This document shows, piece after piece, positions 1-64,000 of a stretch of DNA of 64,000 nt. The stretch is from Candidatus Poseidoniales archaeon (GTDB lineage: Archaea; Thermoplasmatota; Poseidoniia; Poseidoniales; Poseidoniaceae). Both the position numbers and the translations under genes were made by a program. The first letter of the stretch is position 1, and every line of letters begins with the position of its first letter. The DNA lies in the NCBI GenBank assembly GCA_003602645.1, contig QQSI01000040.1, positions 4,152 to 68,151 of the forward strand. Reading direction: 5' to 3'. Under the pieces are notes generated by a model that saw nothing but the letters and a program-made list of their open reading frames with translations, had not been told where the DNA came from and did no database searches.

Positions 1-246
1 GGCGGGAAGGCATTTGGTCTCATGTGCACGTTAGGAGGGATCGAGAATTCGAACACCCTCAACCACATGCGAATTATGCTGCGCTGGCTTCATGCATGGC
101 CTGTGCCAGAACAACTTGCTGTCGGCCATGTCAAAGAAGCATTTGATGAGCACGGAGATTTGGTCCATGAAGCCACAATTGAACGGCTTGAAGGACTTGT
201 GGCCTCAGTCATTCGCACTGCTGCCTTACTCAAAACCAGCCAGTGA
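1..246 (+). CDS. 3' end of an unidentified gene, truncated at the window edge
   Basis: The reading frame is open from position 1 through the ORF listed at 22..246. There is no recognisable domain. The stop overlaps the next gene's start. Confidence 0.3.
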   Translation, partial: GGKAFGLMCTLGGIENSNTLNHMRIMLRWLHAWPVPEQLAVGHVKEAFDEHGDLVHEATIERLEGLVASVIRTAALLKTSQ

Positions 247-251
247 GAAGC

Positions 252-1052
252 ATGCCCTCAACACGCCCCTCGTTTGATGACGCATTTGGTGGCCGTTACC
301 TTTTGGTCGAACCGGGAACCTATCAAATGGGTGATGGTGCTTCTCGTGGGAATAAGAATGAGCGTCCAGCTCACAAAGTGGACATCGACCAACCTTTCTT
401 CTTTGGCGAACGTCCAGTCACTCAGGCTCACTGGCAGGCGATTATGGAGACCAATCCCTCAAAATTTCAAGAGGGTTGGGCTGCGGGTTTGAGGCCAGTT
501 GAAAACGTTTCATGGAATGATGTTCATGTGTTTCTCGCCCGTTTGAATTCCACAGAACAAGAAACCGTTCGACTCGGGTTTACCGGATCATGGCGCCTGC
601 CATCCGAATCGGAATGGGAATATGTGGCTCGTGCGGGTACGGAGACTCGTTGGGCCTTTGGCGATCGAGATTCTGAGCTCAATGACTATGGTTGGCATGC
701 TGGCAATGCAGGAGCAACAACACGAGAAGTCGGGCAAAAGAAAGCAAATCCTTGGGGTTTTCTTGACATGTACGGTCAAACCGGTGAGTGGTGTCAAGAT
801 GATTACAGCAAAAATTATGAGAATCACGATGGCTCACAGTCTCCTCAAATATCAACAGGAGGCGAACGCAAGGTGCACCGAGGGGGCTCTTGGTTCACTG
901 AATCGGATTCCACCCGAAGCAGGGCACGCGCATCCGCAACTAGGACCACACGTAGCGATGGGATAGGGTTTAGGCTCGTTTGGGCGCCCCAAAAGGCCAA
1001 TGTAGAACCTGAAGTTCCCCATAGCAATGACGACCCTGTATCACAACCCTAG
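252..1052 (+). CDS. Formylglycine-generating enzyme (FGE/SUMF1)-domain protein
   Basis: FGE-sulfatase fold hallmarks are present: ERPAHKVDI, FFFGERPVTQAHW, VSWNDV, WRLPSESEWEYVARAG, GNAGATT, ANPWGFLDMYG, EWCQDDY and HRGGSW. The ATG at 252 is preferred over the GTG at 243. Confidence 0.8.
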   Translation: MPSTRPSFDDAFGGRYLLVEPGTYQMGDGASRGNKNERPAHKVDIDQPFFFGERPVTQAHWQAIMETNPSKFQEGWAAGLRPVENVSWNDVHVFLARLNSTEQETVRLGFTGSWRLPSESEWEYVARAGTETRWAFGDRDSELNDYGWHAGNAGATTREVGQKKANPWGFLDMYGQTGEWCQDDYSKNYENHDGSQSPQISTGGERKVHRGGSWFTESDSTRSRARASATRTTRSDGIGFRLVWAPQKANVEPEVPHSNDDPVSQP

Positions 1053-1374
1053 GTGCTCCAAATCACGTTCTGCACTTGCGATGTGCCAAGCTTCAGATCA
1101 AGATGTTAATGTTCGATTGTACCTCAATGAACCGCTAACAATAGAGGAGTTGAACGGTATCCTATCACGTCTTAAGGGTCCGGTTTCCAAGATTGTACGC
1201 ACAAAGGATACGAAGTTCAAACTTGTAGATTCAACCATGTTGAACCTCGAGGAGGCCGATTCTATTGCTGAATTCCTCTCTCTCCATGGACATCTTATGG
1301 AACGTCCTTTGCTCGATGATGGCACAACTGCCATCATAGGTCGGCCAGTGGAGCATCTGGATCAACTTCTGTGA
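1027..1374 (+). CDS. ArsC/Spx-family protein (arsenate reductase-like)
   Basis: The N-terminus MTTLYHNPRCSKSRSAL matches the ArsC family catalytic-Cys loop (HNPRCSKSR). The length is about 115 aa, typical of the family. Confidence 0.7.
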   Translation: MTTLYHNPRCSKSRSALAMCQASDQDVNVRLYLNEPLTIEELNGILSRLKGPVSKIVRTKDTKFKLVDSTMLNLEEADSIAEFLSLHGHLMERPLLDDGTTAIIGRPVEHLDQLL

Positions 1375-1876
1375 ACTCCCCATCGCCCTCAATTGGCTCT
1401 GAATCAATCGTAAATTCATGACCTAAGTCACCTAATGTTTGGTGCGGTGGCACTTCACCTGGTTGGATGCACCACTTTTGATTGAATGCCTCGTTCAATG
1501 TCGTCATTAAGTTTCGACGTTTCAGCGCATCGATGCCAGCAGCGGTTCGATCGACGACGGGTGCAATCTCCTCTTGGAACGCAGCATTCATGTGTTCACA
1601 CACTTCCTCGAATGTTCGTTGACCATTGGACAACTCCCAAAGCATACTGTTCATTTGATCAAGAGGCCTTCGAACTTCCCTTGGCGCCCTGAATATGCGC
1701 GCCAAAAAACGTTCAAATTTTGAGAACTTTTTTGGGATCCTCAGGATCACCTTTCGCCCAGTCACGCCGGGTACATCCGGATGTTTTGAAGCCTCACCAT
1801 AGCGCCCCCACCACACGGGGACACGGCACGGATATGTCCCTGAATAGGTATGCTTTCCTTTGTCAGCAACTTCCAT
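1334..1876 (-). CDS. PqqD-like domain protein (standalone)
   Basis: The stretch LDQMNSMLWELSNGQRTFEEVCEHMNAAF...EEIAPVVDRTAAGIDALKRRNLM resembles the PqqD fold. It starts with an ATG, and its 3' end overlaps the ArsC-like gene convergently by about 40 nt. Confidence 0.45.
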   Translation of the reverse strand: MEVADKGKHTYSGTYPCRVPVWWGRYGEASKHPDVPGVTGRKVILRIPKKFSKFERFLARIFRAPREVRRPLDQMNSMLWELSNGQRTFEEVCEHMNAAFQEEIAPVVDRTAAGIDALKRRNLMTTLNEAFNQKWCIQPGEVPPHQTLGDLGHEFTIDSEPIEGDGEFTEVDPDAPLADL

Positions 1877-2084
1877 ATTATCACCTCAAAATTCCAACAA
1901 CGTCCAAACCAACAAGGTCAACATCGATGCAACACCGAGCAAGGCCGATAGTCGTGTGGCCTCGACCCGTTCGGAGAAGTTTCGCAAAAACCACGTTGTG
2001 ACACCAAACACCATCACCAACACCCAAAGTGCATACCAGGATGCAGGATATGTGGTCATGTGCCTCGCTGGTGCGGTTCATGTA

Positions 2085-5000
2085 TCATGGTTGTCCTTGA
2101 TTTCTGTCAAGGTATTGCTGACCATAATGCACCCATTGTTCCATTGTCCAACCTGTGGGCAAGCCACCTTCGGGTACAGGTGGATGGGATGATTCGGTTG
2201 ATTGTTCGTGTTCAACTGGAGCTAAGGTCGCCTGCACATCAGGGATAGAGGCCGGTGGTCCGCTTGAGGCTGGCGGTCCAATTTGAACATCTTCTGGGAT
2301 TTCCTTTTCCAAGGTGAAGTCATCTTCATCATCTGAACGGGATCGCAAAAGGAGCACCATGAGGAGCGAGAAGGCAAGCAAAACCGCAATCCCGCCTGCG
2401 ACCACTTCAACCGAAGCACTTACGTCATCCACTGGGCGTTCTTCAAACTGGTATACCTGTGCGCCCTCCCAAGCTATTTCGCCGTCATGTGAAGCGATTA
2501 TGAATGTGATTTTCCCTTCCAATTGACCGCTAAGTCTGTGAAGCGTGCATGGGACATCTTGCAATTGAGGAGTGATATGTCCTGCACCAAACGTGAGATT
2601 TTGTCCATCCGCATCCATCAAGACACCATTGCATACGAGTTGCCATCCATCGGGGATTTGGGCTAGGAAAAGCATGTGTTCTGTTTGGCTTGAAACACTC
2701 GTCATGTTGACATAGAGTGGCACACCAGTCCCAGTGGCATGACTCATGGTATTCGGGACGCTAAGTTCTGCTTCGACGTGGCGTTGTTGATCGACAACGA
2801 TTAACGCCTCATGTTCCAATTCGTAAGGTTGCATTTCTGCATTCATGCCAGCAATAACTTGGAATGTAACGACAATTCTTGTGTTAAGAATCATGTCTTT
2901 GGGGAGAATCAGGTCGACTGTGAGAAGGGTGGATTGGTTTGCCAATAAAGTGATTGTCAGTGGTTCGTTCACAGCTTTTGTACTGCTGCTTAAACCGGTA
3001 GAAAAGAAGGCGACCATATCGGGTACGGGTGGAGAAGCAGATACACTTGCCAAGACGATGATTCCATCATCTGCTGCGTTACCAATATTGGTCAATGTAG
3101 CATTAATGCTGACCGTACCTCCAACAGTTGCCGATGTGGATTCAAATCCCCCTTCCAGTGAAGGTATTCGAACTGACGCCGTGATCGTATCAAAGGTTAC
3201 AATATTGTCTTGGGGTGTCAAATCCTCGAGGCCAAGGGCGTTTACGGCACTGATTGTGACGGTGTGGATTTCACTGGCTGCCTCTTCGCTTGGTACTTGG
3301 ACCCATAATTCTACGGTGGCGTTGTTCTCTAAATCATAAGGTGCAGAGAGTGAAATGGTTCCGTTATGCTGTGATCCATCCACTGTGATCCATGTGCTCC
3401 AGGCCATTGGGAGGTCAATTGTGGCGACGCTAGCCTCGATGGGCCCATTTCCATTATTGACCACTTCCAAGAGGATACGATTGGCAGTACCTGGTCGTAA
3501 TTTTGCAGGCGATTCTAAGAGTTCAATAGAGAGGTCGCTGATCGTTCGTACCACGATTGAATCAAAATCATCACCCGCGATGGTCATTCCACTTCGTTCA
3601 GAGGTAATTTGCGGGGTAATCGTTGGTGCTTTGTCACCGGCTTGGCCAGTTTCAGGTGCGGTTATTTTTGCTGTGAATGTGGTAGTGGCACCCGGATTGA
3701 TGACTGCATTGGGGCGCGTTGGCTGTTCAATGGTCCATAGCGATGAAGGATCATGAAGGATATTCATTGAAAAAATATCTTGACGAGAGGCATTATTCCA
3801 GATTGTAAATTCAACGGTTTTGGTTTCACCAGCATCGATCATCCAGTCCCTTGATGCTTGGTTATGGGTCATACCAACCTCGGCTTCGCTGATCATTGAT
3901 GCGGCAATATCAATGACTAACCCATGGGATTTAGCTGAATTATTTTGTGATTGGGCAAGCATGGTGAACGATACCACTGTGTCGGGAGTGGCTGTTGATG
4001 GAACTGTCATTGTTAGGCCAACCATCACCGGTGTGTCTGGCCGAACGAGGATTGATTCAGATTGAGTCCACGACAATTGAACCATCCATTGCTCTGGTAA
4101 ACTAAATTGATCTAGGGAGAGATCAAAAACATCGGTTGCGTCTCCGATGTTCCTTACCTCAACCTCAAACGGGCATGTGTAGCCGGGCGGGCATGCCGGG
4201 CGTGTTTCTGGTTGGATGACCAATGGTTCACGGTCCGGTAACACTTGGAATTGAACGGGTAATGTCGTGTTGATCGATTGATATTGACTTGATGTTCCTA
4301 TGAATGTCATTTGTTCGAATCCGGTCGTTGCGTTTTCATCCGGCTTAATTTTTACATCAATGGTTTTGCTTTCACCCGGGGCAAGCAACACCCCGGTTTG
4401 TTCGTTGATTGATACACCTGTTTGGTGAGCAAAATACACCTCCCAACCGCTCGGCAATTCATCGACAGAAGGAAGCACATAATCTGAAATGTTTCCATCA
4501 TTGGTTAAACTCACGCTCACCGTTCCCCATTCATTTGGTAGGGAACCCATTGTGGACACACCTGAGGACGAAAGCGCATATTCGATGGGCTTGACTTTTT
4601 GATCATACACAATGACAATGTCATCCAACCAAAAACCCACATCATTGACAGTTGCGTCGGTCGTAAGGATGAACCTAAATTTCGTTGAGGGTGAAAATCC
4701 ACTTTGTGGTGCGGGTATCAACGGTGATGATGTGCCTTGATTGTTGACAGAAAATGTTTGCCATGAGGCACCATCGATGAAGACTTGGTCGATGGTTCCC
4801 GAGATTGTAGCAAGTTCTGTGCTTGTTCCTGCGTTGTTTTGTACGTAGACTTTCAATTCATCACCGGGTTGGGAACTCCCAGTGTAAAAGAAGGAGAGCC
4901 CATTGGTCTGAAGCGGGGCCATCACCGCATCGGACATGTCGAAGGCAGGCGTTTCAAGAACACTTGTCGTTGATGCAGAATACGATGATGCTTCACCGTT

Positions 5001-5645
5001 ACCGGCATGACACGCAGTTCCTTGAGACAACGATGTGTCGGTGCTTAATCCCCATTCATTTGTCGTCGTCCACTGTGTGAGGTCGTTGCAATTAAAGTAA
5101 TGCGAAGCAACGGTGAAATGGCGGTTTCTTTGGTTATTTGAAGGGACGTCATCGAGGATCGTAGAAGTGCCGATCACCTGGATCGAGTGGTTTCCAGAGT
5201 AAGTAGGAGTAAAGGTAAACCCGATGGAATTTGATGCACCACCAGACAATCCTGCCATTTGTTGGGTGATGTTGATCATCTCAAAGAGCTGGTATTCATT
5301 GTGAAGAACCTTCAAGTTCACATCAATGGTACCTGATGGACTTGTCCCCTGGTTTTCTAACGTCACTTCAGCATAAATTGGGACGTTGACAACTGCGTCG
5401 ACGACATATAATTCAGCAGGTCGGTTGAATGCAGGAATTGGATGGTTCGAAGAAAACATACGGTATTTCGCTTCATCCACACTCGTTGTGTATGAAAAAG
5501 AGGTATTCGTTACTGTAACATCAACACCTGTGGCTTTCGCATTGCTCTGCAGAGGAGATTCTTCTTCAGGCGCCAATTGGGTGATTGGACTTGCAGTACC
5601 CATGACAAACAGAAGAACCAACAAAATTGCGGGGGCTCTTTTCAT
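2085..5645 (-). CDS. Giant cell-surface protein with an N-terminal signal peptide, repeated CARDB-like beta-sandwich segments and a C-terminal TM anchor with a cytoplasmic tail
   Basis: The ORF is about 1,190-1,210 aa. MKRAPAILLVLLFVMGTASP is a classic signal peptide. The ATG at 5645 is preferred over the upstream GTG at 5717. The body is rich in Thr, Ser, Asn and Gly, with repeated motifs such as L.PGES.T..V.V.P. The C-terminus carries a TM helix (VVAGGIAVLLAFSLLMVLLL), then RSRSDDEDD and a Pro/Ser-rich tail. Confidence 0.75.
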   Translation of the reverse strand: MKRAPAILLVLLFVMGTASPITQLAPEEESPLQSNAKATGVDVTVTNTSFSYTTSVDEAKYRMFSSNHPIPAFNRPAELYVVDAVVNVPIYAEVTLENQGTSPSGTIDVNLKVLHNEYQLFEMINITQQMAGLSGGASNSIGFTFTPTYSGNHSIQVIGTSTILDDVPSNNQRNRHFTVASHYFNCNDLTQWTTTNEWGLSTDTSLSQGTACHAGNGEASSYSASTTSVLETPAFDMSDAVMAPLQTNGLSFFYTGSSQPGDELKVYVQNNAGTSTELATISGTIDQVFIDGASWQTFSVNNQGTSSPLIPAPQSGFSPSTKFRFILTTDATVNDVGFWLDDIVIVYDQKVKPIEYALSSSGVSTMGSLPNEWGTVSVSLTNDGNISDYVLPSVDELPSGWEVYFAHQTGVSINEQTGVLLAPGESKTIDVKIKPDENATTGFEQMTFIGTSSQYQSINTTLPVQFQVLPDREPLVIQPETRPACPPGYTCPFEVEVRNIGDATDVFDLSLDQFSLPEQWMVQLSWTQSESILVRPDTPVMVGLTMTVPSTATPDTVVSFTMLAQSQNNSAKSHGLVIDIAASMISEAEVGMTHNQASRDWMIDAGETKTVEFTIWNNASRQDIFSMNILHDPSSLWTIEQPTRPNAVINPGATTTFTAKITAPETGQAGDKAPTITPQITSERSGMTIAGDDFDSIVVRTISDLSIELLESPAKLRPGTANRILLEVVNNGNGPIEASVATIDLPMAWSTWITVDGSQHNGTISLSAPYDLENNATVELWVQVPSEEAASEIHTVTISAVNALGLEDLTPQDNIVTFDTITASVRIPSLEGGFESTSATVGGTVSINATLTNIGNAADDGIIVLASVSASPPVPDMVAFFSTGLSSSTKAVNEPLTITLLANQSTLLTVDLILPKDMILNTRIVVTFQVIAGMNAEMQPYELEHEALIVVDQQRHVEAELSVPNTMSHATGTGVPLYVNMTSVSSQTEHMLFLAQIPDGWQLVCNGVLMDADGQNLTFGAGHITPQLQDVPCTLHRLSGQLEGKITFIIASHDGEIAWEGAQVYQFEERPVDDVSASVEVVAGGIAVLLAFSLLMVLLLRSRSDDEDDFTLEKEIPEDVQIGPPASSGPPASIPDVQATLAPVEHEQSTESSHPPVPEGGLPTGWTMEQWVHYGQQYLDRNQGQP

Positions 5646-5691
5646 GGCGCTCGCTCTGCTACACCGCTTCAAGGTATATGAGGAGAGTGGC

Positions 5692-6555
5692 TCATTCATT
5701 TTCCGAAGTTGATTCACGCCCTAGAGCATTTTCTATATCGTCTTCGGACTGTTTGAGTTTGACAGCATCTCGCTTCTCCTTTGCATTGGCTGCCCAATAC
5801 ACAGTAAAAGATGGGATAAGGACCATCGAGAAACACCCGGCAACGGCAGCGAGCGCCCACAAAAATTCAGTCGCAGCATCAACAGAAAACGGTTCTATGG
5901 TTGCGAATTCTTCATTCACCGTGGTGATGCTCATCGCAGGGGCTGTCGTTCGGTTGCCTCGTTCGATGATCTCGACCCTAATGAGCGAGGGTGAGTGCTC
6001 ATATTCAATGGCCTGTTCAGCCTTTACTTGCGCATCTTCAATGGTCTGGGCGTACACCGTACCGTTCGAACGACGCGCTGGGTCTGTGCTCGTTAGGGCA
6101 TTGATCCGTACATCGCCTCCATCCTCGGCAATGTAGGAGTGGGAGGTGTTCTTCTGGCAAGATTCTCTACAGCTAAACCCATCGGCATCCTCAGAACCCA
6201 AGAGTGGGTGACTGAACAAACCAGCGCCGTTAATCAAACGGACCTCGGCACCATTCGATACTTCTGTTGCGGTCAAATTAACCCACGTCAAATTTGCTCC
6301 ATTTGCCGGGACTGACCATGTCCAGGTTGTTGTGTTTTGATCGCCTTGGTAGATTCTGGTTGGTTCAATTTCCTGATGAAGGGTGGTGTTGGTATCGGTC
6401 TCGTAGAGGTAATAGGAAGGGGAGATCGTAGCACCGTAGACGGCGTACGAGAGCATGAAAATAAGTGTAAAGGAGAGCCCTAACAGGGTTCGTAGCAGGT
6501 TCGGGTTTTGAGCCAAAGCCTTCCTCATCGGGTTTAGGACGGACACGCCCTTCAT
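5692..6555 (-). CDS. Membrane-anchored secreted protein of unknown function
   Basis: It has an N-terminal hydrophobic segment (LLRTLLGLSFTLIFMLSYAVYG), an extracellular region rich in Asn, Thr and Ser, and a C-terminal TM helix (FLWALAAVAGCFSMVLIPSF) followed by a charged tail. It lies directly upstream of the giant surface protein on the same strand, and the two genes overlap. Confidence 0.55.
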   Translation of the reverse strand: MKGVSVLNPMRKALAQNPNLLRTLLGLSFTLIFMLSYAVYGATISPSYYLYETDTNTTLHQEIEPTRIYQGDQNTTTWTWSVPANGANLTWVNLTATEVSNGAEVRLINGAGLFSHPLLGSEDADGFSCRESCQKNTSHSYIAEDGGDVRINALTSTDPARRSNGTVYAQTIEDAQVKAEQAIEYEHSPSLIRVEIIERGNRTTAPAMSITTVNEEFATIEPFSVDAATEFLWALAAVAGCFSMVLIPSFTVYWAANAKEKRDAVKLKQSEDDIENALGRESTSENE

Positions 6556-6677
6556 CAACCCTTGTCTGCCGCATGTATCTGGTGAGAAAACGCCACACGG
6601 CGTGAGTTGTTGTACCGCTTAGCACCCGCTCTCTTCATATAGGGGCGTAAGGTCGGCAAATTGCTTGGTGTATTGTC

Positions 6678-7169
6678 ATGACGACTCTCTATGATATCCC
6701 CGCAGAACTCTTGAACCCTGCTCTTGCTGCGCGTTTGGCCGCTGAAAAGGCTGTTGAAACACCAGATTGGGCTGAATTTGTCAAAACTGGAGTCTCTCGT
6801 GAACGCCCTCCAAGTCAAGAAAACTGGTGGTTCTTGCGATCGGCCGCACTCATGCGAAAAATCGCACGTGAAGGCCCAATCGGTGTGACCCACCTCTCGC
6901 AAGCTTACGGTGGACGCAAGGACAACGGTGCAGCACCCAACACCCCCGGTGTTGCTTCCCGCCACATCATTCGAACCTCGCTTCAACAACTCGAAGCCTC
7001 TGGCCTCGTTGAAAAAGTTCCAACTCGAACCGTGGACACCGAAGACGGGCCTGTCCAACTTTACGCAGGTCGTCGCATCACTGCAGCCGGGCAAAAGATG
7101 ATTGACTCTGTTGCTCACGAATGTCGCCCAGCAGCAGAAGAACAATTCCCAGGTCTATCCAAGTACTGA
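6678..7169 (+). CDS. rps19e: Ribosomal protein S19e (eS19)
   Basis: Characteristic eS19 motifs are present: PDWAEFVKTG, ENWWFLRSAALMRK and the GRR element near the C-terminus. Confidence 0.9.
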   Translation: MTTLYDIPAELLNPALAARLAAEKAVETPDWAEFVKTGVSRERPPSQENWWFLRSAALMRKIAREGPIGVTHLSQAYGGRKDNGAAPNTPGVASRHIIRTSLQQLEASGLVEKVPTRTVDTEDGPVQLYAGRRITAAGQKMIDSVAHECRPAAEEQFPGLSKY

Positions 7170-7194
7170 CGAGGACGTGAAGAGGGTGGCCAGC

Positions 7195-7554
7195 ATGTCG
7201 ACATCGCACGATGATGAACTCAACATGCTCCGAGAACAACGCCGGGCTGCGCTCCAACAACAACTCGAGGCTCAAGCAGCACAGCAAGCCGATGCAGAAG
7301 TACAGGCACAACAAGCACAAGCAGAAGCAGCTCAACTCGATGGGGCAATGCGAACGCTTCTCTCGAACGATGCCCGTTCTCGCCTAGCAACCGTCGCCCT
7401 GGCTACACCTGCTCGCGCCGCATCCATCAAACAAAACATCGTTCAACTTCACTCACAGGGTAAATTCCAAGCCCCTATGTCTGATGATCAACTGAAACAG
7501 TTGCTCGCTTCACACTCCAAGAGCCGCCGTAGTGCGTCCATCCGAAGAATCTGA
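7195..7554 (+). CDS. PDCD5/TFAR19-family dsDNA-binding protein
   Basis: [20 protein letters not shown]...[32 protein letters not shown]...SDDQLKQLL matches the archaeal PDCD5-like family. The ATG at 7195 is preferred; the longer ORF at 7102 overlaps S19e. Confidence 0.8.
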
Positions 7555-7568
7555 GAAGGTGCTCGAAC

Positions 7569-7724
7569 ATGTCAAGAAATAAACCAGCAGCAAAAAAAAT
7601 CCGCCTCATGAAGGCAGGCAAGCAGAACCGGCGTGTCCCAGTTTGGGTCATGCTAAAGACCGACCGAAACACTGTGTCGCATCCTAAGCGACACCACTGG
7701 CGCCGTAGTAAGCTCCAACGCTGA
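7569..7724 (+). CDS. rpl39e: Ribosomal protein L39e (eL39)
   Basis: My own translation gives [51 protein letters not shown], 51 aa. It is absent from the ORF track because it is under 60 aa. This is the canonical eL39 sequence and position, between the PDCD5-like gene and L31e. Confidence 0.9.
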
Positions 7725-7735
7725 GGTGAAGAAGT

Positions 7736-8011
7736 ATGGTACGACCAAATGAATCCGAACTCATCGTCCCACTCCGTAAGGCCTGGGCCATCACCAGGTA
7801 CAAGCGCGCTCCTCGAGCAATGCAAATCATCCGAGAACATGTCATTCAGCACCTCAGTGTGAGGGAAGATGAAGAAGTGTGGATTGACCCCTCAGTCAAC
7901 GAACACATCTGGGCTCGTGGCATTGAAAATCCACCTCGAAAAATCAAGCTCCATGTGACACGTCACGATGAGCCTGATATTCCAATCGAAGTCAAACTAT
8001 CAACGGAGTGA
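7736..8011 (+). CDS. rpl31e: Ribosomal protein L31e (eL31)
   Basis: PLRKAW...RAPRAMQIIREHV...WARGIENPPRKIKL matches eL31. GAGGTGA lies upstream of the ATG. Confidence 0.9.
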   Translation: MVRPNESELIVPLRKAWAITRYKRAPRAMQIIREHVIQHLSVREDEEVWIDPSVNEHIWARGIENPPRKIKLHVTRHDEPDIPIEVKLSTE

Positions 8012-8017
8012 TCATTT

Positions 8018-8209
8018 ATGGGAAATATTCGACCAAGTTTTATCAAAATCCGAGCTATCCATCTTGTTGAAGATCACGGAGAAAAATTCACCGATGATTT
8101 TGACCACAACAAGAAGATGGTCCAACAACTCACTGATGTTGAGTCCAAAAAACTCCGCAACTGGATCGCTGGATACGTCACGCGATACCGACAACGCCGA
8201 GTCGACTGA
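8018..8209 (+). CDS. rps17e: Ribosomal protein S17e (eS17)
   Basis: [57 protein letters not shown] has the eS17 signature. Confidence 0.9.
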
Positions 8210-8223
8210 GCAGGTGCTTCGAC

Positions 8224-8454
8224 GTGGCTCTGCGAGTCAACTGGGACCGCACTCCTGTGTCTGTGCATCACGACAGCAAAGAAGTTCTTGAGTTGCTGAT
8301 TCTGCACCTAAGAAACAAACATGGTCTTCGCAAGCGCTCCATCGTGATGGAGGATCGTGAAGAAGGCCCTGGCCACCTGTTTTTTTTGTATCAACCGTGT
8401 GATCCACGGTGGATCGCTGAATTCGATATCACAAAATTTTCTGAGGAGGAATGA
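8224..8454 (+). CDS. Hypothetical small protein with a GTG start, coupled to the downstream methyltransferase
   Basis: A 76-aa ORF fills the gap between S17e and the SPOUT methyltransferase. Its stop overlaps the methyltransferase ATG (ATGA). It has no recognisable domain and could be a non-coding leader instead. Confidence 0.25.
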   Translation: MALRVNWDRTPVSVHHDSKEVLELLILHLRNKHGLRKRSIVMEDREEGPGHLFFLYQPCDPRWIAEFDITKFSEEE

Positions 8455-9296
8455 AGAAAATGGGTGACCGGAGCACACTTCCGTTGCCTCAATCCACCTA
8501 CGGCCTTGAAATTGTATTGATTGGCGTTTCTCATCCCGGCAACCTTGGTGCCGTTTGCCGGAGCATGTTGAATTATGGATTTGCTAACTTGAGGCTGGTC
8601 AATCCCAAATGTGAACCGGATCATATCGAGGCAAGAAACCGGGCCAAACATGCAGGGCGTATCCTCGACCAGTGCGCTGTGTACGATTCTCTTGATGCAG
8701 CAACAGAAGATGCCTCGATGATCATTGGCACGTCTGGAAAACGAGAAATTGGTTCGAAAACAAATTTTAGGCACTTCGTCTATCCATGGGAACTTTCAGA
8801 ACGCTTGGAAGGTTTTACCGGCAAAGTCTGTCTTGTATTCGGTGAAGAAGGAAAGGGGATGTCCACGGAAGACTTGGCGAAATGCGACTATCTTGTCACC
8901 CTCCCTACCTGGGAAGGCTACCCAATTGCCAACCTCTCTCACGCCGTGAATGCGTGTGTTTACGAATTACATCGGAACCGAGTAATTGCTCGACAAGGCA
9001 AGGAACAAGGGTTGCCCGACGTGGTCCCCCTTGAACGGTCGCTCAATCCTGAGTTGAAACAAATCCTTCATCAAACAGTTCGCGAATTAGCGAATGCCCT
9101 TCCCGGAAACGATGAGCGACGTCAGAGTTTTGGACAATCCCTTACGCGTTCAATCATGCGTTCTATGCCAACGCAAGGGGAGGCGACGAGAATGATTGGT
9201 GGTCTTCTTGATGCGACCACTGCAATCCAATACGTCGAGGGCAACGAGGAGTGGCGCAGCCAACGAAGGCGTAAAATCAGTCCTGAGGAAGAATGA
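8451..9296 (+). CDS. SPOUT (SpoU/TrmJ-like) RNA 2'-O-methyltransferase with a C-terminal extension
   Basis: GVSHPGNLGAVCRSMLNYGFANLRLVNP, IGTSGKRE, LVFGEEGKGMSTEDLAKCDYLVTLPT and ANLSHAVNACVYEL are TrmJ/TrmH-type SPOUT motifs. A C-terminal extension of about 100 aa follows. Confidence 0.75.
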   Translation: MKKMGDRSTLPLPQSTYGLEIVLIGVSHPGNLGAVCRSMLNYGFANLRLVNPKCEPDHIEARNRAKHAGRILDQCAVYDSLDAATEDASMIIGTSGKREIGSKTNFRHFVYPWELSERLEGFTGKVCLVFGEEGKGMSTEDLAKCDYLVTLPTWEGYPIANLSHAVNACVYELHRNRVIARQGKEQGLPDVVPLERSLNPELKQILHQTVRELANALPGNDERRQSFGQSLTRSIMRSMPTQGEATRMIGGLLDATTAIQYVEGNEEWRSQRRRKISPEEE

Positions 9297-9302
9297 GTCC
9301 AT

Positions 9303-9752
9303 TCAACCGTGCCAAGAAGCAACGCTCTTTGGCGTTTCCCGAACGTGCATGGCGACCAAACGTAACCTGTTTCCATAGGCTGATTTGATGTGTGGCTCAA
9401 CTTGCTCGAAAGCCCACTTTGCGAGATTTTCTGCAGTCGGAACAAATGGTACCACGACTGTTCTGTGATCTGAGTCCATCATTTCGAGGGCTGCACGGGC
9501 TTGTTGATCGTGCTCGTACACCACAAAGGCATGGTCCACCACATCATGGACATAAACAGTAAGAATTTCACTCACATCTGAGAAATCCATCAACATCCCC
9601 TCTTCTGAGACACCATGTTCTTGAACAACATCGCCTTCAATTTCTGCTTCAAAGCGGTAGCGATGGCCGTGCATGTGGCGGCATTTGCTCTTGTGGTTTG
9701 GCACTCGGTGGCCAGTGTCAGTCTCAATGTATCTTCGTATTCGTGTGGTCAT
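9303..9752 (-). CDS. queD: 6-carboxy-5,6,7,8-tetrahydropterin synthase QueD (PTPS family)
   Basis: The CRHMHGHRY zinc/catalytic motif and the PTPS fold pattern are present. The gene sits within the preQ0 operon. Confidence 0.85.
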   Translation of the reverse strand: MTTRIRRYIETDTGHRVPNHKSKCRHMHGHRYRFEAEIEGDVVQEHGVSEEGMLMDFSDVSEILTVYVHDVVDHAFVVYEHDQQARAALEMMDSDHRTVVVPFVPTAENLAKWAFEQVEPHIKSAYGNRLRLVAMHVRETPKSVASWHG

Positions 9753-10903
9753 TGTTCCAACTCCTCAAACTCTAACGAGGCTGAATTGATACAGTATCTC
9801 ATTCCGCCGTGTTCTCTTGGTCCATCGTTGAAAATATGTCCAAGATGTGCGTCGCATTGAGAACATCGAACTTCTGTTCGAATCATGCCATGCGTGCGAT
9901 CTTCAATCTGATGAATGGACGCCCTTGCATGCTCACTATGGAAGGATGGCCATCCGCAACCTGAATCAAATTTCATGGCTGATGTGAACAGGTGATGACC
10001 GCAACAAATGCAATTGTAGTTTCCACTTCTTTTCTCATTCCAATACGCGCCTGTAAACGCCCTTTCAGTGCCACTTTCTCTCGTGACATGGTATTGCAAT
10101 TGAGTTAATTTTTCCTTGTAGTATGCATCTTTGTGCTTTTGTTCTGTTTCTAAAGCAGCAGCCAAAACAATCTCCCACGGTTCAATGTATTCAATTGGAT
10201 CCACCAAATCAAGTGCGTTAAAGGCAAGAATTCGCTCCACGTCAGAACCGCTTCGCCCTGAACTTCTGCCATCCTGATCGGGGTTGTACGATGTGATGGT
10301 GTTTTCAAAAACTCGGTCGAAATTTAAACCAATTTTGTCACATGAAGCCAAAGCGTCTTTCAAAATGGTCACTTTATCGCCGTCGATGTATGGTAAGTGG
10401 AAGGATACGGTATGGCTGTCCCAGTTTCCAACTGCAAAAGCGTGTTCAAGGGCATGATAAAATTCTGGACGGCAATCGGGGTAGATGGCATGATCGCCTG
10501 AATGCACTCCTAAGGCAATTTCGACATTCGCCTTTTCTCGCTTGGCCACTGAAAGGGCGTATCCGTAGAGAATTGATGCAAAAATAGCGTTTCTATTTGG
10601 AACGACAGTGGATTTCATTTGTTCTTCTTCGTAGTGGCCTTCAGGAACCTTGATGCCTTCATTGATCAAGGACGATTCGAACAAGGTCATCGCTGAAGTT
10701 AAATCGACAATGTGGTGTTCAACGTAGAATCCTTTGTCCTGCAAGTATGCAATGTTGTTTGATGCTCTGGTCAACTCAACGCTGTGCTTTTGGCCGTAAT
10801 TATAGGAAATACAGCTTACATTTTTCCCCTCAGCCAAGGCGTTCAAGAGCAAAGAAGTAGAGTCCATCCCACCTGAAAGTGCCATGACAGTATGCTCAGC
10901 CAT
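9749..10903 (-). CDS. queC: Fusion protein: 7-cyano-7-deazaguanine synthase QueC (N-terminal) fused to methionine-R-sulfoxide reductase MsrB (C-terminal)
   Basis: The N-terminal part has the PP-loop ALSGGMDST and the VPNRNAIFASILYGYALS and YPDCRPEF motifs of QueC. The C-terminal roughly 130 aa carry TERAFTGAYWNEK, NCICCGHHLF, KFDSGCGWPSF and RCSQCDAHLGHIF, which make up the SelR/MsrB domain with both CxxC pairs. The ATG is at 10903. Confidence 0.8.
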   Translation of the reverse strand: MAEHTVMALSGGMDSTSLLLNALAEGKNVSCISYNYGQKHSVELTRASNNIAYLQDKGFYVEHHIVDLTSAMTLFESSLINEGIKVPEGHYEEEQMKSTVVPNRNAIFASILYGYALSVAKREKANVEIALGVHSGDHAIYPDCRPEFYHALEHAFAVGNWDSHTVSFHLPYIDGDKVTILKDALASCDKIGLNFDRVFENTITSYNPDQDGRSSGRSGSDVERILAFNALDLVDPIEYIEPWEIVLAAALETEQKHKDAYYKEKLTQLQYHVTRESGTERAFTGAYWNEKRSGNYNCICCGHHLFTSAMKFDSGCGWPSFHSEHARASIHQIEDRTHGMIRTEVRCSQCDAHLGHIFNDGPREHGGMRYCINSASLEFEELEQ

Positions 10904-11565
10904 CAATCAACACCCATCCATTTGTGTGTTTGGAGGCTTAGGCGCCATTGTGGATTTTCTTTGACCATTGCTTCTGTTTCAGCGAAATTTTTTCCGTTCC
11001 ACTCTACAGATTCTAATTCCATGTAACACGGTTGGAGGAAATGGTGTTTGAACCCTTGTCGCAATTCTTCGTACATCGATAGATCTTGACCTATATACAC
11101 ACACTTCAATTCGTCACCTGTACGTTGACGCAATTTCACTTCTGGATACATTTGATCTTTAGGTGACACACATATCCAATCCAAGAGTCCATCAGGGATT
11201 TCAATGGTTCCATTTGTTTCAACAGATAATGAGTACCCCCTTGCCTTGAGCAAACGATGCAACGGCCAAAGGTTCTGTAACATGGGTTCTCCACCAGTGA
11301 AGATGATTCGCTTACAATCAAACTTTGATAGTTCCCCAAGCAAGTCAATCGCATTCATAGTATTGAATGTTAGAAAATCTGTGTCGCACCATTCGCAACG
11401 GAGGTTACAATTTCCAAAACGAACGAAAACATGAGGAATCCCTGCGTGGTAACCTTCACCTTGAACTGAATGAAACACTTCGACGATTGGATACTCTGCA
11501 GCCAAATCGGTTGGATCATCAACGGGCGTGTCACCGGCACGAACACAGGAGTCGTTAACGGTCAT
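10903..11565 (-). CDS. queE: 7-carboxy-7-deazaguanine synthase QueE (radical SAM)
   Basis: FHSVQGEGYHAGIPHVFVRFGNCNLRCEWCDT matches the QueE signature, including the CxxxCxxC-like cluster arrangement. Confidence 0.85.
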   Translation of the reverse strand: MTVNDSCVRAGDTPVDDPTDLAAEYPIVEVFHSVQGEGYHAGIPHVFVRFGNCNLRCEWCDTDFLTFNTMNAIDLLGELSKFDCKRIIFTGGEPMLQNLWPLHRLLKARGYSLSVETNGTIEIPDGLLDWICVSPKDQMYPEVKLRQRTGDELKCVYIGQDLSMYEELRQGFKHHFLQPCYMELESVEWNGKNFAETEAMVKENPQWRLSLQTHKWMGVD

Positions 11566-11574
11566 ATTCTCACC

Positions 11575-12144
11575 TCAAAGTGGACGTGAATGAATCAATT
11601 GCATGAGTTCTTGCCTTGCTTCTGGTCGTTCAAAAAACACCCCTCGCATGGCCGATGTGGTCATGATTGAATTTTGCTTTTTGACCCCTCTGCATCGCAT
11701 ACATCCATGCTTCGCTTCAATAATGACGGCAGCACCCAACGGTGCTAGATGAGATTCTAAATCATCAGCAACGCCCTTCGTGATACGTTCCTGATTTTGC
11801 AAGCGTTGAGCATGGAGGTCCACAATCCGTGCTAATTTACTGATCCCCACAATCCGCTCAACTGGGATGTACGCAACGTGAGCACGCCCAGTGAATGGCT
11901 GCAGGTGATGCTCACAAGTGGAATGAAATTCAATATCCCTCAGAAGAACAATTCCATCGTAACCCTCTCCATTGAAGGTTGAATCAAGAAGTTCAGCGGC
12001 ATCCATTTGGTAACCACCAAAAATTTCATCCCATGAATCAATCACGCGTTTTGGTGTTTTTGCTAGCCCTTCACGATTTGGTTCAGGTTCAAGGTAGCCA
12101 AGGAGGGTATGCACTGCCTGTTCTGCTTCGTCTCGTGTCACCAT
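11575..12144 (-). CDS. folE: GTP cyclohydrolase I (FolE type)
   Basis: LAKTPKRV, FHSTCEHHLQPF and VAYIP..RIVGISKLARIV are FolE active-site motifs. The ATG is at 12144. Confidence 0.85.
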   Translation of the reverse strand: MVTRDEAEQAVHTLLGYLEPEPNREGLAKTPKRVIDSWDEIFGGYQMDAAELLDSTFNGEGYDGIVLLRDIEFHSTCEHHLQPFTGRAHVAYIPVERIVGISKLARIVDLHAQRLQNQERITKGVADDLESHLAPLGAAVIIEAKHGCMRCRGVKKQNSIMTTSAMRGVFFERPEARQELMQLIHSRPL

Positions 12145-12146
12145 CG

Positions 12147-12341
12147 TCAATCGCCTCCACGCCCATGCCTTGCGTCAATCTCATCCAGTTGGTCTAGCAA
12201 TTTTCTGCACGCCGTTCGAACTGCATCGGCAAGACTGACAAATTTGTGCTCGTCTCCGACATGCTTACGGAGATCTTCAACGAGCTCAGCAGGCATGTCC
12301 AGGGAGATTTTGGGCATAGTTAACGCACCCGATGGTCCCAT
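12147..12341 (-). CDS. Ribbon-helix-helix (CopG-like) small DNA-binding protein
   Basis: MPKISLDMPAELVEDLRKHV gives a beta-strand followed by a helix, typical of RHH. The stop lies 2 nt before the folE ATG. The start may be the internal Met at 12317. Confidence 0.55.
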   Translation of the reverse strand: MGPSGALTMPKISLDMPAELVEDLRKHVGDEHKFVSLADAVRTACRKLLDQLDEIDARHGRGGD

Positions 12342-12464
12342 ATAAGTATTCTCTGAGTATTACCAGAAGAATACATTGGCCCCTGTTGTTGGTGTTCGTT
12401 TTCGTCAGATTTCATTCAATGTTAAGCCAATGTTCAAGGCATCCCGTGGCCGACACGGTCACTG

Positions 12465-13973
12465 ATGACAGTCATGCTATCACCGCATCAGGCCCTCGAA
12501 CACCTTCATGCATTGCGTTCAAAGACTGGAACGATGGACACCGTCGGACTTCCTGACGACGTGATTGACCGCTTTTGCGCACTGGATCCTAAACTCGTCA
12601 AAGCCATCCATGAAGCAAGCATCCGATTTCAAGAAATAGAATCTGAATTTGGCTCGGAGATGTTGCAACGAGACGAAGCGGATCTCGTCGGGGTCCTTCA
12701 ACACGATTTTGTAAATTTTTATGCACCAGCAACCGTCAATCCATACATTGCCCTTTCGGGCCGAGGTCCATGGATTGTCACCGCCTATGGAGCAGTTCTT
12801 CATGACAATGGGGGCTATGGCATGCTTGGTGCCGGTCATGGTCCTGAAGAAGTCATTGATGCAATGTCTGGAAACTGGGTCATGGCCAATGTCATGACGC
12901 CTTCTTTCAGTCAAAAGCGACTTGCTGAGCGATTGGAGCGAGAACTTGGTCACACTCGTGGCTCTTGCCCATTCACCCGATTTATTTGCATGAACAGTGG
13001 TTCTGAATCGGTCACGGTGAGCCTCAGAATTGCCGATGTGAATGCTCGAAGGCATACGGGTCCAGGTGGGCGACACGAAGGGAAGGAAATCAAATTGCTC
13101 GCCATTGAGAAAGCCTTCCATGGGCGCACAGACAGACCTGCACAGATTTCTCACTCTTGCAAAGGATCCTATGACAAAAATTTAGCAACATTCAGAGACC
13201 GGGATAACCTCCTGCTCGTTCCAGCAAATGACATCGCCTCACTCGAAGCGATGTTTAAGCGCGCCGAAGAAGAAAACTGGTTCATTGAATTAATGGCCAT
13301 TGAACCAGTACAGGGAGAAGGAAACCCAGGGGCATGTGTCCAGCGTGATTTCTATGACGCTGCACGTAGGCTCACATTAGAACACGGATCGATGCTTTTG
13401 GTTGATTCGATTCAGGCGGGAATTAGGGGCCAAGGTTGCCTTTCGATCATTGATTATGATGGATTCCAAGACGCCGAAGTGCCAGATTTGGAAACATGGT
13501 CAAAGGCATTAAACGCGGGCCAATATCCCCTTTCCGTGCTTGGTATGAACGACCGTGCTGCTGAAAATTACGTTGTTGGAATTTATGGCAACACGATGAC
13601 GACCAATCCACGAGCTTTGGAAACGGCATGTGCAGTTCTTGACAGCATGACGCCAGAACTTCGTTCTAACATCAAAGATCGAGGCGATGAATTTGTCGCT
13701 AAGTTGAAAATATTGCGAGAAGAGTTCCCTGGTATCATCACGAAAGTACAGGGCACCGGGCTATTGCTCAGTGCTGAATTAGAACCCACTCGATTCCCGG
13801 TTGTGGGGTTCGATGCTGTTGAACCATGGTGCCGTCGACAAGGACTGGGCGTGATTCATGGTGGCGTAAATGCGCTTCGATTTACCCCGCACTTTGGCAT
13901 CACTTCCGAAGAAATTGATTTGATCATCGAAGTGGTTCGGGCTTCATTAATCGAATTTAATCAGCGTTCATGA
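12465..13973 (+). CDS. Class-III (omega) aminotransferase-family protein, PLP-dependent, with an N-terminal extension
   Basis: FHGRT, MAIEPVQGEGN, LLVDSIQAGIRGQG and the PLP lysine context in ETWSKALNAG are class-III aminotransferase motifs. About 100 extra N-terminal residues are present. Substrate specificity cannot be determined. Confidence 0.7.
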   Translation: MTVMLSPHQALEHLHALRSKTGTMDTVGLPDDVIDRFCALDPKLVKAIHEASIRFQEIESEFGSEMLQRDEADLVGVLQHDFVNFYAPATVNPYIALSGRGPWIVTAYGAVLHDNGGYGMLGAGHGPEEVIDAMSGNWVMANVMTPSFSQKRLAERLERELGHTRGSCPFTRFICMNSGSESVTVSLRIADVNARRHTGPGGRHEGKEIKLLAIEKAFHGRTDRPAQISHSCKGSYDKNLATFRDRDNLLLVPANDIASLEAMFKRAEEENWFIELMAIEPVQGEGNPGACVQRDFYDAARRLTLEHGSMLLVDSIQAGIRGQGCLSIIDYDGFQDAEVPDLETWSKALNAGQYPLSVLGMNDRAAENYVVGIYGNTMTTNPRALETACAVLDSMTPELRSNIKDRGDEFVAKLKILREEFPGIITKVQGTGLLLSAELEPTRFPVVGFDAVEPWCRRQGLGVIHGGVNALRFTPHFGITSEEIDLIIEVVRASLIEFNQRS

Positions 13974-15188
13974 CAAACTCGTCACAATGTCCTCTCGGCT
14001 GAATTGCCGGCTGGCATAATAAGCTGCAAGTCCGGCGTATACAATGCTCGATAGGGCCCACACAAAGATGTGCTCAGGGATGACTCTGTTCATCAACAAC
14101 TCGCGCAAAGCCAACAAAATGTTGACGACAGGAACCGCGAACCAATATGATTCGATTCCATCGAGATTGATAACTTGGGTAAATAAGGCTGGGAAGACAA
14201 TTAACAAAAGCATAGGAGCGAGAATAGACCCTGCCTCTTTTACACTGTGAGAACGCATTGCTAAAGCCAGTTCAATGGCGACTACCATGATGGCAAATAG
14301 GAGAATTGCTCCAACGATCAGTGCCACGGTTGTGATCGACAGTTCCGGAAGCCCTATCACACTCGAAGAAGCGAGGTAGCCGATCGCAAAGAGTAGGCCA
14401 AAAATTTGTAAGATCACGCCCACTCCTGTAATGGTGGCAACAGCAACCCATTTTCCGAGAAGCAATTCAAGACGAGTACATGGCAAGCAGAGAAGCGCCT
14501 CTAGGGTTCCACGTTCTCGCTCTCCAGCCGTCATATCGATGGAAGGTTGTAGTGCGCTTGAATAGGTCCAAATTGCTAGGACTAGGGGTATGAACAACGA
14601 CAATACCATGCCCGCTTGTTCTCCACTGGTGGCTACATCACTCTGCGTGACATCACCATCCCAACGGAGGGGATTGAGCGTTGAGTTGACGTCCATACCT
14701 GAATCCGAAATTCGGCGTTCCACCTCCTCTTCCTCCCATGTGTTCAATGCATCCAACAAACGATTCCATGCCTCATTGGAACGTTCGGACGTCGATAATC
14801 GCAAAATTGCATAATCCCAAGTTGAATTGACCTTCTCGACGCGCAAGATCGCATCAACCGAACCATTCCGCACCCTTTCCAAATCATTTCCAGGTTCGGA
14901 GAGTTGAGATTGATGTTCTAGCGACTCCTTCACGACCTCAATTCCTGCACCAATAATGGCCTGCTCCATTGATTCTTCGAACGAATTAGATTGGACAATT
15001 ACTGTGAGTTCGAGTGCGTCCAATTCTGCTGCTTCAGATTCCAGTAAGATTGGGAATAAGATGAATAAAAGTGGAAACATCAACAGCGGAATGACAATGA
15101 TTGCCATAATGGTACGCCAGTCCCGAACAAATTCAACCACTTCCTTCTTTGCGATTGCCCGAATCCTATGGGTCGAAAATTTACTCAC
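13968..15188 (-). CDS. ABC-2 family transporter permease with a large extracytoplasmic loop
   Basis: The N-terminus IRAIAKKEVVEFVRDWR is followed by six predicted TM segments and a periplasmic loop of about 200 aa between TM1 and TM2. A GTG start at 15188 overlaps the ATPase stop. ATGs further upstream would overlap the ATPase by about 100 nt. Confidence 0.7.
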   Translation of the reverse strand: MSKFSTHRIRAIAKKEVVEFVRDWRTIMAIIVIPLLMFPLLFILFPILLESEAAELDALELTVIVQSNSFEESMEQAIIGAGIEVVKESLEHQSQLSEPGNDLERVRNGSVDAILRVEKVNSTWDYAILRLSTSERSNEAWNRLLDALNTWEEEEVERRISDSGMDVNSTLNPLRWDGDVTQSDVATSGEQAGMVLSLFIPLVLAIWTYSSALQPSIDMTAGERERGTLEALLCLPCTRLELLLGKWVAVATITGVGVILQIFGLLFAIGYLASSSVIGLPELSITTVALIVGAILLFAIMVVAIELALAMRSHSVKEAGSILAPMLLLIVFPALFTQVINLDGIESYWFAVPVVNILLALRELLMNRVIPEHIFVWALSSIVYAGLAAYYASRQFSREDIVTSLS

Positions 15189-16014
15189 TTTCCCTGACCT
15201 CCTTCGTTTCAAGCATCGGTGGTTTCGGCGTGAAGAACCGCCTCCACCAACCGGTAAAACGCCCCTCACCTTCATTGTCTTCTTGTCTTGGTCGAGCCGC
15301 ATCATTTGTTAAAGCAACATAGGCTTCCTCTAACGATGTTGTTTGAGTTTGCTCAAGGAGGAGCTCGGGAGCCCCATCGGCACGAATATCGCCATTGTGG
15401 ACGATGACAATGCGATCGCACACTTGTTGCGCCTCTGAAAGTTGATGGGTCGAGTAAATGACGGTGCCTCCCTCTCGTTTCAGTTGGTCGACCAGCCGCC
15501 TCACGGTTCGGGCACTTGTGATGTCCAATCCTGCTGTTGGTTCATCCAACAAGAGGATGGAAGGTCCGTGGGCTAAAGCCCTGAGCAGGGCCGTTTTTTG
15601 GCGCATGCCACGGCTGAATCCTTTTGTATGACGCCCAAGAGATTCAACCATGTCAAGGTGCTGTGCAAACTTCGCGGTCCTTGCCCAAGCATCCTCATCC
15701 GAAACGCCGTGCATTCGTGAATGATAGCGGATGTTTTCCCAAGCAGTGAGCCTCGAATACAGTCCGGTGGATTCGGGGACAACGCCGAGCACTTGGCGCA
15801 TGTCACTCACAGGTTTTCCATCGGCAAGGAGAACTTTTCCTGATGTAGGTGTGTACACGCCAGCCATGAGGCGTAGGAGGGTGGTTTTTCCAGCGCCGTT
15901 GCTCCCGACCAAACCGATGATTTCGCCCGAATTGATTTTGAGATCAATTTCCGTCAACGCATGTAAATCGCCAAACGATTTGGACACTCGGGTCAATGTT
16001 AGAAGCGGTTGCAT
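15181..16014 (-). CDS. ABC transporter ATP-binding protein
   Basis: Walker A (GSNGAGKTT), the LSGG-like signature (FSRGMRQKTALLRAL), Walker B (LLLDEPTAGLD) and the H-loop are present. The ATG is at 16014. Confidence 0.9.
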   Translation of the reverse strand: MQPLLTLTRVSKSFGDLHALTEIDLKINSGEIIGLVGSNGAGKTTLLRLMAGVYTPTSGKVLLADGKPVSDMRQVLGVVPESTGLYSRLTAWENIRYHSRMHGVSDEDAWARTAKFAQHLDMVESLGRHTKGFSRGMRQKTALLRALAHGPSILLLDEPTAGLDITSARTVRRLVDQLKREGGTVIYSTHQLSEAQQVCDRIVIVHNGDIRADGAPELLLEQTQTTSLEEAYVALTNDAARPRQEDNEGEGRFTGWWRRFFTPKPPMLETKEVRESE

Positions 16015-16026
16015 AACGCCCACATC

Positions 16027-16332
16027 TCATGAAGCACGACCTGATTCCACTGCGGAATCTAGGCCAGGGTGTTTTTCCTCCAAGCGGCAAGCACGGGCGA
16101 GTTGTTGTTTCAATTGACTGAAAATTTCCTTTTGTGGTACACCCATTTCAACGAGGTTTCCTATCATGTTAAACGCACCTTGGATGGCGCCTGCATCGAG
16201 GTAGGCATCGTTGGAAATTTGCCCGGTCTGGCGGAGGACATCCAGTCGGTCTGCAATGAATTGTGCTTCATTTCTGACGCTTGGTCCATCGACATGAGCG
16301 AGAGCCATCAAAGTATCCACGCAGGTTCGCAT
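16027..16332 (-). CDS. Hypothetical protein
   Basis: A 101-aa ORF with a real ATG sits immediately upstream of the ABC ATPase on the same strand. It has no recognisable motif. Confidence 0.3.
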   Translation of the reverse strand: MRTCVDTLMALAHVDGPSVRNEAQFIADRLDVLRQTGQISNDAYLDAGAIQGAFNMIGNLVEMGVPQKEIFSQLKQQLARACRLEEKHPGLDSAVESGRAS

Positions 16333-16391
16333 GGTGATTCACCTGGTACGGATGATTAAGATGGTTTGCCTTTCAAGGCATGAAAAAAGGC

Positions 16392-16832
16392 TCAGTGACT
16401 CGATTCAGTGAGTTCAACCAATACACCGCCAGTGGAATATGGGTGGACAAAAGCAATTCGTTTGCCACCAGCACCTTGCCTCGGCACAGTGTCGATCATT
16501 CGGATGCCATTCTCCACAAGATGAGCAATGAGTCCTTCAAGATCTCCAACTCTGAAACAAATTTGTTGAACGCCCGGCCCACGTTTGTTAAGGAAACGGC
16601 CAATTGGTGTGTCTTCGTGTGTTGGCTCAAGCAGTTCAACCATCGGAGGGTGAGCATCTGAAGTTTGTGAATCGATGGAGGTGGAAAAGAAACGCGTTTT
16701 TACCCCTTGATCAGCAACAACTTCATCCTCCTTGGATTGTGAAAGGCCAATCAATCTCCAAAACGAGGATGCATCATCTAAATTTGATGTAGCAATTCCG
16801 ATGTGATCAATGTGTACAGGTCCAAATCTCAT
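16392..16832 (-). CDS. mce: Methylmalonyl-CoA epimerase (VOC/glyoxalase family)
   Basis: HIDHIGIATSNLDDASSFW and VQQICFRVGDLEGLIAHLVENGIRMI are present. It is adjacent to the methylmalonyl-CoA mutase gene. Confidence 0.75.
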   Translation of the reverse strand: MRFGPVHIDHIGIATSNLDDASSFWRLIGLSQSKEDEVVADQGVKTRFFSTSIDSQTSDAHPPMVELLEPTHEDTPIGRFLNKRGPGVQQICFRVGDLEGLIAHLVENGIRMIDTVPRQGAGGKRIAFVHPYSTGGVLVELTESSH

Positions 16833-16841
16833 TTCAACACC

Positions 16842-18443
16842 TCAAAATCCACTTGGTGCCATCCAAGTTCCAAACTCATCTTTCATAGCCTGCATTATCT
16901 CGCCTAATGTGCAACCGGTTTTGACGGCAACAAGAACATGCGGAAATAGATTTTCGCCAACCTTAGCAGCATTCCTGATCGACTGAAGGTTGGCGTTACA
17001 AGCATCTCCATCTCGCTGTTCACGGAGTTTCTGAAGTTTCTTGCATTGGGCCTCCCCTACAGTTGGGTCGAGTTTCAAAACCTCTGGTGCAGATTCTTCT
17101 TCCATTACGCCATGGTTTACCCCCACAATCCGCCTCGATCCAGCTTCTACGTCGTTCAGATGTGCGTAGGCTGCGTTGTGTATTTCCCGTTGTTGCCACC
17201 CTTGCTCGATGGCCTTCATTGCACCACCAAGTGATTCAATTTGCATGATTTGTTCTAATGCCTGATCATGGATTTTTTTGGTCAACTGTTCCACATGGTA
17301 TGAGCCCCCTAATGGGTCGACGACATCTGCGGCACCACTTTCTTCTGCAATGATTTGCTGTGTTCGAAGGGCGACTGTCGCTGATTTTTCAGTGGGCAAC
17401 CCCAACGCTTCATCGTAGGAATTTGTGTGGAGGCTCTGTGTGCCACCGCATACGGCAGCCAATGCTTGGATGGTGACCCGTGCCACATTGTTGAGGGGTT
17501 GTTGAGCGGTGAGACTCACACCCGCGACTTGTGTGTGGAATCGCAACATTGCCGATTTAGGGTTTTTCGGACTGTACCGTTCAGTGATCAACTCGTACCA
17601 AAGGGTCCGTGCTGCCCTAAATTTGGACGCCTCTTCAAAGAAGTCGTTATGGCAATTAAAGAAAAAGGAAAGCCTTGGTCCAAAAGTGTCGATGTCAAGG
17701 CCAGACTCAATGGCTGCGTCTACATATTGCAACGCATTTGCCAACGTAAAAGCAACTTCTTGGACGGCAGTGGATCCTGCCTCTCGAATGTGGTAGCCTG
17801 AAATTGAAATTGTATTCCACTTCGGGACTTTATCTGCACAATACTCGAAGATGTCTGTAATCAAGCGCATGCTTGGTTGTGGGGGGAACACATAGGTGCC
17901 ACGTGCAATGTATTCTTTCAAGATGTCATTTTGAATGGTGCCAAGGACTTCCTCTGAGGGTACACCTTGTTCTTCAGCGACTGCAATGTACATCGCCAAG
18001 AGTACCATTGCTGGAGCATTAATGGTCATGGATGTGCTGACTTTGTCGAGGGGAATCCCATCAAGCAATTCACGCATGTCATCAAGTTGAGAAATGGAAA
18101 CCCCGACCTTTCCTACCTCGCCGTAAGACATCTCATCGTCTGCATCTAAGCCCAATTGAGTGGGCAAATCAAAGGCTACAGAGAGGCCTTTTTGACCCCG
18201 TTCCAGAAGTAGTTTGAATCGTTTATTTGTTGCCGTGGCACTGGAAAAGCCAGCGTATTGTCGCATGGTCCACAACCGTGAACGGTACATTGTGGAATGT
18301 ATACCGCGGGTGTATGGCGGGGCTCCTGCACTCCCGATGTTGGAAGAATCTATGCCCTGCTGCCTCAACGTATCTTGGCTGCTTTGAAGTGGTAGATCCA
18401 ATCCACTCAGGGTCTTCCACTCGTCCTTTCTTTGAGTGACCAT
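16842..18443 (-). CDS. mcmA: Methylmalonyl-CoA mutase, catalytic (N-terminal) subunit
   Basis: PYTRGIHSTMYRSRLWTMRQYAGFS, QKGLSVAFDLPTQLG and the (beta/alpha)8 substrate-binding domain pattern are present. No B12-binding domain is in this ORF, consistent with the archaeal split arrangement. Confidence 0.85.
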   Translation of the reverse strand: MVTQRKDEWKTLSGLDLPLQSSQDTLRQQGIDSSNIGSAGAPPYTRGIHSTMYRSRLWTMRQYAGFSSATATNKRFKLLLERGQKGLSVAFDLPTQLGLDADDEMSYGEVGKVGVSISQLDDMRELLDGIPLDKVSTSMTINAPAMVLLAMYIAVAEEQGVPSEEVLGTIQNDILKEYIARGTYVFPPQPSMRLITDIFEYCADKVPKWNTISISGYHIREAGSTAVQEVAFTLANALQYVDAAIESGLDIDTFGPRLSFFFNCHNDFFEEASKFRAARTLWYELITERYSPKNPKSAMLRFHTQVAGVSLTAQQPLNNVARVTIQALAAVCGGTQSLHTNSYDEALGLPTEKSATVALRTQQIIAEESGAADVVDPLGGSYHVEQLTKKIHDQALEQIMQIESLGGAMKAIEQGWQQREIHNAAYAHLNDVEAGSRRIVGVNHGVMEEESAPEVLKLDPTVGEAQCKKLQKLREQRDGDACNANLQSIRNAAKVGENLFPHVLVAVKTGCTLGEIMQAMKDEFGTWMAPSGF

Positions 18444-18484
18444 GCACCGCCCAGTACGGCCGGCTTCATCAACACTCGCTTGAA

Positions 18485-18988
18485 TCAGTGGTGGTGGCCA
18501 CCAGGTCCATGGACGTGTCCGTGGTCCAATTCTTCTGGTGTTGCAGGGCGTAATTCAACAATTTCAACAGCAAAAGTCAGCGATTTTCCTGCGAGAGCGT
18601 GGTTGAAATCTGCGGTGACCAATTCGTCAGTGAGGTTGGTAATGGTAAATGGAGAAGGTCCGTGTGGCATCTGTGCCACGAGTTGCATTCCAGTTTCCAA
18701 AGTGTTTGTTGCTTCGAGTTGGGCGAACTGCTCACGTGGAATTTCCATGACTGCTGCGTCGTCACGATCGCCGTATGCCTGGTCGGATTCTAAGGTGAAT
18801 TCTTTCCGATCTCCCACCTTTGCGCCCATTATTTCTTGCTCAAATCCTGGTATCATTTGCTTTAATCCCACGATGAAAGTCAACGGCTCGCGCCCTTCAC
18901 TGCTATCAAAAACTTCACCGCTTTCAGGGAGTGTTCCTGTATAATGTACGCTAGCAACCATTTTGTCGCTTACTGTATGTTCTGTCAT
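18485..18988 (-). CDS. FKBP-type peptidyl-prolyl cis-trans isomerase (SlyD-like) with a His-rich C-terminal tail
   Basis: The FKBP fold is indicated by VHYTGTL.SGEVFDSS..REPL.F.VG...IPGFE. The insert-in-flap region and a C-terminal HGHVHGPGGHHH metal-binding tail resemble SlyD. The ATG is at 18988. Confidence 0.8.
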   Translation of the reverse strand: MTEHTVSDKMVASVHYTGTLPESGEVFDSSEGREPLTFIVGLKQMIPGFEQEIMGAKVGDRKEFTLESDQAYGDRDDAAVMEIPREQFAQLEATNTLETGMQLVAQMPHGPSPFTITNLTDELVTADFNHALAGKSLTFAVEIVELRPATPEELDHGHVHGPGGHHH

Positions 18989-18993
18989 AATAT

Positions 18994-19974
18994 TCACCTT
19001 CTTGTTGTCATTTTATTGACTAAATCTCGTAATTTTTGAGCTGCGTCTTCAGGAAGAATTTCTTCCATCACTTTTTGCTCTATGAACTCAATGCAATCGG
19101 ATACACCGATTCGCTCTCCCTTGGCCCAAACTTGCCCAAGGATGTTCGATCTATGCTCCTCAGGAATGTTTGGATTATCCAAAATATCCCTTGCAGCATA
19201 CTTGTACTCAAGGTACTTTTGTCGGTTCAACTTCTTTTCTTGCTTTTGTCGACCGCCACCTTTCTTGTCGTGGCGTCGGCGTTTGCGGCGTCGATCCCCA
19301 GATGGTTTTGCTACATCAGTTTGAATGGTTTTGAACACATTGATCGAACCTTGTTTTGGTTCCGATTGAGACACCGGTGATGCAACTGGTTCGATCTTCA
19401 CTTTGTCAGTTTCGATGCTCGGTTCGATGGTGGTCTCTTGAACCGGTGAAACGGCAACGGTGTCTGGCTGCACTTCGCTAGGAACGTCTGCTGGCTTCGC
19501 TTTTGCTTTGGCATTTTGCCGTGAAAGTTCCGACTTCCTCCGCAGTTCTGCGAGACGATCTTCGTGAGAAACTTGTGGCTTGGGAGCTGCTGGTTTTGCA
19601 ACCGAGGTTGTCATAGTCGGGGCGAAGGTTTCCTTTTTGGGTTCCGGCTTAGAGGTGGTTGGTTTTGAGACGCCGCCTTGCTGGCGCTTCATTCGCTCCA
19701 TCGCTTCTTTTTGCTTTTTTGCCAACTCAGTCATCCCAGAATTAGCATCGACTTGGGGGGTGGTGGATCGCGTGGGCGCAGGACGTCGTTCCACGCTTTT
19801 TCGTTCAGTTTGACGCTTGTTGCGTTGTGCGGAAGCGTTCGGGGCGAACGGGTTGAACGGCTCGTCCCGTTTTTTCCTTCCATTTCGGTCTGCGATACGA
19901 GAGGCCCCCACGCTGTTCCCGCTTGTGACCGTATAAAAACAATGAGTGTCCCATGCCGTGATTAAACTGGCCAT
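18994..19974 (-). CDS. Lys/Pro/Thr-rich low-complexity protein with a small structured C-terminal domain
   Basis: This 326-aa protein is mostly basic and predicted disordered (KKRDEPFNPF, KPTTSKPEPKK, RRRKRRRHDKKGGGRQKQEKK). A C-terminal segment of about 80 aa looks globular (YLEYKYAARDIL...ILGQVWAKGERIGVSDCIEFIEQKV). It overlaps the Kae1 stop by 13 nt and ends 4 nt upstream of the FKBP start. Confidence 0.5.
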   Translation of the reverse strand: MASLITAWDTHCFYTVTSGNSVGASRIADRNGRKKRDEPFNPFAPNASAQRNKRQTERKSVERRPAPTRSTTPQVDANSGMTELAKKQKEAMERMKRQQGGVSKPTTSKPEPKKETFAPTMTTSVAKPAAPKPQVSHEDRLAELRRKSELSRQNAKAKAKPADVPSEVQPDTVAVSPVQETTIEPSIETDKVKIEPVASPVSQSEPKQGSINVFKTIQTDVAKPSGDRRRKRRRHDKKGGGRQKQEKKLNRQKYLEYKYAARDILDNPNIPEEHRSNILGQVWAKGERIGVSDCIEFIEQKVMEEILPEDAAQKLRDLVNKMTTRR

Positions 19975-20978
19975 GTGACGGGTGTTTGGTCCGTTCGAAG
20001 GTATTGGTCGACCGCGCTTTGTGCATAGGAGGTTGTTCGTCCATGATCAAGCTCGATCTTACCAAGAAGGGCAATCATGGAACCGTTGTCAATACAGAAC
20101 ATCCTTGGTGGTGCATGAGAGGTTGCATCTCGCTCTTCAGCCATGAGTGTGCACATTTCTCTTAGTCGATTATTGCACGCAACGCCGCCTCCTAACAAAA
20201 CTTCTGACTTTCCTGTGTGTGCCAATGCTCGCTCAGCAATCTCTACACAGGCCGCAAACGAATGCTCTTGCAGTGACCAACACACAGCACCCAATTCTGC
20301 ACCGTTGTCCAACAGTCTTTGAGCGGCGGTCATAACTCCAGAAAAGGCAAGATCCATACCACGTACAGCAAAGGGTAATTCGAGTCCCTCTAAACTTGCA
20401 TTTGGGTTTTTGTCAAGCCATTCACTCGCGAGTTTTTCGATGACTGGGCCACCAGGGAATGGGATGCCTTGCCCTCGTGCAAACTTATCGAGCATGTTTC
20501 CAATGCCAATGTCTAGTGTTTCACCGAGCACTCTGTACCGACCATCGAGGTGTGCAATCACCTGAGTGTTTCCACCTGAGACATAGAGGAGAATAGGATC
20601 GCTGCACCCACATTGTTGACGTCCAATTTCGATATGAGCGACGCAGTGATTGACGCCGATGAGAGGGGTTTCTAATTTACTCGCTAGTCCACGGGCAATG
20701 GCTGCTCCTACCCTCAAACACGGGCCTAGACCTGGACCCTGTGAATAGGCGACAGCTCCGATGTCATCAGCGGCGATTCCATTGGCCTCGAACAAGCGTT
20801 GTAGCAATTCAGATGCAGCGTTTTTGTGATGGTCTGCTGCCTCACGTGGATGAATGCCACCTTCGTCTGGGCGAACGGTCGATGAACTGGATGGTGCAGG
20901 GTTTCCATCTGCATCTACCAAACCAAACGAAAGGGTGTGAGCGGTTGATTCGATCCCCAATGTCCAGAGGCCCGGCAT
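19962..20978 (-). CDS. kae1: tRNA N6-adenosine threonylcarbamoyltransferase Kae1 (TsaD/Kae1/Qri7 family), not fused to Bud32
   Basis: LGIESTAHTLSFGL, AYSQGPGLGPCLRVGA, GVNHCVAHIE and LLYVSGGNTQV are Kae1 signatures. The ATG at 20978 gives MPGLWTLGIE. Confidence 0.85.
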   Translation of the reverse strand: MPGLWTLGIESTAHTLSFGLVDADGNPAPSSSSTVRPDEGGIHPREAADHHKNAASELLQRLFEANGIAADDIGAVAYSQGPGLGPCLRVGAAIARGLASKLETPLIGVNHCVAHIEIGRQQCGCSDPILLYVSGGNTQVIAHLDGRYRVLGETLDIGIGNMLDKFARGQGIPFPGGPVIEKLASEWLDKNPNASLEGLELPFAVRGMDLAFSGVMTAAQRLLDNGAELGAVCWSLQEHSFAACVEIAERALAHTGKSEVLLGGGVACNNRLREMCTLMAEERDATSHAPPRMFCIDNGSMIALLGKIELDHGRTTSYAQSAVDQYLRTDQTPVTWPV

Positions 20979-21029
20979 GGTGGGTGGTTGAAGCCATTGT
21001 TCTTCAACCCTCAGCCTCAGCAAGGAGCA

Positions 21030-22295
21030 ATGCGGACCGTTTTGTTGGACATCGGGCCCATGGCACATCTTGGAGGAAAGGGCTCTTTGTCTGGAACCTC
21101 AGCAACTGACTATGAATTATTGACATCTCCTGCTGGAAAAGGAATTGTAGTGAATGACGGCGTTATTGAGAAAATTGAAGAATCATCCGAACTTCGTTCC
21201 GAGTATGGCTCACCACAAGAATCGACCGTTGACGTATCCATTCAATCCTTGGAGGGTTGTGCGGTTGTTCCTGGTTTAGTGGATGGACATAACCATTTGA
21301 TTTGGTCCGGTGATCGTTCGAATGAGATGACGATGAAGCAGCAGGGAATGACATATCAACAAATCGCGGCTAATGGCGGCGGCATCCAGCACACTGTGAG
21401 GGAAACCTCAGAAGCCACATACGAAGAGCTGGTTAAATCGGGTTACCAACGTATGCGCCAGGCTCTTCTTCATGGTACAACACACTTAGAAAGCAAAAGC
21501 GGATATGGCTTGTCGACAGAATCAGAGCTAAAACTCCTGAATGTTGCACATGACCTAAGCCAGATGAATCACCTCCCCACCATGGAGTTGACATGGCTTG
21601 GCGCCCATGATACACCTAAAGGTGTCAATCGCACAGACTATGTTGAGGAAATTCTAAGCGACCAACTTCCCAAAGTACTTGATCAAGGCTATGCTGATGC
21701 CGCTGATGTCTTTTGCGAGCCAGGCTGGTTCACTGTCGAGGAGAGTGAATTGATATTGTCCGCTGCCGGAAAGGGTGGTCTTCGACAACGGATTCACATT
21801 GATGAATTCGAGGATGGTGGTGGTGGAGAATTGGCAGCATCACTGGGTGTCGTTACTGCTGATCATGCCCATTACACTGCGCCTGAAACGCGGTTGAAGA
21901 TGGAATCCGCCGGCGTCAATACTGGATTTTTACCAGGAACCCCCTATACAATGGGTGCAGAATGGCCTTCATTTTCAGATGCCACTGAACAGGGGATTCG
22001 GTGGACAGTTGCAACGGACTTCAATCCAAATTGTAATATTCTCAGCATGCCGCTGATTGGATCTATGCTTGTTCACCGTAACCAAGTTGACCCACTGCTT
22101 GCATTGGTGGCCTCAACCAGAAATGCGGCAGAAACGACTCCACACCCAACGGGGATGCCACATGGGCGAATCGAGGTTGGCGCAGTCGCTAACCTCAATG
22201 TGCTCGATGGGTACCAATGGCAATCATGGTGCAATCGTCCTGGTACCACGCCTTTCAAATCCACCATGTTGAATGGTACTTTGATTCACCATTGA
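21030..22295 (+). CDS. hutI: Imidazolonepropionase HutI (amidohydrolase)
   Basis: PGLVDGHNHL, GGGIQHTVRETS, TTHLESKSGYGL, LGAHD, HIDEF, ADHAHY and TDFNP are present. The ATG at 21030 is preferred over the TTG at 20988. Confidence 0.85.
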   Translation: MRTVLLDIGPMAHLGGKGSLSGTSATDYELLTSPAGKGIVVNDGVIEKIEESSELRSEYGSPQESTVDVSIQSLEGCAVVPGLVDGHNHLIWSGDRSNEMTMKQQGMTYQQIAANGGGIQHTVRETSEATYEELVKSGYQRMRQALLHGTTHLESKSGYGLSTESELKLLNVAHDLSQMNHLPTMELTWLGAHDTPKGVNRTDYVEEILSDQLPKVLDQGYADAADVFCEPGWFTVEESELILSAAGKGGLRQRIHIDEFEDGGGGELAASLGVVTADHAHYTAPETRLKMESAGVNTGFLPGTPYTMGAEWPSFSDATEQGIRWTVATDFNPNCNILSMPLIGSMLVHRNQVDPLLALVASTRNAAETTPHPTGMPHGRIEVGAVANLNVLDGYQWQSWCNRPGTTPFKSTMLNGTLIHH

Positions 22296-22340
22296 TATAT
22301 TTCTAAATGCCAACTCAAATCCTTTTGCTATAAAACGTGG

Positions 22341-22694
22341 GTGAAATGTATGGATTCAGAAATCAATAATGTTCTTGTCGAAACTGTAGTTTGTGCCGGA
22401 GCCGAAGGAAAGGAAGCGAGATTTTTGCGGATGATCGAAACGCGCCAGGCATTCAAACGTCGCCAGAAGGGGTGCCTAGCTGCCTGGGTTGGATCATCAA
22501 CCGATGGAATAGGATTGGTACTGGTTCAAACTGTATTCTCTGATCGTGACAGTTGGAAAACCATTTCTGAATCCGTTGTCAACACACTCGACGCAAAAGA
22601 CGGTGGTCTTGAGTCTGTATTGGCCGGCCCTCCCCTTGTTGGAATGTTCGAAATTGATCCATCCAAACTGAATCTGGATGATGCACGGGAATAA
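22341..22694 (+). CDS. Hypothetical small protein (possible ABM/Dabb-like alpha+beta barrel)
   Basis: A 117-aa ORF. Only weak pattern similarity to stress-responsive alpha+beta barrel proteins can be claimed. Confidence 0.3.
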   Translation: MKCMDSEINNVLVETVVCAGAEGKEARFLRMIETRQAFKRRQKGCLAAWVGSSTDGIGLVLVQTVFSDRDSWKTISESVVNTLDAKDGGLESVLAGPPLVGMFEIDPSKLNLDDARE

Positions 22695-22963
22695 TCACTC
22701 AAATCCCGCACCACATTGTGTCGCATAATGTATGTTATACGACACCGAACGAAATTTGCGATTTTTCGGGTGTTTCCGTCCTTTCCAAATCATAGAGCAG
22801 TACATCGTTTAGCCCCGTCCACGAGAAAAATATTTTCAAAAATTCTGACTTTTTGCCCATCAAGGAGGGGGTTTGAGGGTGGAATAACGTCTTTTTTGAA
22901 AAAGTCCATGCTTGACATGAAATTTTGTCGAAGCAACTAAGAAATGAATATCTCAGGAGGAAA

Positions 22964-23125
22964 TGAGTTCGATGTCTGCAGTAGAAGGATTCTGTTTGAA
23001 GTGCAAGACCTATGGTCCGATTAAGGACGGCCAACTGATCAAAATGAAAAATGGGCGTACGCGCATGGCGGGCTTCTGCTCACAACCAGGATGCAGTGGA
23101 AAAATTTCTAAGATCGTGAGCTAAC
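22964..23125 (+). CDS. Small zinc-ribbon protein (DUF5679-like)
   Basis: My own translation gives MSSMSAVEGFCLKCKTYGPIKDGQLIKMKNGRTRMAGFCSQPGCSGKISKIVS. It has a CxxC...CxxC pattern with a KMKNGR core. AGGAGG lies just upstream. It is absent from the ORF track because it is under 60 aa. Confidence 0.65.
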
Positions 23126-23182
23126 TTCACTGATTCGAACCGATGCGGTTTAATACACCGGTTCGGTGGCCAAATTACCTAG

Positions 23183-23258
23183 GGGCTCGTGGTCTAGGGG
23201 TTATGACGTCGCCTTGACATGGCGAAGATCGAGAGTTCAATTCTCTCCGAGCCCACCA
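23183..23258 (+). tRNA. tRNA-Val (anticodon GAC) with an encoded 3' CCA
   Basis: A hand-folded cloverleaf gives acceptor gggctcg/cgagccc, D-arm gtc...gac, anticodon stem tcgcc/ggcga with loop ttGACat, T-arm gagag/ctctc with loop ttcaatt, a discriminator A and a CCA end. Confidence 0.85.
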
Positions 23259-23342
23259 ATCCTTCAACCATTCAATCTATGATTTTTGAATTATTATATT
23301 TTGTAAAGGTAAAAATATAATGAGTATCTCTGAGAGATTTCA
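23259..23342. terminator. AT-rich intergenic spacer with oligo-T tracts, a putative bidirectional archaeal terminator
   Basis: The region is about 75% AT (gatttttgaattattatattttgtaaaggtaaaaatataatg). It lies between the convergent tRNA-Val and the zinc-ribbon gene. T-stretches occur on both strands. Confidence 0.3.
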
Positions 23343-23714
23343 TTAATCTTCAATACGAGTCAAATCTTCCGGACTTGGTAAGACGAGATCGTCTGGGTCG
23401 ACGCGAGCAAGCGGTCGTTCTTCGATTTCTTCCATTGTGAAATCCGATGAGCCGCCATCCCAATTCACTAAATCCTCGGTTTCCTCAAATATTTCATCAG
23501 GCAGAGCCTGTTCTGTGGACAGCGAATATGCCGCAGGGTCTATTGGTTCACGACGTACAGGTTCGGCATTGGCAGGAACAAAGCGCTCTTCCATATGGAT
23601 GCCGGAGTGGAAGGTGCCACATTCAGAACATCGAACGGTGCCGCTTCTCTCAAAACAACCACAGTTAGGACAAGATGCCAAGGTAGCATACACCTTCAAT
23701 GGATCCTTGCCCAT
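23343..23714 (-). CDS. Zinc-ribbon protein with an acidic C-terminal tail
   Basis: CPNCGC...CSECG is a 4-Cys ribbon. An acidic Glu/Asp-rich tail follows. The ATG at 23714 lies 4 nt after the stop of the upstream EF-hand gene. Confidence 0.5.
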   Translation of the reverse strand: MGKDPLKVYATLASCPNCGCFERSGTVRCSECGTFHSGIHMEERFVPANAEPVRREPIDPAAYSLSTEQALPDEIFEETEDLVNWDGGSSDFTMEEIEERPLARVDPDDLVLPSPEDLTRIED

Positions 23715-23718
23715 TCCA

Positions 23719-25605
23719 TCACTCCACGAACATGTCTTCCTGGTAGCCCGTGATGATATCCCCTGTACCATCTTCCTCGATTGTCACGGTTTCGTCTTCG
23801 TCATCGAACTCTATGATTGTTCCAAAGACCTCCTCGTCCTCAAGTGTAAGACCGATGTGTGAGCCAATATCGATTTCTCCTTCCCCTTCATCATCCTCAT
23901 CTTCCTCAGGTTCATCTGACTCGTCATGAGATTCATCATCCAACTCTTCATCTTCGAAATCCTCTTCGAGAGCCTCTTCCATTTCTTCTTCGAGGTCCCC
24001 ATCATCATCATTATCTTCAGATTCGGACGAAGCATCTGCTTGATCGTCTTGGACTTCCTTCATTGCCTTAGCGCGTGCACGCCAGCTAGGCATGAGCGCT
24101 AGATGCATGTAAAGTGAACCAGCTAATCCTGCTGCGCCAAGTACCATAAACAAAATACCGTCCCAATAGAAACCAGCAGGCATCGAACTTGCTTCACCAC
24201 TTAGGGGCGTTAACGAGTTCTTACAGTCGCCTTCCTGAATTGCTGGATCACAAGGGTAAGAATCACCTTCGGCAAGACCCGCAGGAGGGAGTAAATTGCC
24301 TTTGGTCTCTAGCTCAATTGGGCCGCCAGTTCCATCGACAATGACACCGAATCCATTCACGACCCACACGGCAATGAAAAGGCCAAATGCTAAGTGAATC
24401 AACGGCCATACATATTCGTTCCATTGCTTCCCCATCATGCGCTTTTGCATATCAGTTGGGAAGGGTTTGGTTGGTTTGCTGATGACAGCTCTTTCATCCG
24501 TTGCTTCATCGGCATCTGCCAAATTTTCTAAAGCTGTGATGAATTCTATCATGTCCACCGTTCGATCGTTGTCATCATCAACTTCAGACAGGAATTCTTC
24601 GATATCCTTGTGACCGATTTCATCATCAAAGAGCTTGTTCAATTCGTTCATTAGTTCGACAACATCGACGCGCCCATTGGCATCTCTGTCAATGCTCTTG
24701 AAGAATTGAGCTGGCGAGGTTTCCATTTCATCCATGGCATCAGCGATTTTGCGAATGAGCGAAACCTCCTCGATGCTTTCTTCTTCTGAAGGATCTTCAT
24801 CGGACGCCTCATCTTCGTCCATTGATTCTTCGCCGTTTTCCTCTTCTGAATCCAATGTTTCCTCTTCGACCACCTCTTCGTGTTCTGATTCAGAATCTTC
24901 AGATTCGTCATCATCCTGGGAATCTTGGATTTCCTCTTCATCAAGGTTTGATTCTGTTTGAACTTCTTCGTCAGGTTCGCCTTCATCCTCTGTTTCAATT
25001 TCCTCTTCTGGATCATCATCCACTTGGATTTCGGGATCGGTTTCCACCTCATCGTCTGAGTCATTGTCTTCTTCGTTTTCCGAATCTTCTTCCATTGCAT
25101 CCTCATCTTCAGAGGTTGTTGAATGATCCATTTTTTCGTCTTCTGGCAAGTCATCTCCGGTGATGGTTTTATGCAACTCAGCAAGGTCAATCCTTCCATC
25201 TCCGTCAGCATCGATTGTCTCAATGAGGCGCTCAACTTGAGATGGTGGCAAATCTGCTAGATTGAGGCTCAACAGTCCTGACTTCAATTCACTTGAGTCG
25301 ATTTGACCATCGCCATCCTTGTCAAATTTATTGAACAGCATCGGAATTGTAATCCCTGTTGTTGCCAACCAATTGCGCAGCACATCAACGACGTCGTCGG
25401 CGATAAAAACTGTACCACAGTGGCTACATTTTGTGGAATCTAAAGGCACGAGGCCACCGCATGCACCGCACTCTCCGAGGGCTTCATCGGATACACCGGA
25501 AAAAGAAATATTACATTCAGGACATTTGGTTGAATCGAGGGGAATTACTGCTCTGCAAGCACCACATTCTCCTGTAGCAACTTCTTCAGTCTTGTCTTCG
25601 GACAT
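23719..25605 (-). CDS. Membrane protein with N-terminal double zinc ribbons, four EF-hand calcium-binding loops and long poly-acidic tracts
   Basis: Two CGAC..(11)..CxxC ribbons are present. Four canonical 12-residue EF loops occur in two pairs: DKDGDGQIDSSE and DADGDGRIDLAE, then DRDANGRVDVVE and DDDNDRTVDMIE. A tract of about 150 aa is almost entirely D/E. Two TM helices flank an exposed loop containing Cys. A second acidic tail follows. The ATG is at 25605. Confidence 0.7.
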   Translation of the reverse strand: MSEDKTEEVATGECGACRAVIPLDSTKCPECNISFSGVSDEALGECGACGGLVPLDSTKCSHCGTVFIADDVVDVLRNWLATTGITIPMLFNKFDKDGDGQIDSSELKSGLLSLNLADLPPSQVERLIETIDADGDGRIDLAELHKTITGDDLPEDEKMDHSTTSEDEDAMEEDSENEEDNDSDDEVETDPEIQVDDDPEEEIETEDEGEPDEEVQTESNLDEEEIQDSQDDDESEDSESEHEEVVEEETLDSEEENGEESMDEDEASDEDPSEEESIEEVSLIRKIADAMDEMETSPAQFFKSIDRDANGRVDVVELMNELNKLFDDEIGHKDIEEFLSEVDDDNDRTVDMIEFITALENLADADEATDERAVISKPTKPFPTDMQKRMMGKQWNEYVWPLIHLAFGLFIAVWVVNGFGVIVDGTGGPIELETKGNLLPPAGLAEGDSYPCDPAIQEGDCKNSLTPLSGEASSMPAGFYWDGILFMVLGAAGLAGSLYMHLALMPSWRARAKAMKEVQDDQADASSESEDNDDDGDLEEEMEEALEEDFEDEELDDESHDESDEPEEDEDDEGEGEIDIGSHIGLTLEDEEVFGTIIEFDDEDETVTIEEDGTGDIITGYQEDMFVE

Positions 25606-25676
25606 GGGCACACCTAATCCACCGACTACAACAACGGATATAATGATTCATAGTCTTTCAACGGTTACCCATACCA

Positions 25677-26567
25677 ATGGAGGGCTCAAACATGAGTGGC
25701 GTGACGATGAAAAACCTCCTACGCGGACAGGTTTACAGTTGCAATTTTGCCGATGGAACAACCATGTTTGAATGGATTGATCTCACATCCCAATCAAAGG
25801 ATGACCACCTCGTTTTTGTCTCTAGACTCCCACACAGAAGATTGCTCGACCGCATTGATGTCTCAAAGGTCGAAACATATTGGATGACGCACCGGGTGGG
25901 CCAAGCCCATATCGCCCCTGATTTGGAACAGTTACACAAACTCATGCTTTCCCGTATATCCAACCATCATGGATGTATTATTCTCGAAGGGTTAGAATGG
26001 TTAGTGACCTTGCACGGAGAAACGGTGGTGTTGAACTTCGTTCGTAGTTTGAGGGATGATTTACATCGAACTCAATGGTCGATTTTGATCCCCATCAAAC
26101 CGCTCGCCTTCAATTCAATTTGGTTGGCGCGTTTTCACCGTGAGGCGCCAGATATTTATTTGATGATAGAAGACCATGCCGAAGAAGTCATTCATAATGT
26201 GGAAGTGGACGTCGAGGAACCAAAAACAGAAGCCGCATCAACAGAGGAAGGATTACCGGTGCTGGTGATGCTGAACCGGCTTCCTAAGGTTGGGTTTACC
26301 AAGTCCATTCTACGAAAGCGAATTTTACAATGGCGGAGGATGGGGCTTGATGTCTCAGAAGTTGAACCCGCCCTCCATTTAGGCCCCGCAGCATCATACG
26401 ATTTGTATGCTGTTGTTGAAGAAAAAGTTCGTCGCGCTGTGGAACTCGAACAATTGGTCGATGCAACTCAAGAACACCTCACCGCAAGTGAACAAACCAC
26501 ATGTAAATTTAGAATCCGTCAACTCACTGGATTCGATGATATCCAAGCGATGTTAATGTCCCGGTAG
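25677..26567 (+). CDS. DUF835-like domain protein (archaeal signalling-associated domain)
   Basis: The core LMLSRISNHHGCIILEGLEWLVTLHGETVVLNFVRSLRDDL...ILIPIKPLAFN fits the DUF835 pattern as I recall it. It is divergent from the EF-hand gene, with about 70 bp between them. Confidence 0.45.
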   Translation: MEGSNMSGVTMKNLLRGQVYSCNFADGTTMFEWIDLTSQSKDDHLVFVSRLPHRRLLDRIDVSKVETYWMTHRVGQAHIAPDLEQLHKLMLSRISNHHGCIILEGLEWLVTLHGETVVLNFVRSLRDDLHRTQWSILIPIKPLAFNSIWLARFHREAPDIYLMIEDHAEEVIHNVEVDVEEPKTEAASTEEGLPVLVMLNRLPKVGFTKSILRKRILQWRRMGLDVSEVEPALHLGPAASYDLYAVVEEKVRRAVELEQLVDATQEHLTASEQTTCKFRIRQLTGFDDIQAMLMSR

Positions 26568-28118
26568 TCATCGAGGAATACGACCGTTTTCCGCTTCAAT
26601 CCGTGCTAACCATGCTCCATCTGACAATGCAGTGGCGATGTTGATGAGTTCTCTACTTGTGCTGCGATCACCAGTGAGGGGCTTTGCTAGCGTGCGCACG
26701 CGTTGCTTCAGACTTGCAACATATGTGGAAGGCTCAAGCGACTCAAATTCCAATGCTTCGCATGCAACCAACAGTTCACAGGCCAATACTTCTGAGAATC
26801 GTTGTGTGGCTTGAAGCAGGTTCCATGCGGCGGTAGCACCCATGCTGACATGGTCTTCTTGTCCAGCCGAAGTACTGGTGGAAAAGGCGGCTCGCGGACT
26901 TGCATGTCCATGGAGTTCCGCCAGGGATGCTCCGGCCACATACTGGACAATCATCAAACCAGATTCCAACCCCGAGTTCTTTGCCAAAAAAGCAGGCAAT
27001 TCACTGCGCGCTGGGTCGAGCATTTGGTCAATCCTACGTTCAGAAATTGAGCCGAGTTCAAACAAGGCAGCAGACATGGAATCTGCTGTTAATGCGATCA
27101 CCTCTCCATGAAAATTCCCTTGTGAAATGACTTCGTGCGGGCCCGGGTTCTTTGGGTCGGGGAAAATAAGGGGATTGTCGGTGGCGCTGTTCAATTCAAT
27201 CGTAATGGTTTCTAGCATGGAACTGTATTTTTGCAAGACGGCTCCATGAACTTGAGGGGCACATCGAAATGAATACGCATCTTGGACTCGTTCACAATTG
27301 GCGTGTGAGGCAAGAATTTGAGAATTCATCATGAAGGTCCGAATTCTCTTGGCAACAAGGCTTTGTCCAGGATGTGGTCTTGCATCGTGTACACGTGGGT
27401 CCGAGGGTTGAACACTTGCTTTTCTGGCCTCCATCGATGTGCAAAGGATGAGGTCTGCGAGTGGGAGCAGTGAAGAGAGTTTTCGCTCGGCAAGGGTCAT
27501 GAAGGCCAACATTTGACTTGTCCCATTGATCAATGATAATCCGTCCTTAGCACCCAATCGAACACCTATGAGTCCGTGTTCTCTGAGCACAGCCTCGGTG
27601 GGTGTTGGCGCTCCATCTTGGTCGAGAACATAGCCTTCCCCGAGCAATGCTAGCGCCATGTGAGAGAGTGGTGCTAAATCTCCACTTGCACCAAGACTTC
27701 CAATTCGCGGCACATGAGGAATGATGTCCTTATTGAGAAAATCAACGAGTTGCTCCACAACCTTTGGATGGACGCCTGAGTGGCCTTTGACAAGGGAATT
27801 TATTCGAACAGCCATCATCGCGCGAACGGCATGTTTTGGCATTGGTTCACCGAGGCCAGTGGCGTGTGAACGAACTAAATTGGTTTGCAATTGGGCCAAA
27901 TCATCGGGAGAGATTCGTTCATGAACCAAGGCACCAAATCCTGTATTGATGCCGTAAACCGTTTCCCCACGGCTCAATATTCCATCCACAACAGAGCGAG
28001 CAGCGTGTACATTTTGCCATGCATCTTCTGAAACAGCTACATCGGCATGGTTTGATGCGATCCGCTCAACTTCAGCGGGAGTAAGGGTTGTGCCATCAAA
28101 GTGAATTGTGTTTCTCAT
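26568..28118 (-). CDS. hutH: Histidine ammonia-lyase HutH
   Basis: GSLGASGDLAPLSHMAL contains the MIO-forming Ala-Ser-Gly triad. The aromatic ammonia-lyase fold is evident throughout. Confidence 0.9.
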   Translation of the reverse strand: MRNTIHFDGTTLTPAEVERIASNHADVAVSEDAWQNVHAARSVVDGILSRGETVYGINTGFGALVHERISPDDLAQLQTNLVRSHATGLGEPMPKHAVRAMMAVRINSLVKGHSGVHPKVVEQLVDFLNKDIIPHVPRIGSLGASGDLAPLSHMALALLGEGYVLDQDGAPTPTEAVLREHGLIGVRLGAKDGLSLINGTSQMLAFMTLAERKLSSLLPLADLILCTSMEARKASVQPSDPRVHDARPHPGQSLVAKRIRTFMMNSQILASHANCERVQDAYSFRCAPQVHGAVLQKYSSMLETITIELNSATDNPLIFPDPKNPGPHEVISQGNFHGEVIALTADSMSAALFELGSISERRIDQMLDPARSELPAFLAKNSGLESGLMIVQYVAGASLAELHGHASPRAAFSTSTSAGQEDHVSMGATAAWNLLQATQRFSEVLACELLVACEALEFESLEPSTYVASLKQRVRTLAKPLTGDRSTSRELINIATALSDGAWLARIEAENGRIPR

Positions 28119-30208
28119 GGTTCATCACCGTCTGGAAAAAGAGAATCGAGGAGTTGAGAATCTGTCGAGTGCGGAAGTGTGATGTTGAGCCTTTTCTCAG
28201 CCTTCATTGCCCTTTTTATGGCGAATTTTGCGCCATCATTACGAGCCCAAGCCCTTCTTGCCACACCATTGTTGACGTCCCAATGAAGCATTGATTGAAG
28301 CTTTTCCTCACACTCATTGCTTCCATCAAGTAACATACCAAACCCACCGTTCATTACTTGGCCCCAACCTACACCTCCTCCATTGTGAAGACTGACCCAA
28401 GTTGCGCCTCGGAAAGCATCACCGACAAAATTCTGAACAGCCATGTCTGCGGTCCACATGGATCCGTCTCGGATGTTTGCAGTTTCTCGATAAGGACTGT
28501 CCGTTCCTGAAACATCATGATGGTCGCGACCTAACACAACGGGGCCAGAAAGTTCGCCGTTTCGAATGGCTTGATTCATCGCAGAAGCGATTTTCCTCCG
28601 GCCTTCATCATCTGCATAGAGAATGCGTGCTTGGGAACCAACCACCATTTGATTTTGGCCTGCCTCCTTAATCCACCGAATGTTGTCCCTCATTTGTTGT
28701 GTGATTTCTGAAGGTGATGTATCCATCATGGATTCAAGCACTTCCATTGCAATCTGATCCGTCTTTTTCAGATCATCTGGATCGCCCGAACAACACACCC
28801 ATCGATAAGGACCAAACCCATAATCGAAACACATTGGTCCCATGATATCTTCAACGTAACTTGGATACCTAAAACTTCCATCACTGTTGAGCACGTCAGC
28901 CCCAGCTCTACTAGCTTCAAGCAAGAAGGCATTCCCATAATCCCAGAAATACATGCCTTGTTCTGACATGTGATTGATAGCATCGGCGTGTCGCACAAGG
29001 GTTTCACGGACTTTATTCTTGAACAATTCAGGATTGTTAGAAAGCATTTCAGCGGCTTCGGCGTAAGGCATTCCTACGGGGAAATATCCTCCTTGGAATG
29101 GATTGTGAAGGCTTGTTTGATCTGATCCAAGGTCAACTCGAACATTTCTTTCTACCAGTCGTTCCCAAAGTGCGACGATGTTGCCAACGTAGCCAATGGA
29201 TATTGCTTGACGGTTGGCAGCGCATTCAACCATCCGATCTATGGCAACATCGATGTCCTCGGTGACCTCGGTTAACCAGCCCTGATGGTGACGCTTGTAT
29301 GCTGCATGTGCGTTGGATTCCGCCACAATACACGACGCACCGGCAATGACCGCTGCCTTTGCTTGTGCACCTGACATGCCTCCGAGACCTGATGTGACGA
29401 AGGTAACACCTTCCAGACCCGACTCGCCAGATAGACCCAAATGCGCTCTTGCAGCGTTAAGGAGTGTGATGGTCGTACCATGGACAATACCTTGTGGGCC
29501 AATGTACATGTAAGACCCTGCCGTCATCTGACCATATTGTGTGACGCCGAGTGCGTTGAGGCGTTCGTAATTCTCAGGTGTCGACTCACTAGGAATCATC
29601 ATTCCATTGGTGACAATCACTCGCGGTGCATTGATATTGGAAGGAAAAAGCCCCATTGGATGGCCAGAATACATCACCAGCGTTTGATCATCGTTCATGA
29701 TTGAAAGGTACTGCATGGTCAACCTGTATTGAGCCCAATTTTGGAACACCGAACCGTTCCCACCATAGGTGATGAGTTCATGTGGGAATTGAGCAACTGC
29801 AGGGTCCAAATTATTCTGAATCATGAGCATGATTGATGCGGCATGAATCGATTTCGCGGGGTAGGCATCGATTGGATGGGCTTTCATTTCGTATTCAGTG
29901 GGACGGAACCTCCACATGATAATACGCCCAAATGTGTTCAATTCATCTGCAAACTCAGGTCCAAGAATAGCGTGGTGTTTTTCATCGAAGTAACGCAACG
30001 CATTTTCCAGTGCTAATTTTTTTTCTTGACGGGAAAGAACTTGACGTCTTTTAGGGGCCATATCGACGTTTGGATCAATGCCCGGGTGAGCAGGGAGGGT
30101 GTCGGGGATTCCCTCTGCTATATGCGCTCTTAACCCACTCACATCAGCGCCCATGTTTGGTTCAAACCACGCCTTGTCCTTGAGCGTTCGTATTGGGCTT
30201 TTTCGCAT
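28115..30208 (-). CDS. hutU: Urocanate hydratase HutU, long eukaryote-like form
   Basis: ITYGGNGSVFQNWAQY, GQMTAGSYMYIGPQGIVHGT, TSGLGGMSGAQ (NAD site), SDQTSLHNP and RDHHDVSGTDSPYRET are urocanase motifs. At about 697 aa it carries an N-terminal extension of about 100 aa, as in eukaryotic UROC1. The ATG is at 30208. Confidence 0.9.
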   Translation of the reverse strand: MRKSPIRTLKDKAWFEPNMGADVSGLRAHIAEGIPDTLPAHPGIDPNVDMAPKRRQVLSRQEKKLALENALRYFDEKHHAILGPEFADELNTFGRIIMWRFRPTEYEMKAHPIDAYPAKSIHAASIMLMIQNNLDPAVAQFPHELITYGGNGSVFQNWAQYRLTMQYLSIMNDDQTLVMYSGHPMGLFPSNINAPRVIVTNGMMIPSESTPENYERLNALGVTQYGQMTAGSYMYIGPQGIVHGTTITLLNAARAHLGLSGESGLEGVTFVTSGLGGMSGAQAKAAVIAGASCIVAESNAHAAYKRHHQGWLTEVTEDIDVAIDRMVECAANRQAISIGYVGNIVALWERLVERNVRVDLGSDQTSLHNPFQGGYFPVGMPYAEAAEMLSNNPELFKNKVRETLVRHADAINHMSEQGMYFWDYGNAFLLEASRAGADVLNSDGSFRYPSYVEDIMGPMCFDYGFGPYRWVCCSGDPDDLKKTDQIAMEVLESMMDTSPSEITQQMRDNIRWIKEAGQNQMVVGSQARILYADDEGRRKIASAMNQAIRNGELSGPVVLGRDHHDVSGTDSPYRETANIRDGSMWTADMAVQNFVGDAFRGATWVSLHNGGGVGWGQVMNGGFGMLLDGSNECEEKLQSMLHWDVNNGVARRAWARNDGAKFAIKRAMKAEKRLNITLPHSTDSQLLDSLFPDGDEP

Positions 30209-30212
30209 CAAA

Positions 30213-31454
30213 TCATGCGCTGCGTGGGTTTGGTCGCCACAAAGAGAAGAATGCCCCTGAGATCATCATCATCACGGAGAAGATCAAAAATCCATTTTTG
30301 AGTGTAAAATATTGTTCCTCCAACAGATAACCCGCTGTGGCACTGGATAACGAGAACGCTAATGACATCAAGAGCATGTCCATCGAAAACACTCGGCCGC
30401 GTACTTCATCCTCAACCCATTTCTGAGTCAGAATGGTTGACAACACCCAATTTGCTCCGGAAGCTGCATGAGCGAGCATCACAAGTGAGATCGTCAAGAA
30501 AAGACTCACGCCAAGCGTCCATCCGACGAGAAAATAGAACGCACCAGAAAGCATCACCAACAAACCGACCATAACAGGCCAGCGCTCTTCATTGGTGAGC
30601 AAGGCTCTTGCTGCAATTGGCCCAATTCCTGTGCCTACTCCGCGGGCGAAGAAAAAGATACCAAACCCTAGAGCCATACCAAAGCCGTCAATGTCTGAAC
30701 CTGCCACAACAAGGAATACGCCGGCCAAACCTCCACCTGCTATGTTCCATGAAGATTTTGCGAAGACGATGCGCAGAAGTCTTTTTTCACCGATAATACG
30801 TTTCCAACCTTTCTTGATGTTGGTAAAAGCAGTGGCCAGTAGTGGTCCTTTCATTTCATTTCCAATGGTCTGGGGGATGCTCAGATTTCTAAGCAGATAT
30901 GCCCCAAAGGCGAATGTGACTGCATCGATGATGAAGGCTGCATCTGTGCCCCAAATTTCGACCACAATGCCTCCAAGCATTGCACCTAAGCAGAGGGCTG
31001 TTGACCAACTCGCCGCATCTAATGCATTGGCTGTAGCGAGATGTTCAGCAGGAACAATGTTAGGCAATGCTGCCCGTTCTGCCGTCACATACATCCCATG
31101 CATAATCATCATCGCTCCAGTGAGAACGTAGATCCAAACAATGTGATTTTTTCCATCGATGAGCAGGAAACTTAACGCTAAGCCAACCTGGAGAATGTTT
31201 GTCCAAACCATAATCGTTTTTCGATTTAAGCGATCGGCCAAAAGACCACCAAATGGTTGGAATGCAGCAAAACACAGCATCCTCATCGTGAACAGAAGGC
31301 CGAGGAGAAATTCAGATTCGGTGTATTCGAAAATCAGAAGGAAAAGGGCAATCGTGTTGAACCACTCCCCTAGCATAGAGATGACTGAAGCAGACCATAA
31401 GCGCCTGAATGCGTGGTTGGTCCTGATCAACTCCAGGTAACCGATTTGAGTCAT
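30213..31454 (-). CDS. MFS transporter
   Basis: Twelve predicted TM helices are present, with an N-terminal LGEWFNTIALFLLIF motif and D/R-K motifs between TM2 and TM3. It resembles EntS/YbdA-like exporters. Confidence 0.75.
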   Translation of the reverse strand: MTQIGYLELIRTNHAFRRLWSASVISMLGEWFNTIALFLLIFEYTESEFLLGLLFTMRMLCFAAFQPFGGLLADRLNRKTIMVWTNILQVGLALSFLLIDGKNHIVWIYVLTGAMMIMHGMYVTAERAALPNIVPAEHLATANALDAASWSTALCLGAMLGGIVVEIWGTDAAFIIDAVTFAFGAYLLRNLSIPQTIGNEMKGPLLATAFTNIKKGWKRIIGEKRLLRIVFAKSSWNIAGGGLAGVFLVVAGSDIDGFGMALGFGIFFFARGVGTGIGPIAARALLTNEERWPVMVGLLVMLSGAFYFLVGWTLGVSLFLTISLVMLAHAASGANWVLSTILTQKWVEDEVRGRVFSMDMLLMSLAFSLSSATAGYLLEEQYFTLKNGFLIFSVMMMISGAFFSLWRPNPRSA

Positions 31455-33748
31455 TCTTCTTCATGCCCCATGTTCACCTTGGTCTGAGCATGGATGGAAA
31501 CCGTGATCCATTTTGACGTAGGTGTGTTCGATACTTCAGCGGTTGATTCCAGAGGAACAATGCTGTTGGCTTCAGGGAAATAACTAGCCACGTTTCCCCG
31601 TGGGATGTCATAAGCGACAAGTTGCCAGCCGTTTGATGAGCGTTGTTGACCATTAAAATGACTTGTGAGGCGTATTTTTTGACGGTTTTTCCAACCACGC
31701 TCCACCATGTCCAGCGCATTCATTAACACCACACGACGGTTTCCATGTATGCCCCTGTAACGGTCGTGGACATCGTAGATTGTGGTGTTATACTGATCGT
31801 GTGAACGCATGGTCATCATGGTGTAGCAGTCTTCGGGAATGCTAAGGTTGGGCAATGAATGTGTGGTAAAGTGTGCTTTTCCATCGAATGTTGAGAACGA
31901 ACGGGTGTCACGTGGTGGATTTGGTAAGGCGAATCCATTTTCTTTGGAAACGCGTGTGTTGTAGTTTTCAAAGCCGGCTAAACTTTTGCTCATTAAGTCC
32001 CGGATTAAATTGTAATTACCTGCGAGTTTCATCCAATCAATAGGGCTTGATTCGATCGATCTATTCGCCATTTTTGCTACAATCATCGGTTCGCTAAGCA
32101 ACGATGTTGCCGCTGGAGGAAGCCCACCTACTGAGCGGTGAACGACGCCCATTGAATTTTCAACAGTGACAAACTGCTTCCCACTTTCTTGCATGTCCAA
32201 TTCAGTCCGTCCTAGGCATGGCAGAATCAAAGCGGATTTGCCAGTAATGAGGTGCGAGCGGTTAAGTTTTGTCGAAACTTGCACGGTCAAATTGACCTTT
32301 CTCAAACCATCTGCAGTAACATTGGTGTCAGGTGTTGCAGACAAGAAATTACCACCCATGCAGAAAAATAGATCGACACGGTTATCCACCATTGCTTTGA
32401 TAGCGTTGACAACATCATATCCGTGCTCTCGCGGCATGGGAATGCCGAGACCTCGTTCCATTCGATCAAGGAATTGTTCTGATGGCGCCTCCCAAATGCC
32501 TACTGTCCGGTCGCCTTGCACGTTCGAGTGTCCTCGTACGGGGCAAAATCCTGCGCCCGGACGACCTACGTGCCCACCCATGAGCAGCAAATTGACAACC
32601 TCTTGGATGACGGCAACACCATTGGGTTGCTGAGTGAGCCCCATCGCCCAGCATGCAATGGTTGCGTTCGACCGAGCAAGCAAGCGACCAACCGTTACAA
32701 TCTCTTCTTTTGAAATTCCGCTGTCCCTGACAATGGAATCCCAAGGTGTGCTTTTTGCCATCGATGCCATTGATTCATATCCGCTTGTCGATGATGCAAT
32801 GAATGCATCATCCAATCTACCTTGCTCGATATGGACTTTGATGAAACCCTTCAACAAAGCGGCATCTCCACCGATTCGCACCTGTAGATGATGGTCCGAG
32901 AGTTGAGTTGATTTGAAATCGAGTTTCATGTAATCTTGTGGATGCTTAAAACGCTCTAAACCAGCTTCAGGAAGCGGATTGATGTTGATGATTGTAGATC
33001 CATTATGCTTTGCATCTCGTAGAGCTGTGAGCATCCGCGGGTGATTTGTACCGGGGTTCTGACCGATAACAAGGATCACTTCAGATGAATTGAAATCCTC
33101 GAGGGTGACTGTTCCTTTCCCTATACCAATGGTTTGACCAAGCCCTTTCCCACTTGATTCATGACACATGTTGGAGCAATCTGGCATATTATTGGTCCCC
33201 AATGAACGAACAAATGCTTGGTAAAGAAAAGCTGCTTCATTGGATGTTCTTCCCGATGTGTAAAAAACGGCGCGTTCTGGTTTTGATAGGGATTTGAGTT
33301 GTTGTGCAATTCGGTCAAATGCATTATCCCAAGAAATTTCCTTGTAATGCGATGCTCCTTCCTCAAGCACCACCGGGTGCGAAATTCGTCCTTGCTTATT
33401 GAGCCAATGATCGCTCTTTTTTGCCAAAGACTGAACGCTGTGTTTTGAAAAAAATTCTGGAGTGACCCTTGCTTTCATTGCCTCATCAGCGACTGCTTTC
33501 GCTCCATTTTCGCAGAATTCAAAGGTTGTTCTGTGCTCGGGGTCGGGCCATGCACAACCTGGGCAATCGAATCCATCTTGCTGATTGACCATGGTGAGGG
33601 TTTTGACAGTTTTTACAAGGCCCATTTTTGTGACGCCGTGTTTCATCGATGAAACCGCTGCAGGTATTCCTGCTGCTAATTTTTTGGGTTTTCCAAGACG
33701 AAGACTGAGCCGATCTTCCGGAGTTTCTGGTGAAATCGGTGACCTCAT
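31451..33748 (-). CDS. Molybdopterin (bis-MGD) oxidoreductase alpha subunit, FdhF/YdeP-like
   Basis: An N-terminal Cys cluster (FDCPGCAWPDP...FEFC) is present, along with Mo-bisPGD domain patterns (GQNPGTNHPRML, NINPL) and a C-terminal cap domain. The ATG is at 33748. It lies next to an FdhD gene. Confidence 0.7.
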   Translation of the reverse strand: MRSPISPETPEDRLSLRLGKPKKLAAGIPAAVSSMKHGVTKMGLVKTVKTLTMVNQQDGFDCPGCAWPDPEHRTTFEFCENGAKAVADEAMKARVTPEFFSKHSVQSLAKKSDHWLNKQGRISHPVVLEEGASHYKEISWDNAFDRIAQQLKSLSKPERAVFYTSGRTSNEAAFLYQAFVRSLGTNNMPDCSNMCHESSGKGLGQTIGIGKGTVTLEDFNSSEVILVIGQNPGTNHPRMLTALRDAKHNGSTIININPLPEAGLERFKHPQDYMKLDFKSTQLSDHHLQVRIGGDAALLKGFIKVHIEQGRLDDAFIASSTSGYESMASMAKSTPWDSIVRDSGISKEEIVTVGRLLARSNATIACWAMGLTQQPNGVAVIQEVVNLLLMGGHVGRPGAGFCPVRGHSNVQGDRTVGIWEAPSEQFLDRMERGLGIPMPREHGYDVVNAIKAMVDNRVDLFFCMGGNFLSATPDTNVTADGLRKVNLTVQVSTKLNRSHLITGKSALILPCLGRTELDMQESGKQFVTVENSMGVVHRSVGGLPPAATSLLSEPMIVAKMANRSIESSPIDWMKLAGNYNLIRDLMSKSLAGFENYNTRVSKENGFALPNPPRDTRSFSTFDGKAHFTTHSLPNLSIPEDCYTMMTMRSHDQYNTTIYDVHDRYRGIHGNRRVVLMNALDMVERGWKNRQKIRLTSHFNGQQRSSNGWQLVAYDIPRGNVASYFPEANSIVPLESTAEVSNTPTSKWITVSIHAQTKVNMGHEEE

Positions 33749-33784
33749 GACCAAGCCTCATCCATAACGGAAAGACTGGGGTTC

Positions 33785-34582
33785 TCAAGGGTTGTCCTTC
33801 ATTGCCGGTTGTATGTACCCAATTCCTATGCTGCGGTGGGGTTTCACAAAACTGTAAATCCTCATTCCTAAGGCACGAGCCGTCTCTGCTGCAAGGGTTG
33901 AGCAAGCACCAACGCAAGCAATGGTTCCAATTCCAGCCCGGGCCGATTTAGCAACGATGTCCCACCCACATCGGCCAGACAGAAGTAAAACTAGGTTGTT
34001 CATATTTTGGCCCAAAGAAACGCATGTGCCGACTGCTTTGTCCACAGCATTGTGTCGTCCTATATCCTCGCACACAATCGAATCTTTCTCCCCAATCCGA
34101 AATAATCCCGCAGCATGCATGCCGCCGGTTTTTGAAAAACCATGTTGTTTTGCTTTCATAATTTCAAAGGACTGATTGAGCCAACTCAATTCGATGGTTC
34201 TATGACTTCCAGTATAGATTGGTAAGTTGCTTAGGAGATCTTCAACTCCTGGTGAATTGCATGCTCCACATGAAGTTGATACGATTTGCTTTGGTCTTGA
34301 TTTACCAATTTCATTTACGGTAAAATCAATGGCTTGAACGGTATAACCATCGCCTGATACCATAACTTCTATCTCGGCTGCAGGAGAAAGGTCATAGCCT
34401 TCAGTGGTGCAATGCCCAATGAGCAATTCAGGAAGTTGTGTTGGCGTGGCAAGCAACGTAGTGAACACGCCATCTTGGTCCGATAATTTGACTACAGTTT
34501 CCGTCGCAAGGTGATCGGAGGTCAATGCATACCCATCATGTGTCATTGTATGTACGCCAATTTGTTTGAATAGATCATTCAT
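33785..34582 (-). CDS. fdhD: Formate dehydrogenase accessory sulfurtransferase FdhD
   Basis: SCGACN, GGMHAAGLF, CEDIGRHNAVDKAVG and LLSGRCGWDIVAKSARAGI are FdhD family signatures. Confidence 0.8.
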   Translation of the reverse strand: MNDLFKQIGVHTMTHDGYALTSDHLATETVVKLSDQDGVFTTLLATPTQLPELLIGHCTTEGYDLSPAAEIEVMVSGDGYTVQAIDFTVNEIGKSRPKQIVSTSCGACNSPGVEDLLSNLPIYTGSHRTIELSWLNQSFEIMKAKQHGFSKTGGMHAAGLFRIGEKDSIVCEDIGRHNAVDKAVGTCVSLGQNMNNLVLLLSGRCGWDIVAKSARAGIGTIACVGACSTLAAETARALGMRIYSFVKPHRSIGIGYIQPAMKDNP

Positions 34583-35157
34583 GATTCATCCTCCGATTTT
34601 TTCAAATGGTCTAAATCAAAGAACTCGAATTGTAATGCGACCAATTCTGCGCTGGATTGCGCTGCTGCGTATGCTTCTAATGGCTCTCGATTCAATTCAA
34701 AAAACCGTTCACCCCAACGGAACGCACCTAGGACATCCCGAGCCTGTTCTTCTCTCCCGAGTAGAAATAGTACGGTTGATATCGCTTCAGCGGTCGTGAG
34801 TCGGCCAGGTTTCCCCCAATTGACAGGGTTTGCTGCAAGAAGAAGCGGTAACATGCGCGGTTGAAGCCTTGTTCGCTTCATGACCTGGGCCACGCTCGAC
34901 TCAATGTGCGCCCAACTGCAGTCAAGGCCCACAATCGATCCCCCTTGTTGCAAAATCAATGGGTGATCTTCAGGACCGAAGACTTTGCCGCAAAGAGGCT
35001 CCAGAATGATTCCTTTCCTTGGGAGTGTGTTTATTTTTTTGTGGAGGGTTAAGTCACCACGCCGGGATGCAAGAACTGCAGTGTTCTTCTTTGGATCATC
35101 CTGAGCCAGCCAAAGGGCATGGACGGGCAAATCGATGTTCGAATCAACTGTTTTCAT
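34579..35157 (-). CDS. tsr3: 16S rRNA aminocarboxypropyltransferase Tsr3 (DUF367)
   Basis: LAQDDPKKNTAV, GLDCSWAH, RMLPLLLAANPVNWGKPGRLTTAEAISTVLFLLG and AFRWGERFFELNREPLEAY match Tsr3. The ATG is at 35157. Confidence 0.75.
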   Translation of the reverse strand: MKTVDSNIDLPVHALWLAQDDPKKNTAVLASRRGDLTLHKKINTLPRKGIILEPLCGKVFGPEDHPLILQQGGSIVGLDCSWAHIESSVAQVMKRTRLQPRMLPLLLAANPVNWGKPGRLTTAEAISTVLFLLGREEQARDVLGAFRWGERFFELNREPLEAYAAAQSSAELVALQFEFFDLDHLKKSEDES

Positions 35158-35647
35158 TGAAGTAATCACCTAAGGTCATGCCTCTGCTCGATGAACGATC
35201 AAGTTGAGTGGTGGTCTCCTCCGATGCTACGACCCAGAGTGAGATTCCAAGAACACGTTCGAACTTCTTAAGCACGCCATCGGTTGGTCTTTTTCCGGCT
35301 TCGGTTGATTTGATGATGTTGACCGTTTCAGCCATTCTTTTTCCAAGAGTCGCATGATTCCAGCCCTTGTTTTTCCTTGCTTGAGTGATCCTCTTGCCAA
35401 AATCGGATGCGAGTTCCTTTTCAGTCTTCAACATGATGTCCTTGCCTTTCTTGCCGCGTGCAGCGTAGGCCGAATTGTGAGCTGGCCTTGCATGCATTGA
35501 TTGAGCCTTGGCCAAACCTGGAGCCGTTTCCTTGGGGCCCAGGTTCATTCTTTCGATACAACGGGAGCATGCGGCCACTTCAGTCTTCCCTGTTTTTACC
35601 CGGCGAACACTCACTTTCATTGCGCCACACAATTCACAATCTGCCAT
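35144..35647 (-). CDS. mbf1: Archaeal multiprotein-bridging factor 1 (aMBF1): zinc ribbon plus HTH-XRE
   Basis: An N-terminal CELCG...CSRC zinc ribbon is followed by a helix-turn-helix (RITQARKNKGWNHATLGKRM...). The length is about 165 aa. Confidence 0.8.
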   Translation of the reverse strand: MADCELCGAMKVSVRRVKTGKTEVAACSRCIERMNLGPKETAPGLAKAQSMHARPAHNSAYAARGKKGKDIMLKTEKELASDFGKRITQARKNKGWNHATLGKRMAETVNIIKSTEAGKRPTDGVLKKFERVLGISLWVVASEETTTQLDRSSSRGMTLGDYFNENS

Positions 35648-35758
35648 TTACCTCACTCCCTAGCGCATGGTTCGGTCGACAACCTTTGAAGGCTTCGTCT
35701 TTGATTGCTGCGTGTAAAATCTCCCGGTTTGTTCTTATAACCTAAGCAAGTGGGTACA

Positions 35759-36988
35759 ATGGTTAGCATGGGTACAGAGGTCGAACAGAATGCTCATTCC
35801 AGGGCACAACCTCATGAAGATGAGATCAAAACCCTTGAACTTGCATACTCTGATTTGCAAGACCAAGCCCAGAATTTGATCAATGAACGCTCCCAATTGG
35901 AAAGCGATATTCGTAACTTGAAGAAAAGAGCTCAGCGGCTCGATGATGAAGTTCGTTTGCTCAAGTCACCTCCGCTGATTATTGGGCATTTACAAGATGT
36001 GTTAGATGACCGTACAGCGATTGTTCGTTCATCAAATGGTACGGTTTTCCAAGTTTCACTTAACCAGCGCCTCGAACCCAAAACCCTCAAGCCTGGCACA
36101 CGGGTTGCCCTAAATCAAGACACACTTGCTGTAATTGAAGTGCTCCATGACGCTTGGGATCCAATGGTCAGTGGGGCTGAAATGGTCACTAAACCCGACA
36201 TTAATTATGATGCGGTTGCGGGACTGGATGAACAAGTAGAGTCTGTTCGAGAAGCGATTGAACTTCCGTTGACATCCCCAGAATTGTTCCACAAGGTTGG
36301 AATCACACCTCCAAAAGGAATTTTGCTTGTAGGGCCACCCGGATGTGGAAAGACCCTCCTCGCAAAAGCCGTTGCCAATCAAACAGATGCGACATTTATC
36401 CGAATGGTCGGGAGCGAATTAGCTCAGAAATACATTGGGGAAGGTGGTCGAATGGTCCGAGAATTGTTTTCCCTCGCTAAAGACAAATCACCTTCAATTA
36501 TCTTCTTGGATGAAATTGATGCAATTGGGGCTAAGCGTTTGGATGGTTCAACCAGTGGTGACCGAGAAGTGCAACGGACCCTCATGCAATTGCTAGCAGA
36601 ATTGGATGGATTTGACGCTTTAGAAGATGTCAAAATTATTGCTGCAACCAACCGGCCCGATATTCTGGATGATGCCCTCCTGCGCCCTGGTCGATTTGAC
36701 AGAATCATTACCATACCTCTCCCGGATGAAAAGGGACGTAAAGCAATCTTATCGTTGCACATATCAGCCATGTCCACAAAAAGAATCAATCTACAACGTA
36801 TTGTCGAAAAAACAGAAGGCTATTCAGGCGCTGAACTCAAAGCAACATGTGTTGAAGCCGGGATGATCGCGATTCGTGATGGTCGTAGTTCAATCACAAA
36901 CGACGATCTTCTTCAAGCAGTCGTTCGGATCAACGAAAAGAAAAGCAATGGAGGCCGCAGCGCATCTCCTGATGCACTCTATTCGTGA
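35759..36988 (+). CDS. pan: Proteasome-activating nucleotidase PAN (AAA+ ATPase)
   Basis: An N-terminal coiled coil leads into Walker A (GPPGCGKT), Walker B (IIFLDEID) and the second region of homology. LRPGRFDR is also present. The ATG is at 35759. Confidence 0.9.
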   Translation: MVSMGTEVEQNAHSRAQPHEDEIKTLELAYSDLQDQAQNLINERSQLESDIRNLKKRAQRLDDEVRLLKSPPLIIGHLQDVLDDRTAIVRSSNGTVFQVSLNQRLEPKTLKPGTRVALNQDTLAVIEVLHDAWDPMVSGAEMVTKPDINYDAVAGLDEQVESVREAIELPLTSPELFHKVGITPPKGILLVGPPGCGKTLLAKAVANQTDATFIRMVGSELAQKYIGEGGRMVRELFSLAKDKSPSIIFLDEIDAIGAKRLDGSTSGDREVQRTLMQLLAELDGFDALEDVKIIAATNRPDILDDALLRPGRFDRIITIPLPDEKGRKAILSLHISAMSTKRINLQRIVEKTEGYSGAELKATCVEAGMIAIRDGRSSITNDDLLQAVVRINEKKSNGGRSASPDALYS

Positions 36989-37042
36989 TTTTATTGCAAA
37001 TTGCAGTGAACATTGAAGGTCCGAGTAGGCTGGACAACAGAC

Positions 37043-38089
37043 ATGCACCCCCTCGTCGAATGCGTACCTAATATTTCAGAAGGCAGAGATGCTGAGAAAA
37101 TCCAACGGATCGTGGCCGCCGCATCCACATTCGATGGGTGCTCAGTTTTGGGTGTCGAACCTGATGCTGATTACAACCGAACTGTAATCACAATCGCAGG
37201 GTCGCCTGAATCGGTTGCTTCGGCAGCCTTCGCCCTTGTTTCCATGGCCATTGCGGAAATTGATATGCGTTCCCATAGCGGAGAACACCCAAGGCTAGGT
37301 GCCGTCGATGTTTGTCCGTTTGTCCCACTGGCAGACACCACAATGGATCAATGTGCCGAACTTGCAAGATCGCTTGCCAAGCGGGTAGCGGAGGAATTGG
37401 ATGTTCCAACTTTCTTGTACGGTGCAGCGGCCACACATCCTGCAAAATCCCTCCTATCCTCGATTCGCAAAGGTGAATATGAGGGGCTGGAAAATCGCCT
37501 TACAAATGGAAACTCTCCGCATGATGAGCACACCAGATACCCAGATTTTGGTCCAAGAGATTGGTCCGAGGGTGTAGCGCGATCTGGGGGTTTGACGTTT
37601 GGGGCACGAGAAATTCTCGTAGCCTACAATGTTAATTTGAACGAGTCTGACGCGAAAGTAGCTCGTTTGGTTGGGTCATTAGTGCGATCATCCGGCCGTT
37701 TGGTCAAGAAAGACGATGGACGAAGAATGAGGATCCCTGGTTCGTTGCCGATGGTTCAAGGCATGGGTGTCCCTCTGGAATCCCACGGTATTAGTCAAGT
37801 TTCTATGAACCTCAGGGATGTCAATCAGTGCCCAATGCATGTGGCCTTTGAGGCTTGCAAATCAATCGCGATGGACCATGGCGTGGAGGTACCTGGAAGC
37901 GAGGTTGTTGGTCTAGTTCCACTTTCTGCAATTTTGACCGCAGGCCAATGGTATGCCAAGGATGGGGAAACCAATGAATCTGCACTGGTGGACGCGGCCA
38001 TTCGAGGTCTAGGATTGGACAATTTGAATGCGTTTGACCCGAAAGAACGGATTATTGAATATGCACTCAAGGAAGGTGAAATCGAGTGA
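37043..38089 (+). CDS. ftcD: Glutamate formimidoyltransferase (FTCD N-terminal-type domain)
   Basis: LVECVPNISEGRD is the formiminotransferase signature. It lies upstream of a separate cyclodeaminase gene. The ATG at 37043 is preferred over the TTG at 37013. Confidence 0.8.
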   Translation: MHPLVECVPNISEGRDAEKIQRIVAAASTFDGCSVLGVEPDADYNRTVITIAGSPESVASAAFALVSMAIAEIDMRSHSGEHPRLGAVDVCPFVPLADTTMDQCAELARSLAKRVAEELDVPTFLYGAAATHPAKSLLSSIRKGEYEGLENRLTNGNSPHDEHTRYPDFGPRDWSEGVARSGGLTFGAREILVAYNVNLNESDAKVARLVGSLVRSSGRLVKKDDGRRMRIPGSLPMVQGMGVPLESHGISQVSMNLRDVNQCPMHVAFEACKSIAMDHGVEVPGSEVVGLVPLSAILTAGQWYAKDGETNESALVDAAIRGLGLDNLNAFDPKERIIEYALKEGEIE

Positions 38090-38715
38090 ATTGGATGGAT
38101 CTCACTCTAGAAGAGTTCCAGAACCATCTGGCGTCAGACGATCCAACTCCGGGGGGTGGCACCGCAGCAGCAATTGCCTTGGGTCAAGCGGCAGCACTCA
38201 CCGAAATGGTTGCTGGCCTAACATTGGGTAGAGAAAAATGGCAATCTGGGTGGGTTGCTGCTGAAACTGCTCGTGCGGTAGCACGACGGGTCATGGTGCG
38301 TTCAGGTGAACTCGCCAAAGAAGACAGTCAGGCCTTCGACTCTGTGGTTGCCGGATTTAAAATGCCAAAATCAACGGAGGAAGAAAAGGATGCTCGTCGG
38401 CAATCCATTCGGCTTGCGACCTTGCATGCTGCCGAGGTACCATTAGCGACATCCCAGCATGGAATGGAATTGCTGAATGTCCTTTCAAGTTTAGCAACCC
38501 ATGGCAATGCAAATGCTGCTTCTGACGTAGGAGTGGCCTCCCTTCTTGCCAGTGCGGCAGTCAAGGGTGCACTTTTCAACGTGGACATCAATGTAGCAGC
38601 ACTTCCGGTTGATATGGCCCAGCATGTCATCGAACAGTGCGCTGGGATGCGTGAAGAATGCAGCAGAATCTCACGCCTCGTCATGCATGCGGTTCATGAG
38701 AGGATTAATTCTTGA
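38086..38715 (+). CDS. Formimidoyltetrahydrofolate cyclodeaminase (FTCD C-terminal-type domain)
   Basis: PTPGGGTAAAIALGQAAAL is the cyclodeaminase motif. Its start is coupled to the stop of the formimidoyltransferase gene. Confidence 0.75.
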   Translation: MNWMDLTLEEFQNHLASDDPTPGGGTAAAIALGQAAALTEMVAGLTLGREKWQSGWVAAETARAVARRVMVRSGELAKEDSQAFDSVVAGFKMPKSTEEEKDARRQSIRLATLHAAEVPLATSQHGMELLNVLSSLATHGNANAASDVGVASLLASAAVKGALFNVDINVAALPVDMAQHVIEQCAGMREECSRISRLVMHAVHERINS

Positions 38716-40992
38716 TCAACGGACTTGTGACCCTGTTGATATGTCGCCATCTATGGTGATGAGGCGAACGTTGTCCTCCCCATCATCTGCCGCCAACATC
38801 ATGCCTTCCGAAACAACACCGCGAAGTGGGCGTGGTTTTAGATTCGCAACAAAAACAATCGATTTCCCTTGCATTTCTTCTGAGGAATAATATGCTTTGA
38901 GTCCAGCGCAAATGGTCCTACCACTCTCTGTACCATCATCAATAGACACAACATACAGCCGATCGGCGTTTGGATGGTCCTCAACCTTGGTAATTTTACC
39001 TACTCTAAGATCGACTTCCATGAATGTTTCAAAATTCAAATAGGTTATTCCTTCTGGTGCTTCTGGCATATTTTGTTCCTCCTTGGTCTTGCTTTTTGCT
39101 TTCTTCCCACCTTTGATGGCGAGTGTGGCGGGTGTTGAGGATGTGTCTTTTTCCACTAAAGCCTGTTCGGATTCGAGAATTTCATCGAGGTCCAATCGCT
39201 TGAACAAAGGAACCGCTTCATTTGAGTTCCAAGTCATCGGAGCGTCCCAATCTAGAGCTTCACTCCAATCAGCCTCGGAAACTTCTCCGCTTTGTCCGAG
39301 AGCTTCCCAAAGGCGTTGGGCGCTAAAGGGCATGAATGGCTGTGTTGTGATGGCTAGGTAGCGAGCAATACGCCAACCAAACGCGAGGTCTGACAATGAG
39401 CGTGATCGATTTTCAGAAGGAGTATCATCCTTGAGGAACTTCCATGGCGTTGCTGCCTGAAGCATTTGGTTTCCATATTGAGCTGCATTCATGACAAAAC
39501 GAAGTGCCTCTTTGTAACGGTGTTTTTCCAGTGAGGCTGTAATGGAGGCGTGTAAACTTTCCAACTTCTCTTGGTGAGGTCTTGTGTAATCCACATTCTC
39601 ACATGGTGCGAGCGGGCCGTTCTTGCTGGTCGGCAATCGATGACCGAGGGTAAGGACGCGATGGACAAAATTACCGTAGGCTGCTATCAATTCGCTGTTA
39701 ATTTTTTCAACAAAATCAGGCCAGTTGAAATCCGTATCGTGGTTTTCAGGCATGTTGATGCTGAGGTAGTACCTCAGGGTATCAGGGTCGAAGCGTTCTA
39801 AAAATGATGGTAACCACACAGCATGTTTCCGTGATTTGGAAAATTGCCCTCCTGCTAACATGAGGTATTCCATTGCAGGGACGTTCGTTTCTAAAGCCAT
39901 TTCACCCGGTCCAGGCAATTCGATTGGATCGTCAATGGTTAATCCCTTACTGGCTTGATTGAGACCTAAAATTAGGGCTGGCCAAATGACTGTATGAAAC
40001 GGTATGTTGTCCTTACCGAGGAAATACAAATGACGTGGCTTCGTTCCATCTTCTGCTACCTGCCACCATTGCTTCCATGCATCTTTACCATCAGGGTGAG
40101 AGGCACCAGCCGCCACCGTTTCTGCCCAAATCCGAGCGCAGGTGGAATACCCTTGCACAGCTTCAAACCAAACATAGACGCATTTTCCATCCCATTGTTT
40201 CTCATCGAGTGGAAGAGGTATGCCCCAAGAGAGATCTCGTGTCACAGCCCTCGGCCTTAGACCCATATCCAGCCATTGTTTTGTCATGGCCTTGACGTTG
40301 GATTTCCATACTTTTTGTTGTTCGCTCGCATGATGTTCGAGAGCCGTTTGAAAGGCATCCAAACGGTAGAAAAGATGTTCTGTATCGCGAACCTCAATTT
40401 TTGCTTCAGGGTTCATTTTCGATATTGGTTGTAGCAATTCCTCTGCCTCATACGTCGCCCCGCAAGCATCACATTGGTCGCCACGGGCACCATCTGAACC
40501 ACAAGAGGGGCAAACCCCCTCAACATATCGGTCTGGAAGGAAGCGCCCACTCCCGTCCGCGTTCGTTTCATAATATTGCTTCATTGTCTTCTGTTCAAAG
40601 AAACCTGCTTCAAGCAAGGATGTGAAATTATCTTGCACCATAGTTTTGTGACGCTCATCGGTTGTCCGATTAAACAAGGAACCCCCGTATTCGACACCCC
40701 GTGGATCAATTCGTGGCTCCCATGAGCATCCCAAGTCAAGCAATGCTTGGGTGTTCAGTGCGTGATATTGATCCACAATATCTTGGGGTGAAACACCATT
40801 CTGCTCAGCTGAGACCGTGATCGGTGTGCCGTGTTCATCAGAGCCAGAAACCATGAGGACTCTATTGCCTCGGGCGCGTTCAAATCGGGCTTGTATATCG
40901 GGAGGGAGGTAGCACCCTGCAACATGGCCGAGATGGAGGGGGCCGTTAGCGTATGGCCAAGCGACACAAATCAACACATAGTCGTCGGTCAT
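38716..40992 (-). CDS. metG: Methionyl-tRNA synthetase with a C-terminal EMAP/tRNA-binding domain
   Basis: HLGHVAGCYL is the HIGH motif. Zinc knuckles (CPSCG...CDACG) and KMSKS-like FSKSRKH are present. A C-terminal OB-fold segment (KVEDHPNADRLYVVSIDDG) follows. Confidence 0.9.
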   Translation of the reverse strand: MTDDYVLICVAWPYANGPLHLGHVAGCYLPPDIQARFERARGNRVLMVSGSDEHGTPITVSAEQNGVSPQDIVDQYHALNTQALLDLGCSWEPRIDPRGVEYGGSLFNRTTDERHKTMVQDNFTSLLEAGFFEQKTMKQYYETNADGSGRFLPDRYVEGVCPSCGSDGARGDQCDACGATYEAEELLQPISKMNPEAKIEVRDTEHLFYRLDAFQTALEHHASEQQKVWKSNVKAMTKQWLDMGLRPRAVTRDLSWGIPLPLDEKQWDGKCVYVWFEAVQGYSTCARIWAETVAAGASHPDGKDAWKQWWQVAEDGTKPRHLYFLGKDNIPFHTVIWPALILGLNQASKGLTIDDPIELPGPGEMALETNVPAMEYLMLAGGQFSKSRKHAVWLPSFLERFDPDTLRYYLSINMPENHDTDFNWPDFVEKINSELIAAYGNFVHRVLTLGHRLPTSKNGPLAPCENVDYTRPHQEKLESLHASITASLEKHRYKEALRFVMNAAQYGNQMLQAATPWKFLKDDTPSENRSRSLSDLAFGWRIARYLAITTQPFMPFSAQRLWEALGQSGEVSEADWSEALDWDAPMTWNSNEAVPLFKRLDLDEILESEQALVEKDTSSTPATLAIKGGKKAKSKTKEEQNMPEAPEGITYLNFETFMEVDLRVGKITKVEDHPNADRLYVVSIDDGTESGRTICAGLKAYYSSEEMQGKSIVFVANLKPRPLRGVVSEGMMLAADDGEDNVRLITIDGDISTGSQVR

Positions 40993-41176
40993 ACTGCTTG
41001 TACGGGCGTAGGACTACGACTTAAACTCATCATTCGCACGATATCCAAAAATGACCGATGGGCATACTGAGGCTATCGCCGACCGCATTTTTCATGTTCC
41101 AACCTAGCGTCATTTTGAAGAACCCACCGGTCTTGGATGAGTTTACACCCGAAAGGTCAGGGGCTCTCGAAAATCC

Positions 41177-42265
41177 ATGGATTACTCAGCAATGGCAGCG
41201 GTCGTAAACGCATCTAACAGCACTGGTGATGGGGATATCACCCTCCTTCTCTTCTATGTTTCACTCGCCTTGGGCGTGTCATTTCTCTGTTCAATATTGG
41301 AAGCTGTTGTTCTATCGATCCCACACACCCAAATTGCGATGTGGGAAAAGGATGGACGCTCGGAGGGCTCTGTTTGGTCATCTCTAAAATCGGATGATGC
41401 CGTTAAACCACTCACAGCAATTCTCACCCTCAACACCATCGCCCACACGATGGGTGCTGCAGGTGTTGGTTCTGAAGTTGCCAAAATTTGGGGCAGTGAA
41501 GTCCTCACCGGCGCCTCAATCGTTCTCACATTACTCGTTTTGTTCCTCTCAGAAATCATACCCAAGACTTTGGGGACTGCCTATTGGAGGCAACTTGCAC
41601 GGCCAACGGGTTGGATTTTGAAGAACCTCACATTCCTACTCAGTTTCCTTATCGTTCCGATTCAAATGCTCAAATCAGTATTGCCAAAGGGCGATTACAC
41701 TCTTGTCACACGTGACGATGTAGCTGCACTTGCGGACTTAGGAGAAGAAGAGGGCATCATTGAGAAAGATGAAGAAACCGTCATTCATAATTTATTGAAA
41801 TTGCGAGAAATGCATGTGGGAGAAATTATGACACCGCGTGTGGTTATGACCGCGTTTGAAACAACCCAGACCATCAAATCTGTTCTCGATGAACATAAAA
41901 TCATTCGAGTCTCAAGAATCCCTGTCTTTGATGAAACCGTCGATGATATTTCGGGAATTGTGATCCGTTCTGAGTTGCTCATGGCAGCAAGCCGGGATGA
42001 GTGGGATGTCACGATGGCTGATCTACGAAAAGATGTGATGTTCCTTGATGCCAAATCCTCTGTCGATCATGCATTAGAGATGTTTTTGTCCCAGCGACAA
42101 CAATTCGCAGTTGTTCGCGATGAATTTGGCGGCACAGCGGGTCTTGTCACCATGGAAGACGTTTTAGAAACTCTGTTGGGTGAAGAGATTGTTGATGAAT
42201 TGGATGAAGTCGACGACATGCGCGAACTAGCTCGTGTACAAGCAGATTCACAAGAGCAAGAATGA
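41177..42265 (+). CDS. CNNM/CorC-type transporter (DUF21 transmembrane domain plus CBS pair)
   Basis: Four TM helices form the DUF21 region. A CBS pair follows (IMTPRVVMTAFE..., AVVRDEFGGTAGLVTMEDVLETLLGEEI). Confidence 0.8.
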   Translation: MDYSAMAAVVNASNSTGDGDITLLLFYVSLALGVSFLCSILEAVVLSIPHTQIAMWEKDGRSEGSVWSSLKSDDAVKPLTAILTLNTIAHTMGAAGVGSEVAKIWGSEVLTGASIVLTLLVLFLSEIIPKTLGTAYWRQLARPTGWILKNLTFLLSFLIVPIQMLKSVLPKGDYTLVTRDDVAALADLGEEEGIIEKDEETVIHNLLKLREMHVGEIMTPRVVMTAFETTQTIKSVLDEHKIIRVSRIPVFDETVDDISGIVIRSELLMAASRDEWDVTMADLRKDVMFLDAKSSVDHALEMFLSQRQQFAVVRDEFGGTAGLVTMEDVLETLLGEEIVDELDEVDDMRELARVQADSQEQE

Positions 42266-43249
42266 TTACACCGTCTTGCTCAACCATTCCTCAATCAGTT
42301 GATTCCTCTCTGGATGTATTTTTGCACCTGTATGAGTGAGCCCCTTTAACCGATGCGCGGTGAGTAAGTCTGATTCTCCCCGCTGTTTGTAAGTCAAAAC
42401 CAAGCGGTTGAAATGCTCCATGCCAAGGCGTTGATCTGGATCTGCTTGAATGCAAAGAACTGGAATTGACGGTCCACCCCACAGGGGCAGATCAAATTCA
42501 TCCATAGACCGGAACTCGGACCTTGGCGTAATTGAGGCATTAAACCGTTGAATAAGCCGTCGTTGATACGGGTATTTCAAGAGAGAAGGGATGCGTAAAC
42601 GAATGGAAATCTCCTCTAAAATAGGGCTGTACATCGTCATTGGGGATTCTAAAATGAGAGCGGTAAAAGGCTGGGAGCCAATGCGTAATCCAGGTTGGTT
42701 GAGCAGTCTTAAGCCGATGAAACCGCCCATACTGTGGCCATAGTACATTGAATATTGAATCATATCATGTCGGGCAAGTTGCTCGATGTTTCGGCAAACA
42801 TGCTCGACGGCCTGCATGGATTTGTATGCGGACCATACGGGGTGGGTATCCGATGAACCGTGGCTTGGTAATTCAATCATAAGAACGTGCCAACCACGAT
42901 TCGCAAACCATATTCCACGATCGCTCACAGATGCTGATGAAGCCCTCCATCCATGGACCAAAACGAGCAAAGGTGCAGGTGTTTCCTTCCAATGTGAGAT
43001 TGTATGGACCATTCGAGACTCAAATGTAAATCCGTTTTGTTGCCACCCGTCTGCCACGAATGACGGTTTTGCGCGTCCCGGTGTCAAGAAACTAAGCGAA
43101 ACAAATGAATCAATCACTGCATTGTAAGCAAAAAATATCCCCAAAGGAATGAGAATTGGGTAAGGGGCATTGTAAAAAAAACCTGTAAACCCTGTAGAGA
43201 TCAACAGAAGAAACCATATCAATGGCTTCGCTATTAGAAGGGGTGCCAT
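42266..43249 (-). CDS. Alpha/beta-hydrolase fold protein with an N-terminal membrane anchor
   Basis: The N-terminus carries TM segments. The nucleophile elbow is YGHSMGG, and LVHGW precedes it. The ATG is at 43249. Confidence 0.65.
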   Translation of the reverse strand: MAPLLIAKPLIWFLLLISTGFTGFFYNAPYPILIPLGIFFAYNAVIDSFVSLSFLTPGRAKPSFVADGWQQNGFTFESRMVHTISHWKETPAPLLVLVHGWRASSASVSDRGIWFANRGWHVLMIELPSHGSSDTHPVWSAYKSMQAVEHVCRNIEQLARHDMIQYSMYYGHSMGGFIGLRLLNQPGLRIGSQPFTALILESPMTMYSPILEEISIRLRIPSLLKYPYQRRLIQRFNASITPRSEFRSMDEFDLPLWGGPSIPVLCIQADPDQRLGMEHFNRLVLTYKQRGESDLLTAHRLKGLTHTGAKIHPERNQLIEEWLSKTV

Positions 43250-43269
43250 ATGAATCAATGTTCAAAAGG

Positions 43270-44175
43270 TCACTGAGGTGAGGCTTCTTTGGAAGCCTCC
43301 TCTTTCTTATCGTCTTTCCCTGTGGTGGTTTCTTTGGTGGCATCCTTAGGTGAATCCTCTTGTGCGAGGGCTGCTTCCTTCTTTTCAGCACGCCTCTTAG
43401 CAGCTTTTTCTTGGCGCTTTTGGAAGGAGTCACCGAAGTTTGCCATGCTTTCAAGCCGTAGGGCGATGCCAGAGAGTTCCTCATCCTCTGCACGGACATA
43501 TTTGACAAGGTAGGCGCCAAACAACATGTCGTAGAGGCCTTGATTTTGGTCGCTGTTTTTCTTGAATCTGCCATCAATAATGCGGATTGAGAACAAGATG
43601 ATACCCAGGACAAGCAATCCGATGGCAACTGGGTTGGCTTTACCTGCCGTGTCGAAGAGGTTACCCATGTTGATAATGACCAATGATAATCCTACAAGCG
43701 CCATCAGTCCTACCGAATTGACAAGGAATCCATGCAATGGGTTAGGTTTGGCATCTGCTGATGTGATGTAGCGCGTTCTTGACATGAAATTTCCAAGTGT
43801 TCGACCGGTCATAATCGGGATAACAAATACATTTGTGATGATCATCAGGAGTGCTCCAATAGCGGGTATGGTAGGGGTCGAGCCCATGACTGAGAGGAAA
43901 ATGGCTCCAAAGAGGACACCGAAATTCCAGATGAAATTCATCAACCAGGCTAAAAATCTAGAGTTTTGTGTGGCAATTTCATACCCTTCAGGGAGTCCAG
44001 CAGTGCTTAATTTGGGTTTCTTAACACGTGGTGCACGAGGGGTTTTTTCAGCCTTTGCGGCCTTGACAGGTTTTGCGACAGCAGTGGCTTTTTTGGGTAT
44101 AGCTTTGGCCACTGCCTTTTTGGGCGCTTCCTTTGTTTCACTGCCTGCTGTGTTTGCCTTGTCTAGTAGTCCCAT
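43270..44175 (-). CDS. RDD-family membrane protein with Lys/Ala/Pro-rich N- and C-terminal tails
   Basis: The RDD-like core carries conserved Arg and Asp positions (ATQNSRFLAWLMN, GRTLGNFMSRTRYI, GLYDMLFGAYLV). A histone-H1-like N-terminal tail (KEAPKKAVAKAIPKKATAVAKPVKAAKAEK) and a basic C-terminal tail flank it. The start lies 5-8 nt from the stop of the upstream gene. Confidence 0.6.
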   Translation of the reverse strand: MGLLDKANTAGSETKEAPKKAVAKAIPKKATAVAKPVKAAKAEKTPRAPRVKKPKLSTAGLPEGYEIATQNSRFLAWLMNFIWNFGVLFGAIFLSVMGSTPTIPAIGALLMIITNVFVIPIMTGRTLGNFMSRTRYITSADAKPNPLHGFLVNSVGLMALVGLSLVIINMGNLFDTAGKANPVAIGLLVLGIILFSIRIIDGRFKKNSDQNQGLYDMLFGAYLVKYVRAEDEELSGIALRLESMANFGDSFQKRQEKAAKRRAEKKEAALAQEDSPKDATKETTTGKDDKKEEASKEASPQ

Positions 44176-44180
44176 TGTGG

Positions 44181-45173
44181 TCACTCACCCTTGTACTGTG
44201 CGCCAATTGCGCTGTAAATTTGGAAGTTCTCAGAAGCAACAAAGGCATCGATGTCGGCTTCGGCCATGTTGCCAAGTTGGCCGTCAACGATGGTAAAGAA
44301 GGCCGTCCTCATTTCGTCACTGGAGTTTTGAGGATCACTTCCGACGGCTTCGTAGATTGCAAAATCTTCACTGCCCACGAACGTGGTGACGACCTCTTCC
44401 GGCAAATTTGATCCAAGGAGATCATCCACGATTGCGACAAAAGTGACAAACATGTCATCAGTTTGCTCTGTTTCGTTGGATATTGGTTGTGCAGTGGTCA
44501 CGTCAGCGGTGTCCCCAGCAATCATGGCTTGAAGTGATTTACGTTCGGCCATTAATGATTCCAAAACTGGACGAAGTTCTGCAAGAACTTGAGCGTCCCC
44601 GGCAACCTTTGCTGCTTGATATTCAGGTTTCAATGAACGCAATTCATCTTCAATCATGGTTAACTGACTTTGGAGTTCATTTTCAGCAGTCTCTGATTCA
44701 AGGAGTTCGACGACTGGAGCATCTCGAACCTCTGATATTTTCCCTTCATGTTCTTGCTTGCGTAAAACGATGATGTCCCTGTCGAGTGCATGACCAAATC
44801 GGTCGGCATATCGGTCCAATAGTGAACCAGCGTCCGCAGAGGAAATTCGATCAATGTGCCCATAAATTTGTGGGAGTGGTTTATCCGATCGCTTGGCCCA
44901 CAGGTCGCCATATTTGTCAGACACTGGAGTTTTAGGTGTTGCAGCGAGACTGTCATTGTTCCAAACTGAAGCCTCTGCAGGCACTGGAAGGGGTGCGTCT
45001 GGAAGCGGAAGGCTTGGTTCAGCAGCCGGTGCGGGTGGCAATGGAAGGGGGGGGTTGTCCGGAGAGGCGCCTGGCGGTGCTGGCAGAGGTGGCATACCGG
45101 GCAATGGCGGCAATGGTAGACCTGGTGTTGGTGCGGCTGGAGCCTTGTTTTTCTTGCCTTTCCTCAGACCCAT
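44181..45173 (-). CDS. Protein with a polyproline N-terminus, central coiled coil and C-terminal tandem repeats; unknown function
   Basis: The N-terminus is PAAPTPGLPLPPLPGMPPLPAPPGASPDNPPLPLPPAPAAEPSLPLPDAPLPVP. The central region (ELQSQLTMIEDELRSLKPEYQAAKVAG...) is helical with a heptad-like pattern. A duplicated C-terminal module is present: EEVVTTFVGSEDFAIYEAVG and ADIDAFVASENFQIYSAIG. The ATG is at 45173. Confidence 0.5.
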   Translation of the reverse strand: MGLRKGKKNKAPAAPTPGLPLPPLPGMPPLPAPPGASPDNPPLPLPPAPAAEPSLPLPDAPLPVPAEASVWNNDSLAATPKTPVSDKYGDLWAKRSDKPLPQIYGHIDRISSADAGSLLDRYADRFGHALDRDIIVLRKQEHEGKISEVRDAPVVELLESETAENELQSQLTMIEDELRSLKPEYQAAKVAGDAQVLAELRPVLESLMAERKSLQAMIAGDTADVTTAQPISNETEQTDDMFVTFVAIVDDLLGSNLPEEVVTTFVGSEDFAIYEAVGSDPQNSSDEMRTAFFTIVDGQLGNMAEADIDAFVASENFQIYSAIGAQYKGE

Positions 45174-45269
45174 GTGGTTCACCCCTAAACCTGTGGATGG
45201 TAGCGCGGTCTTGAACCTTACCTCAAGAAGTGGTGACGAAAAGCGTAGTTGTCAAACGAATTATTTTCG

Positions 45270-46472
45270 CTATGCGATGACTTTTGCCCAGCCTTTTAAC
45301 ACCAAAAATGTGGCGCCAGCTTCGTGAATTTCAAATTGGTCCCCAGCGGCTTTGGCATACATTGTATCGCCAAATTGTGCGATTGAATCATCCACCGTCA
45401 TTTCCACTGTTAGCTTGTCTTGAGTACTGAGTGCAAGTGCCTCGTGTAGAGGGGAATAAGGGTTTGAACCATCAGGATCCAACCTTGACAGTGGGAATTC
45501 ACACACCTTCATGCCCGACTTGCCATGAAGGGATGTAGGCCATCGAATTTGGCGTCGAACGTCGATGGTAACAACTTCATCTGTTTCTCCTGCAGAACCT
45601 AAGACCACAGAAGTATCGGTTTTAAGCAAATCGAGAAAGAGGGCTTGATGTTTGTCGAGGACTCCAAAATTTCCATCCCTCAGACGAGAAGCACGGTCAG
45701 GATGATTGACAATAGATGCGAGCTGCTCGATGGATGTAGGGCCCTTTGTTGATTTTCGACCTTCGCGTTGAGATTGTGACTTTAACCCTTCATGAAGTGT
45801 TTTTATCACCTTTTTATGGCCCTCTTCTTTTTCTGCAATGCCTTGCAGTTTTTCGATCATGCCACCCATTCCGTCGCGGATCCTGCGCGTCCACCCCTCG
45901 CTTGAAAGATCATGATATCGAGCAAGTCCTCCTTTGACATCAACACCTTCACCTCTGATGTAAGACACCATTTCTCTACGAGCTTCAGAATCGAGGTGAA
46001 AGAGGGATGGGTCCCGATAGTGCAGGTGGAACCCTCTGTGACCAGAAAAGGTTACTTGCAAATATTTTTCTTGAAATCCAAATTCTGGTTCGAGAAAATC
46101 ATTCCATAACGACCATGCTTGTTCGTGGATCACCTCAAGCATACCCGGGAAATCCTTGTCGGTCACCCCTGGCAAGTGATCTCCATCTAAGTCGAAAATT
46201 AAGTCTGCGCCCAACCAATTTTTATCGGCCATTTTCATTTCAAATGGTCGCTCCCAATATGCGGTCGAATAGAAACAGGAATGCATGGCTCGGTCTGTCA
46301 AGAATTGACGAACACCTTGCATATCACTGAATCCCTTGTGGCGAATTGGAGGGGCTCCCCCGAATGGAATGAACATCCATTCCCTGGTTTTCAAGCGAGG
46401 AGGCGTCCAAAATTCTGAGCTCCGATAATACGCACCAAAACGATGTGCGAACCTTGCCCAACCAGTTGCCAA
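45270..46472 (-). CDS. priS: DNA primase small (catalytic) subunit PriS
   Basis: The catalytic DxD is in ADLIFDLDGDH. GHRGFHLHY and an N-terminal FYRR-like region are present. The start is non-ATG (TTG) in the given ORF, and the true start is uncertain. Confidence 0.8.
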   Translation of the reverse strand: MATGWARFAHRFGAYYRSSEFWTPPRLKTREWMFIPFGGAPPIRHKGFSDMQGVRQFLTDRAMHSCFYSTAYWERPFEMKMADKNWLGADLIFDLDGDHLPGVTDKDFPGMLEVIHEQAWSLWNDFLEPEFGFQEKYLQVTFSGHRGFHLHYRDPSLFHLDSEARREMVSYIRGEGVDVKGGLARYHDLSSEGWTRRIRDGMGGMIEKLQGIAEKEEGHKKVIKTLHEGLKSQSQREGRKSTKGPTSIEQLASIVNHPDRASRLRDGNFGVLDKHQALFLDLLKTDTSVVLGSAGETDEVVTIDVRRQIRWPTSLHGKSGMKVCEFPLSRLDPDGSNPYSPLHEALALSTQDKLTVEMTVDDSIAQFGDTMYAKAAGDQFEIHEAGATFLVLKGWAKVIA

Positions 46473-46525
46473 TAAAGTCCCTCCAGTTCCCTGAAAGGAC
46501 GAAGGTTCTTGAACACTGAGGGCGG

Positions 46526-46735
46526 TTATTCGTTGGTCATCCAGAAGCGTTCTTCTGCTTCACCGACCGCGGTCGCGGTGTCAGCACCGGTTGTTTCGAC
46601 GTAGTGCTCCCAACACATGTAGAACTTACCAACGGCCATAGCGTTGCCAAAAGTGAGGCGAATGCCGCAGGACTCGCAACGAGGGCCAATTTCACCGTTT
46701 GGTGCTTGGGCGAGAGTGATGTGTTCGTGTGGCAT
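46526..46735 (-). CDS. Hypothetical small Cys/His-containing protein
   Basis: A 69-aa ORF from the ATG at 46735: MPHEHITLAQAPNGEIGPRCESCGIRL...MCWEHY, with possible metal ligands C, C, C and H. The function is unknown. Confidence 0.3.
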   Translation of the reverse strand: MPHEHITLAQAPNGEIGPRCESCGIRLTFGNAMAVGKFYMCWEHYVETTGADTATAVGEAEERFWMTNE

Positions 46736-46794
46736 TGCTGTCCCCTTGTTATGGCTGTGGGCGCTCAAGTCTTTGAACTTGAGCCTTGTTGGGA

Positions 46795-47277
46795 TTACCA
46801 ACTGGTCTCTTCCCATTGGGGTGATTTACACCATTGGAGCAAATCGAGAGCGACCTCGCAAGATTCTGCAACTTCTGGATTTGGATCGTTGAGGTGGGCT
46901 TTGAGCACCGGCAAGACGCTCAGATCACCAATCGCTCCCATTGCTTCGGCCGCTTCGTGTCGGACCATGACATGCTCCTTATCGTCGCTGAGCCTTTCAA
47001 TGAGAGTAGGGAGGGCGGTTGGGTTTTGCATTTGACCAAGGACATAGGCGAGTTCATGACGCAGCAAAGCACTGCTTGAAAAAAATGCACTACACAATGC
47101 TAGGCAAGCTTCGTCCGACCCGTCGTTGCGAAGGGAGAACACTGTTCGCATTCGCTGAAACATTGGTGCGTTTTCATCCATTAAAAGAGCAGACCACTCT
47201 TTGAGTGTACCCACATTCTGTGGAGGGGCGGGGTCAACCGAACCATATTGGCTCACTCCAGGTGCCCGTTCAGTCAT
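46795..47277 (-). CDS. Deoxyhypusine hydroxylase (DOHH)-like half-protein: HEAT repeats with two His-Glu iron-ligand motifs
   Basis: VDPAPP, FSLRNDG, SALLRHELAYVLGQMQ, HVMVRHEAAEAMGAIGD and ESCEVALD align almost residue for residue with the C-terminal half of eukaryotic DOHH, including both HE dyads. The protein is only about 160 aa. The ATG is at 47277. Confidence 0.7.
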   Translation of the reverse strand: MTERAPGVSQYGSVDPAPPQNVGTLKEWSALLMDENAPMFQRMRTVFSLRNDGSDEACLALCSAFFSSSALLRHELAYVLGQMQNPTALPTLIERLSDDKEHVMVRHEAAEAMGAIGDLSVLPVLKAHLNDPNPEVAESCEVALDLLQWCKSPQWEETSW

Positions 47278-47289
47278 ACACCTCACCAC

Positions 47290-48177
47290 TCAGGACTCAT
47301 CGGAGCCAATAAATTGCATGTCTCCGGGCTTGAACGCTGGATCAATGAGTCCGATTTCTTGGCCTTCTGTGATAAATTGCCGGATGGAAGCGCGTCCTTC
47401 TTTCTTGTAATCGATGGTGCGGTCATTGACGTACATGCTCACAAATTCCTTATTGGTGTCATCATCAATGCCTCTGCCCCACTTTTTGGCAAATTCAAGT
47501 GCTTCAGCAGGTGATTTCAGAGCATACTCAATGCTCATTTTGGTGTACTTAGTGATGTCTTCCATTGCTTGTGCTCCAAGATCTCGACGGACGACATTGC
47601 CTCCAAGCGGCATAGGCCAACCGCCGGTTCGTTCGTTCCACCAAACACCAAGATCAATATGCACGTGAAGGTCGTGATCAACATAGGTCAGTTGGCCTTC
47701 GTGAATGATGAGACCACTCAAGTAGGTTCCATCGAGGATGCGTGGGATGATTTCATCGAAGGGAACAACGGCAACTTCGCAGTCACCCCATGCCAGACGC
47801 AGCCCCATGTAGGCACTTGTTTTGAGGCCAGGGACGGCGATGATGTTGCTTCGGACATCTGATTCGCTTGCGCCCTGCATTGAAACAACCATTGGACCAT
47901 ACCCCTCACCCATCGAGGCACCACAATTCATCAAAGCATAATTCTCGGAAATTTCTGGGAATGCGTGGATGGAGACTGCTGAAACTTCAAGGTCGCAATT
48001 CATTGCGCGGTGGTTGAGTGTTTCGATGTCTTGCAGTTCGTGTACGAAGTGGTAGCCAGGAGTTGGAAAGGCACCAGTGGTCATTGCGTGGAACATAAAG
48101 GCGTCATCTGGGTCCGGAGAGTGTCCGATTCGAACAATTTTGTTGCCGTCTTCATCAAGGGGTAATTGAGCCACCAT
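47290..48177 (-). CDS. mqnD: 1,4-dihydroxy-6-naphthoate synthase MqnD (futalosine pathway)
   Basis: VRIGHSPDPDDAFMFHAM, AVPGLKTSAYMGLRLA, LIIHEGQLTY and WWNERTGGWPMPLGGNVVRRDLG match the MqnD family closely. The ATG at 48177 is preferred over the TTG at 48210. Confidence 0.8.
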   Translation of the reverse strand: MVAQLPLDEDGNKIVRIGHSPDPDDAFMFHAMTTGAFPTPGYHFVHELQDIETLNHRAMNCDLEVSAVSIHAFPEISENYALMNCGASMGEGYGPMVVSMQGASESDVRSNIIAVPGLKTSAYMGLRLAWGDCEVAVVPFDEIIPRILDGTYLSGLIIHEGQLTYVDHDLHVHIDLGVWWNERTGGWPMPLGGNVVRRDLGAQAMEDITKYTKMSIEYALKSPAEALEFAKKWGRGIDDDTNKEFVSMYVNDRTIDYKKEGRASIRQFITEGQEIGLIDPAFKPGDMQFIGSDES

Positions 48178-48345
48178 GATGCCTCGACTGGCGCGCCCTT
48201 GATGAACCAACCGCTAATTTTTCCTGATTTCTTCTTTTCCTGCATTGGTGATGCATTCACCGATTTGTTTTCAGTGTTGATTGATTCATCTGGGTCCAAG
48301 GGGAGTCGTGGTTTGGGCGTCAAGGCAACTGGTTGCATTGCATTT

Positions 48346-50514
48346 ATGCTGTTGGTGATGCTCTCCACGCCAGTGGCCTCGAGCGCGTCAACCATTTCGT
48401 TCACAGGCACCACGACCGTTGAAACCACCGACGGATCCTCGGCCTTAGCTATTGATTCGGACATGAACTACCTCGCAAGCGGTTACGATGACCACATGGC
48501 CATCATGTGGTTGGATAATCTATCGCTGATTGATATCATTGAAGTGGATCGACCCGTGGAATCACTGGAGTTTTCACCGGATGGCTCTCTCTTGGCTATT
48601 GCCATATCAGGGTCGGAAACAAAGGAGGACACCATTCAATTATTTGATGTCGAATCCATGACTCTGAGCCAAAAGCAACAATCGGCTAACGCTCGCCCAG
48701 TGGACATTGCCTGGTCGCCAGATGGGTTGCTACTTGCGGTTCCAAACGCGAATAATGGTATTGATTTAATCCGTATTTCTGATATGGAAATAGAGCGGAG
48801 TTTGACTGGCGAACACAATACAGACGTGACTTGTATTGGATTCACAAGCAACGGTGGGCATGTTATCAGCGGTGATGAATCGGGGCGAATGGTGATGTGG
48901 AACGTCGATGGTACTCCGACAGCAAAAAAATGGGAGTTTGGAAATGAACTCAAAACATGTTCTTTTGACCCAACCGACACACGCATCGCATCGCTTACGG
49001 TCGACGGTGCATTGAACACGCTTTCTTTTTCCGGTGGTGATTTACAAAGCGCTCAATTTACCTCAGGAGGTGGCTTGAGTTGGTCGTATGAAGGGACCTA
49101 CATACATTTGACAGAAAATGGCGATGCTCCACGATTGCTGACATTGGATGCCTCCACATTTGAACAAGTGGAATCGACCTACATGGCTCACCAAGTGTTG
49201 GATATTGCCACGATCGAAAATCAATACGGTTTGGTTCAAGAATTCTATGCAGCAACCAACACCCTCCATTTGGCGAGGTATGGTAGCCATGCTGTCCCCG
49301 AAGGAATGGGGGTTGCTGGAGCAGACCTCGATGGTGATGGCATACCGGATTCACTCGACGATGATGATGACGGTGATGCGATCTTTGATCAATGGGATAC
49401 GTATTGCGGTGAGGTTGAAACAGATTGTGCACGCTCCCCCCATGAAGACCACATTCGTTCGGTTTCGATTCAATTGAACGCCACACATATGACGATTAAT
49501 GACAGGATCAAATTGGACATCGTCCTATCCTCTTCAATCAGAAATATGTCGAGAATTTCTATTATTGAGGATGCTCAGCTCAGTGGGAGCGAAACCGAAT
49601 TGTTTGCCCAATCCGTTTGTGCTAACCATGATGAGAGCAGAATCCTTGAACAATGGAAAGATACACTGATGCTTTCAGAAGGCCAATTGGAAGGTGGAAT
49701 AGTAACCTGTGCCGTCAGCGAAGGCATGACGCTCAGAGCACAAAATGATTTCAAAACTCACATCGGTGTTGAATACACGATTTCGTTCAACCTTTCCTCT
49801 GCACCGATTTTCCCGTTCACAGTTGCATTCGAAGAGCAACCTATCGCCACTGATGCCTCATTATCCCATCTTGCAGAAATGCATCCTATTCATGTGACGC
49901 TTTCTGCAAAGGGAGCGAATGATGTCGAATTGTCTCCATGGTGGACCACAGAATCTCCTTTGGAACTCACTTTGGAGGAACGCGTGGTCAAAGAACCAAC
50001 CTTGACACAGAAAGGAGTGGATTTATTCGCGAATTATCCAATTCTTTTTGTCTTCGTTCTTGCCTTCCTTGCTGGAGGCATCGTGCTCGTATTGAGGACA
50101 AAAAACACAATGGGTATGGATCTCAACATCTTTGACGAAGAGGATGATGAGCCGAGTCGCGATGAAGACGAGGATGAATCAAGCACCTCAATCGAAGAGG
50201 AAGCTTCACTTGAAGTCCCTCTTGCCGAGCCGGAACAAGCAAAACCCGTCGAATCAAAAACGAATGTAAGGGACACAACGACCGACCATCCAGTTCAGAC
50301 CAAAAAACGCAGGAAAGTGAGCCAACGCACCTCCAGAGAGGGCCCGATTACAACAGTGAAGAGAAAGCGCTTGGATGGTGGAGAAGAACCTCCTGTTCAG
50401 AAAAGAGCAACCAGCAAAAAGCGAATTGTCAAACCCAACACGTCGACAAAGCGGAAGACAAGAAGGGTCGTAACTCAATCCGACAAAGAAGAAGACACTT
50501 CACCAGGCGAATGA
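48346..50514 (+). CDS. Membrane-anchored extracellular WD40/beta-propeller protein with an Asp-rich calcium-binding-like loop and a basic cytoplasmic tail
   Basis: The signal peptide is MLLVMLSTPVASSAS. WD-like blades are present (LEFSPDGSLLAIA, IAWSPDGLLLAV, CIGFTSNGGHVISGDESGRMVMWNV). A DLDGDGIPDSLDDDDDGD loop follows. A C-terminal TM helix (ILFVFVLAFLAGGIVLVL) leads into a K/R-rich tail. The ATG is at 48346. Confidence 0.65.
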   Translation: MLLVMLSTPVASSASTISFTGTTTVETTDGSSALAIDSDMNYLASGYDDHMAIMWLDNLSLIDIIEVDRPVESLEFSPDGSLLAIAISGSETKEDTIQLFDVESMTLSQKQQSANARPVDIAWSPDGLLLAVPNANNGIDLIRISDMEIERSLTGEHNTDVTCIGFTSNGGHVISGDESGRMVMWNVDGTPTAKKWEFGNELKTCSFDPTDTRIASLTVDGALNTLSFSGGDLQSAQFTSGGGLSWSYEGTYIHLTENGDAPRLLTLDASTFEQVESTYMAHQVLDIATIENQYGLVQEFYAATNTLHLARYGSHAVPEGMGVAGADLDGDGIPDSLDDDDDGDAIFDQWDTYCGEVETDCARSPHEDHIRSVSIQLNATHMTINDRIKLDIVLSSSIRNMSRISIIEDAQLSGSETELFAQSVCANHDESRILEQWKDTLMLSEGQLEGGIVTCAVSEGMTLRAQNDFKTHIGVEYTISFNLSSAPIFPFTVAFEEQPIATDASLSHLAEMHPIHVTLSAKGANDVELSPWWTTESPLELTLEERVVKEPTLTQKGVDLFANYPILFVFVLAFLAGGIVLVLRTKNTMGMDLNIFDEEDDEPSRDEDEDESSTSIEEEASLEVPLAEPEQAKPVESKTNVRDTTTDHPVQTKKRRKVSQRTSREGPITTVKRKRLDGGEEPPVQKRATSKKRIVKPNTSTKRKTRRVVTQSDKEEDTSPGE

Positions 50515-51306
50515 TGAGCCTTCTGTGAGATCGCAAGCATCGACCAAGAACTGTTCTAGCCCTTGTATGTGTTCTGGGTCCAACCGATTGAAAACTTCAC
50601 CAAAGTATCGATCCAATCGATCGTATTTGAGGTCTGATTTCGACATTGACCACTCGATAACTTCCTTCCTTGTTTTTGGGTCGGATTCAAAATGTGAAAG
50701 GCGATGAAGCAAAGCTTCCTGTGCGGCTTGCACATCCTCTATTGGGGTGTCTCTTCTGGCTGCAAAAACTCCGAAAACCATTGGTTTTTGCGTTCGATTG
50801 AGCCATGCTTGTCCAAGATCGAGTTGAACTCGTTCTGGTTGTTTCTTGGCTTCTTCCAAGGCACGGTCTCCAATGAGAAGGGCACCATCGCATTCGGAGA
50901 GCATGGTGTCCAAATCTGGGCCCATCAACTGTGTTTTTGGTTCCAAACGCTCTTGTTTTAGAATGTACTTCAGTAGAGCAACAGACGTCATCGAATCTGT
51001 GGGTAATGCGATGCTTTGCATTTTTGCCAACGGCAGATCACCGAACAGCAAAACGCTACCAACTTCCCCTTTGCTGCAGATCCCTATTTCTGGAACCAGA
51101 ACAAGTTTGTCGGCATGTCGGGCGTAATCTGCTGCTGGAATGGGGGCAAGGACACAATCCTTTCTCAGGAGGTGTCCGGTGAGCCATGAAGGGGGAGCGG
51201 GTAGAACTTCCCATTCATCATCGAGGCCGTAAAAAAGTGGGTCGCAATTTAGGAAAGCAACGCGGCCGATGATGCGCTTCCACCGAGGGGTTTGAGCCAC
51301 TTGCAT
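50500..51306 (-). CDS. mqnA: Chorismate dehydratase MqnA (futalosine pathway)
   Basis: IIGRVAFLNCDPLFYGL is the hallmark N-terminus of MqnA. The protein is about 268 aa with a periplasmic-binding-protein-like fold pattern. Confidence 0.75.
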   Translation of the reverse strand: MQVAQTPRWKRIIGRVAFLNCDPLFYGLDDEWEVLPAPPSWLTGHLLRKDCVLAPIPAADYARHADKLVLVPEIGICSKGEVGSVLLFGDLPLAKMQSIALPTDSMTSVALLKYILKQERLEPKTQLMGPDLDTMLSECDGALLIGDRALEEAKKQPERVQLDLGQAWLNRTQKPMVFGVFAARRDTPIEDVQAAQEALLHRLSHFESDPKTRKEVIEWSMSKSDLKYDRLDRYFGEVFNRLDPEHIQGLEQFLVDACDLTEGSSFAW

Positions 51307-51314
51307 CCGTCCAT

Positions 51315-52529
51315 CTACTCCTGTATAACTTGCAGTCTTTTTCGGCGCTTTGGCTCAGGCGCAACATAGATTTCAAATCGCTCATACGTCGTGTTTCTTT
51401 GAATTGGAACACACCCCGCATCTTTGATTAAGCGAGACAACTGAAATCGATCATGGTCCAACGGTGTTGTCGAACCTGCCAAATGCATGATTGATTCTTT
51501 TTGAACGGTCCCGTCAATATCATCAGCGCCAAATTGGAGGGCAAGTTCAGCGAGTTCATCACCAATGTTCATTCTGTAAGCTTTGATGTGGGGAATTGAA
51601 TGGAGCATAAGTCGAGATACTGCTATGGTTCTTAGGATTTCACTCCCTGTCGCAAGTTGCGCTTCAGGAAGGCGAGTGTCATCTGGAAGGAAGGGATAGG
51701 GCACAAAGCATTGAAATCCGCCGGTTTCTGAGGCAAGTTCGCGCAATGAAATCATGTGCTCCACTCGTTGTTGGAGTGTTTCAATGGTCCCAAAGAGCAT
51801 GGTGCAATTGGTTGGAAGCCCGATTTCGTGGGCAGATCTGTGGATGTCGAGGTATTCTTGGGAACTTTCTTTTCCGTTGCAGATAATGGCTCTCACATCA
51901 TCGTCGAGTATTTCCGCGCCCCCTCCAGGCAAAGACCCTAGGCCGGCGTCCTTCATTCGTTGGAGTGTCTCGGTGTACGAAAGGTTCGAAAGTTGGGAAA
52001 TATGTTTGATTTCAACAGCCGTCAATGCCTTGATCGTGATGTGAGGGAACTGTGCTTTTGTGGCACGGAAAAGTTGTTCATAATGTTCAATACCCCAATC
52101 TGGATGAAGGCCTCCTACTGAATGAACCTCATCCACAAATGGAGCATACTGGGCGAGATCTTCGAGGTAAGCGTCGATTTCCATAGCGTACGCATCCTGT
52201 GCCTTTTTGCTTCTTCGGAAAGCGCAGAATTTGCAGGCTAATACGCAGACATTGGTTTGGTTCACGTGGACATTGCTGTTGAAGAATGCCTTGTCATCAA
52301 AGCGCGCTGTCCGTACCTCATGCGCTAACCGCCCAACCTCACTGAGGTTTGGGTGATTGTAGAGGGTGAGACCGTCTTCCAATGAGAGGGATTCACCGCG
52401 AATCAATTTGTCTACCAAGGGTGAGAGAGGTTTGCTCCATTGGGAACTTTGTAGAAGTGAATCTGTCAGGCGTTGTTGCCAATCTTGGTTTGAACCAGCG
52501 TCAAACCGCGATGATGTCCATCCTGACAT
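51315..52529 (-). CDS. Radical SAM menaquinone biosynthesis enzyme of the MqnC/MqnE family
   Basis: The CxxxCxxC cluster is in VCVLACKFCAF. LPGGGAEIL and GGFQCFVPYPF match cyclic dehypoxanthinyl-futalosine and aminofutalosine synthases. MqnC and MqnE cannot be told apart by eye. The ATG at 52529 avoids overlap with the ATPase gene. Confidence 0.7.
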   Translation of the reverse strand: MSGWTSSRFDAGSNQDWQQRLTDSLLQSSQWSKPLSPLVDKLIRGESLSLEDGLTLYNHPNLSEVGRLAHEVRTARFDDKAFFNSNVHVNQTNVCVLACKFCAFRRSKKAQDAYAMEIDAYLEDLAQYAPFVDEVHSVGGLHPDWGIEHYEQLFRATKAQFPHITIKALTAVEIKHISQLSNLSYTETLQRMKDAGLGSLPGGGAEILDDDVRAIICNGKESSQEYLDIHRSAHEIGLPTNCTMLFGTIETLQQRVEHMISLRELASETGGFQCFVPYPFLPDDTRLPEAQLATGSEILRTIAVSRLMLHSIPHIKAYRMNIGDELAELALQFGADDIDGTVQKESIMHLAGSTTPLDHDRFQLSRLIKDAGCVPIQRNTTYERFEIYVAPEPKRRKRLQVIQE

Positions 52530-52584
52530 ACATACCCCTATCACGATGCGTTCTTGAAGATGTGGATGAATCCATAGCGTAACA

Positions 52585-55506
52585 TCAACGAGAACCCGGT
52601 GTGAAGAAATTCGAATTGACGATGAATTTTCTGAACTCGTCAATCACGAAAACAGAGCCTGAGACGACAAAAATAATCGCCCAATCTGTTGCTGATAAGA
52701 CCGTTGTCGACATCAAGTCACCCACGTGTAAACTGGTGAGTGGTATCCTATGTTCTGCAAGTTGAACAAAGAACATCAATAATCCGAGTGAGAATAAAAA
52801 GGCGTAATTAATCCACTTGTTTGAAAACAAGCCGAGCTTGAACGCACTTTCTCGATTGCTTCGGCAATTCATCACGTTGAACAGTTGATAGACAATAAAC
52901 ACTGAGAACGTCATGGTTTGAGCATGTTGGAACAATTCCTCATTGTTTGTTTCAGAAGCTTGTATTGCAGCAAGTTGTTCTTGAGTGGCCTCGTCTCCCA
53001 TTCGAATACCAAGTTCACATTGGGCGACATCAAAGGGAGCTTCAGCTTCAGTTTGGAGGGGGTGGATGTCACATGTACCAACTCCGCCACCTGCAAGGAA
53101 GAAGACGATGAGCGTCCCAGTGACCATCACAGCACCAAGATAGAAGATCAGTGTGATGTCCCTGAAATTAGGCATGCCTTCATTGACCGGACGCGGTGGT
53201 TGGTTCATGACATCACCATGGTTTTTCTCAACACCTAAGGCAACGGCAGGTGGACCATCCATCAGAATGTTGATGACGAGAATTTGTGTTGCTGTCAAAG
53301 GTAAATTCCAACCAAACAAAAAGGTGGAAATAATGATCAAGGCAACAGCTGCGACGTTGGTAGAGACCTGGTAGCGTACGAAATTTCGAATGTTTTGGTA
53401 GATTTTTCGTCCTTCTTCAACGGCATGAACAATGTTGGCGAAGTTATCATCTTGAAGCACCATGTCGGCAGCATCCTTGGCTACATCTGTACCAGCAATG
53501 CCCATTGCGATGCCGATGTTAGCTCGTGATAAGGCGGGGGCGTCATTGACCCCATCACCCGTCATGGCAACAATTTCACCTTGATCCTGTAGGGAAGAGA
53601 CGATGCGCATCTTCTGTTCTGGTGTGACCCTAGAAAAGATGGAAGCCTGACCGGATGCTTCGCTCAATTGTTGGTCGTCATAATCCGCCAATGCATTGCC
53701 GTTCACAGGAGGTATGCCACCTTCGGTGATGTTCAATTCACGGCCGATGGCTTCCGCAGTGTATTGTTGATCACCAGTGATCATTTTCACCCGGATTCCT
53801 GCGCGCTGACACACTTCAATGGCGTCTTTGACTTCCGCTCTAGGCGGGTCCATGATACCAACAAGGCCGAGGAAAATGAAACTTGATTCAACACTGTCGA
53901 TGTCCTCGATGTCTTCATCATCATCAAGGCGACGGGCGCAGAGGGCAATCACGCGCATGGCTTGGCCTGCCATGTCTTTGTTAGCAATTGAGGCCAGTTC
54001 AAAGTCAGTTTCCTCGATCGGAACAATTTCCCCATCCTTGATTTTCCATTTCACCAGAGAAACATATCCACCAGCTCCGCCTTTCGAAAAGACCCAGCGT
54101 TCGCCTTCATAATCGTGGATAACTGACATTCGCTTCCGATTGGTATCGAAAAAGAATTCATGGAGCCGCGAATGTCGTTGAGCGAATTTCTTCACATCCC
54201 CATTGATTTTCCACCCAAGAACTGCGCATGCTGAGTCTGTTGGATCGCCAAGTGCCTGCCATTGTCCATCAACTTTAGAGATTTGAGAATTGTGACATAG
54301 ACTCAAGCACGCAGCAGAAAGGCGGAAAGCAAGATCGCTTTGATATCCTGAAAGTTCTTCGCCAGTGACAATTTTTCCGTTATACGAAAGTTCACCCTTT
54401 GGTTTGAAACCTTCTCCGGAGATAGTGAATGTGCCATCCGTGGTGGTGAGTTGGCGTGCTGTCATCTGATTCTTTGTGAGTGTGCCAGTTTTGTCAGAGC
54501 AAATGACAGTTGTGGAGCCAAGCGTTTCAACAGCCTTCATTCGTCGAATGATTGCTTTGTGTTTAGCCATATTACGCATACCAAGGGCAAGCGTAATCAC
54601 AAGAATAATTGGCAATCCTTCTGGAACAATAGCCACGAAAATCGCGATGGCTACAATAAATTGTTCAACCGCAACCTCTCGCAAATCCGCTGTCGGGTCA
54701 CCATAAGCAATGATCATCTTGATGGCTACCATGAGTACCGCAACAACAAGCGCTACAATTCCAAGGAATTTGCCCAAGGATTCAAGTTTGTGCTCAAGGG
54801 GGGTTTTCGGTGACTCGGAGCCCACGATATCGCTTGCAATCCGTCCAAGTTCAGTGTTCATTCCTATGTTGACCACAATGCCAACAGCACGTCCAGTGGC
54901 TACACTGGTGCCCATGTAGGCCATGTTATTTCTGTCAGCGAGCAAAGCTTCGCTAGCAATTGGCGCGGTTGTTTTCTTAATGCTGTCAGATTCACCTGTC
55001 AGCGATGACTCATCAATTTTGCATTGATAGGATTCAACCACTCGTACATCCGCTGGCACATTGATGCCTTCCTCGAGTTTGACCACATCCCCGGGAACCA
55101 GGAGGGGGGTTGGCACCTCTTGTTCGACACCATCACGAACAACAATACAGCTTGATACGGCCATTTGTTTGAGTGAATCCATCGCCTGTTCCGCCTGACC
55201 TTCTTGCCAAAATCCGAAAACGGCATTTGCAGTGAGGACTGAAAAAATGAAAATTGCGTCTCCAGGTTGGTCTGGGTGAATGGAAAGGGCAACGAGTGCA
55301 GCACCAATGAGAAGGTAATTGAGTGGATCGTTATATTGGGAGAGAAAACGCAACCAGGCAGGGGTTTTCTCAGGTTCTTGGAGTTTGTTTTCACCATATT
55401 TGGCGCGTCGAACTTCAACCTCGGAAGCACTCAACCCTTCAGGCTGGGTCTCGAGCTTGAGATATGTGTCTTCAGATGTCACATCGTGCCATTGTTGTGT
55501 TGCCAT
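52585..55506 (-). CDS. P-type ATPase, type IIA (SERCA-like) calcium-transporting
   Basis: ICSDKTGTLT is the phosphorylation site. TGES, VPEGLP in TM4, TGDGVNDAPAL and the N-terminal cation-ATPase domain are present. There are ten TM segments. The ATG is at 55506. Confidence 0.85.
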   Translation of the reverse strand: MATQQWHDVTSEDTYLKLETQPEGLSASEVEVRRAKYGENKLQEPEKTPAWLRFLSQYNDPLNYLLIGAALVALSIHPDQPGDAIFIFSVLTANAVFGFWQEGQAEQAMDSLKQMAVSSCIVVRDGVEQEVPTPLLVPGDVVKLEEGINVPADVRVVESYQCKIDESSLTGESDSIKKTTAPIASEALLADRNNMAYMGTSVATGRAVGIVVNIGMNTELGRIASDIVGSESPKTPLEHKLESLGKFLGIVALVVAVLMVAIKMIIAYGDPTADLREVAVEQFIVAIAIFVAIVPEGLPIILVITLALGMRNMAKHKAIIRRMKAVETLGSTTVICSDKTGTLTKNQMTARQLTTTDGTFTISGEGFKPKGELSYNGKIVTGEELSGYQSDLAFRLSAACLSLCHNSQISKVDGQWQALGDPTDSACAVLGWKINGDVKKFAQRHSRLHEFFFDTNRKRMSVIHDYEGERWVFSKGGAGGYVSLVKWKIKDGEIVPIEETDFELASIANKDMAGQAMRVIALCARRLDDDEDIEDIDSVESSFIFLGLVGIMDPPRAEVKDAIEVCQRAGIRVKMITGDQQYTAEAIGRELNITEGGIPPVNGNALADYDDQQLSEASGQASIFSRVTPEQKMRIVSSLQDQGEIVAMTGDGVNDAPALSRANIGIAMGIAGTDVAKDAADMVLQDDNFANIVHAVEEGRKIYQNIRNFVRYQVSTNVAAVALIIISTFLFGWNLPLTATQILVINILMDGPPAVALGVEKNHGDVMNQPPRPVNEGMPNFRDITLIFYLGAVMVTGTLIVFFLAGGGVGTCDIHPLQTEAEAPFDVAQCELGIRMGDEATQEQLAAIQASETNNEELFQHAQTMTFSVFIVYQLFNVMNCRSNRESAFKLGLFSNKWINYAFLFSLGLLMFFVQLAEHRIPLTSLHVGDLMSTTVLSATDWAIIFVVSGSVFVIDEFRKFIVNSNFFTPGSR

Positions 55507-55559
55507 GAAATTCACCAAAGAAGGGAGGACCCTACATTAGGGGGTTCTATATTGGACTT

Positions 55560-57686
55560 ATGATAATAATGGTGGCACTCCCTTCTCTATTGCAGCGATG
55601 TGTTGAACAACTGGCTTGGTTTGGAGACGGTATGAGCGCCGACCATCAGCCGTATATTCCGGCTACTGAATCGCCCAGTGAATTGACACTGCGTGTGATT
55701 GTTGTCGGTATTTTGCTCGGTATTTTGATGACCGCTGCAAATGCCTACCTCGGGCTCTATGCAGGAATGACTGTCTCCGCAAGCATACCCGCTGCCGTCA
55801 TGTCAATGATCATACTACGCGGTATTTTCAACGATGTGAGTATTCTTGAAAACAACGCTGTTCAAACTATGGCAAGCGCAGGAGAGTCGCTAGCGGCTGG
55901 TGTGATTTTTACTGTACCTGCTATGTTGGTGATTGGACTGTGGACTGAAATTCAATGGTTCGATACGCTCATGATCGCCACTCTAGGAGGGCTCTTGGGA
56001 ACGATGTTTACCATCGCCCTTCGACGTCTTTTCATCGTTGAAGAAGCATTACCATATCCGGAAGGTGTAGCATGCCGAGAAGTCTTGGTTGCTGGAGAAG
56101 AAGGTGGCGAAGGAGCATTGGCCATCCTTTACGCTCTAGGAATTGGTGCAATCTATGGACTCATGGTAAAAGGTTTCGAAGTCACTCACCACACGGTTGA
56201 ATCGGCAGTTGGCTTCCTTGGCACACGATTGTATGCTGGAATGGATTTGTCCATTGCTTTGCTGTCAGTCGGTTACATCGTCGGCGTTCGCATTGCTTCG
56301 TTCATTTTCTTGGGAGGTGTCTTGGGGTTCGGACTCCTCGTGCCAATGTACGGGCTCATTCATGGATGGCCGAATTCACCAACGCTCGTCGAAGGGTTTT
56401 ACGACATCTGGGCTGAGCAAATCCGGTATGTTGGAGTCGGTGCGATGGTGGTTGGCGGGGTCTACACCCTTTGGTCAATGAGAAAAACAATCATCACAGG
56501 TCTCTCTAAGGCCTTGATCAAAACAGATGGGGAGGCTGAACAACCCCTTCGTACAGAAATCGATTTGCCTCTAGATAAGGTCATCATGTTTTGTGGGTTC
56601 CTCGTTCTCATGACTTTCCTGTACTATTGGCAAGCAACGGGATCGCTTGGCTTAGCATTCGCAGGGGCACTTTTCCTTGGCGTAGTCGCCTTCTTTTTCG
56701 CTGCAGTTGCAGGTTACATTGCAGGGGTTGTCGGTTCATCCAACTCCCCTGTTTCAGGCATGACCATAGCCACCCTTCTGTTCACCGTAGCGCTTGTGTG
56801 GATTGTTGGGGATTTCATGCTTGGCTTGGGCACTGAGGAACTTATGCTGGCTACGTTGTTAATTGCGGCGGTTGTCGCATCGTCGGCAGCGATCGCTGGG
56901 GACGTGATGCAGGATTTGAAGACCGGCCACATGGTAGGGGCAACTCCTTGGCGGCAACAAGTGGCTGAAATCATTGGTGTGTTAACCGGAGCAGTAGTGA
57001 TTGGACCAACCCTTGCCCTTCTGCACAATGCCTTCCAAATTTCCAAAACCGCATGTGCCAAGACAAATTTGAACCTTGCCGTTGCAGACCAATATGACTG
57101 CAGCAACGCTCTGTTCGCACCACAAGCTGAGTTAATTGGTGCCATCATTCAAGGTGCATTTGGTGGAGAACTTAACCTCCAAATGGTGACGTTGGGAGCC
57201 ATCATCGCCATCGTTTTGATCTATCTAAAAATGCCAGTGATGTCTGTTGCCATTGGAATTTACCTTCCACTGGGCCTTTCAGTTCCGATTATGCTTGGTG
57301 GAATCATATCCTTTTTCGCTTTACGAACGGCGCATTACCGCGTGGACGGACGCCTTGACATGGTCCCTTCGAAAAAGGCGCAACTCGCAGCGAAAGAAGT
57401 TGAAAATCGTGGCGTGCTTATAGGGGCAGGATTCATTGCTGGAGAATCCATCCTCGGAGTGTTCATTGCCGTACTAATTGTGGCCGATATCCGCTTGCCA
57501 GAAATCTTCGGCGTTGTCACCCTCAATGATCTCTTCTCGCTGGTATTCTTTGGATGGTTTGTTGCTGTGTTCATTTGGCTTGCGACCCGAGCCCTTCCAA
57601 AGGGCGGTCATCTGATGAGCGATGCTGTTGTTGTCGCCAGGGATGTTGCCTCGCGATTCAAAGCGGCTTTGTTGCCAGGGAAGTGA
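55560..57686 (+). CDS. OPT-family oligopeptide transporter
   Basis: More than 15 TM segments are predicted. The length of about 700 aa, the N-terminal motif region (LGLYAGMTVSASIPAAV) and mid-protein motifs are typical of the prokaryotic OPT family. Confidence 0.7.
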   Translation: MIIMVALPSLLQRCVEQLAWFGDGMSADHQPYIPATESPSELTLRVIVVGILLGILMTAANAYLGLYAGMTVSASIPAAVMSMIILRGIFNDVSILENNAVQTMASAGESLAAGVIFTVPAMLVIGLWTEIQWFDTLMIATLGGLLGTMFTIALRRLFIVEEALPYPEGVACREVLVAGEEGGEGALAILYALGIGAIYGLMVKGFEVTHHTVESAVGFLGTRLYAGMDLSIALLSVGYIVGVRIASFIFLGGVLGFGLLVPMYGLIHGWPNSPTLVEGFYDIWAEQIRYVGVGAMVVGGVYTLWSMRKTIITGLSKALIKTDGEAEQPLRTEIDLPLDKVIMFCGFLVLMTFLYYWQATGSLGLAFAGALFLGVVAFFFAAVAGYIAGVVGSSNSPVSGMTIATLLFTVALVWIVGDFMLGLGTEELMLATLLIAAVVASSAAIAGDVMQDLKTGHMVGATPWRQQVAEIIGVLTGAVVIGPTLALLHNAFQISKTACAKTNLNLAVADQYDCSNALFAPQAELIGAIIQGAFGGELNLQMVTLGAIIAIVLIYLKMPVMSVAIGIYLPLGLSVPIMLGGIISFFALRTAHYRVDGRLDMVPSKKAQLAAKEVENRGVLIGAGFIAGESILGVFIAVLIVADIRLPEIFGVVTLNDLFSLVFFGWFVAVFIWLATRALPKGGHLMSDAVVVARDVASRFKAALLPGK

Positions 57687-57767
57687 TGTTGAGGCCTGAG
57701 GTCAACCTTTCCGATGCACAAGCATCAAAGGTCGCCCGTTAAGGCCTCAGAATGAGCAGGGACTTAC

Positions 57768-58601
57768 ATGTCAACGAGCATCGAAGAAATTGAAGAGATT
57801 GCACGAAAGTGCAGGGTAGAGATTGTGAAGATGGTCTATCGTGCTCAAGCAGGGCACCCTGGCGGCTCGTTATCTGAAATTGATCTGCTCGCGGCGTTGT
57901 ATGCCACCCGTATGCGCGTTCGACCTGATGAACCAAAGTGGAACGATCGAGACCGATTCATTTTGTCCAAAGGTCACGCCTCACCCGGTATGTATGCCAT
58001 CCTAGCAGAGATGGGGTTCATCAGCCATGAAGATTTGAAATCATACAGGGTTCTTGGTGGCGTCTGCCAGGGCCACGTTGACATGAAGTGGTGTCCAGGG
58101 GTTGATTTCTCCGCCGGATCCCTTGGCATGGGCCTTTCGTTTGGAATGGGTTGTGCTCTTGCGGCTCGACTTGACAACAGCGACCGAAGATCGTTTGTCA
58201 TGATTGGAGACGGTGAAATGCAAGAAGGAAGCGTTTGGGAAGCTGCGATGGCTGCTGCCCATCATGAATTGGGTAATCTCAAGGTGATCCTTGATCGAAA
58301 TCGCATACAAAACGATGATTTTTGTGAGGAACAAATGCGCATGTTCGACATACCTGCAAAGTGGAAGGCTTTCGGCTGGAACGTCAAAGAAATTGACGGA
58401 CATAACATGCAAGAAGTCATGGAAGGACTGGACTTTCTCGAGGCAGAGGAAAATTGCAACGGACCTTCAATCCTGATTGCCCACACCATCAAGGGCGGTG
58501 GAATCTCCTACATGGAAAACAACCCTTCGTTCCACGGAGCAGCCCCCAACGAGGAACAGTACAATCAAGCCATGATCGAACTCGGGGAGGTGAAAGCATG
58601 A
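57768..58601 (+). CDS. tktN: Transketolase, N-terminal (TPP-binding) subunit
   Basis: HPGGSLS, ILSKGHAS and the TPP motif GDGEMQEGSVWEA are present, in the split archaeal/bacterial transketolase arrangement. Confidence 0.9.
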   Translation: MSTSIEEIEEIARKCRVEIVKMVYRAQAGHPGGSLSEIDLLAALYATRMRVRPDEPKWNDRDRFILSKGHASPGMYAILAEMGFISHEDLKSYRVLGGVCQGHVDMKWCPGVDFSAGSLGMGLSFGMGCALAARLDNSDRRSFVMIGDGEMQEGSVWEAAMAAAHHELGNLKVILDRNRIQNDDFCEEQMRMFDIPAKWKAFGWNVKEIDGHNMQEVMEGLDFLEAEENCNGPSILIAHTIKGGGISYMENNPSFHGAAPNEEQYNQAMIELGEVKA

Positions 58602-59533
58602 CCCGAATGGCTGCGACACGCGATGGTTACGGCCAAGCATTGCTCGACCTTGCAGGCAACCCTAAAGTTGTGGTCCTTGAAGCTGATTTAGGAAAGTCAA
58701 CCAAGTCCCTTCACTTCCGAAAAGCACATCCTGAACGAACAGTTTCTTGTGGAATTGGAGAACAAAACATGCTGCTTGTTGGCGCAGGTTTGGCTTCCGC
58801 AGGTTACATTCCATTCGCCAGCACCTTCGCTATCTTCACTGAACGTGCTTTCGAGCAAATGCGGAACGGAGTGGCTCGTCCCAACCTGCCAGTCCACCTT
58901 TGTGGTAGCCACGGCGGTACGCACACTGGCACAGACGGATCCTCCGCACAATCCATTGAAGATCTCGCAGTGTTCCGAACCCTCCCAAACGTTGTGGTGA
59001 TGCATCCCTGTGATGATGTGAGCACACGAGCACTTACTATGCAATTGCCCGCACTTGGAAAACCATCCTACATGCGCACTGCGCGCAACAAAACTCCGGT
59101 GCTCTACGACGGAAGAGAAGCGGAGATTCAAATTGGTAAAGGCGTCGTTTTGGAAGAAGGGACCGATGTGGCCATCATCGCTTGCGGTGTCTTAGTGTCT
59201 GAAGCGCTAAAAGCAGCGGACCAGCTGAAGCAAGAAGGCGTCTCTGCGTGTGTTGTTGACATGCACACCCTCAAGCCTCTGGATGGTGCTTTGATTGACA
59301 GGCTTGTCGAACAGTGTGGTGCACTCGTCACTGCTGAAGATCACAACATCATTGGTGGACTTGGTGGCGCTGTTGCAGAACACCTCGTTTCAAACACCTT
59401 TGCTCCGTTGGAACGGGTGGGCGTCCCTGACCGGTTTGGTGAATCTGGACAAGCTGATGAGATGTTGGAATTGATGCAAATATCTGCTCCACACATTGCT
59501 AAAGCAGCACAGAGAGCGCTCACTCGAAAGTGA
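58598..59533 (+). CDS. tktC: Transketolase, C-terminal (pyrimidine-binding and C-domain) subunit
   Basis: The ATG at 58598 overlaps the tktN stop (ATGA). RDGYGQAL, GIGEQNMLLVGAGLA and HGGTHTG are present, along with a C-terminal regulatory-like domain. Confidence 0.9.
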   Translation: MTRMAATRDGYGQALLDLAGNPKVVVLEADLGKSTKSLHFRKAHPERTVSCGIGEQNMLLVGAGLASAGYIPFASTFAIFTERAFEQMRNGVARPNLPVHLCGSHGGTHTGTDGSSAQSIEDLAVFRTLPNVVVMHPCDDVSTRALTMQLPALGKPSYMRTARNKTPVLYDGREAEIQIGKGVVLEEGTDVAIIACGVLVSEALKAADQLKQEGVSACVVDMHTLKPLDGALIDRLVEQCGALVTAEDHNIIGGLGGAVAEHLVSNTFAPLERVGVPDRFGESGQADEMLELMQISAPHIAKAAQRALTRK

Positions 59534-59569
59534 GCCAAGAACCATTAGCGTCATCGTTCACCAATAACC

Positions 59570-59932
59570 ATGCCCGAAACGGACCGACTGGCCCAAACAA
59601 ATCGTGTTCTGGAATCATTCATCCAAGAACGGGATTGGGAACAATTTCACACCGTCAAAAACATCATTGCCTCCATTGGGATTGAAGCGGCTGAATTGGC
59701 CGAAACTGTCCAATGGTCGAATCCCTCGGTTGATGATGCCAAGAAGGATCCAAAACTAATGGAAAATTTGTCTCATGAATTGGCCGATGTAATGCTGTAT
59801 TGTCTCCGATTGTGCAGCATCTTGGGACTCGACCCAATTGATTTGATGAATAAAAAAATCATCCTCAATGGAGAAAAATACCCTGCGGATTTAGTCCGTG
59901 GTTCCTCTGCAAAATACACAGATTATGTATGA
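59570..59932 (+). CDS. MazG-like nucleoside triphosphate pyrophosphohydrolase (dCTPase-like)
   Basis: The EExxE metal motif (GIEAAELAETVQW) and a second acidic helix (ELADVMLYCL) are present. The protein is 120 aa. Confidence 0.65.
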   Translation: MPETDRLAQTNRVLESFIQERDWEQFHTVKNIIASIGIEAAELAETVQWSNPSVDDAKKDPKLMENLSHELADVMLYCLRLCSILGLDPIDLMNKKIILNGEKYPADLVRGSSAKYTDYV

Positions 59933-59988
59933 AATCTTTTGAAGGCTGAGGCGCATACTTGATGGAGTGGGTCCGATAACCAATCTTC

Positions 59989-60651
59989 ATGGAGTTCTTT
60001 TTGGACACAGCCGACGTAGATGAAATTCGTGAAATAGCAGCTTGGGGCATCTTAGATGGTGTGACCACAAACCCTTCATTGATCAAAAAGAGCGGTCGCG
60101 ATTTTAAACAAGTCGTTGCAGAAATCGCTTCCATTTGTGATGGCCCAATTTCAGCAGAGGTCACGGCAATGGACACCGAGGGGATGGTGGCTCAAGGCAT
60201 GGCTCTCAAGAATGAACTTCCAGAAAATGTCATCATCAAGATTCCATGCACTCCAGAAGGATTGGCTGCGACTAAAATTCTCACAGAAGCAAACATCAAA
60301 ACAAACGTCACGTTGATTTTTTCTGCGTCCCAAGCGTTGATGGCCGCAAAAGCAGGAGCAACCTATGTCTCCCCATTCATTGGTCGAATCGACGATACAG
60401 GCCATGATGGAATGAACCTTATTGCGGAAATTATGGAAACCTGGAACAATTATCCAACGATCACCACCAAAGTTCTTGCAGCATCCATTCGACACCCCAC
60501 ACATGTGCTTCAGTGCATTCAATTGGGCGCTCATACCGCAACAATGCCAGCAAAGACATTCCGTCAACTCATGACCCATCCATTAACGGACAAAGGACTT
60601 GAAGGATTCATGCGGGATTGGGCCGAAGTCGAAAAGGCTGGAAACGCGTGA
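59989..60651 (+). CDS. tal: Transaldolase / fructose-6-phosphate aldolase-type short enzyme
   Basis: MEFFLDTAD...GVTTNPSL is the N-terminus. The Schiff-base Lys is in [13 protein letters not shown] is present. At 220 aa it is the short subfamily. Confidence 0.85.
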
Positions 60652-60731
60652 AGCCGAGCAAATCAAACCGCTATTGGAAAAGGAGGATTCTTGAATGAAG
60701 TCCTCCCCGCTTGTTGTATAGGGGGTACACC

Positions 60732-61307
60732 ATGAGTTCATCGAGAGACCGGCTACAGCAGTTGTTGGATGGTGACCTTTCACCAGAGGACATCGCTGAT
60801 GACCCAGCGCTCGTTAGCCTTGCAGATCGTCTCTACGGAATCAAAATTGCACCTGCTCGCCCTAAAAAGGCGAGGGACATGGTCGACAACCCTGTCTCCG
60901 AAGTGACAGAAGTGGCACCGCCAACTGACATGTTGATCGAGGTCATTGGCGACATTGCCATCGCAGAACCACTCCCTGAGCTCCCATTGGGTGACCTTCC
61001 CGCGATTGCTCCAATTCCTGGAGCCAAAGGGAAAATGAATCCTCTTGTCTATGCTCTAGGGGCAGGTCTTGCATTTGTTGTTGCGAACCTCTTTGGTCTG
61101 TTCCAATCAGTTCTTGGAAACAACTGTCAAGCAAGTGATCTTTGCCCGGCCGACGGTTACACAAGAATGAATTTACTCGATCTTCACAACCTTGACACTG
61201 GTATGGGGTGGTCCCTTCCGTTGCAGGAAGGAGCCTATGGCATCCCGGACCTGGTCGCAGTGCTCGTGCTCACAATTGGCATTGTTGTGCTCATGCGCAG
61301 ATCGTGA
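60732..61307 (+). CDS. Hypothetical membrane protein
   Basis: A hydrophilic N-terminal half is followed by two predicted TM helices (PLVYALGAGLAFVVANLFGLF, LVAVLVLTIGIVVLM). The ATG at 60732 is preferred over the TTG at 60711. Confidence 0.4.
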   Translation: MSSSRDRLQQLLDGDLSPEDIADDPALVSLADRLYGIKIAPARPKKARDMVDNPVSEVTEVAPPTDMLIEVIGDIAIAEPLPELPLGDLPAIAPIPGAKGKMNPLVYALGAGLAFVVANLFGLFQSVLGNNCQASDLCPADGYTRMNLLDLHNLDTGMGWSLPLQEGAYGIPDLVAVLVLTIGIVVLMRRS

Positions 61308-61312
61308 TTTCA

Positions 61313-61588
61313 ATGATGTTAGAAACACCAACAGAGGTCCTTTCTTACATAGGAATGATGGCAATCCTTGCAGCATTTGTTCTTGAAACTCGCAATGTGC
61401 TTCACAGCAAACAGACCAGCTATCTGGCCCTCATGGCTGTTGGTTCGGCCCTTCTTGGCATCCGAGCTTTGTTGATCGAAGAATGGGCCTTTTTGATCCT
61501 GGAAGCGGCATGGTGTTTTGCGGCGGTGTGGGCCTACATTCAAACTCGACAACCCCAAACATCGACCAAGGAACAAGCGTCATCTTGA
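61313..61588 (+). CDS. Hypothetical small 3-TM membrane protein
   Basis: A 91-aa ORF (MMLETPTEVLSYIGMMAILAAFVL...) sits between the previous gene's stop and the ProRS start, with tight coupling at both ends (TGATG at 61586). Confidence 0.35.
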   Translation: MMLETPTEVLSYIGMMAILAAFVLETRNVLHSKQTSYLALMAVGSALLGIRALLIEEWAFLILEAAWCFAAVWAYIQTRQPQTSTKEQASS

Positions 61589-63144
61589 TGAGCAAGAGAT
61601 GGCCGAAGGGAACCATGAGCCAAGGACCGGGTAAGGCCAAACGTGGCATTCCTTCGAAAGAAGAGAACTTCAACGAATGGTACCCTTTTATTGTTGAAGC
61701 AGCAGAATTGGTTGACAAACGTTACCCAATCAAGGGCATGGATGTATGGCGTCCATATGGTTGGAAAACGATGAAGCTCATCGACGCTCTGACGCATCGG
61801 GAGATGGAGCGAACTGACCATGAAGAAGTCAATTTCCCACTCCTCATCCCAGAGAATCTCCTTGACCGTGAAAACGCTCTTGTTGCACGGCTGAAGCGTG
61901 CAAGGGAAGAAGGCGTAGACCCTGATGACCTCCGCGATGAAGAGGAAGAAGGCGGCTTCAAAAAAGAGGTCTATTGGGTTAAACACGCTGGTGAAAATGA
62001 ACTTGACATTCCGATGTTCTTGAGGCCAACATCTGAAACGGCGATGTACACAATGTTCCCACTTTGGATTCGATCACACAAGGATTTACCCTTGAAGGTG
62101 TATCAAATGGTCAACACTTTCCGATATGAAACAAAACAGACGAGGTCGTTTATTCGGGTGAGGGAGATTCACTTTTTCGAAGCACACACTGCCCACGCTG
62201 ACGAAGCTGACGCAACTCGGCAAATCGAACAGGATTTGGAAATCGTTGACACAATCATGCACGACCTTTGCCTCCCAGTGATCAAGGCAAAACGTCCCCT
62301 TTGGGATACATTCCCTGGCGCATGGTACACCATTGGTATCGATGCAGTAATGCCAAACGGACGAACGCTCCAAGTGGCTTCATGCCACCATTATCAAGAC
62401 CAGTGGGCCAAGGCTTTCGATCTCACCTATGAAAACCTCGATGCACAACAACAACATTGCCATCAAACAACCTACGGCATGTCGGAACGATTGTTGGGTG
62501 CAGTGGTAGGTATGCATGGAGATGAAAATGGACTCATCATGCCACCCGCTGTTGCACCATTCCAAGTGGTCGTCTGTCCGATGATCAAGAAGAATTCAGA
62601 TGTCGACACCGTGGCGGCAGCCGAAGAATTAGCAGCGAAGTTGCGCCGTCATGGTTTGCGTGTCAAGGTTGATTCCCGTGACATTCGTGCAGGTCAGAAG
62701 TACTACGATTGGGAAATCAAAGGCGTGCCCCTCCGCCTCGACTTAGGCCCCCGGGATCTCGCTCAAGGAACAGCCTATGCAGCCCGTCGAACAGGAGGCA
62801 AAGAACCAATTCCCCTCGATGGAATTGAAGAGACATGCCTTTCAATCCTCGAGGAAATATCAGAGGAATTGCGTCGTCGGTCCCATGCCCACATGAACGA
62901 TGTTGTCCAACCATTGCCCCCAATCAATTTGATTGATGAGACGTACGTTCTCGAAGGTGATGTTAAAGACGGCCACATTTACGAGTTACCTTTTGATGGA
63001 ACAGACGCTCATGCAGAAACAATTGAACGATTAACCGGCTTCGCATTCTTAGGGGATTCAACCGATGAATACGAATCAGACCGGCCTTGTCACATGAGTG
63101 GAACACCGACACGCCGCCGAGTTCTCTTAGCCAAAACCTACTGA
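61588..63144 (+). CDS. proS: Prolyl-tRNA synthetase, archaeal/eukaryotic type
   Basis: NFNEWYPFIVEAAELVDKRYPIKGMDVWRPYG is the archaeal-type ProRS N-terminus. Class II motifs 2 and 3 are present, with a C-terminal zinc-binding-like domain. An alternative start exists at the ATG at 61618. Confidence 0.85.
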   Translation: MSKRWPKGTMSQGPGKAKRGIPSKEENFNEWYPFIVEAAELVDKRYPIKGMDVWRPYGWKTMKLIDALTHREMERTDHEEVNFPLLIPENLLDRENALVARLKRAREEGVDPDDLRDEEEEGGFKKEVYWVKHAGENELDIPMFLRPTSETAMYTMFPLWIRSHKDLPLKVYQMVNTFRYETKQTRSFIRVREIHFFEAHTAHADEADATRQIEQDLEIVDTIMHDLCLPVIKAKRPLWDTFPGAWYTIGIDAVMPNGRTLQVASCHHYQDQWAKAFDLTYENLDAQQQHCHQTTYGMSERLLGAVVGMHGDENGLIMPPAVAPFQVVVCPMIKKNSDVDTVAAAEELAAKLRRHGLRVKVDSRDIRAGQKYYDWEIKGVPLRLDLGPRDLAQGTAYAARRTGGKEPIPLDGIEETCLSILEEISEELRRRSHAHMNDVVQPLPPINLIDETYVLEGDVKDGHIYELPFDGTDAHAETIERLTGFAFLGDSTDEYESDRPCHMSGTPTRRRVLLAKTY

Positions 63145-63203
63145 CGAAGCATCGAGGTTAGGGGTTGGTTCAACGCTCTTGTCAGTGGTGTATGATGTTG
63201 AAA

Positions 63204-64000
63204 TCATTCAGTCCATGTACCATGGAAATCTTCAGCATTGTCAACCCTGATGAAAAGGTCAAGAGAACTCCACACGAGGCTGTTAAAACCGCTTTCCATG
63301 CCTTCTTGACCGCCAGCTTTGGCCGTCATAAATTCAAATGTATCGGATGGAGAATGCCATTCTTGCCAGAAGGAGATGTCACCACCGGGGCTGAAAAAAT
63401 TGAATGTCGGATATCCTTCAGAGAAGAACGAACAATGATCAGAGGCACATGATTCTGCAATTTGCCAAGTGATTGGGTTCGCTTCGGTTGGCTGGTATGA
63501 TAAATCATCATCAATCGTGGTTCCAACCCAGTCATACATTCGTTCCATATTGGATTGACTTGCACCAGCGATACTAATGGTCCAATCGTATTTTGTGGCC
63601 GAAAAGATCTCTCCACCTGGGCCAATAAGAGGCTCCGCCAAAGGTACAATCGGATAGTTGAGGGAGACCATATCGAAGTTCATGTAGGCGCGGACTGATA
63701 CATTTTCTGGAAGGTGCTCCACGTAAGCAAGCGACCCGAGGAGACCTTCTTCTTCGCACGCCCATAGGGCTGCCACCACAGTATGATCAAATTCCATTTG
63801 TGCAAGGGCTTGGGCCATCTCCAATGAAACAGTCGAACCTGATGTGTCGTCGTTTGCTCCTTCGTTGGTACCGCCACCTGGTGGGGTGAACATGTACGCA
63901 ATGTCGAAATGTCCTCCAATCACAATGTATTCATCAGGTGTGACTCGGCCCCAATTGTAACCAACAACGTTGAGTTGATCGGGATCATCATCATAGCGAG
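63204..64000 (-). CDS. M28-family zinc aminopeptidase; N-terminal part lies beyond the window edge
   Basis: Metal-ligand motifs HFD, ANDDTSGS and ACEEEGLLGS, and a C-terminal H, are present. The reading frame stays open to the window end, so the gene is 5'-truncated here. Confidence 0.7.
   Translation of the reverse strand, partial: RYDDDPDQLNVVGYNWGRVTPDEYIVIGGHFDIAYMFTPPGGGTNEGANDDTSGSTVSLEMAQALAQMEFDHTVVAALWACEEEGLLGSLAYVEHLPENVSVRAYMNFDMVSLNYPIVPLAEPLIGPGGEIFSATKYDWTISIAGASQSNMERMYDWVGTTIDDDLSYQPTEANPITWQIAESCASDHCSFFSEGYPTFNFFSPGGDISFWQEWHSPSDTFEFMTAKAGGQEGMESGFNSLVWSSLDLFIRVDNAEDFHGTWTE

What the first reader, a model, noticed from the sequence alone, without database searches (positions are those of the whole stretch)
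46795..47277. Half-size deoxyhypusine hydroxylase homologue (single HE-HEAT module) in an archaeal genome
The roughly 160-aa protein aligns almost residue for residue with the C-terminal half of eukaryotic DOHH. The matching elements are the linker VDPAPP, SALLRHELAYVLGQMQ, MVRHEAAEAMGAIGD and ESCEVALD, so it carries exactly two of the four His-Glu diiron-ligand dyads. Eukaryotic DOHH is an internal tandem duplication of such a module. Archaea are generally thought to lack DOHH, although some hypusinate aIF5A. A single-module protein would have to homodimerise to build a four-HE diiron site. It could be a pre-duplication or minimal form of the hydroxylase, or an enzyme with a different substrate. 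It lies next to futalosine-pathway genes rather than next to deoxyhypusine synthase.
Basis: partly seen in the sequence, partly recalled or inferred. Interest (0 to 1): 0.85.

Follow-up and report, generated by a model that had tools for sequence, protein, structure and literature searches.

The report
Half-size deoxyhypusine hydroxylase in marine archaea
Marine Group II archaea carry a 160-residue protein that equals one half of the eukaryotic enzyme that finishes the hypusine modification of translation factor 5A; it probably works as a pair of identical halves, and archaea were thought to lack this enzyme.

Summary
Window 46795-47277 (-) encodes a 160-aa protein that matches human deoxyhypusine hydroxylase (DOHH, PDB 4D4Z) at E = 9.5e-70. 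It carries two His-Glu motifs and the SVDPAPP linker motif. An MqnD-like gene abuts its start, so it is truly half-size and not a fragment.

The family is conserved at 157-177 aa, in one copy per genome, in both families of Poseidoniales (Marine Group II). 393 GTDB species genomes gave a match.

Over the 123-column core the protein is as N-like as it is C-like (21.5 versus 20.9 discriminating columns). It does not nest inside the sampled eukaryotic halves in a weakly supported tree. It therefore probably split off before the last eukaryotic common ancestor, either before or just after the internal duplication.

An AlphaFold model of two copies in tandem reproduces the two-lobed DOHH structure (pTM 0.86, TM 0.90 to 4D4Z).

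Best explanation: a homodimeric, single-module diiron hydroxylase that converts deoxyhypusine to hypusine on aIF5A. This is inferred, not shown.

The gene is always fused in an operon-like pair with mqnD, which remains unexplained. The papers I found state that archaea have no DOHH orthologue.

The parts
46795..47277 (-). Coding sequence of the single-module (half-size) DOHH homologue. It is 160 aa from the ATG; an in-frame GTG at 47289 would add 4 residues.
   Evidence: ORF list. PDB phmmer gives E = 9.5e-70 to human DOHH. Pfam finds HEAT_2 and HEAT_PBS only. Homologues start at the same Met.
47221..47253 (-). N-terminal arm SQYGSVDPAPP (residues 9-19). It is homologous to the interdomain linker of eukaryotic DOHH.
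   Evidence: Translation. S13-P18 are invariant in the family. In 87 eukaryotic linkers D-P is 100% conserved and A and P are 90-92% conserved. The motif is absent from eukaryotic N termini.
47053..47058 (-). First His-Glu motif, H74-E75. It aligns with human H56-E57 and H207-E208. G81 (47035-47037) aligns with the substrate-binding glycines.
   Evidence: Translation. Alignment to 4D4Z. Invariant in the family. Residue roles are taken from PMC9117371.
46954..46959 (-). Second His-Glu motif, H107-E108, within MVRHEAAEA. It aligns with human H89-E90 and H240-E241.
   Evidence: Translation. Alignment to 4D4Z. Invariant in the family.
47290..48210 (-). MqnD-like gene (homologue of 1,4-dihydroxy-6-naphthoate synthase). 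It lies immediately upstream on the same strand, and its stop codon is followed within 12 nt by the half-DOHH ATG. It is the conserved operon-like partner and is listed here as context; it has not been shown to be part of the mechanism.
   Evidence: Pfam VitK2_biosynth, E = 6.9e-61. PDB hits are 2CZL/3A3U (TTHA1568, a menaquinone biosynthetic enzyme) and 1ZBM. The pair is kept in 80/80 Poseidoniaceae loci and in the rearranged Thalassarchaeaceae loci.

Best explanation
The gene encodes a single-module deoxyhypusine hydroxylase. The protein has one lobe of four HEAT-like helical hairpins, an N-terminal SVDPAPP arm, and two His-Glu motifs.

Proposed mechanism (inferred): two identical chains pack face to face in the same two-lobed dyad that the N and C halves of eukaryotic DOHH form within one chain. 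By analogy with human H56/H89/E90 and H207/H240/E241, each chain gives H74, H107 and E108 to one iron. The dimer therefore holds a non-haem diiron centre that activates O2. E75 and G81 of each chain would bind the aminobutyl side chain. The enzyme would hydroxylate C2 of deoxyhypusine on archaeal aIF5A to give hypusine.

What is shown: the sequence homology, conservation of all ligand and substrate-binding positions, the half size, the single copy per genome, and the distribution across Poseidoniales.

What is inferred: dimerisation, iron binding, and aIF5A as the substrate.

Evolution: the family probably split from the eukaryotic lineage before the last eukaryotic common ancestor, at or near the internal duplication. 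It therefore shows, or closely mimics, the state before the two halves were fused.
For: Homology. E = 9.5e-70 to human DOHH, with both halves matched. Identity to eukaryotic halves over 123 core columns is 43-46%.

Conserved residues. The residues equivalent to the six iron-anchoring residues and to E57/E208 and G63/G214 (roles from PMC9117371) are invariant in 25 diverse family members: H74, E75, G81, H107, E108. Twenty core positions are at least 85% identical across N halves, C halves and the archaeal family. Generic giant HEAT proteins that also score well lack HE motifs.

Truly half-size and under selection. The upstream gene abuts the start. All ~240 listed homologue clusters are 157-196 aa, nearly all 157-177, out of 1082 and 3285 proteins found in the two searches. 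Identity across the two families of the order is 54-91%. There is one copy per locus and per genome.

Dyad packing. A tandem of two copies is modelled with pLDDT 89.7 and pTM 0.86, although the alignment covered only copy 1 and carried no paired eukaryotic information. The model superposes on 4D4Z over 288 columns (TM 0.81 by query length, 0.90 by target length, rmsd 3.2 A). Ordinary HEAT solenoids reach TM of at most about 0.5.

Not a modern eukaryotic C half. Discriminating columns are 21.5 N-like versus 20.9 C-like, against 34:11 for true N halves and 11:33 for true C halves. In two NJ trees, apart from one or two rogue sequences, the family sits on the internode between the N and C clades.
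Against: - There is no experimental or direct computational evidence for dimerisation, iron binding or activity. AlphaFold has seen 4D4Z in training and may reproduce it from memory. I could not inspect coordinates, so the convergence of the four HE motifs was not measured.
- The gene is never next to deoxyhypusine synthase or aIF5A in the loci seen. It is always coupled to mqnD, which could point to another substrate.
- These archaea are uncultured, and the modification state of their aIF5A is unknown.
- Crenarchaea that do contain hypusine are reported to have no such homologue. This protein therefore cannot be the general archaeal solution.
- Bootstrap support for the tree position is weak: 15-52% for the key bipartitions.
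Confidence: 0.6

Rival explanations
1. Same fold and diiron chemistry, but a different substrate. The protein would be a DOHH-type oxygenase that acts in or alongside menaquinone (futalosine-route) biosynthesis, or on another amine or protein, rather than on aIF5A.
For: The gene is joined to the 3' end of mqnD by 2-12 nt in 80/80 Poseidoniaceae loci. The pair also survives in Thalassarchaeaceae, where the flanking genes were inverted and moved. MqnA and a radical-SAM Mqn gene are in the same cluster. No deoxyhypusine synthase or aIF5A is nearby.
Against: From my own knowledge of the futalosine pathway, no hydroxylation step is known in it. The positions that bind the deoxyhypusine side chain in the human enzyme (E57/E208 and G63/G214 equivalents) are invariant here. 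Identity of 43-46% to each eukaryotic half over a very long divergence fits an unchanged, highly conserved protein substrate. Tight gene packing is common in these small genomes, so co-transcription need not mean a shared pathway.
Confidence: 0.15
2. Same function, but a different origin. The gene would be the C-terminal half (with linker) of a eukaryotic DOHH, acquired by horizontal transfer and truncated, rather than a lineage that predates or flanks the duplication.
For: - It carries the SVDPAPP arm that in eukaryotes precedes the C half only.
- The family profile scores C halves higher than N halves in almost all full-length proteins, about 150-175 bits against 100-145 bits.
- Core identity is slightly higher to C (46.3%) than to N (43.3%).
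- One NJ tree places the family next to the C clade on a short internode.
- The family has so far been seen only in Poseidoniales, which are not close relatives of eukaryotes.
Against: In the core the family has as many N-specific as C-specific states. The sampled eukaryotic C halves group together without it, apart from one rogue N half in one tree. A donor within crown eukaryotes is therefore unlikely, and only a transfer from a stem eukaryote, or extensive reversal, would fit. Much of the C-half score advantage comes from the arm. N halves simply evolve faster: N-N identity is 41% against 48% for C-C. With three clades and no usable outgroup, the order of events cannot be resolved from these data.
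Confidence: 0.2
3. A non-catalytic HEAT-repeat protein, such as a scaffold or a phycobilisome-lyase-like adaptor, or a leftover gene fragment.
For: Pfam and NCBIfam recognise only generic HEAT or PBS-lyase repeats. NCBI annotates it as a HEAT repeat domain-containing protein or PBS lyase.
Against: NCBIfam scores for NblB and CpcE are 21 and 19.5 bits, against cut-offs of 300 and 330. The match to DOHH is 237 bits, and both HE motifs are invariant. Generic HEAT proteins lack those motifs. The gene is intact, single-copy and strongly conserved across an entire order, so it is not a fragment.
Confidence: 0.04

Closest known systems
Eukaryotic deoxyhypusine hydroxylase (DOHH / Lia1 / nero; EC 1.14.99.29; structure 4D4Z)
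   Same: - The HEAT-hairpin lobe is the same, with 43-46% identity to each half.
- The His-Glu motifs are embedded in the same sequence contexts (LLRHExAYVLGQ and MVRHEAAEALGAIG).
- The glycine and glutamate that bind the substrate side chain are present.
- The SVDPAPP segment is present.
- A tandem of two copies is predicted to adopt the same two-lobed shell (TM 0.90 to 4D4Z).
   Different: - It has one lobe per polypeptide (160 aa) instead of two (about 300 aa), so two rather than four HE motifs per chain. The active site would have to be built across a homodimer interface and would be strictly symmetric.
- The SVDPAPP segment is a free N-terminal arm, present twice per dimer, rather than one interdomain linker.
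- The host is an archaeon.
- The gene is coupled to mqnD.
PBS-lyase-type HEAT repeat proteins (CpcE/NblB, YibA, designed alphaRep proteins; Pfam PF03130 and PF13646)
   Same: They share the repeat type and the helical hairpin geometry. These are the only families that Pfam and NCBIfam report for this protein.
   Different: They form continuous solenoids without His-Glu motifs and without a metal site. Structural similarity to the tandem model is low (TM 0.5 or less), and NCBIfam scores are far below the cut-offs.
Enzymes whose two-domain form arose by duplication and fusion of a homodimeric ancestor (a general evolutionary pattern, stated from my own knowledge)
   Same: A symmetric active site at a dyad interface exists as a homodimer in one lineage and as an internally duplicated single chain in another.
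   Different: For DOHH no single-module form is described in the papers I could search. The direction of evolution is also not settled here.

Membership tests
Deoxyhypusine hydroxylase (EC 1.14.99.29) | Significant, specific sequence homology to characterised DOHH | tested here: met
   phmmer gives E = 9.5e-70 (237 bits) to human DOHH 4D4Z, with both halves aligned. The top hits among 1.8 billion cluster representatives are ~300-aa two-module proteins. Of the nine looked up by name, the four that carry a name or source are eukaryotic or named DOHH (Plasmodiophora, Trichinella, EukProt, JGI 'deoxyhypusine monooxygenase'); the rest are unnamed metagenome proteins. Generic giant HEAT proteins also rank among the top hits.
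Deoxyhypusine hydroxylase (EC 1.14.99.29) | Iron-anchoring residues (human H56, H89, E90 / H207, H240, E241) conserved | tested here: met
   H74, H107 and E108 align to these residues and are invariant in 25 diverse members. Roles are taken from PMC9117371. Only one set is present per chain.
Deoxyhypusine hydroxylase (EC 1.14.99.29) | Residues that bind the deoxyhypusine side chain (E57/E208, E90/E241 and the conserved glycines) conserved | tested here: met
   E75, E108 and G81 are invariant.
Deoxyhypusine hydroxylase (EC 1.14.99.29) | Four His-Glu motifs and eight HEAT hairpins in one polypeptide (a symmetrical dyad of two four-repeat lobes) | tested here: not met
   The chain has 160 aa, two HE motifs and eight helices, which make four hairpins. 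The upstream gene leaves no room for a second lobe. No second copy is present in the window or in 87 loci. The feature could be met only at the level of a homodimer.
Deoxyhypusine hydroxylase (EC 1.14.99.29) | Two lobes pack into the closed DOHH shell around the metal site | tested here: inconclusive
   The tandem-copy AlphaFold model has pTM 0.86 and TM 0.81/0.90 to 4D4Z. However, it is an artificial fusion, the template fold was in the training data, and the coordinates could not be inspected.
Deoxyhypusine hydroxylase (EC 1.14.99.29) | Binds two Fe per active unit, forms a peroxo-diiron(III) species and hydroxylates deoxyhypusine on IF5A | not testable with these tools
   This needs biochemistry.
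Deoxyhypusine hydroxylase (EC 1.14.99.29) | Co-occurs with deoxyhypusine synthase and IF5A in the genome | not tested
   Neither was found among the window ORFs scanned. [quoted passage not shown] I could not scan a whole Poseidoniales genome.
Phycobilisome lyase / NblB-type HEAT proteins (NCBIfam NF058502, NF045915) | Score above the curated family cut-off | tested here: not met
   The scores are 19.5 and 21.4 bits, against cut-offs of 330 and 300.

The most novel reading that the evidence does not exclude
The Poseidoniales protein is a surviving single-module, homodimeric form of deoxyhypusine hydroxylase that diverged before the tandem duplication that produced the eukaryotic enzyme. It is also a genuine archaeal DOHH. 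If so, the most abundant planktonic archaea of the surface ocean make true hypusine with a eukaryote-type enzyme. The eukaryotic enzyme would then have been built by duplicating and fusing a gene of this kind.
Probability: 0.3. Interest if true: 0.85.

Novelty: new variant of a known kind. Interest (0 to 1): 0.78.

Why it matters
Reviews and primary papers from 2016 to 2021 repeat that no DOHH orthologue exists in any archaeon, which leaves the origin of hypusine in archaea unexplained. Here a clear orthologue at half size is conserved throughout an abundant archaeal order. Automatic pipelines have annotated it ("deoxyhypusine monooxygenase" in JGI, "HEAT repeat protein" in NCBI). No paper I could find discusses it.

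If it is active, it matters in three ways.
- It gives the first archaeal DOHH and a 160-residue minimal model of this unusual HEAT-repeat diiron oxygenase.
- It provides a natural test of how an asymmetric two-lobed enzyme arose from a symmetric dimer.
- It bears on when and where the full hypusine pathway, a hallmark of eukaryotic translation, was assembled.

All of this can be tested with one small recombinant protein.

Tried and rejected
- Strict signature-position test. Requiring at least 45-60% consensus in both halves and little overlap left only 3 positions, too few to use. I replaced it with a per-column log-odds test that has leave-one-out controls.
- NJ bootstrap. The three-clade bipartitions received only 15-52% support. 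The tree position is therefore reported as weak.
- Outgroup rooting with generic HEAT segments. Only one segment covered the core, and it attached to single rogue sequences. Not informative.
- Tandem alignments of family members for AlphaFold.
- The accepted alignment, A4. It turned out to cover only copy 1, because MAFFT put the eukaryotic N halves into insert columns. This makes the model more independent of eukaryotic pairing, but leaves copy 2 without an alignment.
- AFDB Foldseek search for other prokaryotic relatives. The library was unavailable.
- Viral contigs. No copy was found.
- The small ORF downstream (46526-46735). I considered it as a partner and rejected it. In Thalassarchaeaceae it moves with PriS, not with the hydroxylase.
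- The fragment or pseudogene reading. Rejected.
- Two key DOHH papers (PMC1868894 and PMC1324997) were not held.

Full report
**What is there**

Window 46795..47289 on the minus strand is an open reading frame. The ATG at 47277 gives a 160-residue protein, and this is the start used by its homologues. Pfam sees only generic HEAT repeats: HEAT_2 at E = 1.3e-21 and HEAT_PBS at E = 6.2e-13. NCBIfam gives only far sub-threshold hits to the phycobilisome proteins NblB and CpcE, at 21 and 19.5 bits against cut-offs of 300 and 330.

A search of all PDB sequences gives human deoxyhypusine hydroxylase (DOHH, 4D4Z) at E = 9.5e-70. Residues 10-152 align with the C-terminal half plus the interdomain linker (128 bits). 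Residues 35-156 align with the N-terminal half (109 bits).

The protein has exactly two His-Glu motifs, H74-E75 and H107-E108. They lie in the contexts SALLRHELAYVLGQMQ and MVRHEAAEAMGAIG. It also has an N-terminal segment SQYGSVDPAPP.

**It is truly half-size, not a fragment**

The stop codon of the upstream gene lies 12 nt before the ATG, so there is no room for a second lobe. A profile of the family finds a single hit in the six-frame translation of the window and of each of 87 related loci. Two database searches returned 1082 and 3285 relatives. The ~240 listed are almost all 157-177 residues long; one is 196.

**Who has it**

The named relatives are Candidatus Poseidoniaceae, Poseidonia sp. 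and, for the divergent branch at about 55% identity, Candidatus Thalassarchaeaceae. These are the two families of Poseidoniales, also called Marine Group II.

A scan of one genome per prokaryotic species (GTDB) found 393 loci that encode a relative. The best 80 are all Poseidoniales and include the 2.06-Mb MG-II chromosome CM001443.1. Each genome appears once. The one exception is a metagenome-assembled genome with two contigs that show identical synteny, which looks like a mixed bin.

I could not see the other 313 loci. The list from the representative search was cut at 172 bits, which hides half-size hits below about 57% identity. Presence outside Poseidoniales is therefore untested. No copy was found in viral contigs.

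JGI's pipeline already labels these proteins "deoxyhypusine monooxygenase". NCBI calls them HEAT-repeat proteins or "PBS lyase".

**Conservation of the functional residues**

A review of the human enzyme (PMC9117371) gives the residue roles. H56, H89, E90, H207, H240 and E241 anchor the diiron centre. E57, E90, E208, E241 and two glycines bind the deoxyhypusine side chain. The archaeal equivalents H74, E75, G81, H107 and E108 are invariant in 25 members that span both families.

Twenty core positions are at least 85% identical across eukaryotic N halves, eukaryotic C halves and the archaeal family. The D-P of the arm is 100% conserved in 87 eukaryotic linkers, and the motif is absent from eukaryotic N termini. 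Giant generic HEAT proteins that also score well against the query have no HE motifs.

**Which half is it?**

I split 89 two-module proteins into N and C halves. These came from the representative search. The few with a name or source are eukaryotic (EukProt, Plasmodiophora, Trichinella) or labelled DOHH by JGI. I aligned them with 22 archaeal sequences on the family profile. Mean identity over 123 shared core columns:

| Comparison | Identity |
|---|---|
| archaeal vs N halves | 43.3% |
| archaeal vs C halves | 46.3% |
| N vs C halves | 37.6% |
| N vs N halves | 41.0% |
| C vs C halves | 48.2% |

The archaeal protein is therefore closer to each half than the halves are to each other.

A per-column log-odds test gives the archaeal sequences 21.5 N-like and 20.9 C-like discriminating columns. 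Left-out true N halves score 34:11, and true C halves score 11:33. NJ trees place the family on the internode between the N and C clades and outside the sampled C halves, apart from one rogue N sequence. One tree shows a slight lean toward C. Bootstrap support is weak, and outgroup rooting failed.

The firm conclusion is limited. The protein is not a truncated copy of a modern eukaryotic C half, because it lacks about half of the states that the sampled eukaryotic C halves mostly share. It probably diverged before those states were fixed, that is, before the last eukaryotic common ancestor. Whether that happened just before or just after the duplication cannot be resolved with three clades and no root. 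The arm that makes it look C-like fits both orders of events.

One caveat applies. The eukaryotic sample was chosen by similarity to the query. That may inflate the absolute identities, but it should not affect the balance between N and C.

**Can two copies build the DOHH shell?**

I could not run a multimer prediction, so I submitted two copies in tandem. The natural C-terminal tail plus the N-terminal arm acts as the linker.

- Without an alignment the model was poor (pLDDT 64, pTM 0.53) but already resembled 4D4Z (TM 0.61/0.67).
- With alignment A4 the model reached pLDDT 89.7 and pTM 0.86.
- Inspection showed that A4 covers only copy 1 and carries no paired information from eukaryotic two-lobed proteins.
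- The model superposes on human DOHH over 288 columns with TM 0.81 by query length, TM 0.90 by target length and rmsd 3.2 A. Continuous HEAT solenoids reach TM of at most about 0.5.

This supports a DOHH-like dyad of two identical lobes, with three caveats. The construct is an artificial fusion. The DOHH structure was available to AlphaFold during training. I could not read coordinates to measure the metal-site geometry.

**Genomic context**

The upstream gene is an MqnD homologue. Pfam assigns VitK2_biosynth, and its PDB hits are 2CZL/3A3U and 1ZBM. Further upstream lie MqnA, a chorismate dehydratase, and a radical-SAM MqnC/E-like gene.

The order MqnD, half-DOHH, small ORF, PriS holds in 80/80 and 79/80 Poseidoniaceae loci. 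In Thalassarchaeaceae the PriS block and the MqnA/radical-SAM block have been moved and inverted. MqnD and the half-DOHH nevertheless remain adjacent, with a 2-nt gap. No terminator-like site separates them in the window.

This tight pairing is the main unexplained feature. From my own knowledge, no hydroxylation step is known in the futalosine route. I therefore treat the pairing as probable co-transcription and keep a different-substrate hypothesis as a rival.

No DHS or aIF5A domain was found among the window ORFs scanned. The literature says both are universal in archaea. The gene's GC content is 51.6% against 48.4% for the window, which is unremarkable.

**Literature**

Papers from 2016, 2018 and 2021 state that no DOHH orthologue has been found in archaea, while some archaea contain hypusine. 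Searches that combined DOHH with Marine Group II, Poseidoniales, Asgard, "archaeal", "DOHH-like" and "deoxyhypusine monooxygenase" found no description of a half-size or archaeal DOHH. The library does not hold most subscription papers, so absence there is not proof.

**Verdict**

The finding is real and robust.

The best-supported explanation is a homodimeric single-module deoxyhypusine hydroxylase acting on aIF5A (confidence about 0.6). That it is at least a DOHH-type diiron protein is more likely still. It is a new variant of a known enzyme kind.

It fails the one-chain, four-motif architecture that defines eukaryotic DOHH. It meets every residue-level criterion that could be tested. It contradicts a repeated statement in the field, and one small recombinant protein would make both the archaeal hypusine question and the origin of DOHH directly testable.

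Noticed in passing
window 46526-46735 (-): A conserved 69-aa ORF (MPHEHITLAQAPNGEIGPRCESCG...) lies between the half-DOHH and PriS. It has no Pfam hit (tested as the 96-aa ORF 46526-46816) and no significant PDB match. It is present in 79/80 Poseidoniaceae loci at 65-94% identity. In Thalassarchaeaceae a 65-aa homologue stays next to PriS after the rearrangement. It therefore looks like a primase-associated small protein rather than a partner of the hydroxylase.
   Followed up: partly
window 48166-50514 (+): A 782-aa protein with a WD40 beta-propeller and a highly charged C-terminal region sits on the opposite strand between mqnA and mqnD. It is present in only 35 of 80 related loci. It is absent from the Poseidonia-type loci, where mqnA directly precedes mqnD. 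It looks like an insertion into the mqn cluster.
   Followed up: partly
window 43270-45182 (-): Two adjacent proteins of 304 and 333 aa are rich in Pro, Ala and Lys low-complexity sequence and have no Pfam hit. Both are conserved downstream of PriS in most related loci (62 and 67 of 80), although at only 37-87% identity.
   Followed up: no
L056 and L070 (GTDB genome DAIUCF01, isolate CTOTU8138): This is the only genome with two copies of the gene. They lie on separate contigs with the same MqnD, small-ORF and PriS synteny, at 70% and 68% identity to the query. The most likely cause is two populations binned together, not a paralogue.
   Followed up: partly
window 37013-38715 (+) and 243-1052 (+): One ORF carries formiminotransferase domains (FTCD_N and FTCD, E = 4e-64). 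In related loci the next ORF carries FTCD_C. A separate ORF carries an FGE-sulfatase (sulfatase-modifying factor) domain. The latter belongs to another O2-dependent enzyme family that was discussed alongside DOHH in the oxidase-evolution paper read.
   Followed up: no
alignment A4 (inspected): When a self-concatenated query is aligned with two-module eukaryotic DOHHs, MAFFT aligns the eukaryotic C half (with linker) to copy 1 and pushes the N halves into insert columns. AlphaFold then receives no alignment for copy 2. This is worth knowing when reading the pLDDT of the two SVDPAPP arms: 71-89 in copy 1 against 44-56 in copy 2.
   Followed up: yes
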